A stretch of DNA of 64,000 nt, taken from contig JAJEBU010000101.1 of NCBI GenBank assembly GCA_022822375.1, positions 5,234 to 69,233 on the forward strand. The letters run 5' to 3'. The translations under genes and the position numbers were made by a program. The DNA comes from Dehalococcoidia bacterium. Lineage in GTDB: Bacteria > Chloroflexota > Dehalococcoidia > Bin125. Every line of letters starts with the position of its first letter. Positions within the stretch are counted from its first letter, which is position 1. The notes beneath the pieces are model-generated. The model saw only the letters and a list, made by a program, of their open reading frames with translations. It made no database searches and had not been told where the DNA came from. Below are positions 1 to 64,000 of this stretch, piece after piece.

Positions 1-1
1 G

Positions 2-886
2 GAGGCGATCAGTCAGGATTCGGCCGCGATCCAGCGTGCGGCGGCGGGCGCGGCCGCGGTGGAGATCGTGCACAACTTCTCGCTCGTCCACGACGATGTG
101 CAGGACGGTGATGCGGAACGGCGCGGGCGTCCAACGGTCTGGCGTCTGTGGGGAGTGGCGCAGGCGATCAACACGGGTGACCTGATGCGGGAACTGGCCG
201 ACGCGGCGCTGCGCCGTGCGCTGTTGCACGGCGCCGACGCGTCCACCGTGATTGAGGCCGGGCGGCGTCTGAACCGGGCCACCATGCTGATGATTGAGGG
301 ACAGTACCTGGACTTGACCTTCGAGCGGCGTATGGACGTTTCGGTCAGTGAGTACCTCGCGATGGTGGAGCGCAAGACGGGCGCGATGATGGGCGTCTCG
401 CTGGCGATCGGAGCGGTGCTGGCCGGCGCGTCGGAGGCTCAGGCAGACGCGCTCGACCGAGCTGGCACGCGGCTGGGGCGCTGCTTCCAGATGCGCGACG
501 ACTGGCTCGGCATCTGGGCAGATCCGGACGCGCTGGGCAAACCGACCGACGCGGACATTCGCCGCCGCAAGAAGTCCTTTCCAATCCTCTTTGCACTGGA
601 GAACGCGCCCGCTGAGGCTCGTCGGCAGCTGGTTGAGACGTATGAGTCGGTGGCGGACGTTGGCGATGGCGAGAACAATGGCGAGAACGCCGGAAGTCTG
701 CCCGACGCGCAGGTGGACTGGGTCCACCAGTTGCTCGGCGAGGTGGGCGCTGATGACGCGACAGACGCTGCCGCGCGCTTTGAGTACGACGCCTTCCGGC
801 GCGAGCTGTCCGAAGCAGCGCCCCACGAGGCGGCCGTTGCCGACCTGGAAGAACTCGCCCTGTTCACCTTGGAACGCGACCGGTAG
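2..886 (+). CDS. Polyprenyl diphosphate synthase (trans-isoprenyl diphosphate synthase family), 5' truncated by window edge
   Basis: The reading frame is open from window position 2. The first Asp-rich motif 'FSLVHDDVQDGDAERRG' and the second 'FQMRDDWLGIW' are both present. It lies directly upstream of shc, as in hopanoid loci. Confidence 0.85.
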   Translation, partial: EAISQDSAAIQRAAAGAAAVEIVHNFSLVHDDVQDGDAERRGRPTVWRLWGVAQAINTGDLMRELADAALRRALLHGADASTVIEAGRRLNRATMLMIEGQYLDLTFERRMDVSVSEYLAMVERKTGAMMGVSLAIGAVLAGASEAQADALDRAGTRLGRCFQMRDDWLGIWADPDALGKPTDADIRRRKKSFPILFALENAPAEARRQLVETYESVADVGDGENNGENAGSLPDAQVDWVHQLLGEVGADDATDAAARFEYDAFRRELSEAAPHEAAVADLEELALFTLERDR

Positions 887-895
887 CGGCCATCG

Positions 896-2824
896 ATGTC
901 GGACTCTGCAAGCATTCCCGATGCTGACATCGCCCGTGCGCTGCAACGCGCCACGGATTGGTTGATCGATCAGCAGGATCCAGCCGGATTCTGGTGGGGC
1001 GAGCTGGAGTCGAACACCTCGATCACCGCTGAGTACCTGTTGTTGACGCACCACCTCGGGATCGCCGACCGGCGCCAATGGGATGGCATCGCGCGCTACT
1101 TGCGCGGTCGGCAGCGTCCCGAGGGCGACTGGGCGCAGTACTCGGATGGTCCAGGCGACGTGTCGACGTCGGTCGAGAGTTACTTTGCGCTCAAGCTGGC
1201 CGGCGACGACCCGGACTCGCCACACATGACGCGGGCGCGAGAGTGGATTTTGGCGCAAGGCGGCATCGTCGAGGCGCGGGTGTTCACGAAGATTTGGCTG
1301 GCGTTGTTCGGCGAGTTCGACTGGGATCGCCTGCCGGCGATGCCACCGTGGATCAATCTGCTGCCGAACTGGCTGCCGATCAATCTGTATGAGTTCGCGA
1401 GTTGGGCGCGGGCGACCATTGTCGGCATCACGGTGATCATGACCTTGCGTCCGACGGCAGCGCTGCCAGCCGGTGCGGGTGTCGGCGAGCTCTGGGTGAA
1501 ACCATCAGATCGACGACGCTTCGCCGTACCGACTCCGAAGAATCTGTTCTCGTCGGCAGGAGCGTTTCTGATCGTCGACAAGCTGCTGCGGTTGCTCGAC
1601 CGCAACCACATTCGGCCATTCGAGAATCGGGCGCTGGCCTTCTCGGAGCGCTGGCTGCTCGACCGACAGGAGGCGGACGGTTGCTGGGGCGGCATTCAAC
1701 CGCCCTGGGTCTACGCGATCCTGGCGCTGCGGGCGATGGGCTACTCGCTGGACCATCCCGTCATCCGACGCGCGCTGGGCGGGTTCGACCGCTTTACCTG
1801 GAAGCGCGACGAGGCGGACGGCGAGCACGTCTGGACGGAGAGTTGCCAATCGCCCGTCTGGGATACGTGCCTGGCGTCTGTCGGGTTGCTGGATGCCGGC
1901 CTCGATCCGCAGCATCCCGCGTTGCAGTCAGCGGCCCGCTGGATGTTGAACGAGCAGGTGCTCGCTGGCGGCGACTGGCAGGTCAAGAATCCGCAGACGC
2001 CGCCGGGCGGCTGGGCGTTCGAGTTTGACAACGATGTCTACCCGGACGTCGACGACACAGCCGTGGTCTTGATGGCGCTCGAACGCATTCCGATGGACGG
2101 CCTGGAGTCGGAGCGGCAGCTGGCATTGGAGCGGGGGCTGCACTGGATGCTCTCGATGCAGTCGTCGAACGGCGGCTGGGGCGCGTTCGACATCGACAAC
2201 GACAAGACGTTTCTGGCGGACATTCCCTTCGCAGACTTCGGAGAGCTGCTCGATCCACCGACGGCCGACGTGACCGCGCACGCTCTGGAGTACATCGGTC
2301 AGCTGGGCTACCGCGGCGAGTATCCGCCGGCCAGCCGCGGGTTGCGCTTCCTCTATGCGCTGCAGGAGCCTGATGGTTCCTGGTGGGGCCGCTGGGGGGT
2401 GAACTATCTCTATGGGTTGGGCGCGGCGCTGCCGGCAATCGAGGCGTTGGGCGAGCCGATGTCGGCCCCGCCGGTCCGGCGAGCAGTCGAGTGGTTGTTC
2501 CGGCACCAGCTCCCCGACGGCGGCTGGGGCGAGTCCTGCAACACCTATCACGATCCGTCGCTGCGCGGTCTGGGGCCGAGTACGCCGTCCCAGACGGCCT
2601 GGGCGCTGATGGCGCTGATCGCCGCCGGGGAAGCGGCGCACGAGTCGGTCGGACGCGGCATTCGCTACCTGATCGATCGGCAGCGCGAGGATGGCACGTG
2701 GGACGAGACGGAGTTCACGGGAACGGGCTTCCCGCGCGACTTCATGATCAACTATCACCTGTATCGGCACTACTTTCCGCTGATGGCGTTGGGACGCTAC
2801 GCGAAGGCGCTGGCGCCGCGCTGA
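896..2824 (+). CDS. shc: Squalene-hopene cyclase
   Basis: 642 aa. The catalytic 'DVDDTAVV' (DxDDTA) motif is present, with multiple QW repeats ('QxxxGxW'-like) and class II terpene cyclase length. It is adjacent to hpnCDE. Confidence 0.95.
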   Translation: MSDSASIPDADIARALQRATDWLIDQQDPAGFWWGELESNTSITAEYLLLTHHLGIADRRQWDGIARYLRGRQRPEGDWAQYSDGPGDVSTSVESYFALKLAGDDPDSPHMTRAREWILAQGGIVEARVFTKIWLALFGEFDWDRLPAMPPWINLLPNWLPINLYEFASWARATIVGITVIMTLRPTAALPAGAGVGELWVKPSDRRRFAVPTPKNLFSSAGAFLIVDKLLRLLDRNHIRPFENRALAFSERWLLDRQEADGCWGGIQPPWVYAILALRAMGYSLDHPVIRRALGGFDRFTWKRDEADGEHVWTESCQSPVWDTCLASVGLLDAGLDPQHPALQSAARWMLNEQVLAGGDWQVKNPQTPPGGWAFEFDNDVYPDVDDTAVVLMALERIPMDGLESERQLALERGLHWMLSMQSSNGGWGAFDIDNDKTFLADIPFADFGELLDPPTADVTAHALEYIGQLGYRGEYPPASRGLRFLYALQEPDGSWWGRWGVNYLYGLGAALPAIEALGEPMSAPPVRRAVEWLFRHQLPDGGWGESCNTYHDPSLRGLGPSTPSQTAWALMALIAAGEAAHESVGRGIRYLIDRQREDGTWDETEFTGTGFPRDFMINYHLYRHYFPLMALGRYAKALAPR

Positions 2825-2915
2825 CCGCTCTGTCGGCGCGATCCGGCGATCCTCGATTCACAACGGCTACCATGTCAGATCAGTCCTACGAACCGACCAG
2901 AGGAGAGGGGGAGTC

Positions 2916-3596
2916 GTGGTGACGACGCCGCAACAGACCGACATTGAGATGCAGCAGCTCCCGCTCACACTCAACCGCGACGGACGTTCGATCGAATTGC
3001 GCCGCCTGGATGAGTCAGATGGCAACAAGCTGATCGAGTTCGGCAGCCGCCAGCCGAGCGAAGATTTGCTCTACGAGGAGCGAGATATCACCAGCGTCGC
3101 CGATGTCGGCGATTGGCTGCACGACACGGAGGCCGGGCGAATCCGCACGGTGATCGCGGAGGAGAACGGCAAGATCATCGGTTACTCGTCGATCGAGCGC
3201 GGGCGTCTGCGCTGGACGCGGCATGTGGCCGAGATTCGCGTCATGGTTGACAAGGATGTGCGACGGCTGGGATTGGGGCACGTGCTCCTGGGCCTGGCGT
3301 TCGAAGCGGCGCTGTCCGACGATGTGGCCAAGATCATTGCGCAAATGACGCCCAACCAGCTCGGCGCGCGCAAGATCTTCGAGCAGTTGGGCTTTGTTGA
3401 GGACGCGGTGCTGACCCGCCACGTCGCATCGGCCGACGGCGAGCTGCATGATCTGATTGTGATGCGCTTCGACACGGCGCAGCGCCTGATCTGCGCGGAG
3501 TGCGGACAGTATGTCCTGACTCTGATCCCGATGCAGGGCAAGCAGCTGTGCTGGTCGTGCTACGAGATGATGGACCTCGAACTGGGCGCGGGTTAG
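2916..3596 (+). CDS. GNAT family N-acetyltransferase with C-terminal CxxC...CxxC zinc-ribbon-like tail
   Basis: GNAT core ('RRLGLGHVLLGLAF') followed by 'ICAECGQ...CWSCYEMM'. A GAGGAGAGGGGGAG ribosome-binding site precedes the GTG start. Confidence 0.6.
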   Translation: MVTTPQQTDIEMQQLPLTLNRDGRSIELRRLDESDGNKLIEFGSRQPSEDLLYEERDITSVADVGDWLHDTEAGRIRTVIAEENGKIIGYSSIERGRLRWTRHVAEIRVMVDKDVRRLGLGHVLLGLAFEAALSDDVAKIIAQMTPNQLGARKIFEQLGFVEDAVLTRHVASADGELHDLIVMRFDTAQRLICAECGQYVLTLIPMQGKQLCWSCYEMMDLELGAG

Positions 3597-3665
3597 CGTC
3601 GCGCGGCTCGTGAACCGTGGACGCTGAGCCACGCCACCGATAAACAGCGATGTGAGGAGAGCGAT

Positions 3666-3905
3666 ATGTCAGAACACCGCGACCACACCTACAAGATCGT
3701 CGAGCTGGTCGGTTCCTCGCCGGACGGGGTGGATCAGGCGATCCGCAACGCGGTCTCGCGCGCGTCGGAGACGCTGAAGAACCTCGATTGGTTCGAAGTG
3801 CGCGAGATTCGCGGGCCGATCCAGGATGGCGAGATCGGCTGGTTCCAGGTCAAGCTGGGCGTGGGATTCCGGATCCTCGACCCATCTGATCTGGCGGACG
3901 ACTAG
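3666..3905 (+). CDS. Dodecin-family flavin-binding protein
   Basis: 79 aa. 'YKIVELVGSS...WFEV.EIRG...DG.I..FQVKL.VGF' matches the dodecin fold consensus. A GAGGAGAG ribosome-binding site is present. Confidence 0.65.
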   Translation: MSEHRDHTYKIVELVGSSPDGVDQAIRNAVSRASETLKNLDWFEVREIRGPIQDGEIGWFQVKLGVGFRILDPSDLADD

Positions 3906-3937
3906 TCAGATCCGCGCGAGCGAAGAACAGCGCGCTG

Positions 3938-4876
3938 ATGATCCGCGGCCCGGACGCCGGCACAGAGTCGAGCGATGCTGCCTTCGATGGCGGGCCAGAC
4001 GAGGCGCTGAGCTGGTGCGAGCGCTACTCGCGCAAGCACGGCGAGAACTTCACGGTCGTCAGCTGGTTCCTGCCGCGCGAGCTGCGGGCACCGATGTTCG
4101 CGGTCTACGCCTTCTGCCGATTCACTGACAACATCGGCGACGATGCGGGCGCGGACCCAGCCGAGCGCTTGGCGCGGCTCGACGCGTGGCAGGCCGATCT
4201 CGAGTGCGCCTTCGACGAGACACCTCCGCAGCACCCGATCAACGTCGCGTTACAGCACGTCGCACGGTCCAAACCGTTGCATGTCGACCCCTTTCGGCGG
4301 CTGATTGAGGCGAACCGGCTGGACCAACGGCAATCGCGCTATGACACGTTCCAGGACGTGTTGGCCTATTGCGATCTGTCGGCCAATCCAGTCGGCGAAA
4401 TGGTGCTGGCGCTGTGGGACGTCGACACGAGCACTGACGAGGGGCGCTATCGGATCGATCTGTCCAACGCGACCTGCACGGCGTTGCAGCTGTCGAATCA
4501 TTGGCAGGATGTGCGCCGCGATTGGCTGGACGCCGGGCGGCTCTATCTGCCGCTGGAGGATCTGCGCGATTTTGACCTCAGCGAGGACGACATCGGTCAA
4601 GGCATCGAGGATCGTCGTTGCCCCGCCGCCTTCCGCGAGATGATGCGCTTCCAGGTTGACCGCGCTGAGGCCTACTTCCGCAAGGGAGAGCGACTGCTGG
4701 ACGAGGTGCCGGATGAGTTAGCAATCGATCTGCGGCTGTTCACGGACGGCGGGCGCGCGGTGCTGCGGGCGATCGAGCAGCAGGACTACGACACGCTGAC
4801 GCGGCGGCCGCGGGTCAGCAAGCAGACGCGCGCCTGGCTGGCGTTGCGCGCCTTCGTGCAACTCAAACTACTCTGA
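3938..4876 (+). CDS. hpnC: Squalene synthase-like protein HpnC (hydroxysqualene synthase)
   Basis: 'YAFCRFTDNIGDD' Asp-rich motif of the squalene/phytoene synthase family. First of two tandem SQS-like genes before hpnE. Confidence 0.85.
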   Translation: MIRGPDAGTESSDAAFDGGPDEALSWCERYSRKHGENFTVVSWFLPRELRAPMFAVYAFCRFTDNIGDDAGADPAERLARLDAWQADLECAFDETPPQHPINVALQHVARSKPLHVDPFRRLIEANRLDQRQSRYDTFQDVLAYCDLSANPVGEMVLALWDVDTSTDEGRYRIDLSNATCTALQLSNHWQDVRRDWLDAGRLYLPLEDLRDFDLSEDDIGQGIEDRRCPAAFREMMRFQVDRAEAYFRKGERLLDEVPDELAIDLRLFTDGGRAVLRAIEQQDYDTLTRRPRVSKQTRAWLALRAFVQLKLL

Positions 4877-4881
4877 TCGCC

Positions 4882-5802
4882 ATGTCGTTCCTGCGCAGCA
4901 CCATGGACCCTGAGATCGCCGAGGCGTATCGCCGCTGCCAGGCGTTCACGCGCGAGCGGGCGACGAACTTCTATGTGGCGTTTTCAGCGCTGCCGCAGCG
5001 CAAGCGGCTCGCGATCTACGCCGCGTACGCCTTTGCGGGAACGGTCGACGACGCCGTTGACGACGCCGGAACGCAGGACGAACGGTCGGCAGCGCTGAGC
5101 ACTGCTCATGGTCTGCTGCGCGCGTCTTACGAGTCGGGCGGCGAGGGGGCAGAGCCCGTCTGGCTCGCCCGCGGCTTGGCCGATGCCGTTCGCAGCTTCG
5201 ACATTCCGCGTGAACACTTCGAGGAGCTCGTGCGCGGGATGGAACAGGACCTGACCACAACGCGCTATCAGACCTGGGACGATCTGGAGCAATACTGCTA
5301 CCGTGCGGCATCCGTGATTGGCCTGGTCTGCATCTGCATCTTCGGCTACGACCGCACGCGCTCAGCAGCCGCCACTCGGACGGCTGTGGCGATGGGCAAG
5401 GCGCTGCAGATCACGAACATCATGCGCGATGTGAAGGAAGACGCGGAGCGTGGGCGGATCTACATCGCCCAGGATGATCTGGCGCGGCACGGTGTGTCGG
5501 AGGGGAACATCCTCGGCGGCGTGTACGATGCTCCGTTTCGGGCGTTGATGGCCGACTACGCGCAGCGGGCGTACGCGCTGTACCGGGAGGGCAGCGATCT
5601 GATTCCGCTGCTCGACGGACCGCGCAGCCGGGCCTGTTGCAATGGGCTGCAAGGCGTGTATCGGATGATTCTGGACGAGATCGTCGCACGCGACTACGAC
5701 GTGCTGAGCCAGCGCGTGTCGCCGTCGCGCTCGGGTCGCGTGCTGCGCCTGCTGGAGCTGTGGCTGCTCGGCGCGCTGCCGAATCTCACGCGAGTCGGCT
5801 GA
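4882..5802 (+). CDS. hpnD: Squalene synthase-like protein HpnD (presqualene diphosphate synthase)
   Basis: 'YAFAGTVDDAVDD' and 'IMRDVKEDAERGRIY' motifs of the SQS/PSY family. Position between hpnC and hpnE. Confidence 0.85.
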   Translation: MSFLRSTMDPEIAEAYRRCQAFTRERATNFYVAFSALPQRKRLAIYAAYAFAGTVDDAVDDAGTQDERSAALSTAHGLLRASYESGGEGAEPVWLARGLADAVRSFDIPREHFEELVRGMEQDLTTTRYQTWDDLEQYCYRAASVIGLVCICIFGYDRTRSAAATRTAVAMGKALQITNIMRDVKEDAERGRIYIAQDDLARHGVSEGNILGGVYDAPFRALMADYAQRAYALYREGSDLIPLLDGPRSRACCNGLQGVYRMILDEIVARDYDVLSQRVSPSRSGRVLRLLELWLLGALPNLTRVG

Positions 5803-5808
5803 CCAGCG

Positions 5809-7206
5809 GTGACGAGCGGCGCGGCCCCGATCGCAGTCATCGGAGGCGGCTTGGCCGGGCTCACGGCCGCGCTTGACCTCGCCGAAGCGGGCAGCCGCGT
5901 GGCCCTCATCGAGCGCCGACCCTTCGTCGGCGGCAAGGCCTACTCCTTCGACGATCCCAACCATCACATTCAGCTGGACAATGGCCAGCACATCACGATG
6001 CGTTGCTGCACGGCGTTCCAGGCATTGCTGGAACGACTCGGCTGCGCCGACATCGTGCGCTACCAGGACGCCCTGTCAGTCGCAGTGATCGATCCAGAAT
6101 CGGCGGGTCGGCAGGTGAGCGTGCTCGCGCGCGCGGAAGTGGGTTGGTTGGGCCGCCTTGGCCCGCGTCTGTTGCCGGCGCCGCTGCATCTGGCGCCGTC
6201 GCTGACGATGTACGACCACCTGAGCACAGTGGAGAAGGCGAGGCTCGCACTGGCGCTGGAGCCGATTCGCCGCATGAGCGAGTCGGACCGCCGCGCGCTC
6301 GACCGGCAATCGTTCGCCGACTTTCTGCTCGCGCACCAGCAGACGCCGCGGGTCATCGAGCGGTTCTGGGACCTGATCGTCCTGCCCACCTGCAACGACC
6401 GCTCGGCCGACGTGTCGGCGGCGCAGGCGATTCAGGTCTTTCAGGAGGGGTTCAGCCGAGAATCGGCGGCGGCGGACATTGGCAACTTCGTTCGCGGCCT
6501 GGGCGAGGTCGCGGAGACCGCGCTGGCGCGTCTGCGCGAACGCGGCGGCGAGGTTCACCTCAACGCCGCTGCGTCGGCGCTCACGGTTGAGGGCAAGTCG
6601 GTGACCGCGCTCCGTTTCGGGCGCGATCAGGAGCTTGAGGTCAGCGGCGTGGTCGTGGCGCTGCCGCCGAAGCAGGCGATGACATTGATTCCCGCGGGCT
6701 GGCGTCGACGCGAGCCGTTCTGGCGGCTGGGGCAGTTTGAGGTGAGTCCGATCGTCAATGTGCACATGCGCTGGGATCGACCCGTGATGCAGCGGGACTT
6801 CGTGGCCGTGCTGGACGACGATGCTCAGTTCATCTTCAACCGATCAAAACTGCACGGCTGGAGCGACGAGCACTGGATCTCCGTCTCGCTGAGCGGCGCC
6901 CACGAGCTGGCGGCTCTGCCGCAGCCGGAGATCGCAGCGCGGGTTGAGCGCGCCGTCCGACGCGCGCTTCGCCGAACGCAGGACGCCGCGCTGCTGGCCT
7001 CGCGGGTGATCAAGGAGTCTGAAGCCACCTTCCGCCCCAAGCCGGGCATGGCGTCGCACCGACTGCGGGCTCGCACGTCGATTGCCAACCTGTTCCTGGC
7101 GGGGGCCTGGACAGCGACCGGTTGGCCGGCCACGATGGAGTCGGCGGTGCGCAGCGGACACGCAGCGGCCGCGGCGGTCCTGGAGCAGGAGCATTCCCAT
7201 GCCTGA
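5809..7206 (+). CDS. hpnE: FAD-dependent amine-oxidase-like hydroxysqualene dehydroxylase HpnE
   Basis: N-terminal 'IAVIGGGLAGLTAALDLAEAG' dinucleotide-binding motif. 465 aa, directly after hpnD. Confidence 0.85.
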   Translation: MTSGAAPIAVIGGGLAGLTAALDLAEAGSRVALIERRPFVGGKAYSFDDPNHHIQLDNGQHITMRCCTAFQALLERLGCADIVRYQDALSVAVIDPESAGRQVSVLARAEVGWLGRLGPRLLPAPLHLAPSLTMYDHLSTVEKARLALALEPIRRMSESDRRALDRQSFADFLLAHQQTPRVIERFWDLIVLPTCNDRSADVSAAQAIQVFQEGFSRESAAADIGNFVRGLGEVAETALARLRERGGEVHLNAAASALTVEGKSVTALRFGRDQELEVSGVVVALPPKQAMTLIPAGWRRREPFWRLGQFEVSPIVNVHMRWDRPVMQRDFVAVLDDDAQFIFNRSKLHGWSDEHWISVSLSGAHELAALPQPEIAARVERAVRRALRRTQDAALLASRVIKESEATFRPKPGMASHRLRARTSIANLFLAGAWTATGWPATMESAVRSGHAAAAAVLEQEHSHA

Positions 7207-7594
7207 GCGTCAGCGCATCCACTCCAACCCCGAGTTCGAGCGTCGATTCGCGTATTGCCGCGCCATGCGGGTCGGTGATGTGATTCACGTCAGCGGCACG
7301 GCGGCGTCGGAGCCGGACGGCAGCGTCACGCCGGGCGGGATGGGCCCGCAGACGGAGCGATGCCTGAGCATCATCGAGCGCGCGCTCGACGATCTGGGCG
7401 GCGGCATGGCAGATGTCGTTCGCATCCGCATCTACGTCACCGATATCCACCAGTTCGACAGCGTCGCCGAACCGCTGCAGCGCGCGTTTGGGGACTCGCC
7501 GCCGACCTCGACGCTGGTGGAAGTGTCGGCGCTGGTCGATCCGGAGATGCTGGTGGAGATCGAGGCGGAAGCGATCATTGACGCAGCGGACTGA
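7199..7594 (+). CDS. RidA/YjgF (Rid) family protein
   Basis: 131 aa matching the YjgF/chorismate-mutase-like fold ('[12 protein letters not shown]...RIRIYVTD...VEVSALV'). The ATG overlaps the hpnE stop (ATGCCTGA, 8-nt overlap). Confidence 0.7.
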
Positions 7595-8093
7595 GCCCGC
7601 GTCGTTCCCGAATCTCATTGGCCGCCGCCCAGAGCTGGGACTCCGAGGCCAGCAGCTTGACCAGTTGATTGCCCGAACAGCCGATCCGCGCGGCGGTGTC
7701 GGCGCTGGAGCCGCCCGACGCGGCGAAGAGGTCCAGGAGCAGCGCAGCGCCGTTCCAGAAGTCGCGGTGTCGGGGGCCGATGCGCTGCTTGGCGGGGACG
7801 TCCGCGCGGATCGAGCGGGGCAAGATTCGTTGCAGGGCCGGCGGCGGGTGATACGCCTCGAGCGAGACAGGCGCCCGCTGTTCCAGGGCCAGGCTGCGAC
7901 GCAGACGCTGTAGGGCCTTGAGTCTGTTCTGGTGCTGCGATCGCCGCTCCGCTGCGTAGCCGACGACGCCTGACGGTTGATGTGTGAGACGCACGGCGGA
8001 GTCGGTCTTGTTGCGATGCTGTCCGCCGGGACCGGAGACGCGGAAGCGCTCGACACGGCACTGAGCCAGCAGGGCGTCGTCGGAGAGGGCCAA
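7575..8093 (-). CDS. GGQ-motif peptidyl-tRNA hydrolase domain protein (ArfB/RF-1 domain family) with C-terminal extension
   Basis: '[24 protein letters not shown]...[16 protein letters not shown]' matches the class-I release-factor catalytic domain. The preferred TTG start at 8093 is preceded by GAGGA and places GGQ about 23 residues from the N-terminus. An upstream ATG at 8159 would overlap the preceding gene by 59 nt. Confidence 0.6.
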
Positions 8094-8100
8094 CCAGTCC

Positions 8101-9861
8101 TCAGAGCCCCTGGACGAGTCGGACGTCGCTCGGTTGTCGGGTGATGACGAAGGAGACATATTGCCAGCCGGAAATGGAGGTGTGACTCACGCTTGACGCT
8201 AGCCGGGTCAGGAGGACGAGGCCGAGGTCCTGCAACTCTTCATCGTCGGCCTGCAAGAGGTCGGGCGGCAGGATCGACTCTTCAACATCGCGTACGTCTG
8301 ATCGGTCGGTGACGACGATCTCGATCTCGTCTTCGTTGGCGGTGGCTTCGATCCGAACGGTGCGATCCGCATCGCCGTTCTCGACGATGTGGGTGAACAG
8401 TTCTTCGAGGCATAACACCAAGCGGTTGGACGGGCCGGGCTCCAGGTTGAAGCCGTTGGAGACATCGCCGCCGAAGGCGAGCACCTGCTCCAGCGATGCC
8501 ATCGACGCCTCGCCGCGCCAGCGGTAGCGTCGGCGCGGCAGCATGGCGAAGATCGCGGACACCAGGACGGCGATGACCGAGCCGAGCGCGATGGCGTTGC
8601 CGGTGATCGGCGTGAGCGCGTCGGGGATGTGCTCGAGGAACGGCAGGGCCAACTCGTCGGCGAACTCACCGCTGAATCCGCCCCAGAATCCGAGCGAGAC
8701 GATCAGCGCCGCTCTGGTGTTGAGTCCTGCGTCGACGACGGTCTGCATGCCGACGACGAAGAGCAGCAGCATGGCGACGAACGAGACGCCGCCAACCGCA
8801 GGTCCAGGTAGATCGAGCACGAAGGCGCTGAGGATCGGGAAGAAGGCCATCACGACCATGAGACCGGCGCCCCAGAGTCCGACCCAACGCGATCCGACGC
8901 CGACAACGGGCACCATGCCGATCGGGGAGGAGTAGGTCGTGTTGGGCGTGCTGCAGAACAAGCCGGCGAGCGCGTTACCGACGCCATCGGCGTTCAACGC
9001 GCCACGCACGGCGTCGTAATCGATCCGCCGGAAGTCGCGCAGGGAGACCTTCTGGATGGCGATCGCGTCGCCGACGGTCTCGAACGTGCCGGCCAGGGTG
9101 GCGATCACGAACGCGCCGAGCACGGCGAACGCCTCGCCTGAGACGGGGAATGTGGGCGCCTCCCATTCGCTGATCGGGAAGCCGACGATGGCCGCGTCCC
9201 CGGATTGGCTGAAGGACCAGTCGCCGCTGATCGCGGCGACGATGCAACCGGCGGCCAAGCCCGCGATCGGCGACCAGAGTCGGTAGCGGGCGGGCGCGAC
9301 GACCATCATCGTGACCATGACAAGAACGGAGACGCCGCCGATCAGGAGGTACGCCAGCGATCCAGCCCGCTCGGTTCCAGCGCCGTTCCACTGCTGAATC
9401 GTGAGCGGGACGATCGTGACCGCCACGCACATGACCACGACACCGCCGACCGTGGGTGTGAAGACGTTGCGAAAGAAGCGAAAGAAGCGGGCGATCAGCA
9501 TCTCTGTCGGCGCAGCTATCAGGGCCAGCGCGGCGACGAATCCGATACCCGCGAGTTCGATCGCGTCGAAGGTGGCCGCGAAGAATGCGCCCGATGTGCC
9601 CATGAACAGCATGAAGCCGGAGCCGACAGCGCCGATGCGGATCGCCTGCACGGCGGTCGACAGTCCGGCCGTGAGCAATGAGGCTGAGATCAGGAACGCC
9701 GCCTCGCCGGCGGTGATCACGTCGGCCGCCCGCAACAGAATCGGCAGCAAGATCGCGCCGGAGATGACGAACAGGGCGTTCTGCAGTCCGAGCCCAGCGC
9801 CGATCAGCAGGGGAGGGCGCTCGTTGACGTCGTAGCGCAGCGCGTGCCCCTGTTGGCTCAT
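8101..9861 (-). CDS. NCS2-family nucleobase (xanthine/uracil-type) permease fused to a C-terminal GHKL/RsbW-like ATPase domain
   Basis: 586 aa, hydrophobic N-terminal 440 aa with the NCS2 signature '[33 protein letters not shown]'. The C-terminal 140 aa '[14 protein letters not shown]...[12 protein letters not shown]...[16 protein letters not shown]' resembles anti-sigma-factor GHKL domains. Confidence 0.6.
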
Positions 9862-9915
9862 GGCGCGCTTAGTCTATCGGTAGCGTCAGCGAGCGAGGAG
9901 GAGTTGGACCACAGC

Positions 9916-10749
9916 ATGAGCACTCAACACCGAGCCGAGGTCAATGGACTCAGCCTGCACTACCTGGACCATGGCGGCGACGCGGCGGTCAGCGCCGTCG
10001 CACTGCACGGCTTCGCGCTCAACTGTCACTCGTTCGACGAGGTGGCGCCCGCGCTCTCGGATCGGCTGCGCTGGTACGCGCTCGACCAGCGTGGGCATGG
10101 CCATTCGGATCGTGCCGCCGAGCTCGCGGACTACTCGCGCGATCACATGGCCGACGATGTTCGTGGCTTCATCGAGTCTGCCGGTCTCGAGCGTCCGGTC
10201 GTGTTGGGTCACTCGATGGGCGGCATGAACGCGATGACCTTTGCGGCGGCGCACCCCGAGATGCTGCGCGCGCTGGTGTTGATCGACGTCGGGCCGGGCG
10301 TCAGCGTCGACGGCGTGCAGCAGGTGCGCCAGTTCGTTCAGGGTCCGTACGAGATGGACTCGCTCGAGGCCTGGGTGGACATGACGCACCAGTACTATCC
10401 CTTCCGCTCCAAGGAGAACATCCGCAAGCGCCTTGAGGTGTCCCTGCGCGAGACGGCGGAGGGCAAGATGGCCAAGATGTTTGACGAGCGCTTCCGCGAC
10501 GCTGACTTCCGAGGTGTCGGCGACGCGCGCAGCGGCATTTGGGAGACGGCGCGGGCGCTGACGGTCCCGACGCTGCTGCTGCACGGCGCGAAGAGTCCCG
10601 TGCTGCAGTTGGAGCAGGCGCAGGAGTTCGCCGCCCAGGTCGATGTGGTGCGCCTCATCACGATTCCTGAAGCGGGCCACTCGGTCGCCGGCGACCAACC
10701 GCAGGCGGTCGCGGCAGCGCTGCGCGAGTTTCTCGACGATGTCCTCTAG
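9916..10749 (+). CDS. Alpha/beta-fold hydrolase
   Basis: Nucleophile elbow 'GHSMGG' and 'HGF' motif. A GAGGAGGAG ribosome-binding site precedes the ATG at 9916. An upstream in-frame start at 9844 would overlap the divergent permease. Confidence 0.7.
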   Translation: MSTQHRAEVNGLSLHYLDHGGDAAVSAVALHGFALNCHSFDEVAPALSDRLRWYALDQRGHGHSDRAAELADYSRDHMADDVRGFIESAGLERPVVLGHSMGGMNAMTFAAAHPEMLRALVLIDVGPGVSVDGVQQVRQFVQGPYEMDSLEAWVDMTHQYYPFRSKENIRKRLEVSLRETAEGKMAKMFDERFRDADFRGVGDARSGIWETARALTVPTLLLHGAKSPVLQLEQAQEFAAQVDVVRLITIPEAGHSVAGDQPQAVAAALREFLDDVL

Positions 10750-11314
10750 CGGCGGGCGATCTGGATCGACGCAGCGGCAGCGGGGATCGCTGCTGTTTCC
10801 GATCATCGGCGGCGTGATTGGGTTCATCGCGGCGCTGTTTCTGCTGCGCGAACTCGACATCTTCGAGGGCGATCCGCCTCCGCCGCCACCATCGTTGAGC
10901 GATGCCTGCACCTACCCCGTCGGCAGCTACTACGACCAGCTCTGCAACCTCGTCGCGCGCGCGACCGAGGACATCCAGTCGACGCTCGACGCGGAAACTG
11001 CGGAGCGCTGCGTGGCCGAGGCGCTCGACTGTCGCGTGCACCGCGAGAACCTGCGTCTCGTCCTGTTGGAGTCAGAACGTCTGCGCGACGGCCTGTTTGT
11101 GCTCGACCCGCCAGAGCAAGCCGAAGATTGGCACGGACGATACCTGACGGCGGTCGCCCAGCTGCACAGCGGCTTCAACGCTCAGTTTTCCGCATTGCGG
11201 GAGAACGACCGCGATGCGTTTCTAGCAGCTCACGAGCGAACGCTGGACGCCTCGCAGGAGAGTGAAGCGCTGTTCGACGACTTCCAGATCGCTTTCACCG
11301 ATCTGCGTCAGTAG
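10739..11314 (+). CDS. Hypothetical membrane-anchored protein (N-terminal TM helix, poly-Pro linker)
   Basis: The ATG overlaps the hydrolase stop. 'LLFPIIGGVIGFIAALFLL' TM segment then 'PPPPPPS' linker, with no recognisable catalytic motifs. Confidence 0.4.
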   Translation: MSSSGGRSGSTQRQRGSLLFPIIGGVIGFIAALFLLRELDIFEGDPPPPPPSLSDACTYPVGSYYDQLCNLVARATEDIQSTLDAETAERCVAEALDCRVHRENLRLVLLESERLRDGLFVLDPPEQAEDWHGRYLTAVAQLHSGFNAQFSALRENDRDAFLAAHERTLDASQESEALFDDFQIAFTDLRQ

Positions 11315-11330
11315 GGCGCAGACGACCTGC

Positions 11331-11789
11331 TCAGTCCGACTCCAGGATCGTCTTGAGCTGGCCCAGCTCTTTGCGCAGCTGGCGACGGAACATCATCTTC
11401 GATAGCGGGCGGAGCAGGGTGAACATGACGGTGGTCAAGATGTGGTCGCTGCCGGCGGTCATGGCATTGGTCACGGTCGTCGTTGATCCTGAGCGCTGCA
11501 GCGTCAACAAGCCAGTCATCGCGAACGGCCCATCGGATGACTCGATGCCCAACCGTCGACCGTCGTGGAACTCTGTGATGCTGAACGTGATCGGCGACGA
11601 TCGGCCCTCGAACTCGTAGGTTCCGCGAATCACGGTCCCGCGGCCGATCGGACCGTCTCCGACGACTTCGGAGCCTGACATGCCGTCGACCCAGTGGTCC
11701 TGGTTGCGCACGTCCGAGACGTAGGCCCAGACGTCGGCGACGTCGCGATCAATGGTGATCTCGGCGGAGGTGCTGAGACTGACCATCAC
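11331..11789 (-). CDS. SRPBCC (START/Bet v1-like, polyketide cyclase/dehydrase-like) protein, paralog 2
   Basis: 152 aa. Shares 'V..V.NQDHWV.GMS.SEVVG.G.I' with the upstream paralog. 4-nt ATGA overlap with it. Confidence 0.55.
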   Translation of the reverse strand: MMVSLSTSAEITIDRDVADVWAYVSDVRNQDHWVDGMSGSEVVGDGPIGRGTVIRGTYEFEGRSSPITFSITEFHDGRRLGIESSDGPFAMTGLLTLQRSGSTTTVTNAMTAGSDHILTTVMFTLLRPLSKMMFRRQLRKELGQLKTILESD

Positions 11790-12244
11790 AGCGCGTCCTT
11801 CAGCGCCGCTCGGAGATGCGCGATCTCCTGCCGCAGCATCCGATTCGCCACCAGGCTACCGATCGGGCGCAGCGGACCCATCATCAGCTTCATCAGACGA
11901 GCGGTCGGAAAGAGCGTGACCTCGTAGCTCATTTGAGAGCTGGTTTCATCGCCAGCGCAATCGATCACTGTCACAAACGGCGTGTGGCCATCCGTGTTCT
12001 CCCACGACACTCTCGACCGTGGCGCAAACTCCTTGACGATCATCGTCACGCGCAGTGATTGTCCACGTTCCGTGGAGGTGCCCACGATCTCTGAGCCAAC
12101 CACAATCTCTCCGCCGCCGACCACCTCCGACTCGGACATGCCAAACACCCAATGGTCCTGGTTCGGCACGTAGGACACAAAGTCCCACAACCGTTGGAGC
12201 GAGCAGTCGAACTCGGCCTCAATCTGAAACGTGGCTCCGGCCAC
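11786..12244 (-). CDS. SRPBCC (START/Bet v1-like) protein, paralog 1
   Basis: 152 aa, same length and shared motifs as 11331..11789. Tandem duplication. Confidence 0.55.
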   Translation of the reverse strand: MAGATFQIEAEFDCSLQRLWDFVSYVPNQDHWVFGMSESEVVGGGEIVVGSEIVGTSTERGQSLRVTMIVKEFAPRSRVSWENTDGHTPFVTVIDCAGDETSSQMSYEVTLFPTARLMKLMMGPLRPIGSLVANRMLRQEIAHLRAALKDAL

Positions 12245-12253
12245 ATCGGCCTC

Positions 12254-13015
12254 CTAGCGGAACAGGTCCATCTCGGCCGGACGCACCAATGCTGAATGGT
12301 CGTGTTCCTCGACGGGAATGTTGAGTCCCCGCACGACGGCGACCGGCACTGCGTCGAGCTTGTTCATCACTGGCTCGGCGGCTGAGGCGAGCTCATCGAC
12401 GATCGCCATCTCGGTCACGCGCAGGTCGTAGCCTTCGGCGTCCACCTCGCCCACGTAGGAGCGAATCGGGTTCATCCCGCTCACGCCGATCGCCACATTC
12501 ATCAGACCGTTGCGCCAGGGACGCCCGAAGGTGTCGCTCACGATCACCGGCACATCGACTTGGCCGCGCGCCACCAGACCTTCGCGAATCCGCCGCGCCG
12601 ACGCAGATGAGTCGACCGGCAACAACGTGACCGCGTCGCCGCCGCCCACGTTGGACTGATCGACGCCCGCGTTGGCGCAGACCCAGCCCTCGCGGGTCTC
12701 CGAGAGGATCAGCCCGCGCGTCATCCGCACGATCCGTTTCGACTCTTGCAGCACCAGCTCGACCGCGCGCGGATCCCGCTCCCACTCATCTGCCCACACC
12801 GTCGCAAACTGGCCAGCGGTCACATCGTCGAGCGTGATCACCCGACCTTCCGCCTTGGAGATGATCTTCTGCGTGACGACCAGTACGTCGCCTGGCTCGA
12901 GCGGCGTCTCTTGCGCGCGCAGCGCGACATCGATCAGCTCCGCCAGGTCATCGCCATCCGCCACCTCGGGGATGCCGCCGACGGCGAAGACTCGGTACTC
13001 GGAGGGAGCGGCCAT
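12254..13015 (-). CDS. cofE: Coenzyme F420-0:L-glutamate ligase
   Basis: 'VLVVTQKIISKAEGR', 'GWVCANAGVDQSN' and 'PVIVSDTFGRPWRNG' are CofE/FbiB N-domain hallmarks. 253 aa. Confidence 0.85.
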   Translation of the reverse strand: MAAPSEYRVFAVGGIPEVADGDDLAELIDVALRAQETPLEPGDVLVVTQKIISKAEGRVITLDDVTAGQFATVWADEWERDPRAVELVLQESKRIVRMTRGLILSETREGWVCANAGVDQSNVGGGDAVTLLPVDSSASARRIREGLVARGQVDVPVIVSDTFGRPWRNGLMNVAIGVSGMNPIRSYVGEVDAEGYDLRVTEMAIVDELASAAEPVMNKLDAVPVAVVRGLNIPVEEHDHSALVRPAEMDLFR

Positions 13016-13680
13016 CAGTCGACTCCCACCATTCGAACGGCGGCCTGCGTCTTGTAGCGCATGTTCATGCCGATGATCAGGGCGGTCAGGTCTTCGACGA
13101 ACTTGGACATCGAGAGCGGTCCGGCGTCGATCGGCCGTAGGTCGGGCATCTTGCCGACGAGATCGACCACGGCGTGCTTGGCCTCGTCGTCATCGGCGGT
13201 GATCAGCACATCGCCTTCCATCGGATCGGAGAGCTTCTGCAGCTTGCGCGCTGAGAGATTGTGGAACGCGCCGACGACCTTGGCGTCGGGCAGCAGCGCC
13301 TGTGCCTGCTCGGTTGCCGATCCTTCGGGCACGTCGGCGATGCCGGGCACGCGGTGTTCCATGGTCAGCGGCACAGCCGCGTCGATGACCAGCTTGGAGC
13401 CGATCGCGTCGCGCAGATCGTTGAGTGTCGCTTCGTGGCCCTCGAACGGGACGACGATGATGACGACGTCGGATTGCTCGACGACGTCGCGGTTGACGCC
13501 GCCGCCGGCGTCGGCGCTGGCGCCGGCTTGTTCGACGGCATCGCGGACGGTTTGGGCGGCTTCTTCAGCGCGCTCGATCCGCCGCGATCCGATCAGGATT
13601 CGTTCGCCCGCGAATGCGAGCCGCATGGCCAACCCAAGTCCTTCTGGTCCGGTTCCGCCGATGAAGCCAATCGTCGCCAT
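13015..13680 (-). CDS. fno: NADPH-dependent F420 reductase (F420H2:NADP+ oxidoreductase)
   Basis: 'MATIGFIGGTGPEGLGLAMRLA' Rossmann N-terminus typical of Fno/NpdG. 221 aa. Its stop overlaps the cofE start (TGATG). A longer upstream start is less likely. Confidence 0.75.
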   Translation of the reverse strand: MATIGFIGGTGPEGLGLAMRLAFAGERILIGSRRIERAEEAAQTVRDAVEQAGASADAGGGVNRDVVEQSDVVIIVVPFEGHEATLNDLRDAIGSKLVIDAAVPLTMEHRVPGIADVPEGSATEQAQALLPDAKVVGAFHNLSARKLQKLSDPMEGDVLITADDDEAKHAVVDLVGKMPDLRPIDAGPLSMSKFVEDLTALIIGMNMRYKTQAAVRMVGVD

Positions 13681-13769
13681 GCCCACTCCCATTCTGCGCG
13701 TACACTGAATCGTGCGAGACCCGCACATCATCAGGCTAGCGCCACCGAGCGAAATTTCCGATCCGCGAC

Positions 13770-14636
13770 ATGACGAGCTTGGCCGCCAGCACACCGCCCG
13801 TGATCAGGCATCCGATTGAGCCTGAGGCGGCGCCGGCCGTCCAGCTCGAGGGCGCGGGCCTGACCTATGAGTCGAAGGACGGCATTCTGGAAGCGGTCGC
13901 GCCGACCACGTTGAAGATTCGGGCTGGCGAGTTTGTGGCGCTGGTCGGACCGTCCGGCTGCGGCAAGACGACCTTGATGCGGATGATCGCAGGGCTGATC
14001 GCGCCATCGATCGGCACGGCGCAGGTGTTTGGCGACTCGCCGCGCGTCGCACAGCAGCGCAAGCGTCTGGGGCTCGTCTTTCAGGAGCCGGCGTTGCTGG
14101 CCTGGCGCAGCGTCGAGGACAACATCCGTCTGGGCCTGGAGCTGAACCCGCGCGAGACCGATACGGGCATGAATATCGAGGAGCTGATCGAGGTCGTGGG
14201 CCTCACGGGCTTCGGGCGCTATCGGCCGGCGGAGCTGTCGGGCGGGATGCAGCAGCGGGTGGCGCTCGCGCGGGCGCTGGCGATCGATCCGCCGTTGCTG
14301 TTGCTGGACGAGCCGTTTGCGGCATTGGACGAGATCACGCGGGAGCAGATGCGTTACGAGCTGCTTCGCCTGTGGGGGGTCTCGCATAACGCGCAGGAAC
14401 CGCCGCGCTCGGCGATCTTCGTCACGCACTCGGTTGCAGAGGCGGTGGCCATCTCCGATCGAGTGCTGGTCATGTCGCCGCGTCCTGGTCGGATCATCGC
14501 CGATGTGCCGATCACGACGCCGCAGCCGCGCCGTCCCGAGCACGAACATTCAGACCGCTTTATCAACAATTGCGCGATTGTGCGCGCGGCGCTGCGGGCG
14601 CCGACCACACCGGCCGTTCCCCTGGACGCGGCCTGA
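13770..14636 (+). CDS. ABC transporter ATP-binding protein (NitT/TauT nitrate/sulfonate/bicarbonate family)
   Basis: Walker A 'GPSGCGKTT', signature 'LSGGMQQRVALARAL', Walker B 'LLLDEPFAALD'. Confidence 0.85.
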   Translation: MTSLAASTPPVIRHPIEPEAAPAVQLEGAGLTYESKDGILEAVAPTTLKIRAGEFVALVGPSGCGKTTLMRMIAGLIAPSIGTAQVFGDSPRVAQQRKRLGLVFQEPALLAWRSVEDNIRLGLELNPRETDTGMNIEELIEVVGLTGFGRYRPAELSGGMQQRVALARALAIDPPLLLLDEPFAALDEITREQMRYELLRLWGVSHNAQEPPRSAIFVTHSVAEAVAISDRVLVMSPRPGRIIADVPITTPQPRRPEHEHSDRFINNCAIVRAALRAPTTPAVPLDAA

Positions 14637-14650
14637 TGTCGAGCTGAGGC

Positions 14651-15523
14651 ATGTTCTCGAACCCTGTCCGCCGGTTGGACTCTGTGGATGCGCCGTTCTC
14701 GCGGACCGGGGAGCGTCAGCGCGAACGGCTGGCGCCGCTGCCGCTGCCGAGTTGGCGTCCGCTGGCTGGCTGGGTGGCGCCGCCGCTCGTGGCGCTGATC
14801 ATCCTCGCCGTCGCGGTCGAGATCTGGGTCCGCGCCGGCGGCGTATCGGTCTGGGTGATGCCGAGACCGTCGTCGGTGCTGGATGTCTTTGTCAGCGACT
14901 TTGGGCTGTACTTCTCGGAGGGTCTGTTGACGATGGCAGTCTCGCTCGCGGGGCTAGCCGTGGGGACCGCCGCGGCGACACTGCTCGCGGCCGGCGTCGC
15001 GCACTCGCAGCTGTTGGAGCGCGCGGTGCTGCCGATTGCGATCATGATCAAGGTCACACCGGTCGTGGCGCTGATTCCGCTGTTCATCATCTGGCTGGGA
15101 CACAGCATCGAGCCGAAGATCGCGATTGCGGCGCTGATCACCTACTTCCCGGTGCTGATCAACGCCATCGCCGGCTTCCGCGACGTGGACGCACGAATGC
15201 ACGACTTCTTCCGATCGGTCAATGCGTCGACGTGGGAGATCTTTCGCCATCTGCGTCTGCCCGCGGCGGTGCCGTACCTGTTTGCCTCGCTGAAGATCTC
15301 GGTCACGCTGTCGCTGATTGGCGCGGTGGTGGCCGAGTTCTTTCTCTCGGGACAGGGCGGTCTGGGCGCGTTGATCTGGATCGAGCAGAACAATCTGCGG
15401 CTCGACCGCGTGTTTGCGGCGGTGCTGATGCTGACGTTGATCGGGGTCACGCTGTCGACCGCGGTGGTAGCGGCCGAGCGGGTGTTTTCGTGGCGTCTCG
15501 ACCAACCGAGCGCCGGCGCATAA
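14651..15523 (+). CDS. ABC transporter permease (NitT/TauT family)
   Basis: Multi-TM protein with a binding-protein-dependent transport inner-membrane-like profile. Follows the ATPase. Confidence 0.8.
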   Translation: MFSNPVRRLDSVDAPFSRTGERQRERLAPLPLPSWRPLAGWVAPPLVALIILAVAVEIWVRAGGVSVWVMPRPSSVLDVFVSDFGLYFSEGLLTMAVSLAGLAVGTAAATLLAAGVAHSQLLERAVLPIAIMIKVTPVVALIPLFIIWLGHSIEPKIAIAALITYFPVLINAIAGFRDVDARMHDFFRSVNASTWEIFRHLRLPAAVPYLFASLKISVTLSLIGAVVAEFFLSGQGGLGALIWIEQNNLRLDRVFAAVLMLTLIGVTLSTAVVAAERVFSWRLDQPSAGA

Positions 15524-15549
15524 GTTAGAGAGCAGACACAGGAGCAACC

Positions 15550-15846
15550 ATGACCACGCCCGCCTCTGATTCCGGCTCCGACGCTTCCGATCAGCAGCGC
15601 GGCAGCGAACACGATCACCGCCTGCCGCAGCAGCAGCCTCCGCCCGAAATCGATTCAGTCGTGATCAAGTTCTCCAACGATGGACTGGTGCTCGAGCTCG
15701 AGGGCGATGACGTGGACCTGGGCACTGACCTGAAGGTGCGCTGCGAGCATCGCCTGATCGCGGAGTTTCGGCGCGATGCGGTCGACGGCTGGTGGTACAA
15801 ATCGGCGGTGCTGTCTGAGCCGCGTCCGCTCGACTCGGACGCGTAG
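15550..15846 (+). CDS. Hypothetical small acidic protein
   Basis: 98-aa ORF in the 477-nt gap between the permease and the substrate-binding protein. An AGGAGCAACC ribosome-binding site precedes the ATG. No recognisable domain. Confidence 0.35.
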   Translation: MTTPASDSGSDASDQQRGSEHDHRLPQQQPPPEIDSVVIKFSNDGLVLELEGDDVDLGTDLKVRCEHRLIAEFRRDAVDGWWYKSAVLSEPRPLDSDA

Positions 15847-16000
15847 CACTGCAACCGTTGGCGCCAGTTGCCCGTTTGTGGCGGCGTGCATACGCTAGTG
15901 GCGGTCGCTATCGCCTCGGCAACCCCGTGGAAGCGGCTCCGGCTTGCCGGCCCGGCCATAGAGTGTTCCGGCCCCGTCCAGCCCAAGGAGCCAGATTCCC

Positions 16001-17038
16001 ATGTTCGCTGTGTCCCGATTGACCCGTCCGCTCGTCCTGTTTGCGATCTTGATTGCGGCGACCGCCGCGCTGTTGGCCGCAGCCTGCGGCGGCGATGACG
16101 CCGACGACGTCCTGACGATGCGCTACAGCGCGGGATTCGTCCCGCAGGCCAACCTGCCCTTCGTCGCGGTGTACGTCGCAGAAGATCGCGGCTTCTTCGC
16201 CGACGAGGGCCTGGAGGTCGACATTCAGCACGCCGGCTTCACCGGCAGCCACAAGAGCCTGATTCTGGCCGGCGAGATTGACATCACCACGCTGCCAGCC
16301 TCCGAAATGCTGCAGACGCGGGCCAACTCAGGTGCGCCGTACGTAGCCGTCATGCTCTTTGGCCAGCGCGGAGACTTCGGCTACGCCGTGCTCGACGAGT
16401 CGGGCATTTCGTCGCCTGCCGACTTTGCCGGGCGCAACGTGGGCTTCAAGGGCATTGTGCAGTCTGAGTTCCACGCGATGCTCGCCGCGCACAACCTGAC
16501 CACCGACGACATGAACATGATCGACGTCGGCTTCAATCCCGTCGTCCTCGTCGAGCAGCAGGTCGATGTCTACCCCGTCTTCCTCTCCAACGAGCCGGAC
16601 ACGTTGTCGCGCAACCTGAACCAGGACATCACCGTGTTCGAGGCGGCCGATTACGGCGTGCCAACGCTGGGCGTGGTGTATCTGGTCACTGAGGAGTTCC
16701 TGGAGGACGAGACGAACCGCGAGAAGCTGGAGCGTTTCCTGCGAGCCACCGCGCGGGCGTTTGAGTTTGCGATGGACGATCCTGCCGCGGCGATTGAGTC
16801 GACCGTGAAGTTCCTGCCGGAAGATCCGGCCCCGGACCTGGTGCATGAGCGCTTCATCCTCGATACGGAGCTGAGCAACGCGGTCAGCGACCTGACGCGG
16901 GCGAACGGTGTCGGCTGGTTCACGATGCAGCAGTTCCGCGCGTTGACGGATGTGTTGCTGGAGTACGGCGCGCTCGAACAGGACATCGACCTCGAGGCGG
17001 CGCTGGATCGCTCAGCGCTCGAGGCGGCTCATCGCTAA
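16001..17038 (+). CDS. ABC transporter substrate-binding lipoprotein (NMT1/THI5-like, NitT/TauT family)
   Basis: Signal peptide plus lipobox 'LLAAACGG'. An AAGGAGCC ribosome-binding site. Periplasmic-binding-protein-like fold partnering the upstream ATPase/permease. Confidence 0.8.
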   Translation: MFAVSRLTRPLVLFAILIAATAALLAAACGGDDADDVLTMRYSAGFVPQANLPFVAVYVAEDRGFFADEGLEVDIQHAGFTGSHKSLILAGEIDITTLPASEMLQTRANSGAPYVAVMLFGQRGDFGYAVLDESGISSPADFAGRNVGFKGIVQSEFHAMLAAHNLTTDDMNMIDVGFNPVVLVEQQVDVYPVFLSNEPDTLSRNLNQDITVFEAADYGVPTLGVVYLVTEEFLEDETNREKLERFLRATARAFEFAMDDPAAAIESTVKFLPEDPAPDLVHERFILDTELSNAVSDLTRANGVGWFTMQQFRALTDVLLEYGALEQDIDLEAALDRSALEAAHR

Positions 17039-17096
17039 CTGGGCGTCATGGTGCGTCAATGACCAGCGGGGCCGAGGCGGTCCCGCTGGAGACCAG

Positions 17097-17597
17097 CTAC
17101 CGATTGCGGACGAACTTTTCCTGCCCTGGGGTGGGCTTGTCGCCCGGGTAGTGGAGCTTCTTGAGCATGTCTCGGTGCGGGAAAATGTGGACGGCGTCCC
17201 AGCCGCAGCTCTGCTCGCAGAGTCGGCAGCCGGTGCAGTTCTTTTCGATCACGACCGCCTGGCCGAAGAAGTCGCTGGCGGAGTCGGTGTAGTCGAGCTC
17301 CAGCGCCTCGAAGGGGCAGACGTTGATGCAGAGCTCGCAGCCGGAGCCGATGCACTTGTCGGGGTCGACCTCTGCCTTGGGCCATTCCTTCTTCGCGAAC
17401 TTGCGGCAGATGTCGCCGTCGTCGTCGAGAATGCACTCGACCGGGCACACCGCGCCACAGGCGCCACAGTCGATGCAGAGCGCCGGATCGATGTAGTGGA
17501 TGGTGTTGCGCTCGCCCCAGATGGCGTTGGTCGGGCAGCGGTTGGTGCAGGCGGTGCAGCCGATACAGGTTTCAACGATCTCGTAGGCCACGGTCAA
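17097..17597 (-). CDS. Polyferredoxin-like 4Fe-4S cluster protein
   Basis: Four CxxCxxCxxxCP-type motifs ('CIGCTACTNRCP','CIDCGACGAVCP','CIGSGCELCINVCP','CTGCRLCEQSCG'). 166 aa. Confidence 0.8.
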   Translation of the reverse strand: MTVAYEIVETCIGCTACTNRCPTNAIWGERNTIHYIDPALCIDCGACGAVCPVECILDDDGDICRKFAKKEWPKAEVDPDKCIGSGCELCINVCPFEALELDYTDSASDFFGQAVVIEKNCTGCRLCEQSCGWDAVHIFPHRDMLKKLHYPGDKPTPGQEKFVRNR

Positions 17598-17728
17598 CTC
17601 CTCTGCGCTGATCGCAGTCGCCTACCAGTATATGCACGCCTCCAATCGCCGTTCAATCGGTATCGAGGGCCGCAGGTTCGCCAGAGCCTCGTATAGTGGC
17701 TTCAAGACGGCAGGGTGCAGGACGAATC

Positions 17729-19075
17729 ATGTTGCCATTCATCCATCGCGGTTCGCGAGCGGCGCTCAAGCTCGGCGCGGGGGTTCTGCTGTCGGCCGCG
17801 CTGCTCGGCGCGGCCTGCTCGGACGACGGCGCGGAGCAGGCCGAAACGAGCGAGCAGGCTCAGGACGCGGCCCAGCAAGCGCAAACTCAGGCGATCGATG
17901 CGTCGCAAGAGGCGCAACAGTCGGCCGCTGAGTCGCAGACTTCGCAAGAGGGCGACACGGAGGAGCCCGCTGCGCCGCAAGAGGCCGCCGAGCAGCAAGA
18001 AGCGCCGGCTGAAGCGCAGGACGAGCCCGCTGACGATCCTGCTGACGATCCCGACCGTGACACGCTGATCGAGGGCGAGCGGTTCGCCTCCTCGATCAGC
18101 TCTGGGCAATCTGAGCAGCAGTTCCGCTTCGAGGCCACGGCTGGTTCCTGGCTGCGGATCGAGGTCGACGGCAAAGGCGGCATGGACCCCATCACCACCC
18201 TCTTGGGACCAGACGGCGTCGAGATCGCTGTCAACGATGATCAGTCCAACACCAATCGCGATTCGCTCATCATCGCCCAAGTCGCCGCCGACGGTCTCCA
18301 GTACATCCGCGTACAGCCATATGCCGAGGCGAACATCGGCGACTTTGTCATCCAGGTGCAGGTCTGGAACGTCGGACCGGACAACGACGACGCAGTGATC
18401 AGAGTGGGCGACAGCGTCGACGGCCGCCTCAATCTGCCTGATGATGTCGATGTCTTCGACTTCGAGGTCGAGGCGGGAGAGCAGGTCTTTGTGCTGATCG
18501 ACGGCGACACCGGCGTCGACGTGTACGGGCAGGTCTTCCAGCCAGACGGCAATCTGCTCCAGATCGACGACGACGGTGGGCATGGGCTCGACTCGGAGAT
18601 CTACTTCACCGCCGGCAGCACGGGCACGTGGCGCGTCGAGGTGTGGCCGGCAGCGAACAAGGACGGTGTGCGTCAGCTGATCGGTTCATACCGCCTCTAC
18701 GTGCGTGCTGGTCTGCCGACCAGCGCAGTCACCGAGGCAGTGGCCAGCGATCTCGCCGGCGCGGCCTTGACCTTCCTGCAGGCGTTGCGCGACGAGGACA
18801 CCGCGACGGTGCTGGCGTTGGCTGGTCCGGAGGCGCTGACCACCTGGGGCTGGGACGACACCAGCGACATCGACCGCGACCTGGCCAAGCTGACCACGAT
18901 CGATCTGGGCGGTGAGATTCTGCAGTCGGTCGCGTTCGGCGATGTGATCAACTCTGCCCGCGGGCGGGTCTACTTCCAGTTCGACGAGACAGACTGGATG
19001 CGCTTTGAGCTGATCCAACTGGCCGGCCACTGGCTGGTCGACGACTGGGCTCACAGCGTCGGCCCGCCCAGCTGA
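17729..19075 (+). CDS. Lipoprotein with acidic low-complexity linker and two PPC-like (pre-peptidase C-terminal-like) repeats
   Basis: Signal/lipobox 'LLGAACSDDG', then an E/Q/A/D-rich linker, then repeated 'GDSVDGRL...DVDVFDFEV' modules. Start placed at the M preceding the signal peptide. An upstream in-frame M at 17696 is possible. Confidence 0.55.
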   Translation: MLPFIHRGSRAALKLGAGVLLSAALLGAACSDDGAEQAETSEQAQDAAQQAQTQAIDASQEAQQSAAESQTSQEGDTEEPAAPQEAAEQQEAPAEAQDEPADDPADDPDRDTLIEGERFASSISSGQSEQQFRFEATAGSWLRIEVDGKGGMDPITTLLGPDGVEIAVNDDQSNTNRDSLIIAQVAADGLQYIRVQPYAEANIGDFVIQVQVWNVGPDNDDAVIRVGDSVDGRLNLPDDVDVFDFEVEAGEQVFVLIDGDTGVDVYGQVFQPDGNLLQIDDDGGHGLDSEIYFTAGSTGTWRVEVWPAANKDGVRQLIGSYRLYVRAGLPTSAVTEAVASDLAGAALTFLQALRDEDTATVLALAGPEALTTWGWDDTSDIDRDLAKLTTIDLGGEILQSVAFGDVINSARGRVYFQFDETDWMRFELIQLAGHWLVDDWAHSVGPPS

Positions 19076-19128
19076 TATCGTCAGTCAGCACAGGACACCG
19101 GGCGTAGTGTGAACTCGGGGAGCGACGC

Positions 19129-19566
19129 ATGACGGATGCTGCGGACGGACCGCTGGACGGGGTGATCGTGATGACCAACGGCCAGGAGGCCGAGTGGTCG
19201 AATCATCGCTCGGGGATGGATATCCAGTTTGGCGTCTCGGGCGATCTCTCAGGCTCGAGCGAGGTGTTCATGACGCGGCAGAAGATCCCGCCCGGCATGT
19301 ACTCGACGCCGCACTGGCATGTGAACTGTGAAACCGCCATCTACATCTTGCAGGGCCCCGTCGTGATGGCCTACGGCGAGCAGCTTGAGCATGTCCACGA
19401 GTGCGAATCGGGCGATTTCCTGTACGTGCCGCCGCGCGCGATTCACCAGATTTCCAACCCGCGCGAGGATCGCGACGCGGAAGTGGTCCTGTGCCGCAAC
19501 GCGGCCGAGGAGATCGTGGCGGAAGTGGACATTCCCGGCGCGCCCGGCTGCTCAGCGGCGGAGTAG
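19129..19566 (+). CDS. Cupin domain protein
   Basis: 'HWHVNCETAIYILQG...GDFLYVPPRAIHQISN' two-motif cupin signature. 145 aa. Confidence 0.7.
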   Translation: MTDAADGPLDGVIVMTNGQEAEWSNHRSGMDIQFGVSGDLSGSSEVFMTRQKIPPGMYSTPHWHVNCETAIYILQGPVVMAYGEQLEHVHECESGDFLYVPPRAIHQISNPREDRDAEVVLCRNAAEEIVAEVDIPGAPGCSAAE

Positions 19567-19610
19567 GCGAGGGACTCGCAGGGCGTTGGCGAGGGACTCG
19601 CAGGGCGCTG
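19567..19610. repeat. Tandem 2 x 22-bp direct repeat, each unit containing a 5-bp-stem palindrome (GCGAG-GGA-CTCGC). Possible bidirectional terminator or protein-binding site.
   Basis: 'gcgagggactcgcagggcgttg' / 'gcgagggactcgcagggcgctg' (21/22 identical). It exactly fills the gap between two convergent stop codons (TAG at 19564..19566 and TAG complement at 19611..19613). Confidence 0.6.
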
Positions 19611-21182
19611 CTAGCTCGCGGCGAGCGGCATGTCGCGCTCGGCGGCCAGTTCTGCCAGGTAGCGCAGCATCGCGGGCATGGCATCGTGTGCGCCGCGCAA
19701 GGCGGTGACGACCAAGTCCGCGCCGCGTACATTGTCGCCACCGGCGAAGGTGCCCGGCCGTGACGTGCGACCGTCGTCGTCGACCAACACCTCGCCCCAG
19801 TCGTTGACGTCGATGCCGGAGCCGGCGTAGAGGTCACTCGCCACGTCGTAGCCGACGGCGACGACGAAGGCGTCACAATCGATGATGAACTCGGAACCGT
19901 GGACCGGCTCGGGACGGCGGCGGCCGCTGTCGTCGGGCTCAGTCAGGCTCATCCGCACGCATTCAACACCGACGACGGCACCATTGCGCTCGACGAGGCC
20001 GACTGGCGTGGTGAGATACTCGAAGTTGACGCCTTCCTCGCGCGCGTGCCGGCGTTCCTCTTCGCGGCCCTGCATTTCGTTCTCGGTGCGCCGGTAGAGC
20101 AAGGTCACGTCGTCGGCCCCCAGGCGGATTGCCGACCGGACGCAGTCCATCGAGGTGTCGCCGCCGCCGACGACCACGACCTTGCGGCCAATGTCGGGCG
20201 TGGAGCGGAGCGCGGCGGGCAGCGCGCCGTCGGGCAGGTTGGCGCGGACGAGGAACTCGGTCGCGCTGTACACGCGGGCGAGCCGCTCGCCGTCGAGCCC
20301 CAGCCGCTTGCCCAGGCTGGCCCCGTGGGCGAGGAAGACGGCGTCGTAGCGGGCCAGGTCGTCCCAGCTCACGTCGAGCGGAATGCGGCAATCGGTGCGA
20401 AACTCGACGCCGCTGGCTTCAAGCGCGGCAATCTTTTCGTCGACGATGTCTTTGGCAGACTTGAAGTTGGGAATGCCGTAGCGAAGGACGCCGCCGGCTT
20501 GCGGCCAGGCCTCGAAAACGGTCACCTGGTGTCCGGCGCCGCGCATCTGCTCGGCGGCGGAGAGTCCAGCGGGCCCCGAGCCAATCACCGCGACGCGTTG
20601 ACCGGTCTCGAAGGCTGGTTGCGGGATCGGGAATCCGCCGCGCTGCTCGCGATCCCAGTCGCCGAGGAAGGCCTCGAGCTTGCCAATGGCGACAGGCTTG
20701 GCATTCTTGCCAACGACGCAGACACCCTCGCAGAGCGATTCCTGCGGGCAGAGGCGACCGCACAGTTCTGGCATTTCCGAAGTCTGCCGGAACACGGCGG
20801 CGGCCTCGGGCAAGCGTCCCAGTTCGAGGAATGCGAGGGCGCCCGGGATGTCGTTGTCGATGGGGCAGGCCGCGGTGCACGGCGCGGCCGGGCACTGGAT
20901 GCAGCGCTGCGCTTCGAACATGGCCGGCCCGGCGGTGTAGCCGAAGTACACCTCGTCCCAGTTGTGGACACGGTCGTAGGGGGTCTGCTTGGTGACGTGG
21001 TGGGGCGGAATGCGCAGCCGCTGTCGTCGGTCGATGGGCACACCGGCGCGGGTCAGCTGCTGTTTCTTGGCCGATTTCTTAGCTGGGCTCTTGCCCGTGT
21101 TCTTGGCCTGTGGTTTGGCCGAGCGAGTCGGGCCGCCCCGAGGCTCAAGATCGCTGCCGGAGTCAGGCTCGTCGTCCGTCAT
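19611..21182 (-). CDS. Glutamate synthase small-subunit (GltD)-like FAD/NAD(P)-dependent oxidoreductase, orphan (no gltB adjacent)
   Basis: [4Fe-4S] Cys motifs 'CIQCPAAPCTAACP' and 'CGRLCPQESLCEGVC'. Two dinucleotide-binding motifs 'VAVIGSGPAGLSAA' and 'VVVVGGGDTSMD'. Start set at 'MTDDEPDSG'. The longer 831-aa ORF upstream overlaps the divergent gene. Confidence 0.8.
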   Translation of the reverse strand: MTDDEPDSGSDLEPRGGPTRSAKPQAKNTGKSPAKKSAKKQQLTRAGVPIDRRQRLRIPPHHVTKQTPYDRVHNWDEVYFGYTAGPAMFEAQRCIQCPAAPCTAACPIDNDIPGALAFLELGRLPEAAAVFRQTSEMPELCGRLCPQESLCEGVCVVGKNAKPVAIGKLEAFLGDWDREQRGGFPIPQPAFETGQRVAVIGSGPAGLSAAEQMRGAGHQVTVFEAWPQAGGVLRYGIPNFKSAKDIVDEKIAALEASGVEFRTDCRIPLDVSWDDLARYDAVFLAHGASLGKRLGLDGERLARVYSATEFLVRANLPDGALPAALRSTPDIGRKVVVVGGGDTSMDCVRSAIRLGADDVTLLYRRTENEMQGREEERRHAREEGVNFEYLTTPVGLVERNGAVVGVECVRMSLTEPDDSGRRRPEPVHGSEFIIDCDAFVVAVGYDVASDLYAGSGIDVNDWGEVLVDDDGRTSRPGTFAGGDNVRGADLVVTALRGAHDAMPAMLRYLAELAAERDMPLAAS

Positions 21183-21269
21183 CTCGCCAACACGTTCCCC
21201 GCACTCAACCGTGCGATCCGAGATCACTATATCCCCGTTGGCGCGCCGCCTGCCTGTTAGCCTCGCGTC

Positions 21270-22184
21270 ATGGAACCGAATGATCCGAAACGTTACGTAG
21301 AGCACACCGACGCGGCTGACCGTCGCGATGCGAGTGATGTCGCTGATGCGTTGGATTGGGCACGACAGTTTGGCATGCTGGCACGCGGCAGCGAGCAGGC
21401 GGTCCGCCTCGATCTCTGCTGCCTGCAGATCGGCCGGATCGTCGAGCCGCGGCTCGACCAGATAGAGGCGCTGGCCAAGCTCGATGAGCTCGCGGGCGAC
21501 GTCGGAGACGTCGGTGATGTCCGCGGTGATCCTGCGGCGCTCGCCGCCCGGATCAACACCGTCCTGTTCGAGCAACACCAGTTTCGGGGCGATACGGAGA
21601 CATACTACGAACCGAGCAACTGCTGCCTGCACTCGGCGCTGGAATCCGGCCGCGGGATGCCGATCACGCTCGCGGTTGTGATGATTGAAGTGGCGCGTCG
21701 GGTCGGGTTGGAGTTGCACGGCGTCGGCACGCCGTTTCATTTTCTGGTCAAGTACCACGATGCGAGATCGGGGGAGGATCGGTTCCTCGATCCGTTCCAC
21801 GGCGGACGCGAGATTGATCGGACCGCGTTGACCGAGCGGCTGCGCGCGACGAATCGGGGACTTGGGCCCAATCCCGACTCCTTTCTCGCCTCGGTCACGA
21901 AGCGCCAGATGCTGCAGCGGATTCTGACGAATCTCAAGGGCATCAGCGTGCGGCAGCGCGACTATCACACGGCGATCCGAACGACCGACTATCTGTTGGC
22001 GCTCTCCCCGTGGTCGTTGGAGGAGCGGCGCGATCGGGGCATGTTGTGCTACCAGACGGGGCAGTACATTGAGGCGTTGGACGATTTGCAGCAGTATCAC
22101 GAGCACGCTGGGAAGACGCCGGACTTGGCGCGGGTGGCGGACTTCATCGAGCGGATTCGGACGAGGATCGCTGAGCCAGGCTGA
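21270..22184 (+). CDS. Transglutaminase-like/TPR-like superfamily protein (SirB1-N domain-like, UPF0162)
   Basis: 304 aa. 'ETYYEPSNCCLHSALESGRGMPITLAVVMIEVARRVG' resembles the transglutaminase-like core of SirB1-family proteins. Confidence 0.5.
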   Translation: MEPNDPKRYVEHTDAADRRDASDVADALDWARQFGMLARGSEQAVRLDLCCLQIGRIVEPRLDQIEALAKLDELAGDVGDVGDVRGDPAALAARINTVLFEQHQFRGDTETYYEPSNCCLHSALESGRGMPITLAVVMIEVARRVGLELHGVGTPFHFLVKYHDARSGEDRFLDPFHGGREIDRTALTERLRATNRGLGPNPDSFLASVTKRQMLQRILTNLKGISVRQRDYHTAIRTTDYLLALSPWSLEERRDRGMLCYQTGQYIEALDDLQQYHEHAGKTPDLARVADFIERIRTRIAEPG

Positions 22185-22343
22185 GACCCGAGGCAGCCGA
22201 CGGTCACGGCGCCGCTGATCTTGTCAACAGCGTGTGACATCTCCGCTATATTGAAACAGGCTGTTGGCGGGAATGCTGCAACCGTCGTAGCCGTTCTCAT
22301 TCTTCTCATTCAATCATCTCGCAGCCTGAGAAACGCAAGGGGA

Positions 22344-22862
22344 ATGGCCAACGCAACTACGCTCCGCACGGTTAGCGTGCCTGTGTCGAACAACGGCGCT
22401 TCCGCCCATGCCTACTGCCACGTGCACGACGAGCTCCGCTACCGGACGGTGGATGGGCCGTGGTTCCGCGACATTACGGACGACGTCCGTGGGGTCGTGC
22501 AACGCTCGGGCGTGGTGTCGGGCCAGGTGTCGGTGTTCTCGCAGCACACGACGGCGGCGATCATCCTGCAGGAGCACGAGCCGCTGCTGCTTGACGACCT
22601 GCGAGATCGGCTCAAGTCGTTCGCGCCGGCCGGCAAGTACTACCGCCACAACGACTTCGACATCCGCACGGTCAACATGCACGAGAACGAGCCCGAGAAC
22701 GGCCACTCGCACGTCCAGCACATGCTGCTGGGCACCTCCGAGACCGTTCCCGTGCTCAGCGGGCAGATGCACATCGGCGAGTTTCAGTCCGTTTTCCTCG
22801 TGGAGCTGGACGAAGCGCGCGACCGTTGCGTCAGTGTCACCGTGCAAGGCATCACCGGCTGA
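22344..22862 (+). CDS. YjbQ/UPF0047 family protein (secondary thiamine-phosphate synthase-like)
   Basis: 'VSVFSQHTTAAIILQEHE...HVQHMLLGTSETVPVLSGQMHIGEFQSVFLVELD' matches the YjbQ fold. The ATG at 22344 is preceded by AAGGGGA. A 5' extension to 22221 is unlikely. Confidence 0.7.
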   Translation: MANATTLRTVSVPVSNNGASAHAYCHVHDELRYRTVDGPWFRDITDDVRGVVQRSGVVSGQVSVFSQHTTAAIILQEHEPLLLDDLRDRLKSFAPAGKYYRHNDFDIRTVNMHENEPENGHSHVQHMLLGTSETVPVLSGQMHIGEFQSVFLVELDEARDRCVSVTVQGITG

Positions 22863-22934
22863 CCGACCGAACCAGCGGCGTACGATCCACGACGGCCGCC
22901 TCCTGCGGGAGGTGGCCGTTCGTATACTCGCGGC

Positions 22935-24098
22935 ATGACACAGCGCGGCTCCGCCCCGTTCGACCCGCTTGCGGCGGTCACCCTGCCCGCGCTGGACACT
23001 CCGCTGGCGATGATCATGGCCGAGCGGATCGCTCAGAGCGGTCCGATCACGTTCGCCGAGTGGATGGACGCGTGTCTCTACGATCCCGAGCATGGCTATT
23101 ACCGTCGAGGGAGGCCGACGGTCGGCAGGGACGGCGATTTCCTGACCAGTCCTGAGGTCCATCCGCTGTTTGGCGCGTCGGTGGCGCACGTGATCTCGGA
23201 GCTCTGGAGCGGCGAGCCGCTGACGGTCGTGGAAGTTGGACCAGGCAGCGGGGCAATGGCGGAGTCGATCCTGCGTCACATCCACGCGACAGCGGCCGAC
23301 CTGGCGGCAGAGCTCTCCTACGCGCTCGTGGAACCTGATCCGTCCGCTGCCGAACAGACGCGGGCGCGGCTCTCGCACGCGCACGACGCGAGACTGTTGC
23401 AGTTCTATTCGGACATCACGGAGATACCGTCCGCCGACCTGGTCGTCGCGAACGAACTGCTCGATGCCTTGCCCGTGCACCGACTGGTCGCCCGCGCTGG
23501 AGCTTGGCGGGAAATCTATGTGGATTACTCCCGCGCTCTAGGCTTCCGCGACTGCGAGTTGCACGTCAGTGATGCATCGCTGCTCGATCCGCTGATGGGC
23601 GTCGAAGCGAGCGAGCGTCAGATCGCTGAGGTGTCTCCGGTGCGGGCAGAGATCGTTGAGGCGCTGGCGCGCGCGGTGTGCGATGGAGGTCTGCTGCTGT
23701 TGTTCGACTACGGATACGAACGCGCGCGGCTGTACGCCTCCTGGCGCCGCGACGGGACGCTGATGACCTTTCGCAAACACGTGCCGGGCGATGATCCGTA
23801 TGTATCGCCGGGCGAGACGGACATCACCTGCCACGTGGACATCAACCAGGTTCGCGAGGCGGCAGATGCGGCCGGTCTGACGGCGCTGCCGACGCGGTCG
23901 CAGGCGGAATGGCTGCATGACCTGGGCGCGGCGGTGCTGCCGGCGGTGGCGGATGCGGGAGCGGACAAGTCGCGCTATCTCGCCGCTCGTCGAGCCGCCG
24001 AAACGTTGGCAGACCCTGCCGGTCTCGGCCGAGTGGCGGTGATGGCGTTCGTGCGCGGCGACACACCGCCGTTGTCGGGCTGGCGCGGCCATGCCTGA
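22935..24098 (+). CDS. Class I SAM-dependent methyltransferase, MidA/NDUFAF7 (DUF185) family
   Basis: 'FLTSPEVHPLFGASVAHVI...VVEVGPGSGAMAE' and 'LLLFDYGY' are DUF185 hallmarks. Confidence 0.75.
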   Translation: MTQRGSAPFDPLAAVTLPALDTPLAMIMAERIAQSGPITFAEWMDACLYDPEHGYYRRGRPTVGRDGDFLTSPEVHPLFGASVAHVISELWSGEPLTVVEVGPGSGAMAESILRHIHATAADLAAELSYALVEPDPSAAEQTRARLSHAHDARLLQFYSDITEIPSADLVVANELLDALPVHRLVARAGAWREIYVDYSRALGFRDCELHVSDASLLDPLMGVEASERQIAEVSPVRAEIVEALARAVCDGGLLLLFDYGYERARLYASWRRDGTLMTFRKHVPGDDPYVSPGETDITCHVDINQVREAADAAGLTALPTRSQAEWLHDLGAAVLPAVADAGADKSRYLAARRAAETLADPAGLGRVAVMAFVRGDTPPLSGWRGHA

Positions 24099-24534
24099 GC
24101 CTCGGCTTGAGATCGGCGCTCTGCTGCCGGATACGAATCTGCATTTGCGCCTGCGGCTGGGGGACGGGCCGCTGCTGGTGCTGTTCTTCAGCGAGGCCAA
24201 CACGCCGCTCTGCACGACCCAGCTGTGCGCCTTTCGCGACGATTTCGAGATGCTCGCCCAGCTCGGCGCCAATGTCGTAGCCGTCTCGACGGACTCCGAA
24301 GCTGAGCTCGCGCGCTTCCGTGAGGAGCATCTGCTGCCCTTTCCCCTGCTCTCGGACGCCGACCTGAGCGCGGCTGAAGCGTTTGGCGTCGCCGATCGGG
24401 TGAGCAAGCGAGCACAGCGCGCGGCCTTCGTCGCCGATCGCGACGGCGTCGTCCAGCTCGCCATTCCCTTCTACCAACCAACCAACTTCGAGCACTACCA
24501 GCAGATCTTCGAGGCCCTGGGACTGGACGTGTGA
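24091..24534 (+). CDS. Peroxiredoxin/AhpC-TSA family thiol peroxidase (Bcp-like)
   Basis: Thioredoxin-fold 'LLVLFFSEANTPLCTTQLCAFRD' with resolving-Cys pattern. The ATG overlaps the upstream stop. Confidence 0.7.
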   Translation: MPEPRLEIGALLPDTNLHLRLRLGDGPLLVLFFSEANTPLCTTQLCAFRDDFEMLAQLGANVVAVSTDSEAELARFREEHLLPFPLLSDADLSAAEAFGVADRVSKRAQRAAFVADRDGVVQLAIPFYQPTNFEHYQQIFEALGLDV

Positions 24535-25715
24535 TGTTCGACCGCTTTGAGGCCGAGGCCGATGCGATTCTGGCGGAGCAGATTCGCCTGTGCGAGATCG
24601 CTGCGCCGACTGGACAGGAGTCGAAGCGGGCCGATGCGGTGGCGTCGGCGCTTGAGTCGCTGGGACTGGATGTCCAGCGCGATGCGGTGGGCAACGTGAT
24701 CGCTCACGGCGAGCGTCAGCCGCGACGGCCGCTGATCCTGAGCGCGCATCTGGACACGGTCTTCGGGCCTGACCAATCCTGCCGCGTGGCGCGGCCGGGG
24801 GAGGCCAATCCGTATCGCCGCGACGCAATCGTGCCCACCAACGAGTATCACGCGCCGGGCATCTCGGACGCCGCGGCTGGGCTGGCGGCCATGCTGGCGG
24901 TCGCGCGGGCGCTGTCGGGAACGCCGGCCGCGGAGCAGATCGTCTACGCCGCCACGGTGGGCGAGGAAGGGCTCGGCGACTTGCGAGGGGCGCGGCATCT
25001 CTTCGCCTCTGAGATGGGACGCAGGGCCCGCGCCTTCATCACGATTGACCACTCCGACGCGGCGGCGATCGTCAACGCCGGCATCGGCTCTCGACGCTTC
25101 CGCGTGCAGTTTCAAGGACGCGGGGGACACAGCTGGGGTCACTTCGGGCGCTACAACCCGGCGTTCGCGCTGGCGGCCGCAGCGGATCGTCTGGCCGAGA
25201 CTGAGGTCGTGAGCGAGCCGCGCACGACGTTCAACATCGGTGTCGTCCGTGGGGGCGAGACGGTCAACGCCATCCCGGAGCGTGCGGAAGCGGAGGTGGA
25301 CCTGCGCAGCGAATCCGCGTCTGCGCTCGACGAGCTGGAGCGAGTCCTGCGCGACGCGGTCGAGGCTGGGCATCAGCGAGAGCTCGCGCGCCGCAGCGAA
25401 GCGGCGCTGGCGCCGTCGCTGGCGCCAATCGGAGATCGACCGGCGGGCGTCACGCCAGCCGACAACGAACTGGTGCAGGCGGCGCGGCGGGCGATCGAGT
25501 CGGAATCGCTGACGCCGCGGCTGATTGCAGCATCGACCGACGCCAATGCCGCAATTGCGGCTGGCGTGCCAGCGATTGCGATGAGCTGGGGCGGGCGCTC
25601 GGACAACCAGCACAGCGTACGGGAGTGGTTCGACCCGACCGATCGCGCACGATCGCTGCGTGTGCTGTCGCGCATCCTGGTTGAGCTGTCGCAACCAGAC
25701 GCTGAACGCGGCTGA
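24531..25715 (+). CDS. M20 family metallopeptidase/deacylase (ArgE/DapE-like)
   Basis: 'LILSAHLDTVF', 'GATVGEEGLGDLRGARHL' and the dimerisation-domain pattern. 394 aa. Confidence 0.75.
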   Translation: MMFDRFEAEADAILAEQIRLCEIAAPTGQESKRADAVASALESLGLDVQRDAVGNVIAHGERQPRRPLILSAHLDTVFGPDQSCRVARPGEANPYRRDAIVPTNEYHAPGISDAAAGLAAMLAVARALSGTPAAEQIVYAATVGEEGLGDLRGARHLFASEMGRRARAFITIDHSDAAAIVNAGIGSRRFRVQFQGRGGHSWGHFGRYNPAFALAAAADRLAETEVVSEPRTTFNIGVVRGGETVNAIPERAEAEVDLRSESASALDELERVLRDAVEAGHQRELARRSEAALAPSLAPIGDRPAGVTPADNELVQAARRAIESESLTPRLIAASTDANAAIAAGVPAIAMSWGGRSDNQHSVREWFDPTDRARSLRVLSRILVELSQPDAERG

Positions 25716-25728
25716 TTAGACTGAAGTT

Positions 25729-26136
25729 ATGCCGGACGACGACCTGCGGGCGTACAGCGAGATCGTGATCGATCACTTTCAGCATCCGCGCAACGCGGGG
25801 GTGCTGGAAGACGCGAACGCCGTCGGCGAGGATCGCAATCCGGTCTGCGGCGACCACATGAAGCTGATGCTGCGGATCGAGGGCGACGAGATTCGCGAGG
25901 CGCGGTTCCAGACGCGGGGCTGCCCGGCCTCGATTGCGACGAGCAGCATGGCGACCGTCGTGCTGACCGACATGCGCGTCGCGGACGCGGCGCAGTTGAC
26001 GCGGCAAGACTTCGTCGATGCGGTGGGCGGACTGCCGAAGGCCAAGATTCACTGCTCGGTACTGGCCGCGGCGGCGCTGAAGCGCGCGCTGGCCGACTTC
26101 CGAGAGCGATCCACGATGTCAGGCGCGAGCGCGTGA
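25729..26136 (+). CDS. NifU-like Fe-S cluster assembly scaffold (SufU/IscU family)
   Basis: 'HPRNAGVLEDANAVGEDRNPVCGDHMKLML...ARFQTRGCPASIATSS...KIHCSVLAAAALKRA' aligns with IscU/SufU, including the three Cys ligands. Confidence 0.8.
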   Translation: MPDDDLRAYSEIVIDHFQHPRNAGVLEDANAVGEDRNPVCGDHMKLMLRIEGDEIREARFQTRGCPASIATSSMATVVLTDMRVADAAQLTRQDFVDAVGGLPKAKIHCSVLAAAALKRALADFRERSTMSGASA

Positions 26137-26795
26137 ACGAGCGCCGCCTGCCGCTGCACCACTCGGTGCTCGACCTGCAATCGGAGGGCGACAGCGCACT
26201 CAACGATTGGTTCCGGATCGGCGGTTCGGTCTCCACGATCCGCATTTGCCTGGCCGACGCCGAGCACGGCTCACTCGCAGCCGCGCTGATCGTCCTGGAC
26301 GCTGCGCTCGCCCTCTCAGACGGCACGACAGAGCGGCTCGACGCGCGGCTCCTCGCCGAGGGTGGGGTGGACCTCGACGGTCGGGAGGGCGCATCGTCGG
26401 CGCAGGAGCTGGTCATCCCCAGACTCCCGCGCGGTGCACAGACTGCGTTGGCGACCGCCAAGATATCGAATGAGGTCTGCGCGGCCGCGCGGCTCTCGCG
26501 CAATGGCGACGCGGCGGTGATGCTCGTCGGCGTTGCTCCGCATCCGATTCGCGCGAGGCAGATTGAGTCGGTGGTACGCGGACGGACGTTGGACGACCGG
26601 ATCATCGACCTGGCGGCGCAGACGGCCCGATCGGAGGCGCAACCATACGGCGTCGGCGAGCTGACCGATGCATCCGCCGTGGACCAAGTCGAGGACGCGG
26701 CGCGCCGTCTCTTTCGCCGGCTGCGGGACCGTTTCGATGCTGAAGAGTTGCAGACACCGCCGCATGATCGCCGCCGTCCTGCTCGCCGCCGGTGA
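26133..26795 (+). CDS. Hypothetical protein, translationally coupled between SufU-like and MocA-like genes
   Basis: The GTG overlaps the upstream stop (GTGA). 220 aa, no confident domain assignment by eye. Confidence 0.4.
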   Translation: MNERRLPLHHSVLDLQSEGDSALNDWFRIGGSVSTIRICLADAEHGSLAAALIVLDAALALSDGTTERLDARLLAEGGVDLDGREGASSAQELVIPRLPRGAQTALATAKISNEVCAAARLSRNGDAAVMLVGVAPHPIRARQIESVVRGRTLDDRIIDLAAQTARSEAQPYGVGELTDASAVDQVEDAARRLFRRLRDRFDAEELQTPPHDRRRPARRR

Positions 26796-27354
26796 GTCGT
26801 CCCGGATGGGCGAACCGAAGCAGCTGCTTGATTGGCAGGGCCAGAGCTTGGTGACCGCGCAGAGCGAGGCGTTGTTGGCGGCCGGCTGCCGACCGCTCGT
26901 CGTCGTGCTGGGAGCCCACGCCGCGCGGGTGCGTCCACACGTCCCCGATCACCCCAACTTGCAGATCGTGACGAACCACGCGTGGCGGTCGGGTCGTGCA
27001 TCATCGATTCGAGCCGGGTCGCGAGCGATGCCGTCGGAGATCAACGCGGTGGCGGTCGTCTCGGTCGATCAGCCGACGACGGCGGCGGTGGTCGAGCGGC
27101 TGGCCGAGTCGCTGTCTGGGGCTCCGGACGCAGAGATCGTCGTCCCGCGCTACGGCGGTCGCAACGGACACCCACCGATGTTCTCAGCTCGGCTGCTGCC
27201 ACAGCTGCGTCAGGTGTCGGAGCGCGGCGAGGGACTGCGCGAGATTCGGCGAAGCCACGCGGATGCCACTATCTTCCTGGATATGGATGATCCAATCGTC
27301 AGGCTCAACCTGAACACGCCCGAGGCGTATCATCACGCGCTCGAGCTGCTGTAA
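26764..27354 (+). CDS. MobA/MocA-like nucleotidyltransferase (molybdenum cofactor cytidylyl/guanylyltransferase family)
   Basis: N-terminal 'MIAAVLLAAGESSRMGEPKQLL' NTP-transferase motif. Start set at this Met rather than the longer ORF start at 26668. Confidence 0.7.
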   Translation: MIAAVLLAAGESSRMGEPKQLLDWQGQSLVTAQSEALLAAGCRPLVVVLGAHAARVRPHVPDHPNLQIVTNHAWRSGRASSIRAGSRAMPSEINAVAVVSVDQPTTAAVVERLAESLSGAPDAEIVVPRYGGRNGHPPMFSARLLPQLRQVSERGEGLREIRRSHADATIFLDMDDPIVRLNLNTPEAYHHALELL

Positions 27355-27461
27355 CGTGCATGTAGTGCAAGAAACCAGCGCCGAATAGGCCGCAGGACGG
27401 ATCGACTCTGCCAGCGGCCCTCGCGCTCGCCAGAACGGGCGCGACAGAGAGTGGACGACTG

Positions 27462-28469
27462 ATGGCTACCCCGCTCCGTCAAACGCTTCAAGTCGGCAAG
27501 TACGTGGTCGGTCAACGACTGCGCCGCACGAAGCGCTATCCGCTGGTGCTGATGCTCGAGCCGTTGCTGCAGTGCAACCTGGAGTGTGCGGGCTGCGGCA
27601 AGATTCAGCATCCCACGGATATCCTGCGCCGACGTCTGACGCCGCAGCAGTGCTGGGACGCGGTCGAGGAGTGCGGCGCGCCGGTCGTTGCGATCGCCGG
27701 CGGCGAGCCGTTGATCCATCAGGACATCGTGGAGATCGCGAACGGCTTCACGGATCGCAAGAAGTTCGTCTATCTCTGCACCAACGCGATCCTGCTGGAG
27801 CGCAAACTGGCGGACTTCGAGCCCAACCCGTACCTCACGTTCTCCGTGCATGTCGACGGCTTCGAGCAGGATCACGACGACTCGGTCTGCCGCGACGGTG
27901 TCTGGGAAGTGGCGATCCGCGCGATTGAAGCAGCGAAGGCGCGCGGCTTCCGCGTGACCACGAACAGCACGTTCTTCCTCGGCGCGCAGCCCGAGCGGAT
28001 TCGGATGATGTTCGACAAGCTGATGGAGATCGGCGTCGATGGGCTGATGATCTCACCGGGCTATCCCTACGAGAAGGCGCCCGACCAGGAGCACTTCCTG
28101 GCCCGCAATCAGACGAAAGAACTGTTCCGCGACATCCTGAATGATCCGCCGAAGCACTGGAGCTTCAACCACTCTGAGCTGTTCCTCGATTTCCTGAAGG
28201 GCGAGATCGAATACGACTGCACACCGTGGGGCAATCCGACGTATACGGTCTTCGGCTGGCAGCGTCCGTGCTACCTCATGGACGAGGGCTACGCGGAGAG
28301 CTTCCAGGAGCTGATCGACGAGACCGAATGGGAGAACTACGGCGTGGCTTCGGGGAATCCCAAGTGCGTGGACTGCATGGTCCACTCGGGCTACGAGGCG
28401 TCGGCGGTGATCGACGCGACGACCAACCTCAAGGCGGGCCTGCGCAGCTTCGCTGGTTCGCTTCGCTAG
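27462..28469 (+). CDS. hpnH: Adenosylhopane synthase, hopanoid-associated radical SAM protein HpnH
   Basis: 'RYPLVLMLEPLLQCNLECAGCGKIQHP' is the HpnH N-terminal radical SAM CxxxCxxC motif in its characteristic context. 335 aa. Confidence 0.9.
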   Translation: MATPLRQTLQVGKYVVGQRLRRTKRYPLVLMLEPLLQCNLECAGCGKIQHPTDILRRRLTPQQCWDAVEECGAPVVAIAGGEPLIHQDIVEIANGFTDRKKFVYLCTNAILLERKLADFEPNPYLTFSVHVDGFEQDHDDSVCRDGVWEVAIRAIEAAKARGFRVTTNSTFFLGAQPERIRMMFDKLMEIGVDGLMISPGYPYEKAPDQEHFLARNQTKELFRDILNDPPKHWSFNHSELFLDFLKGEIEYDCTPWGNPTYTVFGWQRPCYLMDEGYAESFQELIDETEWENYGVASGNPKCVDCMVHSGYEASAVIDATTNLKAGLRSFAGSLR

Positions 28470-28486
28470 TCGTCGCCGACGGGCGT

Positions 28487-29257
28487 TTAGACCAGTCGGA
28501 AGCGCACGCCACCGAGCATGATCGTCGACTGATCCTCCAACACCCGCAGCTCATGGTGGCGGGCGGCTGCGATCACGTGATCGCGGTCGACCACCGATAC
28601 ATCCAGTCCGCCCAGTCCGTCGCCGCGGCCGTCGGCGTCTTCGACGAAGCGCAGCACTGCGTCGTCGAGCTCGATCGTGGGGACACCGCCGTCCGACGAC
28701 ACAGGCCGCTGGACCACCTCTGACCAGCGGGCGGCCATCGCGGCCGGGTCGCTGCTCTGCAGCTCGGCTGCGGTCAACGCTCGGGCGACGTGATCGCGGC
28801 GGGACTCGGTGACATGCTCGTGCGGTCCGGCGGGGTTCCAGGGGCCGTCGGGCGCGTCGCCGCCGCGGTTCCAGCGCAGCTCGGCGATCGCGCCGGGGAC
28901 ATCCTTGGGATGCAGCTGAATGCCGTTGGTCTCGTCGCTCGCGGAGTCGAGCACCACGCGGATGCCGAGCGCCGCGACGTGATTGCGGCGTTCGACGATG
29001 TTGTCGCACTGCATGATGACCATGTAGCCGCCGTCTCCGCCGCGGCGCTGGATGTAGCGTCCGCCGGCGGTGCCGGGCTGGAATGGCGAGACGACTTCGA
29101 GGAATCCGTTGCCGATCGGCATCAGAAAGTTGTGGAGTCCGAAGCGGGCGAGGCCGGGATCACGGTGGCAGACCTCGAGGCCAAAGACACCGCGGAGATG
29201 CGACTCAACGTGGTCGAGGTCCTGCGCGACGAGGCAGATTTGGCGCATCCGCAGCAT
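28487..29257 (-). CDS. VOC (glyoxalase/bleomycin-resistance/dioxygenase) family protein
   Basis: Tandem beta-alpha-beta-beta-beta modules with 'FLMPIGNGFLEVVSP' typical of the glyoxalase-like domain. Confidence 0.55.
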   Translation of the reverse strand: MLRMRQICLVAQDLDHVESHLRGVFGLEVCHRDPGLARFGLHNFLMPIGNGFLEVVSPFQPGTAGGRYIQRRGGDGGYMVIMQCDNIVERRNHVAALGIRVVLDSASDETNGIQLHPKDVPGAIAELRWNRGGDAPDGPWNPAGPHEHVTESRRDHVARALTAAELQSSDPAAMAARWSEVVQRPVSSDGGVPTIELDDAVLRFVEDADGRGDGLGGLDVSVVDRDHVIAAARHHELRVLEDQSTIMLGGVRFRLV

Positions 29258-29272
29258 GTCGGACTCCTTCCG

Positions 29273-30058
29273 CTAGCGGCCGGTGAAGACCGGGCGGCGC
29301 TTCTCGACGAAGGCACGGCGCGCCTCGATCGAGTCTTCCGTCTCACCGACGCGGCGCATACGGTCCGCCTCGCGTCGGACGGCTTCCGAGAGCGGGATGG
29401 TGAAGGCATCGTTGAGGTTGCGCTTGATGCCGGCGATGGCGCCCGGATGCGAGTCTCGCAGCTGGGCGGCAATCTGCAGCACGTTGGGCATCAGTTCTTC
29501 TGGGTCGAAGACGCCGTTGGCCAGACCCAGCTCGCGAGCCTGTTCGGCCTGGACGCGGTCGGGCAGCAGGTACATTTCGCGCGCCTTGCCCATCCCAACG
29601 AGGCGGGGGAGGGTCCATGTGCCGCCGAAATCGCCCGAGAATCCGACCTTGAGGAACGCGGTGTAGAGGTATGCGGTCGTCGACATATAGCGCAGGTCGC
29701 AGGCCAGCGTCAGCGAGCAACCGGCACCGGCGGCACCGCCGTTGATCGCGGCGATCGTCGGTTTGGGCATCTCGTGCAGCAGCACCGAGGCGCGTTCCTG
29801 GTTGGTCAGCGAATAGATGCTCTGCTCCAGGTTGCGGATGTCACCGCGACCGGTGTCTTTGAGGTCTCCACCGGCGCAGAACAGCCGGCCGGCGCCGGTC
29901 AGGATCACGACCCGCACCTCGTCATCGGCGGCGGCCGCCTCAATGGCCAGCGGCAGCTCGTTGAGCAATGTGCCGTTGAGGGCGTTGAGCGACTCAGGCC
30001 GGTTGAGCGTGATCGTGCAGATGCCGTCGTCGATGTCGTAGAGCAGCGTTTCGTACAT
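29273..30058 (-). CDS. Enoyl-CoA hydratase/isomerase (crotonase family)
   Basis: 'VVILTGAGRLFCAGGDLKD' oxyanion-hole motif. Start at 30058 (GAGGAcgcacATG). An upstream start at 30112 is also possible. Confidence 0.8.
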   Translation of the reverse strand: MYETLLYDIDDGICTITLNRPESLNALNGTLLNELPLAIEAAAADDEVRVVILTGAGRLFCAGGDLKDTGRGDIRNLEQSIYSLTNQERASVLLHEMPKPTIAAINGGAAGAGCSLTLACDLRYMSTTAYLYTAFLKVGFSGDFGGTWTLPRLVGMGKAREMYLLPDRVQAEQARELGLANGVFDPEELMPNVLQIAAQLRDSHPGAIAGIKRNLNDAFTIPLSEAVRREADRMRRVGETEDSIEARRAFVEKRRPVFTGR

Positions 30059-30184
30059 GTGCGTCCTCATCGGGCTGGCGATCAGTCTGGTCAGTTCCAG
30101 TGTAGCCAGCATGCCGCTTCGGCATTCGCGCCATAAGCGAACCGCGACGCCGCGTACGACGATCCGCTGGCGTAGACTGAGCCC

Positions 30185-30898
30185 ATGCTCACGATCACAG
30201 CGGCGTTGTCATGGGAGTCGCGCGCGGCGCGGGCCGGCCAAGCGATCGCTGGACGCGGACGCGTGCGATTGATGACCTCAGGCGTCGGCCCGCAGCGAGC
30301 GCGCGATGCGGCAGAAGAGCTGATCGACCGGGGCGAGGCCACGGGGGTGATCAGCATCGGCGTCGCGGGCGGATTGACCAACGATCTGCGCCGACCCTCG
30401 ATCACCGTGCCCGATCAGATCATCCGCCAGTCCGATGGAGCGGTGTTCGAGCCCGACATCGAGCTGCGCAAGCAGACATTTCGCCTGCTGAACCGTTCAG
30501 ACATCCCCTGGCACTCGGTGATCAGTATCACGACGCCGAAGATTCTGTTCACCAAGCGGGAGAAGCGGGACGCAGCAGCGTCAGGCGCGCAGATCGTGCA
30601 GATGGAAGATGCCGAATGGGCCGATGTGTGCTCGGCGGCGGGCGTGCCATTCGCCTCGGTGCGGGTGGTGATGGACGCGCTCGACGACGACATTCCGACG
30701 GAAGTGGTGGGCTGGGGCGGCAATCCGTCGGCGCTGGACATCGCGATGAGCGCGTTTCGGCGTCCGCGTCTGCTGCCGGAGCTCGTCTCGCTCGGTCTGC
30801 AGCGACAGTCGGCGTTGAGCGTGCTGGAACGGGCCATGACGCTGATCATTCCGTCGCTCGCGCCCGCGCGAGCCGACCAAACGGCCGCGGCCGACTAG
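30185..30898 (+). CDS. hpnG: Hopanoid-associated phosphorylase/nucleosidase HpnG (PNP/UDP/MTA phosphorylase family)
   Basis: 'VISIGVAGGL' PNP_UDP_1 motif. About 237 aa, immediately upstream of hpnA and near hpnH. Confidence 0.7.
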   Translation: MLTITAALSWESRAARAGQAIAGRGRVRLMTSGVGPQRARDAAEELIDRGEATGVISIGVAGGLTNDLRRPSITVPDQIIRQSDGAVFEPDIELRKQTFRLLNRSDIPWHSVISITTPKILFTKREKRDAAASGAQIVQMEDAEWADVCSAAGVPFASVRVVMDALDDDIPTEVVGWGGNPSALDIAMSAFRRPRLLPELVSLGLQRQSALSVLERAMTLIIPSLAPARADQTAAAD

Positions 30899-30929
30899 GC
30901 GCGACCGGCCCGACGCCTCCACCAGTCAC

Positions 30930-31931
30930 ATGCGCCGGGTCATGGTCAGCGGAGCGAGCGGATTCATCGGCGCGCACGTCGTCCGATCCGCGTTGGATGC
31001 GGGCGCGGAGGTGCGCGCGCTCGTCCGGCCGCGCAGTGATCTGAGCAACCTGGACGGTCTGCCCATCGAGCTGGTGCACGGCGATCTCACTGACGCGGCG
31101 TCGCTGCGCGACGCGCTCGACGGGATGGACACGCTCTTTCACGTCGCGGCGCGCTATGACCTGAGCCGCCGCGCCCGTCGCGACGCCTTTGCAGCCAACG
31201 TGGATGGCACGCGGGAGCTGATGCTGGCCGCCCTGAGGTCGCAGGTTGACCGAGTCGTGCACACGTCGTCGGTGGCTGCGGTTGGTCCGCCGCTCGATCC
31301 ACAGCGTCCAGCGGATGAATCGCAATGGGCGAGCGCTGACGATGCGCCGGGCCCGTACGAGGCGACGAAGATCATGAGCGAGCGCCTGGTGTTCGGCCTC
31401 GTGCGGTCAGAGGGATTGCCAGCCGTCACGGTCTTGCCGACCGCGCCGATCGGCCCGCTCGATGTCAAGCCCACGCCCACGGGGCGGTTGATTCGTGATG
31501 CGGCACAGGGCGCGATGCCGGCGTACATCGCCTCCGCAGGGCTCAACGTGGTGCACGTCCGCGACGTCGCGGCTGGCCACGTCGCCGCGGCGACGCAGGG
31601 TCGCGTGGGCAAGCGTTACATTCTGGGCCACCGCGAGGGCAATCTGACGCTGCGTCAGATCATCGAGCGCGCCGCTGCCGCCGGCGGCGTGCGGCCGCCT
31701 CGCCTCGCCATGCCTGCGTCCGTCGCGTACCTCGCGGCGGTCGTCGACGAGTACCTGCTCAGCGCCCTCACGCGTCAGCAACCGCGAGCCACCGTCGCCG
31801 GCGTCCGACTGGCCAGGCATCGACATTGGTTCGATCCGAGCAAGGCGATTGCCGAGTTGGCGTTGCCGCAGACGCCTCTGGCTGACGCCTTCGCTGACGC
31901 CGTCAATTGGTTCGATACGCTGGATCGATGA
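30930..31931 (+). CDS. hpnA: Hopanoid-associated NAD-dependent sugar epimerase/dehydratase HpnA
   Basis: 'MVSGASGFIGAHVV', 'YEATKIMSE' (YxxxK) and 'LPTAPIGPLDVKPTPTGRLI' match the HpnA subfamily. Confidence 0.85.
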   Translation: MRRVMVSGASGFIGAHVVRSALDAGAEVRALVRPRSDLSNLDGLPIELVHGDLTDAASLRDALDGMDTLFHVAARYDLSRRARRDAFAANVDGTRELMLAALRSQVDRVVHTSSVAAVGPPLDPQRPADESQWASADDAPGPYEATKIMSERLVFGLVRSEGLPAVTVLPTAPIGPLDVKPTPTGRLIRDAAQGAMPAYIASAGLNVVHVRDVAAGHVAAATQGRVGKRYILGHREGNLTLRQIIERAAAAGGVRPPRLAMPASVAYLAAVVDEYLLSALTRQQPRATVAGVRLARHRHWFDPSKAIAELALPQTPLADAFADAVNWFDTLDR

Positions 31932-32806
31932 CGACTCCAGCAACACGCACCGTCCTCATCACCGGCGCGAACAGCGGCATTGGTCAGGCGGCAGCCACCG
32001 AGTTGGCGCGGCGCGGCTGGCGCGTCTTCGCGACAGCTCGCTCTCCTGAACGGGGCGACATCGCGGTGTCGCAGATTCGGGAGGCTAGCGGATCAAGCGC
32101 GGTCGAACTGCTCGAACTTGACCTCGCATCCTTCGCCTCGGTCAGACGCGCCGCCGACGAGTTCCTGGAGCGCAGCGAACGGCTCGACGCGCTGGTCAAC
32201 AACGCCGGAGTGATCCTCTCCGAACGGACGCTGACGGAAGACGGCCTCGAGTCGACCATGCAGGTCAACCACTTCGGGCACTTCCTGCTGACATCTCTGC
32301 TGTTGCCGACGGTGCTGCAGAGCGCTGAACCTTGCGTGGTCAATGTCAGCAGCATCGTCCACCAACGCGCAGAGCGGATGCCGCTCGATGATCTCTCACT
32401 CGAGCGTCGTTGGGGCGCGATGTATCCCTACGCGGTGAGCAAGCTGGCCAACGTGCTCTTCACCCGCGAGCTGCACAGACGTTATGCGAGCCAGAATCTC
32501 GCCACGTTTGCGGTACATCCGGGCGGTGTCCGCACCGGCTTCGGCCGCGACGGAGACGTTCGCGGGCTGCTTGGCAGATTGATGCCTCTGGCGGGTCCGC
32601 TGATGATGTCGCCAGCGCGCGGCGCGGCGCCGATCGTCGAGCTCGCCGTAGACGCTCGGCATCGCGCTCATTCGGGCTCGTACTTCAGCCGTCACAAGCG
32701 ACAAGATCCCAGCCGTGCCGCACAACGCGATGATGACGCCCGCAGTCTCTGGGAGCGTTCGCTCGAGCTCACGGACGCGTCCTGGCCGGCGGAGTCACCC
32801 GCCTAA
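31928..32806 (+). CDS. Classical short-chain dehydrogenase/reductase (SDR), paralog 1
   Basis: 'VLITGANSGIGQAAA' (TGxxxGxG), 'NNAG' and 'YAVSKLANVLF' (YxxxK). Its ATG overlaps the hpnA stop (ATGA). Confidence 0.85.
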   Translation: MTTPATRTVLITGANSGIGQAAATELARRGWRVFATARSPERGDIAVSQIREASGSSAVELLELDLASFASVRRAADEFLERSERLDALVNNAGVILSERTLTEDGLESTMQVNHFGHFLLTSLLLPTVLQSAEPCVVNVSSIVHQRAERMPLDDLSLERRWGAMYPYAVSKLANVLFTRELHRRYASQNLATFAVHPGGVRTGFGRDGDVRGLLGRLMPLAGPLMMSPARGAAPIVELAVDARHRAHSGSYFSRHKRQDPSRAAQRDDDARSLWERSLELTDASWPAESPA

Positions 32807-32844
32807 TCGCACGACGCGGCCAGCGCGTTCCGTACACTGTCGGC

Positions 32845-33708
32845 ATGACTACATCATCACCACGTACCGTCCTCATCACTGGCGCCACGAGCGGCATCGG
32901 ACAGGCGGCGGCAGCCTCGCTCGCCGAGTCCGGTTGGCGCGTGCTGATCGCCGCCCGCAACCCGCGACGAGCACAGGCAACACTCTCCCAGATTCGCCGC
33001 GAGACCCGCTCGGAGCTGGTCGAATCTGTGTCAATGGACCTCGCCTCCTTCGACTCCGTCCGCGAGGGCGCGGCAGCGGTGCTGGAGCAAGCGCCGAGTC
33101 TGGATGTCTTGATCAACAACGCCGGACTCACCAACAGCGAGCGGCAACTGACGGTTGACGGCCACGAGATGATGATGCAGACGAATCACTTCTCGCACGC
33201 CCTGCTGACTTCGCTGTTGCTGCCGCGGCTGTTGGAGTCGGACGATGCGCGCGTGGTCAACGTGAGCTCGCGGACGTATGAGCAGGCCGGCGACTTTCCG
33301 ATTGACGATCTCAGGTTCGAGCGGCGCTGGGGCGCGTTTTGGCCCTACACGGTGACCAAGCTGGCCAACATCCTGTTCACGAACGAGCTCCACCGCCGCA
33401 CGCACGAGCACGGCTTGGCGGCCTTCTCGGTGCATCCGGGGGTTGTGAACACCAACTTCCAGCAGAACATGCCGATTGGTCTGCGGGTGGCGCTGAAGAT
33501 CGCGCGGCCGCTGCTGAAGACGCCCAAACGCGGCGCGGAACCAGTCGTCGAGCTCGCGGCCAGCGCGGCGCGACGCTCCGACGCCGGCGCGTACTTCGAT
33601 CTGCACAAGCGCGTCGTGCCGCAAGCGCACGCCACTGATCGCGCGGTCGCCGAGCGTCTATGGGAGGCGACCAACGAGATCACCGGCGCCGAATGGCCGT
33701 CGTCATGA
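32845..33708 (+). CDS. Classical short-chain dehydrogenase/reductase (SDR), paralog 2
   Basis: 'VLITGATSGIGQAAA', 'NNAG' and 'YTVTKLANILF'. Colinear and roughly half identical to paralog 1. Confidence 0.85.
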   Translation: MTTSSPRTVLITGATSGIGQAAAASLAESGWRVLIAARNPRRAQATLSQIRRETRSELVESVSMDLASFDSVREGAAAVLEQAPSLDVLINNAGLTNSERQLTVDGHEMMMQTNHFSHALLTSLLLPRLLESDDARVVNVSSRTYEQAGDFPIDDLRFERRWGAFWPYTVTKLANILFTNELHRRTHEHGLAAFSVHPGVVNTNFQQNMPIGLRVALKIARPLLKTPKRGAEPVVELAASAARRSDAGAYFDLHKRVVPQAHATDRAVAERLWEATNEITGAEWPSS

Positions 33709-34202
33709 CGATTGACAGCCGCGACGAGCTGATCACTGCGTTGGAGTCGGACGCCGAGAGCCTTGAGTCGGCCGTGTCGGCATTGCCGGAGGAGGCCTTC
33801 GAGCGGGGCGTGTACGAGCACGGCTGGAACGCTCGGCAGCTGCTCGCGCACATCGCGGCGATCGAGTGGACGTATCCACGCCTGATCGAACGCGCAGAAC
33901 AGCGAACGGCAGGAGACGATGTTCCCCAGGGCGGCGGAGCCGGCTTCGACATGGACGCCTACAACGCCAAGCAGGTCGCGCGACGCGACGATCTGCCTGT
34001 GGAGCAACTGATGACCGAGTTTCGCCGCAACCGCGCGGCCACGATCGATGCGGTGCGGGGCGCGGACGAGGCGTTGCTGGCGCAGGCCACACGTTCAGCG
34101 GGCGGCGTCGAGGGCACGTTGCTGGATGTGTTGATCAGCGTCACCGTCGGGCATGTCCGCGATCATGCAGACGATCTGCTGCGAGGGGCCGGCTCCGACT
34201 GA
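33705..34202 (+). CDS. DinB/YfiT-like (DinB_2) metal-dependent four-helix-bundle protein
   Basis: 'WNARQLLAHIAAIEWTYPRLIE' DinB-like motif. Its ATG overlaps the SDR2 stop (ATGA). Confidence 0.55.
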   Translation: MTIDSRDELITALESDAESLESAVSALPEEAFERGVYEHGWNARQLLAHIAAIEWTYPRLIERAEQRTAGDDVPQGGGAGFDMDAYNAKQVARRDDLPVEQLMTEFRRNRAATIDAVRGADEALLAQATRSAGGVEGTLLDVLISVTVGHVRDHADDLLRGAGSD

Positions 34203-34218
34203 GGGTGCGCGCCGCGTC

Positions 34219-35400
34219 CTACTGACGCGGCAGCTGCAAGCCTCGAGTGGCGATGATGTTGCGCTGAATCTCGCTCGTGCCGGCGGCGATGGTGCTGGGC
34301 ACGCTCGACATGTAGGCGCGGCCGATACGGGCGGCGATCGGGGCGCCGGGGTCATCGGGATCGATCCGCTGGCTGTGCAGACCCATCATGTTGACGCCGA
34401 AGCGCGCCACACGCTGGCCGAGCTCGGATCCGAACATCTTCGACATCGAGGCCTCGTGGTTGGGCACCAGCTCCTGCGACTGCATCCAGACGACGCGGTA
34501 GGAGATGAGTCGCGAGATTTCCGACTCGATCATCAGGTTGGCGAGGCCGTTGCGGACGCCGGGGTCGTCGATCATCTTTGCCCCGCCATGGATGCCAGGG
34601 CGTTCGGAGGCGTACTCGGTCATCAGCTCGACGCTCTTGCGGGAGGTGGCGGACCAGGCGACTCCGGAGCGCTCGAAGTCGAGCAGCGTCGCGGCGACGT
34701 ACCAGCCGCGGTTGTACTCGCCCATCATGTTGGCGGCGGGCACGCGCACGTCGGTGAAGTAGACCTCGTTGAAGCCATGCTCGCCGAGCATGTTGATCAG
34801 CGGCCGCACCTCGATGCCCGGCGTGTTCATGTCGAGCAGGAAGTACGAGATGCCGCGATGCTTGGGCGCCTCAGGATCGGTGCGCGTGAGCACGTGAATC
34901 CAGTCGGCGTGATGGGCGCCAGATGTCCAGATCTTCTGACCGTTGATCACGAAGTCGTCACCATCGCGCACGGCGCGAGTCTGCAATCCGGCGAGGTCGG
35001 AGCCGTTGCCCGGCTCCGAGAATCCCTGCGCCCAGTATGACTCGGCGTTGGCGATGCGGGGGAGGTGCTCTTTGCGCTGCTCTTCGGTGCCGTGAAGCAT
35101 CAGACACGGCCCGACCATCGAGATGCCCTGCCCGCCGGAACCGGGAGCGCCGCGATAGGCAGCTTCCTCGCGGTAGATCATTTGTTGGATGTGGCTCGCG
35201 CCGCGTCCGCCGTACTCCTCGGGCCAGGCCATGGTCAGCCAGCCCTTGGAGGCGGCGCGCTTCTCGAAGGCGCGCTCGGCCTCGAACTGGGAGTCGTCGC
35301 CCGGCTCGTTCGAGCCGGCGGCCGGGACCCAGTTGTTGTCGATGAAGTCCACGACCTCACCGCGGAAGGAATCGTCGGCTTCGGTGAATTTGTAGTCCAA
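34219..35400 (-). CDS. Acyl-CoA dehydrogenase
   Basis: 'DYKFTEADDSFRGEVVDF' N-terminus, 'WTSGAHHADW', 'EVYFTDVRVPAANMMGE' and C-terminal 'IAAGTSEIQRNIIA'. TTG start with GGAG ribosome-binding site at 35400. The longer 713-aa ORF is an unlikely extension. Confidence 0.85.
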   Translation of the reverse strand: MDYKFTEADDSFRGEVVDFIDNNWVPAAGSNEPGDDSQFEAERAFEKRAASKGWLTMAWPEEYGGRGASHIQQMIYREEAAYRGAPGSGGQGISMVGPCLMLHGTEEQRKEHLPRIANAESYWAQGFSEPGNGSDLAGLQTRAVRDGDDFVINGQKIWTSGAHHADWIHVLTRTDPEAPKHRGISYFLLDMNTPGIEVRPLINMLGEHGFNEVYFTDVRVPAANMMGEYNRGWYVAATLLDFERSGVAWSATSRKSVELMTEYASERPGIHGGAKMIDDPGVRNGLANLMIESEISRLISYRVVWMQSQELVPNHEASMSKMFGSELGQRVARFGVNMMGLHSQRIDPDDPGAPIAARIGRAYMSSVPSTIAAGTSEIQRNIIATRGLQLPRQ

Positions 35401-35502
35401 GATCAGCTCCAACCCAATAGCGTGCAAGCGTTGCCAGTATAGCCGCAGCGAGACGGCGTCCCGGTCGGTTGTCGGCACACGGGTCGCCACTACGATGGAT
35501 CG

Positions 35503-36690
35503 ATGGACGCGTGGGACGCGGTCGTGATCGGAGCGGGGCCAGCGGGCGCGAACGCAGCGCGGCGACTGGCGGACGGCGGCGCATCGACGCTGCTGCTGGA
35601 GCAGCAGAGACTCCCGCGCTACAAGGCGTGCGGCGGCGGCGTACCGGCGCGCACGCTGCAACTGCTCGGCGACCTCGACATCTCTGCGGTCAGCGAGGGA
35701 CACGTCGACACGATCGACGTGTCCCGCTTTGGACAGCACCAGTTCCGCAAGACATCCGACCGTCTGCTGGCGTGGATGGTGATGCGCGACCGCTTCGATC
35801 AGTTCCTGACCGAGCGAGCGGCGGCTTCTGGTGCGCAGGTGCGGGACGCAACAGCGGTGCAATCGATCGCGCCGGCCGAGTCGTGCTACGAGATCGAGAC
35901 GCCGACGGGCATCGTCCGCGCCCGCCACGTGGTCGCCGCCGACGGCGCGACCGGACCGACGGCGCGCTGGCTCCAGATTCCGTCTGCCAAAACCCGAAGC
36001 GCCGCCTACGAGGTGGAGGTGGCCGCACCACCCCGCGCGCTGGATCACTGGCGCCGCACGGCCAATGTCGATATCGGTTACCGACCATGGGGCTACGGCT
36101 GGGTGTTCCCGAAGGCCGGCGCGTTGTCGATCGGCGTTGTGACCAGTCCCAGGCATGGCCGCGGCATCCGCAAGCACACCGATCGCTACCTGTCGCGCCT
36201 CGGACTCGCCGAGGCGAGCGTGTTGAACGTGCGGGGGCATCCGATTCGTTATCGGCGTTCGACCAACGAGCCGGTCGCCGCCGAGCGGGCGCTGCTGCTC
36301 GGTGACGCCGCGGGGCTGGCCGACGAGTTCACGGCCGAGGGCATTGCGTATGCCGTGCACTCAGCCAACCTCGCCGCCGCGGCGGTGTTGGCTGACGACC
36401 GTCCCGCCGAGAGCTACACGGCGATGGTCGATGGGGAGATTCAGCCGGAACTGAACGCCGCGCGGACGGTGTCGCGGCTCTACTACTGGTGCGTGACGAA
36501 GTGGCCGTGGCTGGCGTTGAGGACATCGAAGCACGTCAACTACCTGTGGCGGGCGTTTTTTCGTGTGATGCGCGGTGAAAGTACGTATCTTGCGGAGTTA
36601 ACACGGTGGATCGGGCCGCGCTTCGCCGGGCGGCTCGGAGCGACGGTCGATGAGCTGGGGAACGAGCGAGATCGACGATGGACGTTCTGA
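35503..36690 (+). CDS. Geranylgeranyl reductase family FAD-dependent oxidoreductase
   Basis: 'WDAVVIGAGPAGANAARRLADGGASTLLLEQ...YKACGGGVP' GGR-family N-terminus. 395 aa. Confidence 0.75.
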   Translation: MDAWDAVVIGAGPAGANAARRLADGGASTLLLEQQRLPRYKACGGGVPARTLQLLGDLDISAVSEGHVDTIDVSRFGQHQFRKTSDRLLAWMVMRDRFDQFLTERAAASGAQVRDATAVQSIAPAESCYEIETPTGIVRARHVVAADGATGPTARWLQIPSAKTRSAAYEVEVAAPPRALDHWRRTANVDIGYRPWGYGWVFPKAGALSIGVVTSPRHGRGIRKHTDRYLSRLGLAEASVLNVRGHPIRYRRSTNEPVAAERALLLGDAAGLADEFTAEGIAYAVHSANLAAAAVLADDRPAESYTAMVDGEIQPELNAARTVSRLYYWCVTKWPWLALRTSKHVNYLWRAFFRVMRGESTYLAELTRWIGPRFAGRLGATVDELGNERDRRWTF

Positions 36691-37337
36691 TCACGATTCT
36701 GGTGATTTGGTTTGGTTTGGGCGGGCTCGCGGCGTTGATCACGCTGGGGATGACCCTTTCCGATCCCAATGATGCGAACATCCTCGACGTCTTGGGAATC
36801 GTGCTCCTTCTCTGCCCGTTTATCGTCGCCTTCGGGCCGTTTGGACTGCTAGTCGTATTGTTCTTCGATAGCGCCACCGAGGAAGGTAAGCGACGCGACG
36901 AGCAAGAGCGTCGCAGGAAGCAAGCCGCCCAACAGAACCTGGACATGCAAGACGCCAGGAGTCGGCGGTCCGCTGAAGAGCAGTACATCCTCTCTCGCCA
37001 GTGGAACGACGCCGACCAACAAGATCGCGCACTGCTGGAAGCTGAGTATCAGCGCCTCAAGCGGGCACGAGAGGAGGAGAATCGGCGGCCAGAGCGGGCG
37101 ATCGTCGAGCGGCTGCGCGCAGAGCAGGAAGCGCGGAGAGCAGCGGAGCAGAATGCCGAACGCATCCGTAGTGCGTACGAAGCGCGGTCGAAGGAGCGTG
37201 AGCTCTCTGCGAAGATACGGCGAATGCGGCAATCAGGATCGACGCCGCCTCAAGCGAGTGAGAACGTCGAACGACCGGAAGGCACGCCCGCTCCAAGAAA
37301 CTGGCGGGAAGAGCGCCCGCCGTTCTGGAGGGATTGA
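36678..37337 (+). CDS. Membrane protein with two N-terminal TM helices and a long charged coiled-coil C-terminus
   Basis: 'ILVIWFGLGGLAALITLG' TM region followed by E/R/Q-rich heptad-like tail. Paralogous N-terminus with the next gene. Confidence 0.5.
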   Translation: MDVLITILVIWFGLGGLAALITLGMTLSDPNDANILDVLGIVLLLCPFIVAFGPFGLLVVLFFDSATEEGKRRDEQERRRKQAAQQNLDMQDARSRRSAEEQYILSRQWNDADQQDRALLEAEYQRLKRAREEENRRPERAIVERLRAEQEARRAAEQNAERIRSAYEARSKERELSAKIRRMRQSGSTPPQASENVERPEGTPAPRNWREERPPFWRD

Positions 37338-37345
37338 CTTCGAGC

Positions 37346-37573
37346 ATGGAGATCATTGTCGTCCTCATCATCTGGCTGGCCTTTGGTGCCGTTGGTGCGA
37401 TGATCATGAGCGGCAAAGGGCGGACCGGCTGCGGCGGCTTCGCATTGGGCGTGGCACTCGGACCGATCGGCCTGATCATTGCCATGCTGTTCCGACCGAG
37501 TGTGGAGAATGAAGCTGAACGCCAGCTGCGCATCGAAGAGCTGAAGCGCCGTCGGCGCGACTTCGATGACTGA
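37346..37573 (+). CDS. Small membrane protein, paralogous to the N-terminal region of the upstream gene
   Basis: 'VLIIWLAFGAVGAMIMSG' then 'ELKRRRRDFDD'. ATG at 37346 with GGAGGG ribosome-binding site. An alternative TTG at 37334 overlaps the upstream stop. Confidence 0.5.
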   Translation: MEIIVVLIIWLAFGAVGAMIMSGKGRTGCGGFALGVALGPIGLIIAMLFRPSVENEAERQLRIEELKRRRRDFDD

Positions 37574-37590
37574 AGAGCCTCGAATCGCCG

Positions 37591-38280
37591 ATGCCGCGTC
37601 GACGCCGTAGGCCGCAACCGCTTCGCCCCACCGCGATCATCAAGCGGCTCGTCCGCGAGGCGCCGTTGACGCCGTGGCGTCCCAGCCACGATCCGGTGAC
37701 CGAGCTCGTGCTCACGCTGCTCTCGCAGAACACATCGGACACCAACTCAGGCCGCGCCTTCCAACAACTGTTGAAGCGATATCCAGACTGGGACGCCGTC
37801 CTCGACGCGCCGGTCGACGAGCTGGAGGACGCGATTCGCCCCGGCGGACTCGCGCCCACCAAAGCCCGACGAATGCAGGCGCTGCTGGCGCAGCTGCGTG
37901 AACGACTCGGCCCTGACTGGGACGCCTCGCGGCTCGCGGAGATGCCGATCGCGGAGGCGAAATCGTGGCTCACAGAACTACCCGGCGTCGGCCCCAAGAC
38001 GGCGGCGTGCGTCTTGCTCTTCTCGCTCGGACGCCCAGCGCTGCCGGTCGACACGCACGTGCATCGCGTGGCGCAGCGGCTCGGCCTGATCGGCCCGAAG
38101 GTCGCCGCCGTCCCGGCTCACGACATGCTGGAGGGACAACTCCCCGCCGAGCGCTACTACGACTTCCACGTCGCGCTGATCCGACACGGCCGCCGCGTCT
38201 GTCACAAGCAACGACCGAGCTGCGCCGAATGCGTGCTGCTGGACCGTTGTCCAGGTGCGGATGCGTTCGTGACCGAGTGA
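37591..38280 (+). CDS. nth: Endonuclease III (HhH-GPD DNA glycosylase with [4Fe-4S] cluster)
   Basis: HhH 'LPGVGPKTAACVL', catalytic Lys/Asp region, and C-terminal 'CHKQRPSCAECVLLDRC' cluster loop. Confidence 0.85.
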   Translation: MPRRRRRPQPLRPTAIIKRLVREAPLTPWRPSHDPVTELVLTLLSQNTSDTNSGRAFQQLLKRYPDWDAVLDAPVDELEDAIRPGGLAPTKARRMQALLAQLRERLGPDWDASRLAEMPIAEAKSWLTELPGVGPKTAACVLLFSLGRPALPVDTHVHRVAQRLGLIGPKVAAVPAHDMLEGQLPAERYYDFHVALIRHGRRVCHKQRPSCAECVLLDRCPGADAFVTE

Positions 38281-38353
38281 CGGCTTGGTCGGCGGCCGTG
38301 CGCCCAGGAGCGGTAGCCTGCTGGTAGCGAGGAACAAGATTCAGGAAACAGAC

Positions 38354-39304
38354 ATGCCGCTCACTCCAATCCGCAAGGACCAACTCAGCAAAGTCGGCGT
38401 CGGCGTCCAACGACCGGAGGACGTCGTTGTCTCTCGGGACGGCCGAGTGTGGATGTCCGACCAAGCGTCTGCCGCGGCCGAAGCGCTGCCTGACGGCACG
38501 CTCAACCGGGTCGGCAACGCCGGCGGCGCGCCGAACGGCAACAACATGGACGCCCAAGGGCGGATCATCATCGCCAACGTCGGCGGACTCGAGGGCGACG
38601 GCGGCACCGGCCCGGTCCAGCGCCTCGACGTTGACACGGGCGAGATCGAGGTGCTTGCAGACCAGATCGACGGCATTCCGTTGGTCGCGTCCAACTATCC
38701 GCACGTCGATTCTCAGGGCCGCATCTGGGTGACGCATTCCACGTCGCGATCGGGCGGCGGCGCGTTCTCGGGCGATCCAGACGGATTCCTGTTTCGCATT
38801 GAGTCGGATGGATCGCTGACGATGCTCGCCACCGAGATCCTGTTCGCGAACGGGGTCACGCTCGACCCGCAGGAGCAGAACGCCTACGTCTGCTCGACGA
38901 CGGGCTGTCACGTGCTGCGCTATCCGATCAACGCTGACGGTTCGGTCGGCGAACCATCGGTCTACGGTCCGCAGTTGGGCAAGACGATGGCCGACTTGGG
39001 AGCGGCGCGCCCGCTCAGCGCCGAGCAGCGGGGCGAGCTCGGACTGACGGACGGCTGCGGCTTCGACCAGGAGGGCAATCTCTGGGTCACGCTGCCGATG
39101 TCCAACAAAGTCGTCGCGATCACGCCTCAGTTCGAGGTCGTGACCATGATCGAGGACCTCGAGGGAGAGATCATGCAGGCCCCGACCAACGTCAGCTGGG
39201 GCGGCGACGACATGTGTGACCTGTACATCGGCTCGATCCGCAGCGATTACGTCGTCCATGCGCGCTCGCCGATTCCCGGCGAGCCGCTCGTCCACCAGCG
39301 GTAG
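38354..39304 (+). CDS. SMP-30/gluconolactonase/LRE-like beta-propeller protein
   Basis: Repeated 'DxxGxxW/Y' beta-propeller blades ('DSQGRIWVT', 'DQEGNLWVT'). Start at 38354 with AGGAAACAGAC ribosome-binding site. Confidence 0.6.
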   Translation: MPLTPIRKDQLSKVGVGVQRPEDVVVSRDGRVWMSDQASAAAEALPDGTLNRVGNAGGAPNGNNMDAQGRIIIANVGGLEGDGGTGPVQRLDVDTGEIEVLADQIDGIPLVASNYPHVDSQGRIWVTHSTSRSGGGAFSGDPDGFLFRIESDGSLTMLATEILFANGVTLDPQEQNAYVCSTTGCHVLRYPINADGSVGEPSVYGPQLGKTMADLGAARPLSAEQRGELGLTDGCGFDQEGNLWVTLPMSNKVVAITPQFEVVTMIEDLEGEIMQAPTNVSWGGDDMCDLYIGSIRSDYVVHARSPIPGEPLVHQR

Positions 39305-39308
39305 TGCG

Positions 39309-39659
39309 ATGACCAGGCTCCGCCGGCGGCTCTGGCCGCGCGACCGGCTCGCGATCGCGTTGCTGCTCTACGCCATCTGGATTCCGTTCGTCGTCGTGCT
39401 CATCAGCTACGTTGGCGACAACCAGGACGAGCCAACGAGCAGCGAGGTTCAGAGCGCAGACGAGCCTGACGACTTCGCGGACACGGTCGGCTGGACGTGG
39501 GGCGTGCTCTGGATCGGCTATGCGGCGCTGGCTGGTTGGCTGGCGCGAATCAAGGGACGCGACGCCATCCGCTGGGGACTCGCGAGCCTGTTGACGTTCA
39601 TCGCGCTGTTTCCGTTCCTCGCGGTTGCTCCAGAGCTGGAACGCGAGGACCGACCGTAA
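39309..39659 (+). CDS. Hypothetical small membrane protein
   Basis: Three predicted TM segments ('LAIALLLYAIWIPFVVVLI', 'WGVLWIGYAALAGWL', 'LASLLTFIALFPFLAV'). Confidence 0.45.
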   Translation: MTRLRRRLWPRDRLAIALLLYAIWIPFVVVLISYVGDNQDEPTSSEVQSADEPDDFADTVGWTWGVLWIGYAALAGWLARIKGRDAIRWGLASLLTFIALFPFLAVAPELEREDRP

Positions 39660-39731
39660 CGACCTTGGCCGTCGCCAATCTGCGATACTGCGCGCAATCT
39701 GAACGCTCATACCCGCTCGAAAGCAGGCAAC

Positions 39732-41441
39732 ATGCACGATCTCGTGATTCGCAACGGACTTCTCGTGGACGGGACCGGCGCGCCAGCGCGCGAGGCTGAC
39801 TTGGCCATTGACGGTGGCGTAGTCACGGCGGTTGGAGAGGTCAACGACCTCGGCCGCGAAGAGATTGACGCCGCTGGCATGCTCGTGACGCCCGGCTTCG
39901 TCGACATCCACACGCACTTCGACGGGCAGATCACCTGGGACCCGCTGTTGACGCCGTCCTTCTGGCACGGCGTCACCACCGTCGTGATGGGCAACTGCGG
40001 GGTTGGCTTCGCGCCAGCCGCACCCAACCGTCGCGACTGGCTGATTGGGCTGATGGAAGGCGTCGAGGACATCCCCGGCTCCGCATTGGCCGAGGGCATG
40101 GAGTGGGGCTGGGAGTCGTTCCCCGAGTACCTCGACTTCCTCGATCAGCTGCCCAAGGCGATTGACATCGGCACGCAGGTCCCGCACGGCGCCGTCCGCG
40201 CCTACGTGATGGGCGACCGCGGCGCGCGCAACGAGGACGCCAACCCCGAGGACATCCAGGAGATGGCAGCGATCGTCAAGGAAGGCATCGAGGCTGGCGC
40301 GCTCGGGTTCTCCACGTCGCGCACGCTCGCCCACCGCGCGATCGACGGCGAGCCGGTGCCCGGCACCTTTGCCGCCGAGGACGAGCTGTTCGGCATCGGC
40401 GGAGCGCTCAAGGAGGTTGGCACAGGCGTCTATGAGGTCGCGCCGGCCGGCGTCACCGGCGACGACGCCAATGCGCCCGAGCTCGAGATCGCCTGGATGC
40501 GCAAGCTCTCGGCTGAGATCGAGCGGCCCGTGAGCTTCGCGATGGTGCAGTTCGACAACGACCCCGAAGCCTGGCGCGACGCACTGGATCGGTCGCTCGA
40601 GGCGCTGGAGGACGGCGCTGAGCTGTACCCGCAGGTCGCGGCTCGCGGTATCTCGCTTCTGCTCACCCTGCGCGGACGCCACCCCTTCATCCACTCGGCC
40701 AGCTACCGCGAACTCGACGAGCTCGACTGGACCGAGCGCGCCGCCACGATGCGCGATCCACAGCGCCGCGAACAGATCCTCAGCGAGGTTGAAGCGCCCG
40801 ACACGGCGCTCGGCTTCATCATGTGGGACAAGCTCTACCCGATGACCGATCCGCCCAACTACGAGCCCGAAGCTGAGGATTCGGTCGAGGCCCGCGCTGC
40901 GGCCGCCGATCAGACGGCGCTCGAGTTCGCATACGACTTCCTCGCGCAGGGAGACGGCCAGAACGTGCTGTTCGCACCGCTCTTCAACTACGCCAACGGC
41001 AACCTCGACGCGACGCGGGAGATGATGCTGCACCCGAGAGTGGCGATGGGACTCTCCGACGGCGGCGCGCACTGCGGCGTGATCTGCGACGCGTCGATGC
41101 CCACCTTCATGCTCACCCACTGGGCGCGCGACCGATCGCGCGGCGACACGCTGCCGCTGGAGTGGGTCGTGAAGCGGATGACGCATGACACCGCCGAGCT
41201 CTACGGCCTGGGCGACCGCGGCACGCTCGAGGTGGGCAAGAAGGGCGACGTCAACGTGATCGACTACGACGCGCTTCAGCTCGAACCTCCGCAAGCCGTC
41301 CACGATCTGCCGACCGAGGCGATGCGCCTCATCCAGAAGTCGCGCGGCTACGTCGCCACGATCGTCAGCGGCGAGGTGATCAGCCGCGACGGCGAGGAGA
41401 CGGGCGCGCGTCCGGGTCAGCTCATCCGCGGCGCTCGGTGA
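39732..41441 (+). CDS. N-acyl-D-amino-acid deacylase (D-aminoacylase), amidohydrolase superfamily
   Basis: '[13 protein letters not shown]', '[13 protein letters not shown]' and '[11 protein letters not shown]' are D-aminoacylase hallmarks. 569 aa. Confidence 0.85.
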
Positions 41442-41448
41442 GCGACTG

Positions 41449-42057
41449 GTGAGCATCGAGCGGATCGTCACCAGGCGACTGGTCCACCGTTTGGTCAGCG
41501 AACGCCTGGTAGAACGGGTCTACGACCGGGCGCTGATCGGCAATGTCGAGCGCGGCGGGTACGTCGAGTGCATGATCGAACTCGCGTTGAGCGAAGTCTT
41601 ACCGCCTTGGACACTGACGGCAACGTGGGACGCATGGGATCTGGAGCAGCGCGAAACTGGGGCGCGGATTGAGGTCAAGCAGTCCGCCGCGCTGCAGACA
41701 TGGACCGGCCCACAACGCTCCTCGGCCACGCCGAGTTTCGACATCGCTGCGAGGAGCGGCTACTACCCGAATGGAGGTTCGGACTGGCTTGCGTTGGAGC
41801 AGCCACAGCGGTTCGCGGATGTCTACATCATGGCTTGGCACGGTGCGACTGACGCCGACCTTGTTGATCACCGTCTGCCGGACCAATGGGAGTTCTATGT
41901 CGTCTGCTCAGACGACCTTCCAGCAGGTCAGAAGACGATCAGCCTGAATCCGCTGCGGGAGCTCGCAACGGAGCCTTGCTCCTTCGATGAGCTTGCGGAA
42001 CGCGTCCAAGCGGTGCTCTCTGGGATCGAGCGGTTGAAGGTGGACAACTTGCCTTAG
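41449..42057 (+). CDS. Hypothetical protein with putative PD-(D/E)xK nuclease-fold motifs
   Basis: E ('YVECMIELAL') ... D ('TATWDAWD') ... ExK ('ARIEVKQS') spacing typical of restriction-endonuclease-like fold. Local GC is visibly lower (about 55-60%) than the flanks. Confidence 0.45.
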   Translation: MSIERIVTRRLVHRLVSERLVERVYDRALIGNVERGGYVECMIELALSEVLPPWTLTATWDAWDLEQRETGARIEVKQSAALQTWTGPQRSSATPSFDIAARSGYYPNGGSDWLALEQPQRFADVYIMAWHGATDADLVDHRLPDQWEFYVVCSDDLPAGQKTISLNPLRELATEPCSFDELAERVQAVLSGIERLKVDNLP

Positions 42058-42059
42058 AC

Positions 42060-42089
42060 GAACATGTGTCTTACTATGAACGCATGTTG
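42060..42089 (+). promoter_or_regulatory. Two Cheo/LexA-box-like GAAC-N4-GTTC half-matches overlapping the radical SAM start
   Basis: 'GAACATGTGTCT' (42060..42071) and 'GAACGCATGTTG' (42078..42089). The second is 11/12 to GAAC-N4-GTTC. Sits in an AT-richer patch. Confidence 0.25.
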
Positions 42090-42923
42090 CAGATGTCGCT
42101 CTTCGACCCCAACCCCTCCACCGCCCGCCCCGAGTCTCTGGGCGGCGCTGACGTCATCTATGCCGACTCGGCCTCCATCCTGTCGCGTCCGACCGGGCGG
42201 TTGGCGGATCTGGACTTTGTGATCAATCCGTACCAGGGCTGCACGTTCGCCTGCACCTATTGCTATGCCGCCTTCTTCGTGGCCGAGGAGGCGCAGCGCG
42301 AGCGTTGGGGTCAGTGGGTGCGCGTGAAGACGAATGCGATCGCCAAGCTGCGCGGCTCGCGGCAGGATCTGCGGGGCGCGCGCGTGTTGATGAGCAGCGC
42401 GACGGACCCGTACCAGCCGATTGAACAGCGACTGGAGCTGACGCGTTCGCTGCTGCCGATCATGCAGCAGCGCGGTGTGCATCTCTCCGTGCTCACGCGC
42501 AGCCCGCTCGTCACGCGCGACATCGACCTGTTCAGCGAGTTCGAGCGCATTTCGGTGACCGTCACCATCACCACAGACGACGATGCAGTTCGCCGCAAGT
42601 TCGAGCCGCAGTGCGCGAGCATCGAGCGACGCTTTGCGGCGCTGCGCCAGCTGTCGGACGCGGGATTGCGGACGCGCGTGAACGTCGCGCCGCTGCTGCC
42701 GATGCGTCATCCGCGATCGTTTGCGGAACAGATTCTGGAGGCTGGCGCGTCGCGGGTGCATATCGGCACGTTCCACGAGACGTCGGGTCCGTTTGCAGCG
42801 GGCACTCGGCAGCCAGCGTTGAAGCTGGCGAGCGAGTTCTGTTGGACGGAACAGCGCCGCACGCAGGCGGCGGAGATGCTGCGCAGCTATCTGAATCAGG
42901 ACGGTCGTCGGCTGGCGGCCTAA
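42066..42923 (+). CDS. Radical SAM protein, SPL-like (spore-photoproduct-lyase/'DNA repair photolyase' COG1533 family)
   Basis: 'NPYQGCTFACTYCYA' Cx3Cx2C motif and overall similarity to the SplB-like family. GTG start at 42066. Alternative ATGs at 42084 and 42093. Confidence 0.7.
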   Translation: MSYYERMLQMSLFDPNPSTARPESLGGADVIYADSASILSRPTGRLADLDFVINPYQGCTFACTYCYAAFFVAEEAQRERWGQWVRVKTNAIAKLRGSRQDLRGARVLMSSATDPYQPIEQRLELTRSLLPIMQQRGVHLSVLTRSPLVTRDIDLFSEFERISVTVTITTDDDAVRRKFEPQCASIERRFAALRQLSDAGLRTRVNVAPLLPMRHPRSFAEQILEAGASRVHIGTFHETSGPFAAGTRQPALKLASEFCWTEQRRTQAAEMLRSYLNQDGRRLAA

Positions 42924-42932
42924 CCGCTGCGC

Positions 42933-44078
42933 CTAGAGGCTCGCGTAGACGGCGTCGATCATTGGTTTCCAGCGCGGGTCCGCGCCAAGACCGGCTGACA
43001 TCTGATTCATCACGTAGCCGAAACCGATCTGCGCGTCGGGATCGGCGAAGGCGAGCGATCCGCCGGCGCCAGAATGCCCGAACGTGCGTGGATTCGGGCC
43101 CCATTCGTATCGTCCGCCCGGCGTCGAGAGGATGAAGCCGAGCGAGCGTCGCACGAGGAAGCCAAGCACCAGGTCCTCGCGGACGGCGTGCTCGGTCGTT
43201 CCGCAATGCTCAATCGCGTCGGCCGAGAGCAACCGTCCGCCGCCCTGGGAGAGCTGTCCGTAGATGGCGGCGAGGGCGCGGGCGTTGCCGTGTCCGTTGG
43301 CGGCGGGCAGCTCGGCGGCGCGCCATCCGCGCGAGTTGACATCGCCTGCGAGTCGCGGCGACGCCAGGCTGAGCGCGCGAGCGGCCAGATTGTCCGGTGG
43401 GGCGACGCCGATCGGCCCAGCGCCAGGCGCCTGCAGGAGGTCGGCGGTGCGCGGGTCCTCAGATTCTGGCAGGCCGATGAAGAAGTCGATGCCCAGCGGC
43501 TCGGCGATTTCGTCGCGAACAAACTCGCCGCAGCTTCGGCCGTCGATGCGCCGAATCACCTCGCCCACGAGCCACCCGTAGGTGATGGCGTGGTAGCCCA
43601 TTCCCTCACCCGGCGACCAGTTTGGCTTCTGACGTTCCAGCGCCGCAATCATGCGGTCCCAATCGAGCACGGCGCCGTCGGGCAAGTGCTCGTCAATGGC
43701 GGCGAGACCTGCCTCATGCGTGAGCAGATGCCGAATCAAGATGCTGGACTTGCCGGACTGGCCAAACTGCGGCCAGATGTCGACGACGGACCGCTCGACA
43801 TCGAGCACACCGCGGTCGACCAGCATCGCTGCCGCCACCGCCGCGATCCCTTTGGTTGTGGAGTAGACGTTGGCGATCGTGTCGCGGTCCCAGGCGCGAG
43901 CGCGATTGGCGTCGGCGTGGCCGCCCCACAGGTCGACGACGGTCTCGCCGCCGACCGACACGCAGAGCGATGCACCCACTTCGTCGTGGTCGGACCAGTT
44001 GGCTGCGAAGGCCTCGCGGACCGCCTCGAACTGCGGCGCGCACTCTCCATGCAGCTGCACGTCGGGTCTGGCGGGCAT
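42933..44078 (-). CDS. Serine hydrolase, beta-lactamase/esterase (class C-like) family
   Basis: 'VYSTTKGIAAVAAAML' SxxK active-site motif. 381 aa. Confidence 0.8.
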   Translation of the reverse strand: MPARPDVQLHGECAPQFEAVREAFAANWSDHDEVGASLCVSVGGETVVDLWGGHADANRARAWDRDTIANVYSTTKGIAAVAAAMLVDRGVLDVERSVVDIWPQFGQSGKSSILIRHLLTHEAGLAAIDEHLPDGAVLDWDRMIAALERQKPNWSPGEGMGYHAITYGWLVGEVIRRIDGRSCGEFVRDEIAEPLGIDFFIGLPESEDPRTADLLQAPGAGPIGVAPPDNLAARALSLASPRLAGDVNSRGWRAAELPAANGHGNARALAAIYGQLSQGGGRLLSADAIEHCGTTEHAVREDLVLGFLVRRSLGFILSTPGGRYEWGPNPRTFGHSGAGGSLAFADPDAQIGFGYVMNQMSAGLGADPRWKPMIDAVYASL

Positions 44079-44082
44079 GGCG

Positions 44083-45246
44083 CTAGTCAGCCGGTACGGC
44101 GGCGGGACGGCCCGAGAGCTCCTGCGGCAGATCAGCCTCGAGCTGGTGGATGGCCGGTAGCACTTCGGAGGCGAACAGCCGCATGCTTCGCTCCGCGGTG
44201 TCGGCGGGCATACCGCCGGAGACGCGGAAGTTGCAGATCAGCTCTTCGGCAGCAGTCATTTGCTGGATGTGCTTGAGCTTCTCGATGACTTGGTCGGGCG
44301 TGCCCCACGCTTGCGGCGTGGCAGCGAAGCGTGCGCGCTGCTCCGGCGACGTCCGTTCGTTCGTCTTGCCGAACTCGGCGTAGTACTTGTAGCCCTTGGT
44401 CGCCGCAAAGCGAGCGGAGTCGGAGAAGTTGTAGTGCCGCTCGACGCTCTCCTGGAACTCGCCGGTGTGCTGCAGGATGACGTCCCAGGCTTCTGCCTCC
44501 GTGTCGAAGCAGGCGACGTTCGCGACGACGGTCGGCTGGCGCGGCTGCCAGCCGTTGTTGACGCGGATCTCGTTGAAGCGCTGAACGTCGACCTGGTACT
44601 CCTCCCACTTCTTGGAGTTGGTGAAGAGCATGCCTAGCCCGGCGTTCGCCGCGATCTCCAGTGTCTCGGGGGAGATCCAGGCGACGCGCATCGAGTCGAG
44701 CAGCTGTTGGGGATTTCGCGGACGCGGGCGGATGGTCGTCTCGGGGATCGTGTAGAAGTCGCCCTCGTGCGAGAAGAACTCCTGGGTCAGGCCCTTGCGC
44801 ACGACTTCCAGCGACTCCAAGAATCGGTCGCGGGATTCGCCCATCGGGGAGCGGAAGGCGTCGAACTCGCGCTTGGCGGCGCCACGGCCGAGACCGAGCG
44901 TGAGCTTGCGGCCCTGCAGCATGTTGTCGAGCACCGTGATTTGCTCGGTGATCGCGACCGGGTCGTACCAGGGCAGCACGACGACCATGGTGCCAAAGTC
45001 GATCCGCTCCGTCTTGCCGGCGAAGTAGGTCAGATTCTGGAGCGCCCCGGAGGTCATGATGTAGGGCGAGAAGTGGTGGTCGATACACCAGTACGAGTCA
45101 AAGCCGAGCGGCTCGACCAATCCGCCGAGATGGATGTCTTCCTCGTAGACCTGCTGGTCCGTGATCGGCATCTCATCGCGGGTCTGGGCCTCAAAGCGGT
45201 CCCAGTCCGTGTAGTTCTGGAAGTTGAAGTGAACGCCGACTTTCAT
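44083..45246 (-). CDS. LLM-class (luciferase-like) flavin-dependent oxidoreductase
   Basis: TIM-barrel LLM profile ('MKVGVHFNFQNY...LGFDSYWCIDHHF'). 387 aa. Confidence 0.7.
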   Translation of the reverse strand: MKVGVHFNFQNYTDWDRFEAQTRDEMPITDQQVYEEDIHLGGLVEPLGFDSYWCIDHHFSPYIMTSGALQNLTYFAGKTERIDFGTMVVVLPWYDPVAITEQITVLDNMLQGRKLTLGLGRGAAKREFDAFRSPMGESRDRFLESLEVVRKGLTQEFFSHEGDFYTIPETTIRPRPRNPQQLLDSMRVAWISPETLEIAANAGLGMLFTNSKKWEEYQVDVQRFNEIRVNNGWQPRQPTVVANVACFDTEAEAWDVILQHTGEFQESVERHYNFSDSARFAATKGYKYYAEFGKTNERTSPEQRARFAATPQAWGTPDQVIEKLKHIQQMTAAEELICNFRVSGGMPADTAERSMRLFASEVLPAIHQLEADLPQELSGRPAAVPAD

Positions 45247-45363
45247 ACGGGAATCCTCATTTCAGTACGTGACCTGGGCAGGATACGCCGAAGCACTCCC
45301 ACTGTGCAGGGGAGCGATGGCGGGAGAACGCCCCAGGCGCAGGCGATGGACTACGCGATGTAC

Positions 45364-45690
45364 TTACGCGAGGACTTCGTCGAGGCGCTTGGCGAGGTCG
45401 CTCTTGGGGCGGAAGCCGACGATCTGACCGGCAACCTCGCCGTCCTTGAAGACGAGCAAGGTCGGGATGCTGCGGATCCCGTACTCGGTGGCGATCCCGG
45501 GGTTCTCGTCGGTGTTGAGCTTGTAGAAGGCGACCTTGCCGTCGTACTCCTCGGAGAGCTCGTCCACGATCGGGGCGACCATGCGGCACGGGCCGCACCA
45601 GGGTGCCCAGAAGTCGACCAGCACGGGCAGGTCGCTGTCCTTCACGTCTGCCTGAAAGCTCGCGTCCGTCACTTCCTGCGGCTTCGCCAT
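45364..45690 (-). CDS. trxA: Thioredoxin
   Basis: 'FWAPWCGPCRM' active site. 108 aa from 'MAKPQEV' with GGAGG ribosome-binding site. The longer ORF start at 45765 is unlikely. Confidence 0.9.
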   Translation of the reverse strand: MAKPQEVTDASFQADVKDSDLPVLVDFWAPWCGPCRMVAPIVDELSEEYDGKVAFYKLNTDENPGIATEYGIRSIPTLLVFKDGEVAGQIVGFRPKSDLAKRLDEVLA

Positions 45691-45788
45691 CTCAGTCCTC
45701 CATTGTGCGGTCAGGGCGACCGTCGTACACCGTTCTGTGTGGTCAAATGTACCGCATTGGAGCACGGTGCTTCGAGCCGGCGCGCAAC

Positions 45789-46889
45789 TCAGCGGCGTTC
45801 ATAGCGCCAAGTGTCACTCACCTCACCCTGACGCTGCTGGTTGGAGGTCGGCTCATCGTCGTCGACAGGCGCGGTGCCGGCGACTGCGTCGCGGATCGCG
45901 TCGACGACCCCGGCTTCGACCACGCTGCGAGCTGATCGGATGCCGCTGGTGACGGCCTCATCGTTGGCCCGGCCGTGTCCGACGAGGACTGCACCCTCGA
46001 TGCCGAAGAGCGGAGCCGAACCGACTTTGGCGTAGTCCCAATGCGCGCGGAGCCTGTGGAATGCGCCGCGCATCAGCCACGCGCCGACGCTGTGCAGCCA
46101 GTTGGCCTGAATGCTCCGCTTCAGCTCGCCGAAGAGCTGCTCGACGATGCCTTCGGTGAGTTTGACCGCGACGTTGCCGGTGAATCCATCGGACACGATC
46201 ACATCGGCGGCGCCGGCGACCATCTGGTTGCCTTCGATGTTGCCGACGAAGTTGGGTTCTTGGCGCTCGAGCAGGCCGTAGGTCTCCTGATGCAGGCTGG
46301 TGCCTTTGGCTTCTTCCTCGCCGACGTTGAGCAGGCCGACGCTGGGGTTGCGGTGTCGCAGGACGCGCTCGACGTAGGCCCGGCCCATCGTGGCGAACTG
46401 GGCGAGGTGCTGTGGCCGCGCCTCGACGTTGGCGCCGACATCGAGGAGCAGCGAAGTGCTGCCGCGTCCGTTGCGGAAGAGCGCGCCGAGCGCCGGACGC
46501 GCGACGCCGGGGATGCGGCCGAGGGTGAACAAGGAACCGGCCATCACGGCGCCGGTGTTGCCGAAGGAGAGGAAGGCGTCCGCCTCGCCATCGGCGAGCA
46601 GGCGGAGTCCGACCATGATCGACGAGTCGGGCATGCGCCGTACAGCGGTCGGCGGGGCATCCATGCTGATCGCTTCGGAGGCCTCCTGAATGCGCAGGTT
46701 GCGCTGGGCGGCCGGCAGCAGACTGCGAATCTCGCGGGCGCGGCCGACAAGCACGATGTCCACGTCCAACTCGCGCACCGCGGCGAGCGCGCCGGAGACC
46801 ACGACCGCGGGCGCGTTGTCGCCGCCCATGGCGTCGAGCGCGACCGTGATCGGTCGGCTGGTGGTTCGGGAATCCGTTCGGGAGGCCAT
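45789..46889 (-). CDS. plsX: Phosphate acyltransferase PlsX
   Basis: 'ITVALDAMGGDNAP' N-terminal signature and PlsX-like body. C-terminal about 30-aa extension. Confidence 0.85.
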   Translation of the reverse strand: MASRTDSRTTSRPITVALDAMGGDNAPAVVVSGALAAVRELDVDIVLVGRAREIRSLLPAAQRNLRIQEASEAISMDAPPTAVRRMPDSSIMVGLRLLADGEADAFLSFGNTGAVMAGSLFTLGRIPGVARPALGALFRNGRGSTSLLLDVGANVEARPQHLAQFATMGRAYVERVLRHRNPSVGLLNVGEEEAKGTSLHQETYGLLERQEPNFVGNIEGNQMVAGAADVIVSDGFTGNVAVKLTEGIVEQLFGELKRSIQANWLHSVGAWLMRGAFHRLRAHWDYAKVGSAPLFGIEGAVLVGHGRANDEAVTSGIRSARSVVEAGVVDAIRDAVAGTAPVDDDEPTSNQQRQGEVSDTWRYERR

Positions 46890-46918
46890 CGAGATGCAAC
46901 CCTCGCTTCGGAGCGGGA

Positions 46919-48175
46919 CTAGTCAGCGCTGCAGCGGAAACTCTCCAGCAACGGTAGCGCGACGGCGAGCGGGTCATCGCGGTCGAGCACGTGCAGCGCG
47001 AACTCGCGACCGCTGTCCGGGCAGTACCAGGCGAACGATTGAATCTGCATGAGATCCTCGCCGAACTGGGTTTCAGCCTCGCCAGTGCGCGCGGCCTGGC
47101 CGTCGACCTCACCATAGTCGCCGCTGAGGTTGATGCTCTCAATGCCCAGCGAGTCGCTGAGCGACTGCTGGATGGCCGCGTCTCCGTCGTAGAAGGCCGC
47201 GCCCAACGTCTGCCAGGTCAGGACCGCCTTGAGCGCCGACGCCGATTGCAGGACGAAGATGCCCGACTCGTCCGCCGGTGGATTGTTGGTTGGTTGGCCG
47301 AACTCCTGGGCGACATCGTCTGGGTCGTACTCGATCAGGTAGTCGAAGCGGTCGTAGCGTCCGGGCTGCGCACCCAGTTCGATCGGCAGAATGAAGGAGC
47401 CGAGCGCGCGTTCGAGCGCTGGCGCGATCGCCTCGTAGTCCTCGATCACGGCTCCGGCGCGCAGGATCACGACGAGCTCATCGACGCGCACGACGAGCGC
47501 GTGCCAACGAACCTGGAAGCCACCAGTCGCGCGGCGGTCCTCGTCCCAGTCGAAGCGTTCGGCGGGCTCGCCGGTGACCGTCGCGGCGGTGCTGCGAGCG
47601 GTGAACTCCACGTTGTCGGGCAATGCGAAGTTCGCCCGCAGCTGGTCACCCAGGTCTGACTCGTCGTCGATCACGACATCGACGCCAATCAGCGCGCGTC
47701 CCGTCTCGGAAAGGAACGACACGCGGTCGATGCCATTGGAGTTGGGATCGCAGAAGGGCGAGCAGACCAGATCGAAGGAGTAGCCGTAGGACGGATTGTT
47801 GTAGCGGCGGACGACGTCGGAAGAGGTCTCCAGCGGTGCGTCGGGCTCGTCGTCCTGATCAGCCTCGTCGGCCTGATCAGGCTGGCCGGATTGGTCCGAT
47901 TGGTCCGATTGGTCGGACTGCTGCTGTGCCTGTGCCGCTTGCGGCTGATCGGCCTGCTGGTCTGATTCTGCCGTCGCATCGGCTTCAGTCTGCTCCTGCT
48001 GATCGTCTTGTTGAGCCTGCTGGCTGTCTTGCGCGGCGGACTGGTCTGCGGACGCCTGAGTATCTGACGGTTGACGGAAGAATTCGTTCGATTGCACGTG
48101 TTCGTTGGGGTTTGAGCCGCAGCCGATCAGGAAGATCGACAGGGCCAAGATGATCAGAGTGCTTGCGATCCTCAT
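46919..48175 (-). CDS. Lipoprotein with Q/D-rich low-complexity linker and C-terminal globular domain
   Basis: Start at 'MRIASTLIILALSIFLIGCGS' (lipobox) with ribosome-binding site. 'QADQPQAAQAQQQSDQSDQSDQSGQPDQADEADQDDEPD' linker. Confidence 0.55.
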   Translation of the reverse strand: MRIASTLIILALSIFLIGCGSNPNEHVQSNEFFRQPSDTQASADQSAAQDSQQAQQDDQQEQTEADATAESDQQADQPQAAQAQQQSDQSDQSDQSGQPDQADEADQDDEPDAPLETSSDVVRRYNNPSYGYSFDLVCSPFCDPNSNGIDRVSFLSETGRALIGVDVVIDDESDLGDQLRANFALPDNVEFTARSTAATVTGEPAERFDWDEDRRATGGFQVRWHALVVRVDELVVILRAGAVIEDYEAIAPALERALGSFILPIELGAQPGRYDRFDYLIEYDPDDVAQEFGQPTNNPPADESGIFVLQSASALKAVLTWQTLGAAFYDGDAAIQQSLSDSLGIESINLSGDYGEVDGQAARTGEAETQFGEDLMQIQSFAWYCPDSGREFALHVLDRDDPLAVALPLLESFRCSAD

Positions 48176-48996
48176 GATGCCGCCTCGGCGATCACAATCA
48201 GGCGGTCGCCATCGCCGGCTGGAGCGAAGAACCAGGAGCCGAACCAATCGATCGGATGCAGACCGGCTTCAGCGAGCAGGCCTGCCATTTCGCCGGCGTT
48301 GAGGTTAACCCGCAGCGGAAATCGGGCGAGTGAGCGTTGGACGGCACCCTCGCGGCCGATGGCATCGTACTGGTACGTGATCCAGGCAATGGGGAGCGCC
48401 TGATCGAGCGCGTCGCCGCACTCTCGATCTAGCGCGAGCTCCTGCGCCGCGGACTTCGTGACCAGCGCACCGGAGTCGGCCTGTCGGGTCCACTCGAGGC
48501 GCAGTTGCGGCGGCGTCGGATCCAGATCGTCGGGACGAGGCGCGGTCCAATCGATGATGAGTTGTCCGCCCGCCGCTAGATGCTGCCGAGCGTTGCGCAA
48601 GGCGGCGAGCTGATCGCTGCGGCAGAGGAGGTGCTGGAAGCTGGAGAGTCCGCAGACGACGCGGTCGAACTCGCCGATCGGGGTCATGCAACGCATGTCT
48701 GCGCGGCGCACATCGACGCCGGTGCCGCGCATGCGCGGCTCGCCGATGGCGAGCATCGCGGGGGAGGAATCAACAGCGGTGACCTGGCGCCCAGCTGCGG
48801 CGAGGTCGACGGCGATGCGGCCGCTGCCGGCACCGAGTTCGAGCACGCGCTGCGCGGGCGCGGTGAGTTGCAGCAGCATCTCGATATCCGCCGAGAGCGG
48901 GCCAAAATCGAGGTCGTACCAGGGCGCAATGGTTCGCAGCGCTTGTTCCTGATCGTCCGCCGACCACGCGAGAGGATCGTCCACCGCGGCCTCCAC
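48172..48996 (-). CDS. Class I SAM-dependent methyltransferase
   Basis: 'VLELGAGSGRIAVDLA' motif I and 'LAAGGQLIIDW'. Its stop overlaps the lipoprotein start (ATGA). Confidence 0.75.
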   Translation of the reverse strand: MEAAVDDPLAWSADDQEQALRTIAPWYDLDFGPLSADIEMLLQLTAPAQRVLELGAGSGRIAVDLAAAGRQVTAVDSSPAMLAIGEPRMRGTGVDVRRADMRCMTPIGEFDRVVCGLSSFQHLLCRSDQLAALRNARQHLAAGGQLIIDWTAPRPDDLDPTPPQLRLEWTRQADSGALVTKSAAQELALDRECGDALDQALPIAWITYQYDAIGREGAVQRSLARFPLRVNLNAGEMAGLLAEAGLHPIDWFGSWFFAPAGDGDRLIVIAEAAS

Positions 48997-49067
48997 TCAC
49001 CCGCTGCGCTGCTCAATGCCAGAGTATCAGTGATGTGCAGGATCAGCGGCGGCGATAGGCTGCACGC

Positions 49068-49598
49068 ATGACGGACACGCCAACCACACGTGACTTGGTG
49101 GCCCAGTACATCCGCGCTGTGCCCGACTTTCCGATTGACGGCATTCTGTTTCGCGACATCACGCCGCTGCTTGGTCAGCCGTCGGCGTTGGACGCGGCGA
49201 TTACGTGGCTGGCCGAGCAGTGCGCGGGCGCGGATGCGATTGTGGGCATCGAGTCGCGCGGGTTCATCCTGGGTGCGCCGGTCGCGCAGCGGCTCCAGCT
49301 GCCGTTCGTGCCGATTCGGAAGGCGGGCAAGCTGCCGGCGAAGACGTACGCTCGCTCCTACGACCTGGAGTATGGGTCGGCGACGATTGAGATGCACGCG
49401 GACGGTCTGCGCTCAGGCGCCCGTGCGGCGCTCGTTGACGATCTGCTTGCCACCGGCGGCACCGCAGAGGCGGCGGCTCAGCTGATCATGCAGTCGGGCG
49501 CTGAAGTCTCGACCGCTGTGTTCCTGATCGAACTGGCAGAGTTGAATGGCCGCGAACGGCTGCAGCCGCTGGAGGCCGTTTGTCTGCTGGACTACTAG
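49068..49598 (+). CDS. apt: Adenine phosphoribosyltransferase
   Basis: 'FRDITPLL', 'IVGIESRGFILG' and 'LVDDLLATGGT' PRPP-binding motif. 176 aa. Confidence 0.9.
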   Translation: MTDTPTTRDLVAQYIRAVPDFPIDGILFRDITPLLGQPSALDAAITWLAEQCAGADAIVGIESRGFILGAPVAQRLQLPFVPIRKAGKLPAKTYARSYDLEYGSATIEMHADGLRSGARAALVDDLLATGGTAEAAAQLIMQSGAEVSTAVFLIELAELNGRERLQPLEAVCLLDY

Positions 49599-49619
49599 CC
49601 GCTGCGCCGACAGAAGGGA

Positions 49620-50507
49620 TTGTCCGCCGTGTCAGACGCTCAACCGACCGCCCAGCTCGCTGTGATTGGCGGCTCGGGCTTCTACCGGATGCCGGGCTTG
49701 AGCGATGTCGAGCGGTGGCGCCCGACGACGCCGTTTGGGGATCCGTCCGACGAGATCGTGATCGGCACGGTGCACGACCGACGGATCGCGTTCCTGCCGC
49801 GCCACGGGGTCGGCCACCGCCTGATGCCGCACGAGATTCCCGTACGCGCCAACATCTGGGCTCTGAAGATGCTGGGCGTGCAGGGCATTCTGGCCGTCTC
49901 GGCGGTCGGATCGCTGCGCCGCGAGATCGTGCCGGGCGACATGGTTGTGCCCGATCAGATCATCGACCGCACTCGGGGCGGGCGGCCGGTCACGATGTTC
50001 GGCGACGGCATCGTCGTGCACGTTGGCTTCGCAGATCCGTTCTGCGCAGATCTGAGCGCGCGTTTGGTCGAGAGCGCCGGCAGGATCGGTCGGGCGGTTC
50101 ACCGCGGTGGGTCTTATGTCGCGATGGAGGGTCCGCTGTTCAGCACCCGCGCCGAATCGCATCTCTACCGATCGTGGGGCGCGTCGATCATCGGCATGAC
50201 GGCGGTGCCCGAGGCCAAGCTCGCGCGGGAAGCGGAGATCGCCTACGCGATGCTCGCCACTGCGACGGACTACGACGTCTGGCACGAGTCTGAAGAAGAC
50301 GTCACTGCTGACCGCGTCGCTCAGATCGTGGCGCAGAATGTGCAGTCCGCGCAAGCGATCATCTCTGATCTGGCGGAACACCTGCCGTCGGACTGGCGGT
50401 CGACCGCTGAGGGCGCGCTGCGCGGCGCGATCATGACCGATCCACGCACGATTCCCGCGGAGACGCTCGAGCGCTACGCGCTGCTGATCGAGGACCGCTT
50501 GCCGTGA
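49620..50507 (+). CDS. mtnP: S-methyl-5'-thioadenosine phosphorylase (PNP family 2)
   Basis: 'AVIGGSGFY', 'FLPRHG', 'GMTAVPEAKLAREAEIAYAMLATATDYD' MTAP signature. Start TTG 49620 or GTG 49629. Confidence 0.85.
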   Translation: MSAVSDAQPTAQLAVIGGSGFYRMPGLSDVERWRPTTPFGDPSDEIVIGTVHDRRIAFLPRHGVGHRLMPHEIPVRANIWALKMLGVQGILAVSAVGSLRREIVPGDMVVPDQIIDRTRGGRPVTMFGDGIVVHVGFADPFCADLSARLVESAGRIGRAVHRGGSYVAMEGPLFSTRAESHLYRSWGASIIGMTAVPEAKLAREAEIAYAMLATATDYDVWHESEEDVTADRVAQIVAQNVQSAQAIISDLAEHLPSDWRSTAEGALRGAIMTDPRTIPAETLERYALLIEDRLP

Positions 50508-51520
50508 GCGTTGGCGTGCGCGGGACCGTGAGTGAGCCCATGGATGAGGCCACGTCTGAGGCCACGTTTGAGGCCGGGCCGCTGGATATCGCGGTCGTTG
50601 GCGCGATTGCGTTGGACGAGATTCACAGCGCGGCGGGAGACATCGATCAGCTCCTGGGCGGATCGGCGGTCTACGCGAGCCTGTCGGCATCGTTGCTGGC
50701 CAGCGTGGCGCCAGTGTCGGTGATCGGCGACGACGTTGATCCGGCGCGGCTCGCGGTGTTGAGCGATCGCGGTGTCCAGTTGGACGGGATTGAGCAGGCC
50801 GCGGGACCCAACTTCCGCTGGGGCTGCAGGTATTCCGCTGACGGCGATGTGCGCGAGACGCTGTACACCCACGCGGGCGTCTACGACACGCATCCGATCG
50901 TGGTGACGGAACGGATCCGATCGGCGCGGATGGTGCTGTTGACCGCCGGCAATCCGCAGCAGAATCAGCGCGCGATGAGCCAGATGTCCGGTCCCGAGCT
51001 GGTCGCGCTGGACACGATCGAGCGGGAAGTTGCTGAGCACACCGAGGCGTTCCGCGCCGAGCTGGGACTGGCGGACATCGTCTCGATCAACACGCTCGAG
51101 GCTTCGCACCTGATCGGCTGGCAGGGCGATCCTGATGATCCAGCGCTCGCCCGGTCGGCCTGGCAGCAGATTCGCGCGCTGGGCCCGTCCGTGTTTATCT
51201 GCAAGCGCGGCTCGCGGGGCGTGGAGATCTTTCGGGGGGACGACCGCATCGTGGTCAGCGCCGCTGCGGACGTTGCCGTGATCGATCCGACGGGTGCGGG
51301 CGACACATTCATCGCGGCGCTGCTCAGCGGGATCGCGCGGGGCTGGACACTCGTGCAGGCGACGGTCTGGGGCTGCGCGGCGGCGTCGACGACGATCGAG
51401 CGATTTGGCACGGACGGCATCGCGGCAGCGAGCGTGGAGACAGTCGCGGCGCGCGCTCGGAGCATCAGCGTGGACGGTGAAGCGGCGCCGCCGATCCCGT
51501 TCGGCGGCCTCAGCCGTTAG
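50504..51520 (+). CDS. PfkB-family carbohydrate/nucleoside kinase (candidate adenosine kinase)
   Basis: 'DPTGAGDTFIAALL' PfkB C-terminal motif. GTG overlaps the mtnP stop (GTGA). Confidence 0.7.
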   Translation: MSVGVRGTVSEPMDEATSEATFEAGPLDIAVVGAIALDEIHSAAGDIDQLLGGSAVYASLSASLLASVAPVSVIGDDVDPARLAVLSDRGVQLDGIEQAAGPNFRWGCRYSADGDVRETLYTHAGVYDTHPIVVTERIRSARMVLLTAGNPQQNQRAMSQMSGPELVALDTIEREVAEHTEAFRAELGLADIVSINTLEASHLIGWQGDPDDPALARSAWQQIRALGPSVFICKRGSRGVEIFRGDDRIVVSAAADVAVIDPTGAGDTFIAALLSGIARGWTLVQATVWGCAAASTTIERFGTDGIAAASVETVAARARSISVDGEAAPPIPFGGLSR

Positions 51521-54858
<3,338 letters not shown>

Positions 54859-54899
54859 CGGCGATGCCGAATGAGGCAGCGGCGGTGAGCGCCTCGCCG

Positions 54900-55298
54900 T
54901 TACCGCTTGGTGTACTGGGGTGCCTTGCGAGCTCGCTTGAGTCCGGGCTTCTTGCGTTCCTTGGCTCGCGGATCGCGGGTCAGCATGCCTGCCTGTCGGA
55001 GCGGACGTCGCAGGGTCTCGTCGCTGGCCAGCAATGCTCTGGCAATCCCCAGTCGGATGGCGCCGGCCCAACCGTTGACGCCGCCGCCGCTGCAGCGCAC
55101 CTGCGCCGAGAAGCTGCTCTGCAGACCGGTGTGGCGCAGCGGTTCCTCGATCAGTCGGCGCTGCTCGGGTCGGCGGAAGAGGTCGGAGGCGTCTTTGCCG
55201 TTGACGGTGATGGCACCGTTGCCGGGGTAGAGCCGCACCCGCGCGATGGCGGTCTTGCGGCGTCCGAGTCCGTAGAAGTATCGTCCTGCGGTCGTCAT
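54900..55298 (-). CDS. rpsI: 30S ribosomal protein S9
   Basis: 'GRRKTAIARVRLYPGNG' and C-terminal 'RKAPQYTKR'. Confidence 0.95.
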   Translation of the reverse strand: MTTAGRYFYGLGRRKTAIARVRLYPGNGAITVNGKDASDLFRRPEQRRLIEEPLRHTGLQSSFSAQVRCSGGGVNGWAGAIRLGIARALLASDETLRRPLRQAGMLTRDPRAKERKKPGLKRARKAPQYTKR

Positions 55299-55300
55299 GG

Positions 55301-55735
55301 TTATTCGGCTCCCTCGGCCGCGGCGGCCAGCTGTCCAGCATGTGGATGGTCGGCGCCGCGATAGACGCGCAGGTGGCGGTACTGCGTGCGGCCGAGTCGG
55401 TTCTTTGGCAGCATCCCGCGAACCGCCTGTTCAATCACGCGTTCGGGGCGCTTGTCCAGCATGTCCTTCAGCGTGGTTTGCTTCAGGTTGCCGAGTCGGC
55501 CCGAGTGCCGATAGTACATTTTCTGTTCGAGCTTGCGGCCCGAGACCGCCACTTTGCCGGCGTTGACGACGACGACGTAGTCGCCGATGTCTTGCGACGG
55601 GTGGAAGGCGGGCTTGTGTTTGCCGCGCAGCAGTGTGGCGATTTCAGTCGCCACGCGGCCTAACGGGCGGTCTGTGGCGTCGACCAGGTGCCACTCGCGG
55701 GTCACCTGGTGCGGTCCCAGTACGGTCGTCGACAT
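55301..55735 (-). CDS. rplM: 50S ribosomal protein L13
   Basis: '[28 protein letters not shown]...GDYVVVVNA' L13 signature. Confidence 0.95.
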
Positions 55736-55737
55736 CG

Positions 55738-56538
55738 TCAGTCTCCCTCACGCTCCATCTGGCAGTCGTGTGCGTTGTGGTTGAAGATCGGCCGGGCGTA
55801 TCTCACGTCGACGAGGCAGAGTCCGCCGGCCGGCGCCGTCGGACCCATCGATCCAGGCAGCGCGGCTTGCAGCGCGGCGGTGAAGTCCGCCGCGGTCATG
55901 CGTCCGCGGGCGACCTCGACGATCGCGCCGACCATCCGCCGCACCTGGTGCTGCAGAAAGGCGTCGGCGCGAAAGCGCATGGTGACGGCTGACCCGTCCC
56001 TGGACAGTGACGCCTCCATCAGCCGTCGTTGGGTCGAACGTTCGGTGGTTGGCGGCGTGAGCGCGGCGAAATCGCGCGTTAGCAGCAGTTCGCTCATGGC
56101 GGACTGGGCCGCCTCGGTGTTGAATTGGGGAGGCACAATCCAGGCGTGCCGCTGCCAGAGCGGCTGACGTTGATTCGACAGCCGCAGTTGATATTCGTAG
56201 GTGCGAGCCAACGCGTCGCGGCGAGGGTCCCAGTCCATTGGCACTGCCGCGGCGTCCTGGACGGCGATGCTGTCGGGCAGGAAGTGGTTGAGTCCGCGCA
56301 CCCAGCGATGCGCACTGAGCGAGGCTCGTGAGCCATCGCAGCGGAAGGATGCGACCTGTCCCGCGGCGTGGACGCCGGCGTCGGTCCGGCCCGCGAAGGA
56401 GGTGGTGATCGTCTCGCCCGTGAGAGACGTGAGCGCGGCTTGCAGCGATCCCTGCACCGTGGCTTGATTGGGCTGCCACTGGGATCCGGCGAAGTCCGTG
56501 CCGTCGTATTGGAGCAAGAGCGCCCATCGCTGACTCAC
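55738..56538 (-). CDS. truA: tRNA pseudouridine(38-40) synthase TruA
   Basis: '[18 protein letters not shown]...[14 protein letters not shown]' catalytic Asp motif. Confidence 0.9.
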
Positions 56539-56569
56539 CGTGATCGCTCATGCCCATGACACTGCTGCG

Positions 56570-57001
56570 CTATTCGCTCGAGGCGTCTTCGGTCTCGTCG
56601 GCCTCGTTGGCGGCGTCGGAGTCGTCGGTCGAGGGTTCGGGCGAGGCGCGCTCGACGAGTTCGATGTGCGCCATCAACGCACCGTCGCCGCGGCGCGGGC
56701 CGAGCTTGATGATTCTCGTGTAGCCGCCGGGCCGCTCGGCGAAGCGCGGGGCGATCTCATCGAACAGAACGCGCAGGATCTTCTTGTCCGTCAGCACCGC
56801 GCCGGCCTGGCGTCGGGCGTGGAGGTCGCCGCGCTTGCCCAGGGTGATCATTTTTTCGGCGACGGGGCGGATCGACTTGGCCTTGGCCTCCGTGGTCACA
56901 ATCGCCTCGTGGCGCAGCAGGTCGGTGACCTGGTTGCGCACCAGTGCCGATCGGTGCGACCGACTGCGGCTCAGCGCTCGCCCGCTCTTTCGATGCCTCA
57001 T
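56570..57001 (-). CDS. rplQ: 50S ribosomal protein L17 with acidic C-terminal tail
   Basis: '[23 protein letters not shown]...[15 protein letters not shown]' L17 core plus '[20 protein letters not shown]' tail. Confidence 0.95.
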
Positions 57002-57045
57002 GGCGCGTTCCTCACCTGCAGACCGTTCGTCGTGTCGTGGATCGG

Positions 57046-58233
57046 TTAGTCGTCGTCGGCGCCGCCCTGGCGCATCGCTTCGAGCAGCGCGGCGCCGAGG
57101 GATCCGACGACTTCTTCGCTCTCTTCGCCGCCACCGACGGGTTCGTCGCTGGCCTCGGTCTGGACATCGGCCAGCGACGGCAGCTGTTCGCTGTCGTCGA
57201 TGCTGCCCAGGGTGGTGATCGGCTCCTCGGTCGTCGGGGCGAAGACGCCGTCGCGGGCGCGGCGCACGCGGGCATCGTCTTCGTCGATCAAGTCCAACTC
57301 GCGCAGTCTGTCGATCAGTTCGATGTAGGACTTTTCGCCAAAGTTGCGGAGGGTGAGCAGTTCATCGTCGGATCGTTCGAGCACCTGACCGACGAGCATC
57401 AGCCCGCTGCGCTTGAGGCAGTTGTGTGCGCGGACCGAGAGCTGGAGGTCGTCGATCGGCATGTCGTACTGCTCGGGGGTGAGTCCGACGCGTGCGTGGG
57501 CGGGCAGGGCGCGCGGGGCGGTCGGCTGACCGAGGGTTTCGAAGATTTCGAGCTCGGCGCGCAGGCTGCGCGCGGCCGCCTGGACGGCGTCGATGCCGCT
57601 GATCGTGTTGTCGGTCCAGAGTTCGAGCAGCAGATGCTCGTACTGCTCGCCGCTGCCGCCGGAGGCGTCGCCCACGTCGTATTTGACGCGCCGCACCGGG
57701 GTGAAGACGGCGTCGAGCGGGATCGAGCCGATCGCTTCGTCGCCGTTGTTGGATCGGGCGGACGGCTGGAAGCCGTACCCGGTTTCGATGCCCATGGTGA
57801 CGTCGAGTCGTCCATCTTCGCCGTCGAGCGTGGCGAGGTAGAGGTCAGGATTGACGATCTTGTAGTCGCCCGGCACCTGGATGGCGGCGGCAGTGATGGG
57901 ACCGGCGCCGCGCACGTTGAGGTGCATCTCGGCGGTGCGGTCGGCGAGGGCGTGAATGCGAATCTCGCGCAGGTTGAGCAGGAATTGTGTGGTGTCTTCC
58001 TTCATCTGCGGGATCATCGAGAACTCGTGCTGGACCTGGTCGATCTTGACGGAGGTGATGGCGGCGCCGCGAATGCCGCTGAGCAGGACGCGACGGAGCG
58101 CGTTGCCGGCGGTGTGGGCCATGCCGCGGGTGAGCGGCTTCACGAGGATGCGGGCGTAGTCATCCTGCTCTGCCTCGATGATGAGTTCGGGTGATTCGAT
58201 CGCGAGGATCACGGTGCTTGGTCCCTCCAACAC
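57046..58233 (-). CDS. rpoA: DNA-directed RNA polymerase subunit alpha
   Basis: '[16 protein letters not shown]' and the alpha-CTD '[36 protein letters not shown]'. Start is GTG 58233 or a downstream GTG. Acidic C-terminal extension. Confidence 0.9.
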
Positions 58234-58257
58234 GTGTGAGATGGATCCGACGGACCG

Positions 58258-58884
58258 CTAGCGCGAGTAATACTCGACGATGGCGTTCTCGTCGACGCGC
58301 ATATCGAGGTCTTCGCGAGCAGGTACGGCGGTCAGCTCGCCTTCGAGCTGAATGGGGTCGATCCGCAGCCAACCGGGCACTTCGCGGGAGCCCTGCCAGG
58401 TGCGCGCCATTTCGTAGAACTTGGACTTGCGACCGCGATCAGTCCAACCAACGGTGTCGCCGATGCGGGTTTCGATCGAGGGGATGTCGGCCTTCTTGCC
58501 GTTGAGCGTGATGTGTCCGTGCTTGACGAGCTGTCGCGCCTGCGCGCGGGACTCGGCGATGCCGAGTCGGTAGACGACGTTGTCGAAGCGCAGCTCGAGC
58601 ATCTGCAGGAGATTTTCGCCAGTCGCGCCGGGCCGGCGGTTGGCCTCGGCGTACATGCGTCGGAACTGCCGTTCGAGGACGCCGTAGGTCTTGCGAACCT
58701 TCTGCTTTTCCTTGACCTGTTCTCCGTAGTCGGAGATCTTGCGGCGGCGAGTGGAGCGTTGGCCGGGCGGTTGGTTGCGGCGCTCGATGGCGCACTTGGG
58801 TCCAACGCAGCGCTCGCCTTTGAGCATCAACTTCTCGCCAGCGCGCCGGCAGATTCTGCAGACTGGTCCGGTGTATCGAGCCAT
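58258..58884 (-). CDS. rpsD: 30S ribosomal protein S4
   Basis: 'MARYTGPVCRICRRAGEKLMLKGERC' zinc-ribbon-like N-terminus and S4 domain. Confidence 0.95.
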   Translation of the reverse strand: MARYTGPVCRICRRAGEKLMLKGERCVGPKCAIERRNQPPGQRSTRRRKISDYGEQVKEKQKVRKTYGVLERQFRRMYAEANRRPGATGENLLQMLELRFDNVVYRLGIAESRAQARQLVKHGHITLNGKKADIPSIETRIGDTVGWTDRGRKSKFYEMARTWQGSREVPGWLRIDPIQLEGELTAVPAREDLDMRVDENAIVEYYSR

Positions 58885-58917
58885 GGACGGATCTCTCTGT
58901 CGGTGGGGGTTCGTGGA

Positions 58918-59316
58918 CTAGACGCGCCGCCGCTTGCGCGGCCGGCAGCCGTTGTGCGGGATGGGGGTGACGTCGCGGATGGAGAGCAGGACGAGTCCCT
59001 GCGCTTGCAGGGCGCGGACGGCGGACTCGCGGCCCTGTCCGGGTCCCTTGACATAGACGTCGACCTGGCGCATGCCGTGGGTCATGGCCTTTTGCGCGGC
59101 ATCTTCGGCGGCGAGCTGGGCGGCGAACGGCGTGCCTTTGCGGGAACCGCGGGTCGAGGCGGTGCTGCCGGCGGAGGCCCAGGCGACGGTGTTGCCGGCC
59201 AGGTCGGTCATGGTGATGATGGTGTTGTTGTAGGTCGACTGGATGTAGGCGCGGCCGTGCGGCACATTCTTGCGCTCGCGGCGGCGACGGGTTCGCTCGC
59301 GTCGTTGAGTGCTCAT
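58918..59316 (-). CDS. rpsK: 30S ribosomal protein S11
   Basis: '[22 protein letters not shown]...[11 protein letters not shown]' S11 signature. Confidence 0.95.
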
Positions 59317-59352
59317 CCGATACCCCTGTCTGCCCGATTACGTGTTCAGGTG

Positions 59353-59733
59353 TTAGCGCTTGACGGCGCGGCGTCGACCGGCGACGGTCTTCTTGGAGCC
59401 GCGGCGGGTGCGCGCGTTGGTTCGGGTGCGCTGGCCGTGCATGGGCAGGTTGCGTCGGTGACGCTGCCCGCGGTAGCAGTTGATGTCGATTAGGCGCTGA
59501 ACGTTGCCGCGAACGACGCGGCGCAGGTCGCCTTCGACGATGTAGTCGTGGTCCACGATTTCGCGGATGCGGGCCAACTCGGCGTCCGACAGTTCCTGGA
59601 TGCGACGGTCGGGGTCGATGTTGGCCTTTTCGACGATTTCGCGGGCGCGCGTCGCACCGATGCCGAAGATGTAGCGCAGCGCGAACGGCGTTTTCTTGTT
59701 GTCCGGGACGTCCACGCCCGAGATTCTCGCCAT
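59353..59733 (-). CDS. rpsM: 30S ribosomal protein S13
   Basis: '[26 protein letters not shown]' from the ATG at 59733. The longer ORF to 60231 is a false 5' extension. Confidence 0.95.
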
Positions 59734-59777
59734 GCCCTCGTTCCCTTCTCCGTCAGCCGATCGATCGCGGCGGAAGT

Positions 59778-60062
59778 TCAGTTCTTGAAGCGGTAGACGA
59801 CCCGCCCGCGGGTGAGGTCGTATTCCGATAGTTCGACGAGCACTCGGTCGCCACGCAGGACTCGGATGTGGTGCTGCCTCATCTTGCCGGCGAGGTGCGC
59901 GAGCACCTCGTGACCATTGGGCAGTTCGACCCGAAACGTCGCGTTGGGCAAGAGCTCCTTGACGACGCCCTCGACCTCGATCTTGTCCTGTTTGGGCGGC
60001 GGAGCCGGGGCGGCCGCTCGTCGCGGCCGCTTGCCACCGCCAGACTTTCTGTTTCTCGCCAC
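59778..60062 (-). CDS. infA: Translation initiation factor IF-1 with basic/Pro-rich N-terminal extension
   Basis: '[67 protein letters not shown]' IF-1 core. The only in-frame start after the map stop is GTG (or the adjacent TTG), giving '[27 protein letters not shown]' before the core. Confidence 0.8.
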
Positions 60063-60097
60063 CAACCCCCCGATGCTTGTGTCGTGCTGTGGTTCGG

Positions 60098-60871
60098 TCA
60101 GCCCTGTGTAAGGATTTCGGCCGGCGCGTCCTGGCGGAGCGCGACGGTGTGTTCGAAGTGCGCCGACAGGCTGCCGTCGGCGGTGACGACGGTCCAGCCA
60201 TCGTCGAGCACGGCGGTGGCTGGATCGCCAATGGTCGCCATAGGCTCCAGGGCGAGAACCATGCCGCGCCTCATCGTCATGCCGGTGCCGCGTCGACCGT
60301 GATTGGGCATAGTGGGCGGCTCGTGCATGGCGCGGCCGATTCCATGCCCGACATAGCCTCGGACGACGCCGTATCCCGCAGATTCTATCACTTCCTGGAT
60401 GGCTGCGCCGATATCGCCCTTGCGAACACCGATGCGGGCGACCGAGATTCCCGCCATAAGTGACTCGCGGGTGACATCCAGCAGGCGTTGCGCCTCGCTG
60501 GTGATGGTTCCGACGGCGAAGGTGCGGGCGGAATCGCCGACCCAGCCGTTGATCGTGGCACCGAGGTCGATGGAGATGATGTCGCCATCCTCGAGCCGCC
60601 GTTCGGTGGCGAAGCCGTGCACGATCTCCTCGTTGACCGATGCGCAGATCGTGTGCGGGAAGCCCTGGTACCCGAGGAAGGTGGGGGTGATATCGAGCCG
60701 CGCGTACTTGTCGATGACGTATTGGTCCAGATCCGACAGCTTGACGCCCGGCTTGAGCATCTCGCCGAGCTCGCTGAGCGTCTCGCCGACCATCCGGCCC
60801 GCGGGCCGCATCATGTCGATCTCGGCGTCGCTCTTCAGAATCACTTGCCGCGCTCGTTGCTCTGTCGTCAT
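60098..60871 (-). CDS. map: Type I methionine aminopeptidase
   Basis: '[11 protein letters not shown]' and 'EPMATIG' metal-ligand regions. 257 aa. Confidence 0.9.
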
Positions 60872-60885
60872 GGTCCGTTCTGACT

Positions 60886-61536
60886 CTAGCCGCTGACGGC
60901 CTCGAGGGCTGCCAGCAGTTCAGCGCCGACGGCGGCGGGAGGCTGCTCGCCGTTGACGGTCGAGAGTTTGCCTGCGTCGCGGTAGTAGGCAACCAGCGGC
61001 TCGGTCTGATCAGCGTAGACCTGCAGGCGGTTGGCGATCGCTTCGGGCTTGTCGTCGTCGCGCTGGATCATGTTGACAGTGTCGCAGCAGGGGCTGGACT
61101 CGTCAGGCGGGTTGAAGATGTTGTGGAAGACCGATCCGCAGGCGGCGCAGCTGACGCGTCCGCCCAGTCGGCGGGTGATCTCTTCGTTCGAGACATCGAT
61201 CAGGACGGTGACGGCAATTTCGTCGTTCTGGGCCGACAGCGCCTCGTCGAGCGCGCGCGCCTGCTCGACGGTGCGGGGAAAGCCGTCGAAGAGGCAGCCG
61301 GCCTGTGCGTCTGTGCGGCCGATGCGTTCCAGCAGCATGCGGATGGTGACGTCGTCGGGGACGAGTTCGCCACGGTCCATGTAGGTCTTGGCCAGGTTGC
61401 CGAGATCGGTGCCGTTGCGCAGGTGTTCGCGGAACATGTCACCGGTCGAGAGGTGCAGCAAGCCGGTGGCAGCAGCGGTCTGCACGGCCTGGGTGCCCTT
61501 GCCCGCGCCAGGCGGGCCGAGCAGGATGACATACAT
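60886..61536 (-). CDS. adk: Adenylate kinase (with zinc-ribbon lid)
   Basis: '[17 protein letters not shown]' P-loop and lid 'CAACGSVFH...PCCDTV'. ATG at 61536. The longer 357-aa ORF is a false extension. Confidence 0.9.
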
Positions 61537-61559
61537 CGTGGCGTCTCTCTGGATCATGG

Positions 61560-63308
61560 TCAGCGGATGAACCCTTCGTAGTTGCGCATCAACAGCTGCG
61601 CTTCGATCTGGCGCATGGTGTCCAGCGCGACACCGACGACGATGAGCAGACCAGTTGATGAGATCGTGAGCGCGGTGGAGTCTGGGATGAACTCCGTCGC
61701 GAGGAACGGCACGACGGCGACGAAGCCGAGGAATAACGCGCCGGCCCAGGTGATTCTGGCCAGCACGCGGTTGATGTAGTCCTGCGTTGGCCGTCCCGGT
61801 CGGATGCCGGGGATGAAGCCACCTTGCTTCTGCAGGTTCTCGGCCAGGTTCTGCTGCTGGAAGGTGACGAAGGTGTAGAAGAAGGTGAATCCCACGACCA
61901 GCACAAACGACAGCGCCCAGTAGGCCGGACGGCCTGGCGACAGGTTCAACTGCACCCAATCGGCCGCGCGGATCACCCAGCCGGGCCGCTCGCCGAGCGT
62001 TTGGCCCTCTGCGATGTCGGGCGTGAGCGGGTTATCGACCGGGTCTTCGTGCGTCTTGATCTCTGAGATGGCGATGAAGTTGCCGTCGCGGTCTGCAAGA
62101 CGGATCGGGTCCTCGGATATCTCGTTGGCGTCGATCCGCCAAGCATAGATGGTGTCACCGGAGATCGGGTCGGAGGTGGTTTCGACCTGGGTCAGTACGT
62201 TGGAGTCGGAGTTGGAGTTGATTCGGTCGAGCAACGTCTGGAACGTGTCTTCCTCACGGTCCCACTCGATGACGCCTTCGTTGACGACGAACTCGCCCGT
62301 TGCGGAGAGATCGGGCAGGAGGACGGAGAGCGGCTCGTCCACATCGTCGCGCGTGAAGGGCAGTTCAACGGCGACCTGGGTCTGCGCTTCCTCGCCAGCG
62401 GCGCCGGTCACCCAGCCAGCCAGGACGGAGGGGAAGATGATGATCGAGAAGGCGAAGATCAAGGGGATCATGCCGGCCGAGTTCACGCGCAAGGGCACGT
62501 AGGACTGTCCGCTCTGGCGGTACATCCTCCCTCCGCGAAACACCGATCTTGCATATTGGACGGGAATGCGGCGCTGGGCCTCCTGGAAGAAGACGATCAT
62601 GGCGACGAGGGCGATGGCAATCGCGATCACGACCGCGATGCCCGACCAGCCGATGTCGGAGAGTCGGACGGAGTTGAACAGGGTCGGGAAGCTGGCGACG
62701 ATGCCGGCGAAGATGATCAGCGAGATACCGTTGCCGACGCCCTTTTCGGTGATCAGCTCGCCGAGCCAGATGAGGAACATGGTGCCGGCGGTCATGGTGA
62801 GCAGCGCGGAGATCGTGGGCAGCCACTCTTCGGCGCCGAAGCCGATGCCGGTGATGGCGCGGGCGTTCTCGAGCAGCAGCAACTGTCCGTAGCCCTGCAC
62901 CAGCGCCATCGGCACGGCCAGCCAGTATGTGTAGAGCTGGATGCGATTTCGGCCCGATTCACCCTCCTGCGCGAGCGCCTGCAGGCGCGGGATCATGGGC
63001 TGCATCAGGTTCATCACGATCGACGCGGTGATGTACGGATAGACGCCGAGGGCAACGATCGAGAGGTTGTCGAGTCCGCCGCCGGAAAACAGGTTGAGGA
63101 ACCCGAGCACGGGGTTGTTGTCCAGCGCGTTCTCGAGCTGGGTGCGGTTGATATCGGGGATCGGGACGTGAGCGACCAGGCGGAAGACGACCAGCATGGC
63201 CAGCGTGAAGGCGACCTTCTGGCGAACGTCTGGCTGTCGCCAGGCGTCGACCAACGCCTGCAGCAGCTTAGGCCTCGTCGGCGCGGCTGCTGTCTGCGTT
63301 CTCTGCAT
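61560..63308 (-). CDS. secY: Preprotein translocase subunit SecY carrying a ~150-aa insertion in the periplasmic loop between TM7 and TM8
   Basis: Conserved 'VAFTLAMLVVFRLVAHVPIPDIN' (TM1), 'FFYTFVTFQQQNLAENLQKQGGFIPGIRPGRPTQDYI' (TM8-C5). About 150 hydrophilic residues ('TGAAGEEAQTQ...NLSPGRPAYW') lie between TM7 and TM8. Start at 'MQRTQTAAAP' with GAGGTG ribosome-binding site. Confidence 0.85.
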   Translation of the reverse strand: MQRTQTAAAPTRPKLLQALVDAWRQPDVRQKVAFTLAMLVVFRLVAHVPIPDINRTQLENALDNNPVLGFLNLFSGGGLDNLSIVALGVYPYITASIVMNLMQPMIPRLQALAQEGESGRNRIQLYTYWLAVPMALVQGYGQLLLLENARAITGIGFGAEEWLPTISALLTMTAGTMFLIWLGELITEKGVGNGISLIIFAGIVASFPTLFNSVRLSDIGWSGIAVVIAIAIALVAMIVFFQEAQRRIPVQYARSVFRGGRMYRQSGQSYVPLRVNSAGMIPLIFAFSIIIFPSVLAGWVTGAAGEEAQTQVAVELPFTRDDVDEPLSVLLPDLSATGEFVVNEGVIEWDREEDTFQTLLDRINSNSDSNVLTQVETTSDPISGDTIYAWRIDANEISEDPIRLADRDGNFIAISEIKTHEDPVDNPLTPDIAEGQTLGERPGWVIRAADWVQLNLSPGRPAYWALSFVLVVGFTFFYTFVTFQQQNLAENLQKQGGFIPGIRPGRPTQDYINRVLARITWAGALFLGFVAVVPFLATEFIPDSTALTISSTGLLIVVGVALDTMRQIEAQLLMRNYEGFIR

Positions 63309-63759
63309 TGAGCACCTCGACGCTGCCGCCGGCGGCAACGATCTTCGCTTGTGCGGCTGGAGAGATTCGTTCGACGCGGACGGTCAGTGACGTGGAGATG
63401 TCGCCGCCCGCCAGGAGCTTGAACCGCTTGGACGCGCGTCGCAGCAGTCCGACGGCGACGAGCGCATCGGCATCGACGGTATCACCGTCGTTGAAGCGGC
63501 GGTCAAGGTCGACGACGTTGACGGCCTGCGTGTCGACGCGGAACGGCGCCGTGAAGCCCTTGCGTCGAGGCAGGGTGCGCATCATCGACATCGCGCCGCC
63601 CTCGAAGACGGAGTTGTAGTCGCGGCCGGAGCGGGAACGCTGGCCTTTGAGCCCGCGCCCTGAGTAGGTGCCCTTGCCCGACGCGTTGCCACGTCCGACG
63701 CGCTTGCGCTTCTTGCGCGAGCCGGCCGGCGGGCTGAGATCGTTCAATCGCAGAACCAT
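63268..63759 (-). CDS. rplO: 50S ribosomal protein L15
   Basis: 'GSRKKRKRVGRGNASGKGTYSGRGLKGQ' L15 signature. C-terminal about 13-aa extension overlaps the secY start. Confidence 0.95.
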   Translation of the reverse strand: MVLRLNDLSPPAGSRKKRKRVGRGNASGKGTYSGRGLKGQRSRSGRDYNSVFEGGAMSMMRTLPRRKGFTAPFRVDTQAVNVVDLDRRFNDGDTVDADALVAVGLLRRASKRFKLLAGGDISTSLTVRVERISPAAQAKIVAAGGSVEVLNAENADSSRADEA

Positions 63760-63956
63760 CAGTCGTCCTCGCCTTCCGCGGCGTCAGTCACCGTGACGAG
63801 GTGTTGGACCTTGTGCAACATCCCGCGCACGTCGGGCGTGTCTTCCTTGATCGTGCTCTGGCCCAGCTTACGCAGGCCCAGCGAACGAATGGTGTGTCCC
63901 TGATCTGAGCGATAGCCGATCGCGGACTTGACGTAGGTGATCTTGAGCGATGCCAT
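63759..63956 (-). CDS. rpmD: 50S ribosomal protein L30
   Basis: 'LKITYVKSAIGYRSDQGHTIRSLGLRKLGQS' L30 signature. 65 aa. Confidence 0.9.
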   Translation of the reverse strand: MASLKITYVKSAIGYRSDQGHTIRSLGLRKLGQSTIKEDTPDVRGMLHKVQHLVTVTDAAEGEDD

Positions 63957-63962
63957 GGCGCG

Positions 63963-64000
63963 CTACTCGCTCGTCCCGGCAGGAGCCGCGGCCTCTGCCT
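63963..64000 (-). CDS. rpsE: 30S ribosomal protein S5, 3' end only (truncated by window edge)
   Basis: Minus-strand frame ending '...AEAAAPAGTSE*' with TAG at 63963..63965, immediately upstream of rpmD as in the conserved spc operon order. Confidence 0.45.
   Translation of the reverse strand, partial: AEAAAPAGTSE

Follow-up and report, generated by a model that had tools for sequence, protein, structure and literature searches.

A FliD head-like domain predicted in the TM7–TM8 loop of a housekeeping SecY from Dehalococcoidia

Introduction

Few membrane proteins are as highly conserved as SecY and Sec61, and accessory tasks at the channel exit normally fall to separate proteins, such as SecDF, YidC, PpiD, and BiP. 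The trans-side loops are short in the bacterial SecY structures compared here. In Sec61, the lumenal loop 7 between TM7 and TM8 is required for gating, and earlier work recounted in the same study proposed it as a contact site for BiP (PMC3897919). This loop has at most about 65 residues; the deletion of residues 305–371 also took the lumenal ends of TM7 and TM8 (PMC3897919). FliD (HAP2) carries its head domains as nested insertions. Within FliD, these head units tolerate swapping or replacement by short peptides, and cap function does not depend on them; among the FliD domains, only D1 matters functionally (PMC8533109). Here, we describe a SecY whose TM7–TM8 loop contains a domain that resembles such a FliD head. 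No description of this architecture was found in a literature search covering SecY insertions and Chloroflexi, Flagellin_IN, FliD, and sponge Dehalococcoidia, and we found no prior report of a SecY with a FliD-derived domain.

The secY gene and its canonical core

The window is the whole stretch of DNA that was analyzed (64,000 nucleotides from a Dehalococcoidia bacterium). The gene, its neighbors, and the landmarks of its core are as follows.

61560..63308, minus strand: secY coding sequence, 582 aa (ATG at 63308, stop codon at 61560–61562)
63268..63759, minus strand: rplO (L15), upstream neighbor; 41 nt at its 3′ end overlap the start of secY
60886..61557, minus strand: adk, downstream neighbor; then map, infA, rpsM, and rpsK, a canonical spc/alpha operon context
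62409..62471, minus strand: TM7, the lateral-gate helix (residues 280–300), immediately upstream of the insert
61854..61928, minus strand: TM8 (residues 461–485)
61794..61823, minus strand: C5 motif GGFIPGIRPG in the cytoplasmic loop (residues 496–505)

The gene order rpmD-rplO-secY-adk-map places it at the end of the spc operon of ribosomal proteins. Its product matches PF00344 with 329.9 bits (cut-off 32.2) in two separate stretches and the equivalog TIGR00967 with 353.2 bits (cut-off 253.6), which covers residues 29–577. PF00344 is the only Pfam family found on the full protein; the FliD_N (PF02465) and FliD_C (PF07195) legs were not found. In an alignment to Geobacillus SecY, residues 21–299 pair with 7–284 and residues 451–582 with 293–424, which leaves about 143 residues unmatched between TM7 and TM8. 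The identity to E. coli SecY is 38%. The AlphaFold model takes on ten TM helices and a plug, and Foldseek superimposes the full model on T. thermophilus SecY with a TM-score of 0.77–0.79 (target-normalized). The ten TM segments and the GGFIPGIRPG motif of the original prediction are thereby reproduced, with TM7, TM8, and the motif in the places that it had given them. The hydropathy profile of the insert lacks any TM-grade peak. Judged by sequence, the window gene encodes a housekeeping SecY with an intact canonical core, for which a protein-conducting role is predicted.

The insert resembles a FliD head unit

The insert is located in the extracytoplasmic TM7–TM8 loop and follows directly on TM7, so that it adjoins the lateral-gate helix on the trans side, as originally proposed. 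The connection to the architecture of the cell envelope that the original prediction offered is speculative. Its parts are as follows.

61989..62393, minus strand: net insertion relative to insert-less Dehalococcoidia SecY (residues 306–440, 135 aa; alignment A1)
62064..62381, minus strand: globular α/β part with a FliD-head-like fold (residues 310–415)
62058..62303, minus strand: segment matched to the FliD head unit by hhalign (residues 336–417), with the motifs GxFxVN (338–343), IN (I363 N364, 62217–62222), NV (370–371), and D..GNF (406–411)
61983..62063, minus strand: C-terminal tail or linker (residues 416–442), modeled with low confidence
61944..61979, minus strand: short amphipathic helix WVIRAADWVQLN (residues 444–455), part of the ancestral TM7–TM8 loop; the insert-less SecY has the same helix

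A large acidic insertion between TM7 and TM8 is confirmed, with a net length of 135 aa by alignment to the insert-less Dehalococcoidia SecYs. Its description as a hydrophilic insertion holds for composition (33 D/E versus 8 K/R in residues 301–445) but not for structure: in the AlphaFold model, residues 310–415 form a folded α/β domain of the FliD D2/D3 type, in which antiparallel β-sheets are packed against one helix. A simple low-complexity acidic loop was rejected because the insert takes on this fold.

An HMM built from 35 inserts was searched against 1.84 billion (1.84e9) representative proteins and returned 257 hits, and the non-SecY proteins examined among them were either FliD proteins or giant Flagellin_IN repeat proteins. 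In those FliD matches that were scanned with Pfam, which have the architecture FliD_N + Flagellin_IN + FliD_C, the stretch hit by the insert HMM coincided with PF07196 (in P0150, 249–332 versus 257–306 in Pfam). The comparison of insert and FliD head unit by hhalign gave a probability of 99.3% (E 4.9e-20) with a FliD alignment (A5) that was itself chosen from the insert-HMM matches and in which 4 of the 18 sequences (P0143, P0150, P0177, and P0203) are FliD proteins confirmed by Pfam. BLASTP aligned the insert to the Dehalococcoidia FliD P0143 with 34% identity over 82 aa (E 1e-10). The window insert alone yielded no PF07196 match in Pfam even at E ≤ 10, and none of the 35 clade inserts, scanned singly, matched PF07196 or any other family at E ≤ 1. 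As no single insert reaches the PF07196 threshold, family membership rests on the profile and fold evidence. A PDB sequence search with the insert profile returned two insignificant matches only.

I363 and N364 are invariant in 35 of 35 inserts, and G338, N343, V371, D406, and G409, which align to the FliD consensus, are likewise invariant. Within the globular part, most invariant residues correspond to the FliD family consensus, the exceptions being P317, F318, and W390. Within the tail, which pairs with the FliD “y.i..vnGGQtl” strand where FliD_C begins, T429, E434-G435-Q436, G439, and R441 are invariant and D425 is nearly so. The captured unit is the D2/D3-type Flagellin_IN β-domain, which runs from the G-x-F-x-V-N strand via the G-N-F motif to the G-G-Q strand. 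After capture, the fold-determining residues were kept, the surface changed quickly, and strong acidity was acquired: the net charge ranges from −27 to −7 across the clade (median −20), and the FliD units have a median of −5.

By these profile comparisons the insert is assigned as a FliD-derived domain, and the protein as a whole is not a FliD. The best single-domain match is a Dehalococcoidia FliD that scores 0.7 bit above a Firmicutes FliD, a difference that suggests a donor within the Dehalococcoidia but does not establish it. A search for FliD homologs returned many Chloroflexota FliDs, and none of the best 120 was located on megabase contigs like the carrier chromosomes, which is a weak hint that the carriers lack flagella. 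As natural insertion domains that tolerate swapping, FliD heads plausibly were acceptable to SecY for this very reason.

Distribution of the insert

The insert is present in relatives of the window protein, namely in about 95 protein clusters and in 22 species-level Dehalococcoidia genomes (species representatives), in each case with an intact reading frame. The closest relative belongs to a 90% cluster of 155 members. The original prediction regarded such an insertion as highly unusual, which is borne out by the search of 1.84 billion proteins, where full-length SecY proteins among the top insert-HMM matches fall into one 50%-identity cluster only; the other SecY-derived matches inspected were fragments or frameshifted calls. 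Genomes were scanned for carriers with an alignment of insert tail and TM8 (A4), 80 loci were kept, and their genes were extracted by anchoring on the GIRPG motif. A core-only NJ tree places the carriers in a monophyletic group (50 of 50 bootstraps). We are highly confident that the carriers hold the housekeeping SecY of a monophyletic clade, in whose ancestor a single insertion placed one FliD head unit into the TM7–TM8 loop. The carriers are known solely from metagenome-assembled genomes (MAGs), at least one of which comes from a sponge metagenome series, and the clade is apparently sponge-associated.

The insert is under purifying selection. Among close relatives, dN/dS is about 0.03–0.10 for the insert and 0.02–0.04 for the core; these values are rough because dS is near saturation, and they were read from close pairs only, dS in distant pairs being saturated at about 0.6–1.0. 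The protein sequence of the insert evolves about five times faster than the core (dN), and its identity falls to about 42% where the core holds 82%.

Proposed role and competing explanations

The most likely role of the domain is that of an exit-side module, with a passenger domain and a docking or adhesion scaffold as serious rivals. In our proposal, the domain would be exported to the trans side and hang on the TM7/TM8 lateral-gate hairpin by two linkers, a short one on the N-terminal side and a conserved one of 27 residues (T-x4-EGQ-x2-G-x-R) on the C-terminal side. At the channel exit, it may form a bulky polyanionic hood that acts through bulk and charge and would have no specific binding face. 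Such a hood might shield unfolded chains as they emerge or favor their outward movement (anti-aggregation or anti-backsliding), and/or it might tune gating via the TM7–TM8 hairpin. The site would suit such a role, the equivalent loop 7 of Sec61 being a known gating element (PMC3897919). An action through bulk and charge is preferred over an interface because the insert drops to far lower identity than the core while its net charge stays negative. The idea that the FliD head brought a chaperone activity with it was downgraded: as the heads are dispensable in FliD (PMC8533109), the donor domain contributes no known chaperone activity, and the analogy of a cap at an export-channel exit is weak. 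A steric or electrostatic module tethered to the lateral-gate hairpin is proposed tentatively as the function. The fuller version, in which the FliD head was exapted as an integral part of the translocon that ratchets or shields chains or sets gating, is rather doubtful. For the account taken as a whole, the capture of a FliD head by SecY together with an exit-side hood role, the balance tips slightly in favor.

The fast-evolving surface of the insert fits a passenger domain too. According to this explanation, a fliD fragment without any separate role landed accidentally in a loop of secY that could accept it, and it is kept only because its destabilization or imprecise deletion would harm an essential protein. 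The autonomy and swap tolerance of FliD heads, whose absence does not impair FliD (PMC8533109), agree with it, as do the fast evolution of the insert and the fold-determining appearance of most invariant residues in 310–415 (not of P317, F318, and W390). It has to be set against the observation that no loss of the insert was seen among the roughly 95 clusters and 22 species genomes, at core divergences of up to about 20%, and that the insert length is tightly held (135–148 aa across the clade). The dN/dS of at most 0.1 among close relatives, a directional and conserved shift to acidity that is foreign to the donor family, and the invariant linker motif EGQ..G.R outside the globular fold likewise speak against a mere passenger, which we consider unlikely.

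A scaffold for docking, oligomerization, or adhesion is judged about equally unlikely. Here, the domain would recruit an extracytoplasmic partner (an SecDF/YidC-type factor, a foldase, an S-layer or envelope component, or a host glycan) or self-associate and cluster translocons, much as FliD heads do in the cap plate. The interfaces between FliD heads are plastic and range from tetramer to hexamer, and some bacteria adhere by means of FliD (PMC7316729). The Flagellin_IN unit is also the building block of a giant Tad-locus protein with a C-terminal VWA domain, whose architecture is adhesin-like; the invariant tail motif of the insert could provide a contact site, and the sponge origin of at least one carrier MAG would fit a host-directed scaffold. 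However, the poorly conserved surface argues against a fixed protein–protein interface, a domain of about 105 residues on the cytoplasmic membrane would hardly reach past the envelope, and a net charge near −20 would disfavor self-association unless it is bridged by cations.

Accessory SecY2 systems are found in Firmicutes, and the window protein has weak SecY2 matches in NCBIfam; it could be a paralog that serves particular substrates, with housekeeping left to a canonical SecY elsewhere in the genome. This is very improbable: the SecY2 models stay below their cut-offs (NF009082 with 157 bits against 353, TIGR02920 with 152 bits against 250), the housekeeping equivalog TIGR00967 is passed, the gene occupies the rplO-secY-adk slot of the spc operon, the core dN/dS is about 0.02–0.04, and, as weak evidence, no two of the 80 loci retained in the genome scan share a carrier contig.

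An artificial or removable insert, be it a secY–fliD assembly chimera, a frameshift or indel as feared in the original prediction, or a spliced-out intein or mobile element, has a negligible probability, even though some database entries of the family are broken or chimeric (P0094 and P0097) or frameshifted fragments (P0126, P0127, and P0138), as the identical window protein recurs on at least five contigs, megabase-scale ones included (two of these loci belong to separate ENA assembly records, and one lies on a 2.66 Mb contig), the frame is open in 22 species genomes, GC3 is matched (insert 0.82, core 0.88), and the insert is under purifying selection. Pfam scans of the inserts gave no intein/Hint or transposase match, no related insert copies were found elsewhere in the window or in the scanned loci, and the junctions ..GAAG/EEAQ.. 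and ..TLGE/RPGW.. (slashes mark the boundaries) do not resemble intein splice junctions. Assembly artifact, intein, and SecY2-type paralog were all rejected on the contig recurrence, the Pfam results, the SecY2 scores, and the operon slot.

Significance

A clade with a stable, folded, acidic domain on its gate hairpin represents a natural experiment in the remodeling of the translocon exit side, and its SecY bears on whether trans-side mass or charge affects gating and directionality. The insert also documents how a domain of a flagellar gene was captured by an essential housekeeping gene, and it marks a Dehalococcoidia clade with a sharp synapomorphy. The FliD head emerges as an insertion-tolerant scaffold that could serve for engineered displays on SecY. 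If the proposed hood role is true, no SecY/Sec61 channel with an integral trans-side domain for substrate handling or gating was known before this one, and a module would have been transferred directly in evolution from the flagellar export to the general secretion pathway.

Comparison with known systems

Canonical bacterial SecY (TIGR00967/PF00344; T. thermophilus 5aww and G. thermodenitrificans 5eul) shares with the window protein the ten TMs and plug, the C5 GIRPG motif, and the spc position. The canonical proteins have a total of about 430–455 aa, whereas the window SecY has 582 aa, and their short TM7–TM8 trans loop is replaced by one that holds a folded domain of 135 aa. Geobacillus SecY has about nine residues in the equivalent aligned gap; from the end of helix TM7 to the start of helix TM8, the SecYs of E. 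coli and of the insert-less Dehalococcoidia span roughly 25–30 residues.

No trans-side loop of the eukaryotic channel is larger than loop 7 of Sec61α, which occupies the same topological position as the insert. Loop 7 contains a mini-helix but no independently folded, captured domain, and it shows no homology to the insert. The P1 domain of YidC and the P1 head of SecD are folded trans-side domains of the Sec machinery near the channel exit. Their folds are unrelated, and they are found on separate subunits, whereas the SecY insert is part of the core channel subunit.

The head D2/D3 of FliD (PF07196) shares with the insert its profile, its fold, and the GxFxVN, IN, NV, D..GNF, and GGQ-strand motifs. 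Both domains are extracellular (in SecY by prediction) and nested as insertions, the FliD head naturally so. FliD additionally has FliD_N/FliD_C coiled-coil legs (D0/D1) and two or more units, whereas the SecY insert has no legs and a single unit. Compared to FliD units, the insert is much more acidic (−20 versus −5) and has an extra N-terminal strand with an invariant PF, and it sits in a membrane channel instead of a filament cap.

The giant proteins with tandem Flagellin_IN repeats contain the same domain family as the insert and are extracellular. In one of them (P0121), a TadE/G-like N-terminus is followed by 13 Flagellin_IN units and a C-terminal VWA, and its gene adjoins TadE. Unlike the SecY insert, these units are arranged in tandem, near-neutral, rich in Ser/Thr, and without the FliD-type GGQ tail, and they score lower per domain against the insert than FliD does.

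The secY gene and the position of the insert

The protein encoded here is a SecY on every testable criterion; it contains a part of the flagellar cap protein FliD and is not itself a FliD. It matches PF00344 with 330 bits in two separate stretches and scores 353 bits against the housekeeping equivalog TIGR00967 (cut-off 254). Its main features are as follows.

61560-63308, minus strand: secY ORF, 582 codons from ATG 63308 (the mechanical ORF start is a TTG upstream, at 63338)
Residues 280-300: TM7
Residues 461-485: TM8
Residues 496-505: C5 motif GGFIPGIRPG

The match to Geobacillus SecY breaks exactly between TM7 and TM8 (query 21-299 corresponds to 7-284, query 451-582 to 293-424). The bounds of the insert come from aligning the protein to E. 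coli SecY and to its nearest relatives without the insert, which are 443-454 aa long and 63-68% identical. The extra residues 306-440 (135 aa) directly follow TM7 and precede a short amphipathic helix and an 'SPG' turn ahead of TM8, both of which are found in all aligned SecYs. All ten TM helices and the plug are seen in an AlphaFold2 model built with 48 sequences, which matches T. thermophilus SecY at a target-normalised TM-score of 0.77-0.79. The charged residues are distributed unevenly, with 33 D/E and 8 K/R in residues 301-445 versus 23 D/E and 31 K/R in the remaining protein. The domain lies in the TM7-TM8 loop on the trans side, next to TM7, which forms half of the lateral gate, and is tethered by a linker of ~5-10 residues on its N side and a conserved 27-residue linker on its C side. 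The original prediction had named this site and its trans-side placement, the ten TM segments with the C5 motif, and the acidic character of the insertion, all of which are recovered here.

The last 41 nt of rplO (L15) are also the first 41 nt of secY, read in another frame (63268-63308). The overlap appears real and conserved, because the whole insert clade keeps the MQR(A/T)Q N-terminus.

The insert as a FliD-type head unit

Neither the window insert nor any of 35 clade inserts, searched as single sequences, matches a Pfam family, and none passes the threshold of PF07196 (Flagellin_IN). The insert family is clearly a folded domain. In an insert-only AlphaFold2 model, pLDDT is 91-96 across most of SecY residues 316-375 and 77-87 on to ~415, followed by a low-confidence tail; the topology is beta-(short helix)-beta-beta-alpha-beta-beta-beta-(short helix). 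The prediction of a hydrophilic loop holds insofar as hydropathy reaches TM grade nowhere inside the insert, but the model and the family profile show a folded domain.

An HMM built from the 35 inserts yields 257 matches at E<=1e-3 among 1.84 billion representative proteins. The only full-length SecY among the top matches is the clade's own representative, and the other inspected SecY-derived matches (P0122, P0125-P0127, P0129, P0138) are fragments or frameshifted calls. The fetched non-SecY matches are of two kinds, giant proteins with 6-13 tandem units and many two-copy proteins of 450-800 aa; the exception is P0139, a tandem Thr-rich repeat fragment of different look. In the scanned two-copy proteins, Pfam finds FliD_N, Flagellin_IN, and FliD_C, which identifies them as FliD; P0143, P0150, P0177, and P0203 are confirmed as FliD in this way. 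The stretch matched by the insert HMM coincides with PF07196 in the scanned FliDs (249-332 vs 257-306 in P0150, 234-316 vs 244-289 in P0177). Among the matches listed, the top non-SecY proteins by single-domain score are FliD-sized and carry the unit just upstream of FliD_C. The highest-ranked of these, P0143 (NCBI MCS7002613.1, 'flagellar filament capping protein FliD, partial [Dehalococcoidia bacterium]'), is encoded by a gene that adjoins FlaG and shares 34% identity with the window insert across 82 residues.

When the insert family is compared profile to profile with 18 FliD head units, the probability is 99.3% (E 4.9e-20); the comparison is not fully independent because the units were picked among the insert-HMM matches. 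The motifs G-x-F-x-V-N, the invariant, name-giving I-N (I363 N364), N-V, and I-x-L-x-D-x-x-G-N-F are in register with FliD. Profile, motif, and fold therefore place the insert in the Flagellin_IN/FliD-head family, as a single FliD-type head unit. In several FliDs the alignment extends into the insert tail, and the invariant T...EGQ of SecY falls on the FliD strand 'y-t-I..vn-G-G-Q-t-l' at the start of FliD_C. Because this strand is not shown by the giant repeats read, a fliD gene is the most likely source. A Dehalococcoidia donor is suggested, with a score margin too small to prove it.

The giant family (P0121, P0123, P0124, P0128, P0130-P0137) comprises proteins of 0.9-2.5 kaa with 6-13 tandem FliD-head/Flagellin_IN units, to which Pfam assigns little beyond these repeats. 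P0121 (locus L081, 1472-8830) combines a TadE/G-like N-terminus, a Flagellin_IN array, and a C-terminal VWA domain, is encoded beside TadE, and looks like a Tad-pilus-associated adhesin. Others carry N-terminal 'LGLDxTSPxAxS' repeats.

Distribution and origin

At least five contigs encode exactly this 582-aa protein. The two of these loci that were inspected are from separate ENA assembly records, one being a contig of 2.66 Mb, and both have the gene order rpsE-rpmD-rplO-secY-adk-map-infA-rpsM-rpsK. The closest relative belongs to a 90%-identity cluster of 155 members, and the insert is present in ~95 clusters (559-590 aa, overall identity down to 70%; the count excludes the chimeric entry P0094 at 61%). 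With one genome scanned per GTDB species, the insert turned up in 22 species representatives, all labelled as Dehalococcoidia, Chloroflexota, or Chloroflexi MAGs and many of them complete chromosomes of 2.5-3.6 Mb. All 21 extracted carrier genes are intact (581-584 aa); the remaining locus, L010, was dropped by a motif filter and nonetheless contains the domain. GC3 is similar in insert (0.82) and core (0.88). The indel or frameshift artefact considered at the outset is refuted by these contigs, species, and intact genes, and relatives do carry the insertion; an artefact or an intein, the latter also at odds with the lack of Pfam matches by single insert sequences, is practically ruled out.

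In a neighbor-joining tree of core columns, all 31 insert-bearing SecYs form one clade in 50/50 bootstraps, which points to a single insertion in their common ancestor without later loss within the sample. Full-text literature searches turned up no account of a SecY in which this domain, or a comparable one, is inserted. The search of 1.84 billion proteins for this domain places it, within SecY, in a single 50%-identity cluster, and for this domain 'highly unusual' was an apt description.

Three database entries look irregular. P0094 (570 aa) has a SecY N-terminus of proteobacterial look and the C-terminus of the insert clade, and probably stems from a chimeric contig. In P0097 (779 aa), a partial SecY with the insert is preceded by ~370 unrelated Gly/Ala-rich residues, probably through an error in gene calling. 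P0096 (454 aa, on a 2.1-kb JGI contig) is an insert-less, mosaic-looking SecY. Over the N-terminal half it shares 79-83% identity with the insert clade, but the C-terminal half, TM7-TM8 loop included, is nearest to relatives that lack the insert (77% to P0100). A sister lineage, a recombinant, or a chimeric contig could each account for it.

Evolution since capture

Where the cores are 94-95% identical, the inserts are 57-60% identical, and at 82% core identity the inserts fall to ~42%. Between the closest genomes, dN is 0.06-0.13 in the insert and 0.015-0.04 in the core, and dN/dS is ~0.03-0.10 and 0.02-0.04, respectively, with dS >=0.7 and near saturation. By these ratios, the insert is under purifying selection, several-fold more relaxed than that on the core. 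When secY of loci L001-L022 is compared with the window, dS is already ~0.7-1.0 between genomes with 97% identical SecY cores and no higher in more distant pairs. In this GC3-rich lineage synonymous sites are saturated or capped by composition, and any dN/dS work on it is limited accordingly.

Insert length ranges from 135 to 148 aa across the clade. The invariant residues of the globular part are mostly FliD family consensus, with P317, F318, and W390 outside it. Also outside this set is the tail motif D425..T429....E434-G435-Q436..G439.R441, in which D425 is nearly invariant and the rest invariant. Net charge is -27 to -7 (median -20) versus a median of -5 in FliD-type units (n=58), which makes strong acidity a derived, maintained property. 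Two further trans-side loops are more acidic in the insert clade than in insert-less relatives, via R-to-D/E changes:

Residues 47-89 (window about 63042-63170): loop P1, next to the plug; GGAL-R-NLS becomes GGGL-D/E-NLS
Residues 536-548 (window about 61665-61703): loop P5; the P5-side motif ATRF.-D becomes ATEFIPD

The remainder of the ancestral TM7-TM8 loop is slightly more basic in the insert clade, with conserved arginines gained. These loop changes may reflect co-adaptation to the acidic domain or an overall acidification of the outer face.

Habitat and genome

We take names such as RHO3_bin_68 and COS3_bin_15 to denote MAGs from demosponges, and the OZ records, whose isolate names are UUIDs, look as if they stem from a large symbiosis sequencing effort. 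SB0664_bin_15 is one of the carrier MAGs, and the SB06xx bin series is found among sponge-associated Entoporibacteria genomes (PMC7883664). The bin series and the MAG names together make a putative sponge association of the whole insert clade likely.

The window (GC ~64%) is a Dehalococcoidia chromosome segment with ordinary metabolic and hopanoid-synthesis genes, among them:

896-2824, plus strand: squalene-hopene cyclase (both Pfam domains, E about 1e-150)
27462-28469, plus strand: radical-SAM protein with DUF3463 (Pfam), presumably the HpnH architecture

Together, the two suggest hopanoid synthesis and side-chain extension in this genome. An ORF at 8101-9861 (minus strand, 586 aa) joins a xanthine/uracil-family permease (24-390) to an anti-sigma-factor-kinase-like HATPase_c_2 domain at the C-terminus (452-560), an unusual transporter-kinase fusion. 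Several housekeeping ORFs exceed their Pfam domains in length: RpoA (57046-58233, minus strand; 395 aa, CTD end at 312), an acyl-CoA dehydrogenase (34219-36360, minus strand; N-terminal extension of 325 aa without Pfam assignment), and an AdoHcy hydrolase (51671-53695, plus strand; ~258 N-terminal residues without Pfam assignment, possibly from a start codon called too far upstream).

Possible function

In the flagellar cap, the flat plate is made of FliD heads, whose head-to-head interfaces are plastic (PMC7316729). The leg domain D1 is the sole functionally important domain of FliD, and the heads are dispensable and can be replaced by short peptides or foreign domains (PMC8533109). Dispensable, self-folding, and with adjacent ends, the head is therefore an ideal insertion domain; its dispensability also takes away any presumption that the unit brought chaperone activity. 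Fold, bulk, negative charge, and tether are conserved and the surface changes fast, a pattern that fits a part acting by sterics and electrostatics better than one with a specific binding face.

Our best guess, a tentative one, is a polyanionic hood at the channel exit, which would favour outward movement of emerging chains or shield them, tune the TM7-TM8 gate hairpin, or do both. Two serious rivals, each somewhat less likely, are a tolerated passenger domain and a scaffold for docking, oligomerisation, or adhesion. An accessory SecY2-like role is very improbable given the TIGR00967 score and the ribosomal-protein gene order around secY.

The equivalent loop of Sec61, between TM7 and TM8, is loop 7. 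Loop 7 is the largest lumenal loop of Sec61, and its deletion impairs post-translational import and ERAD; a contact with BiP was proposed in earlier work cited there, and a key role in gating was concluded (PMC3897919).
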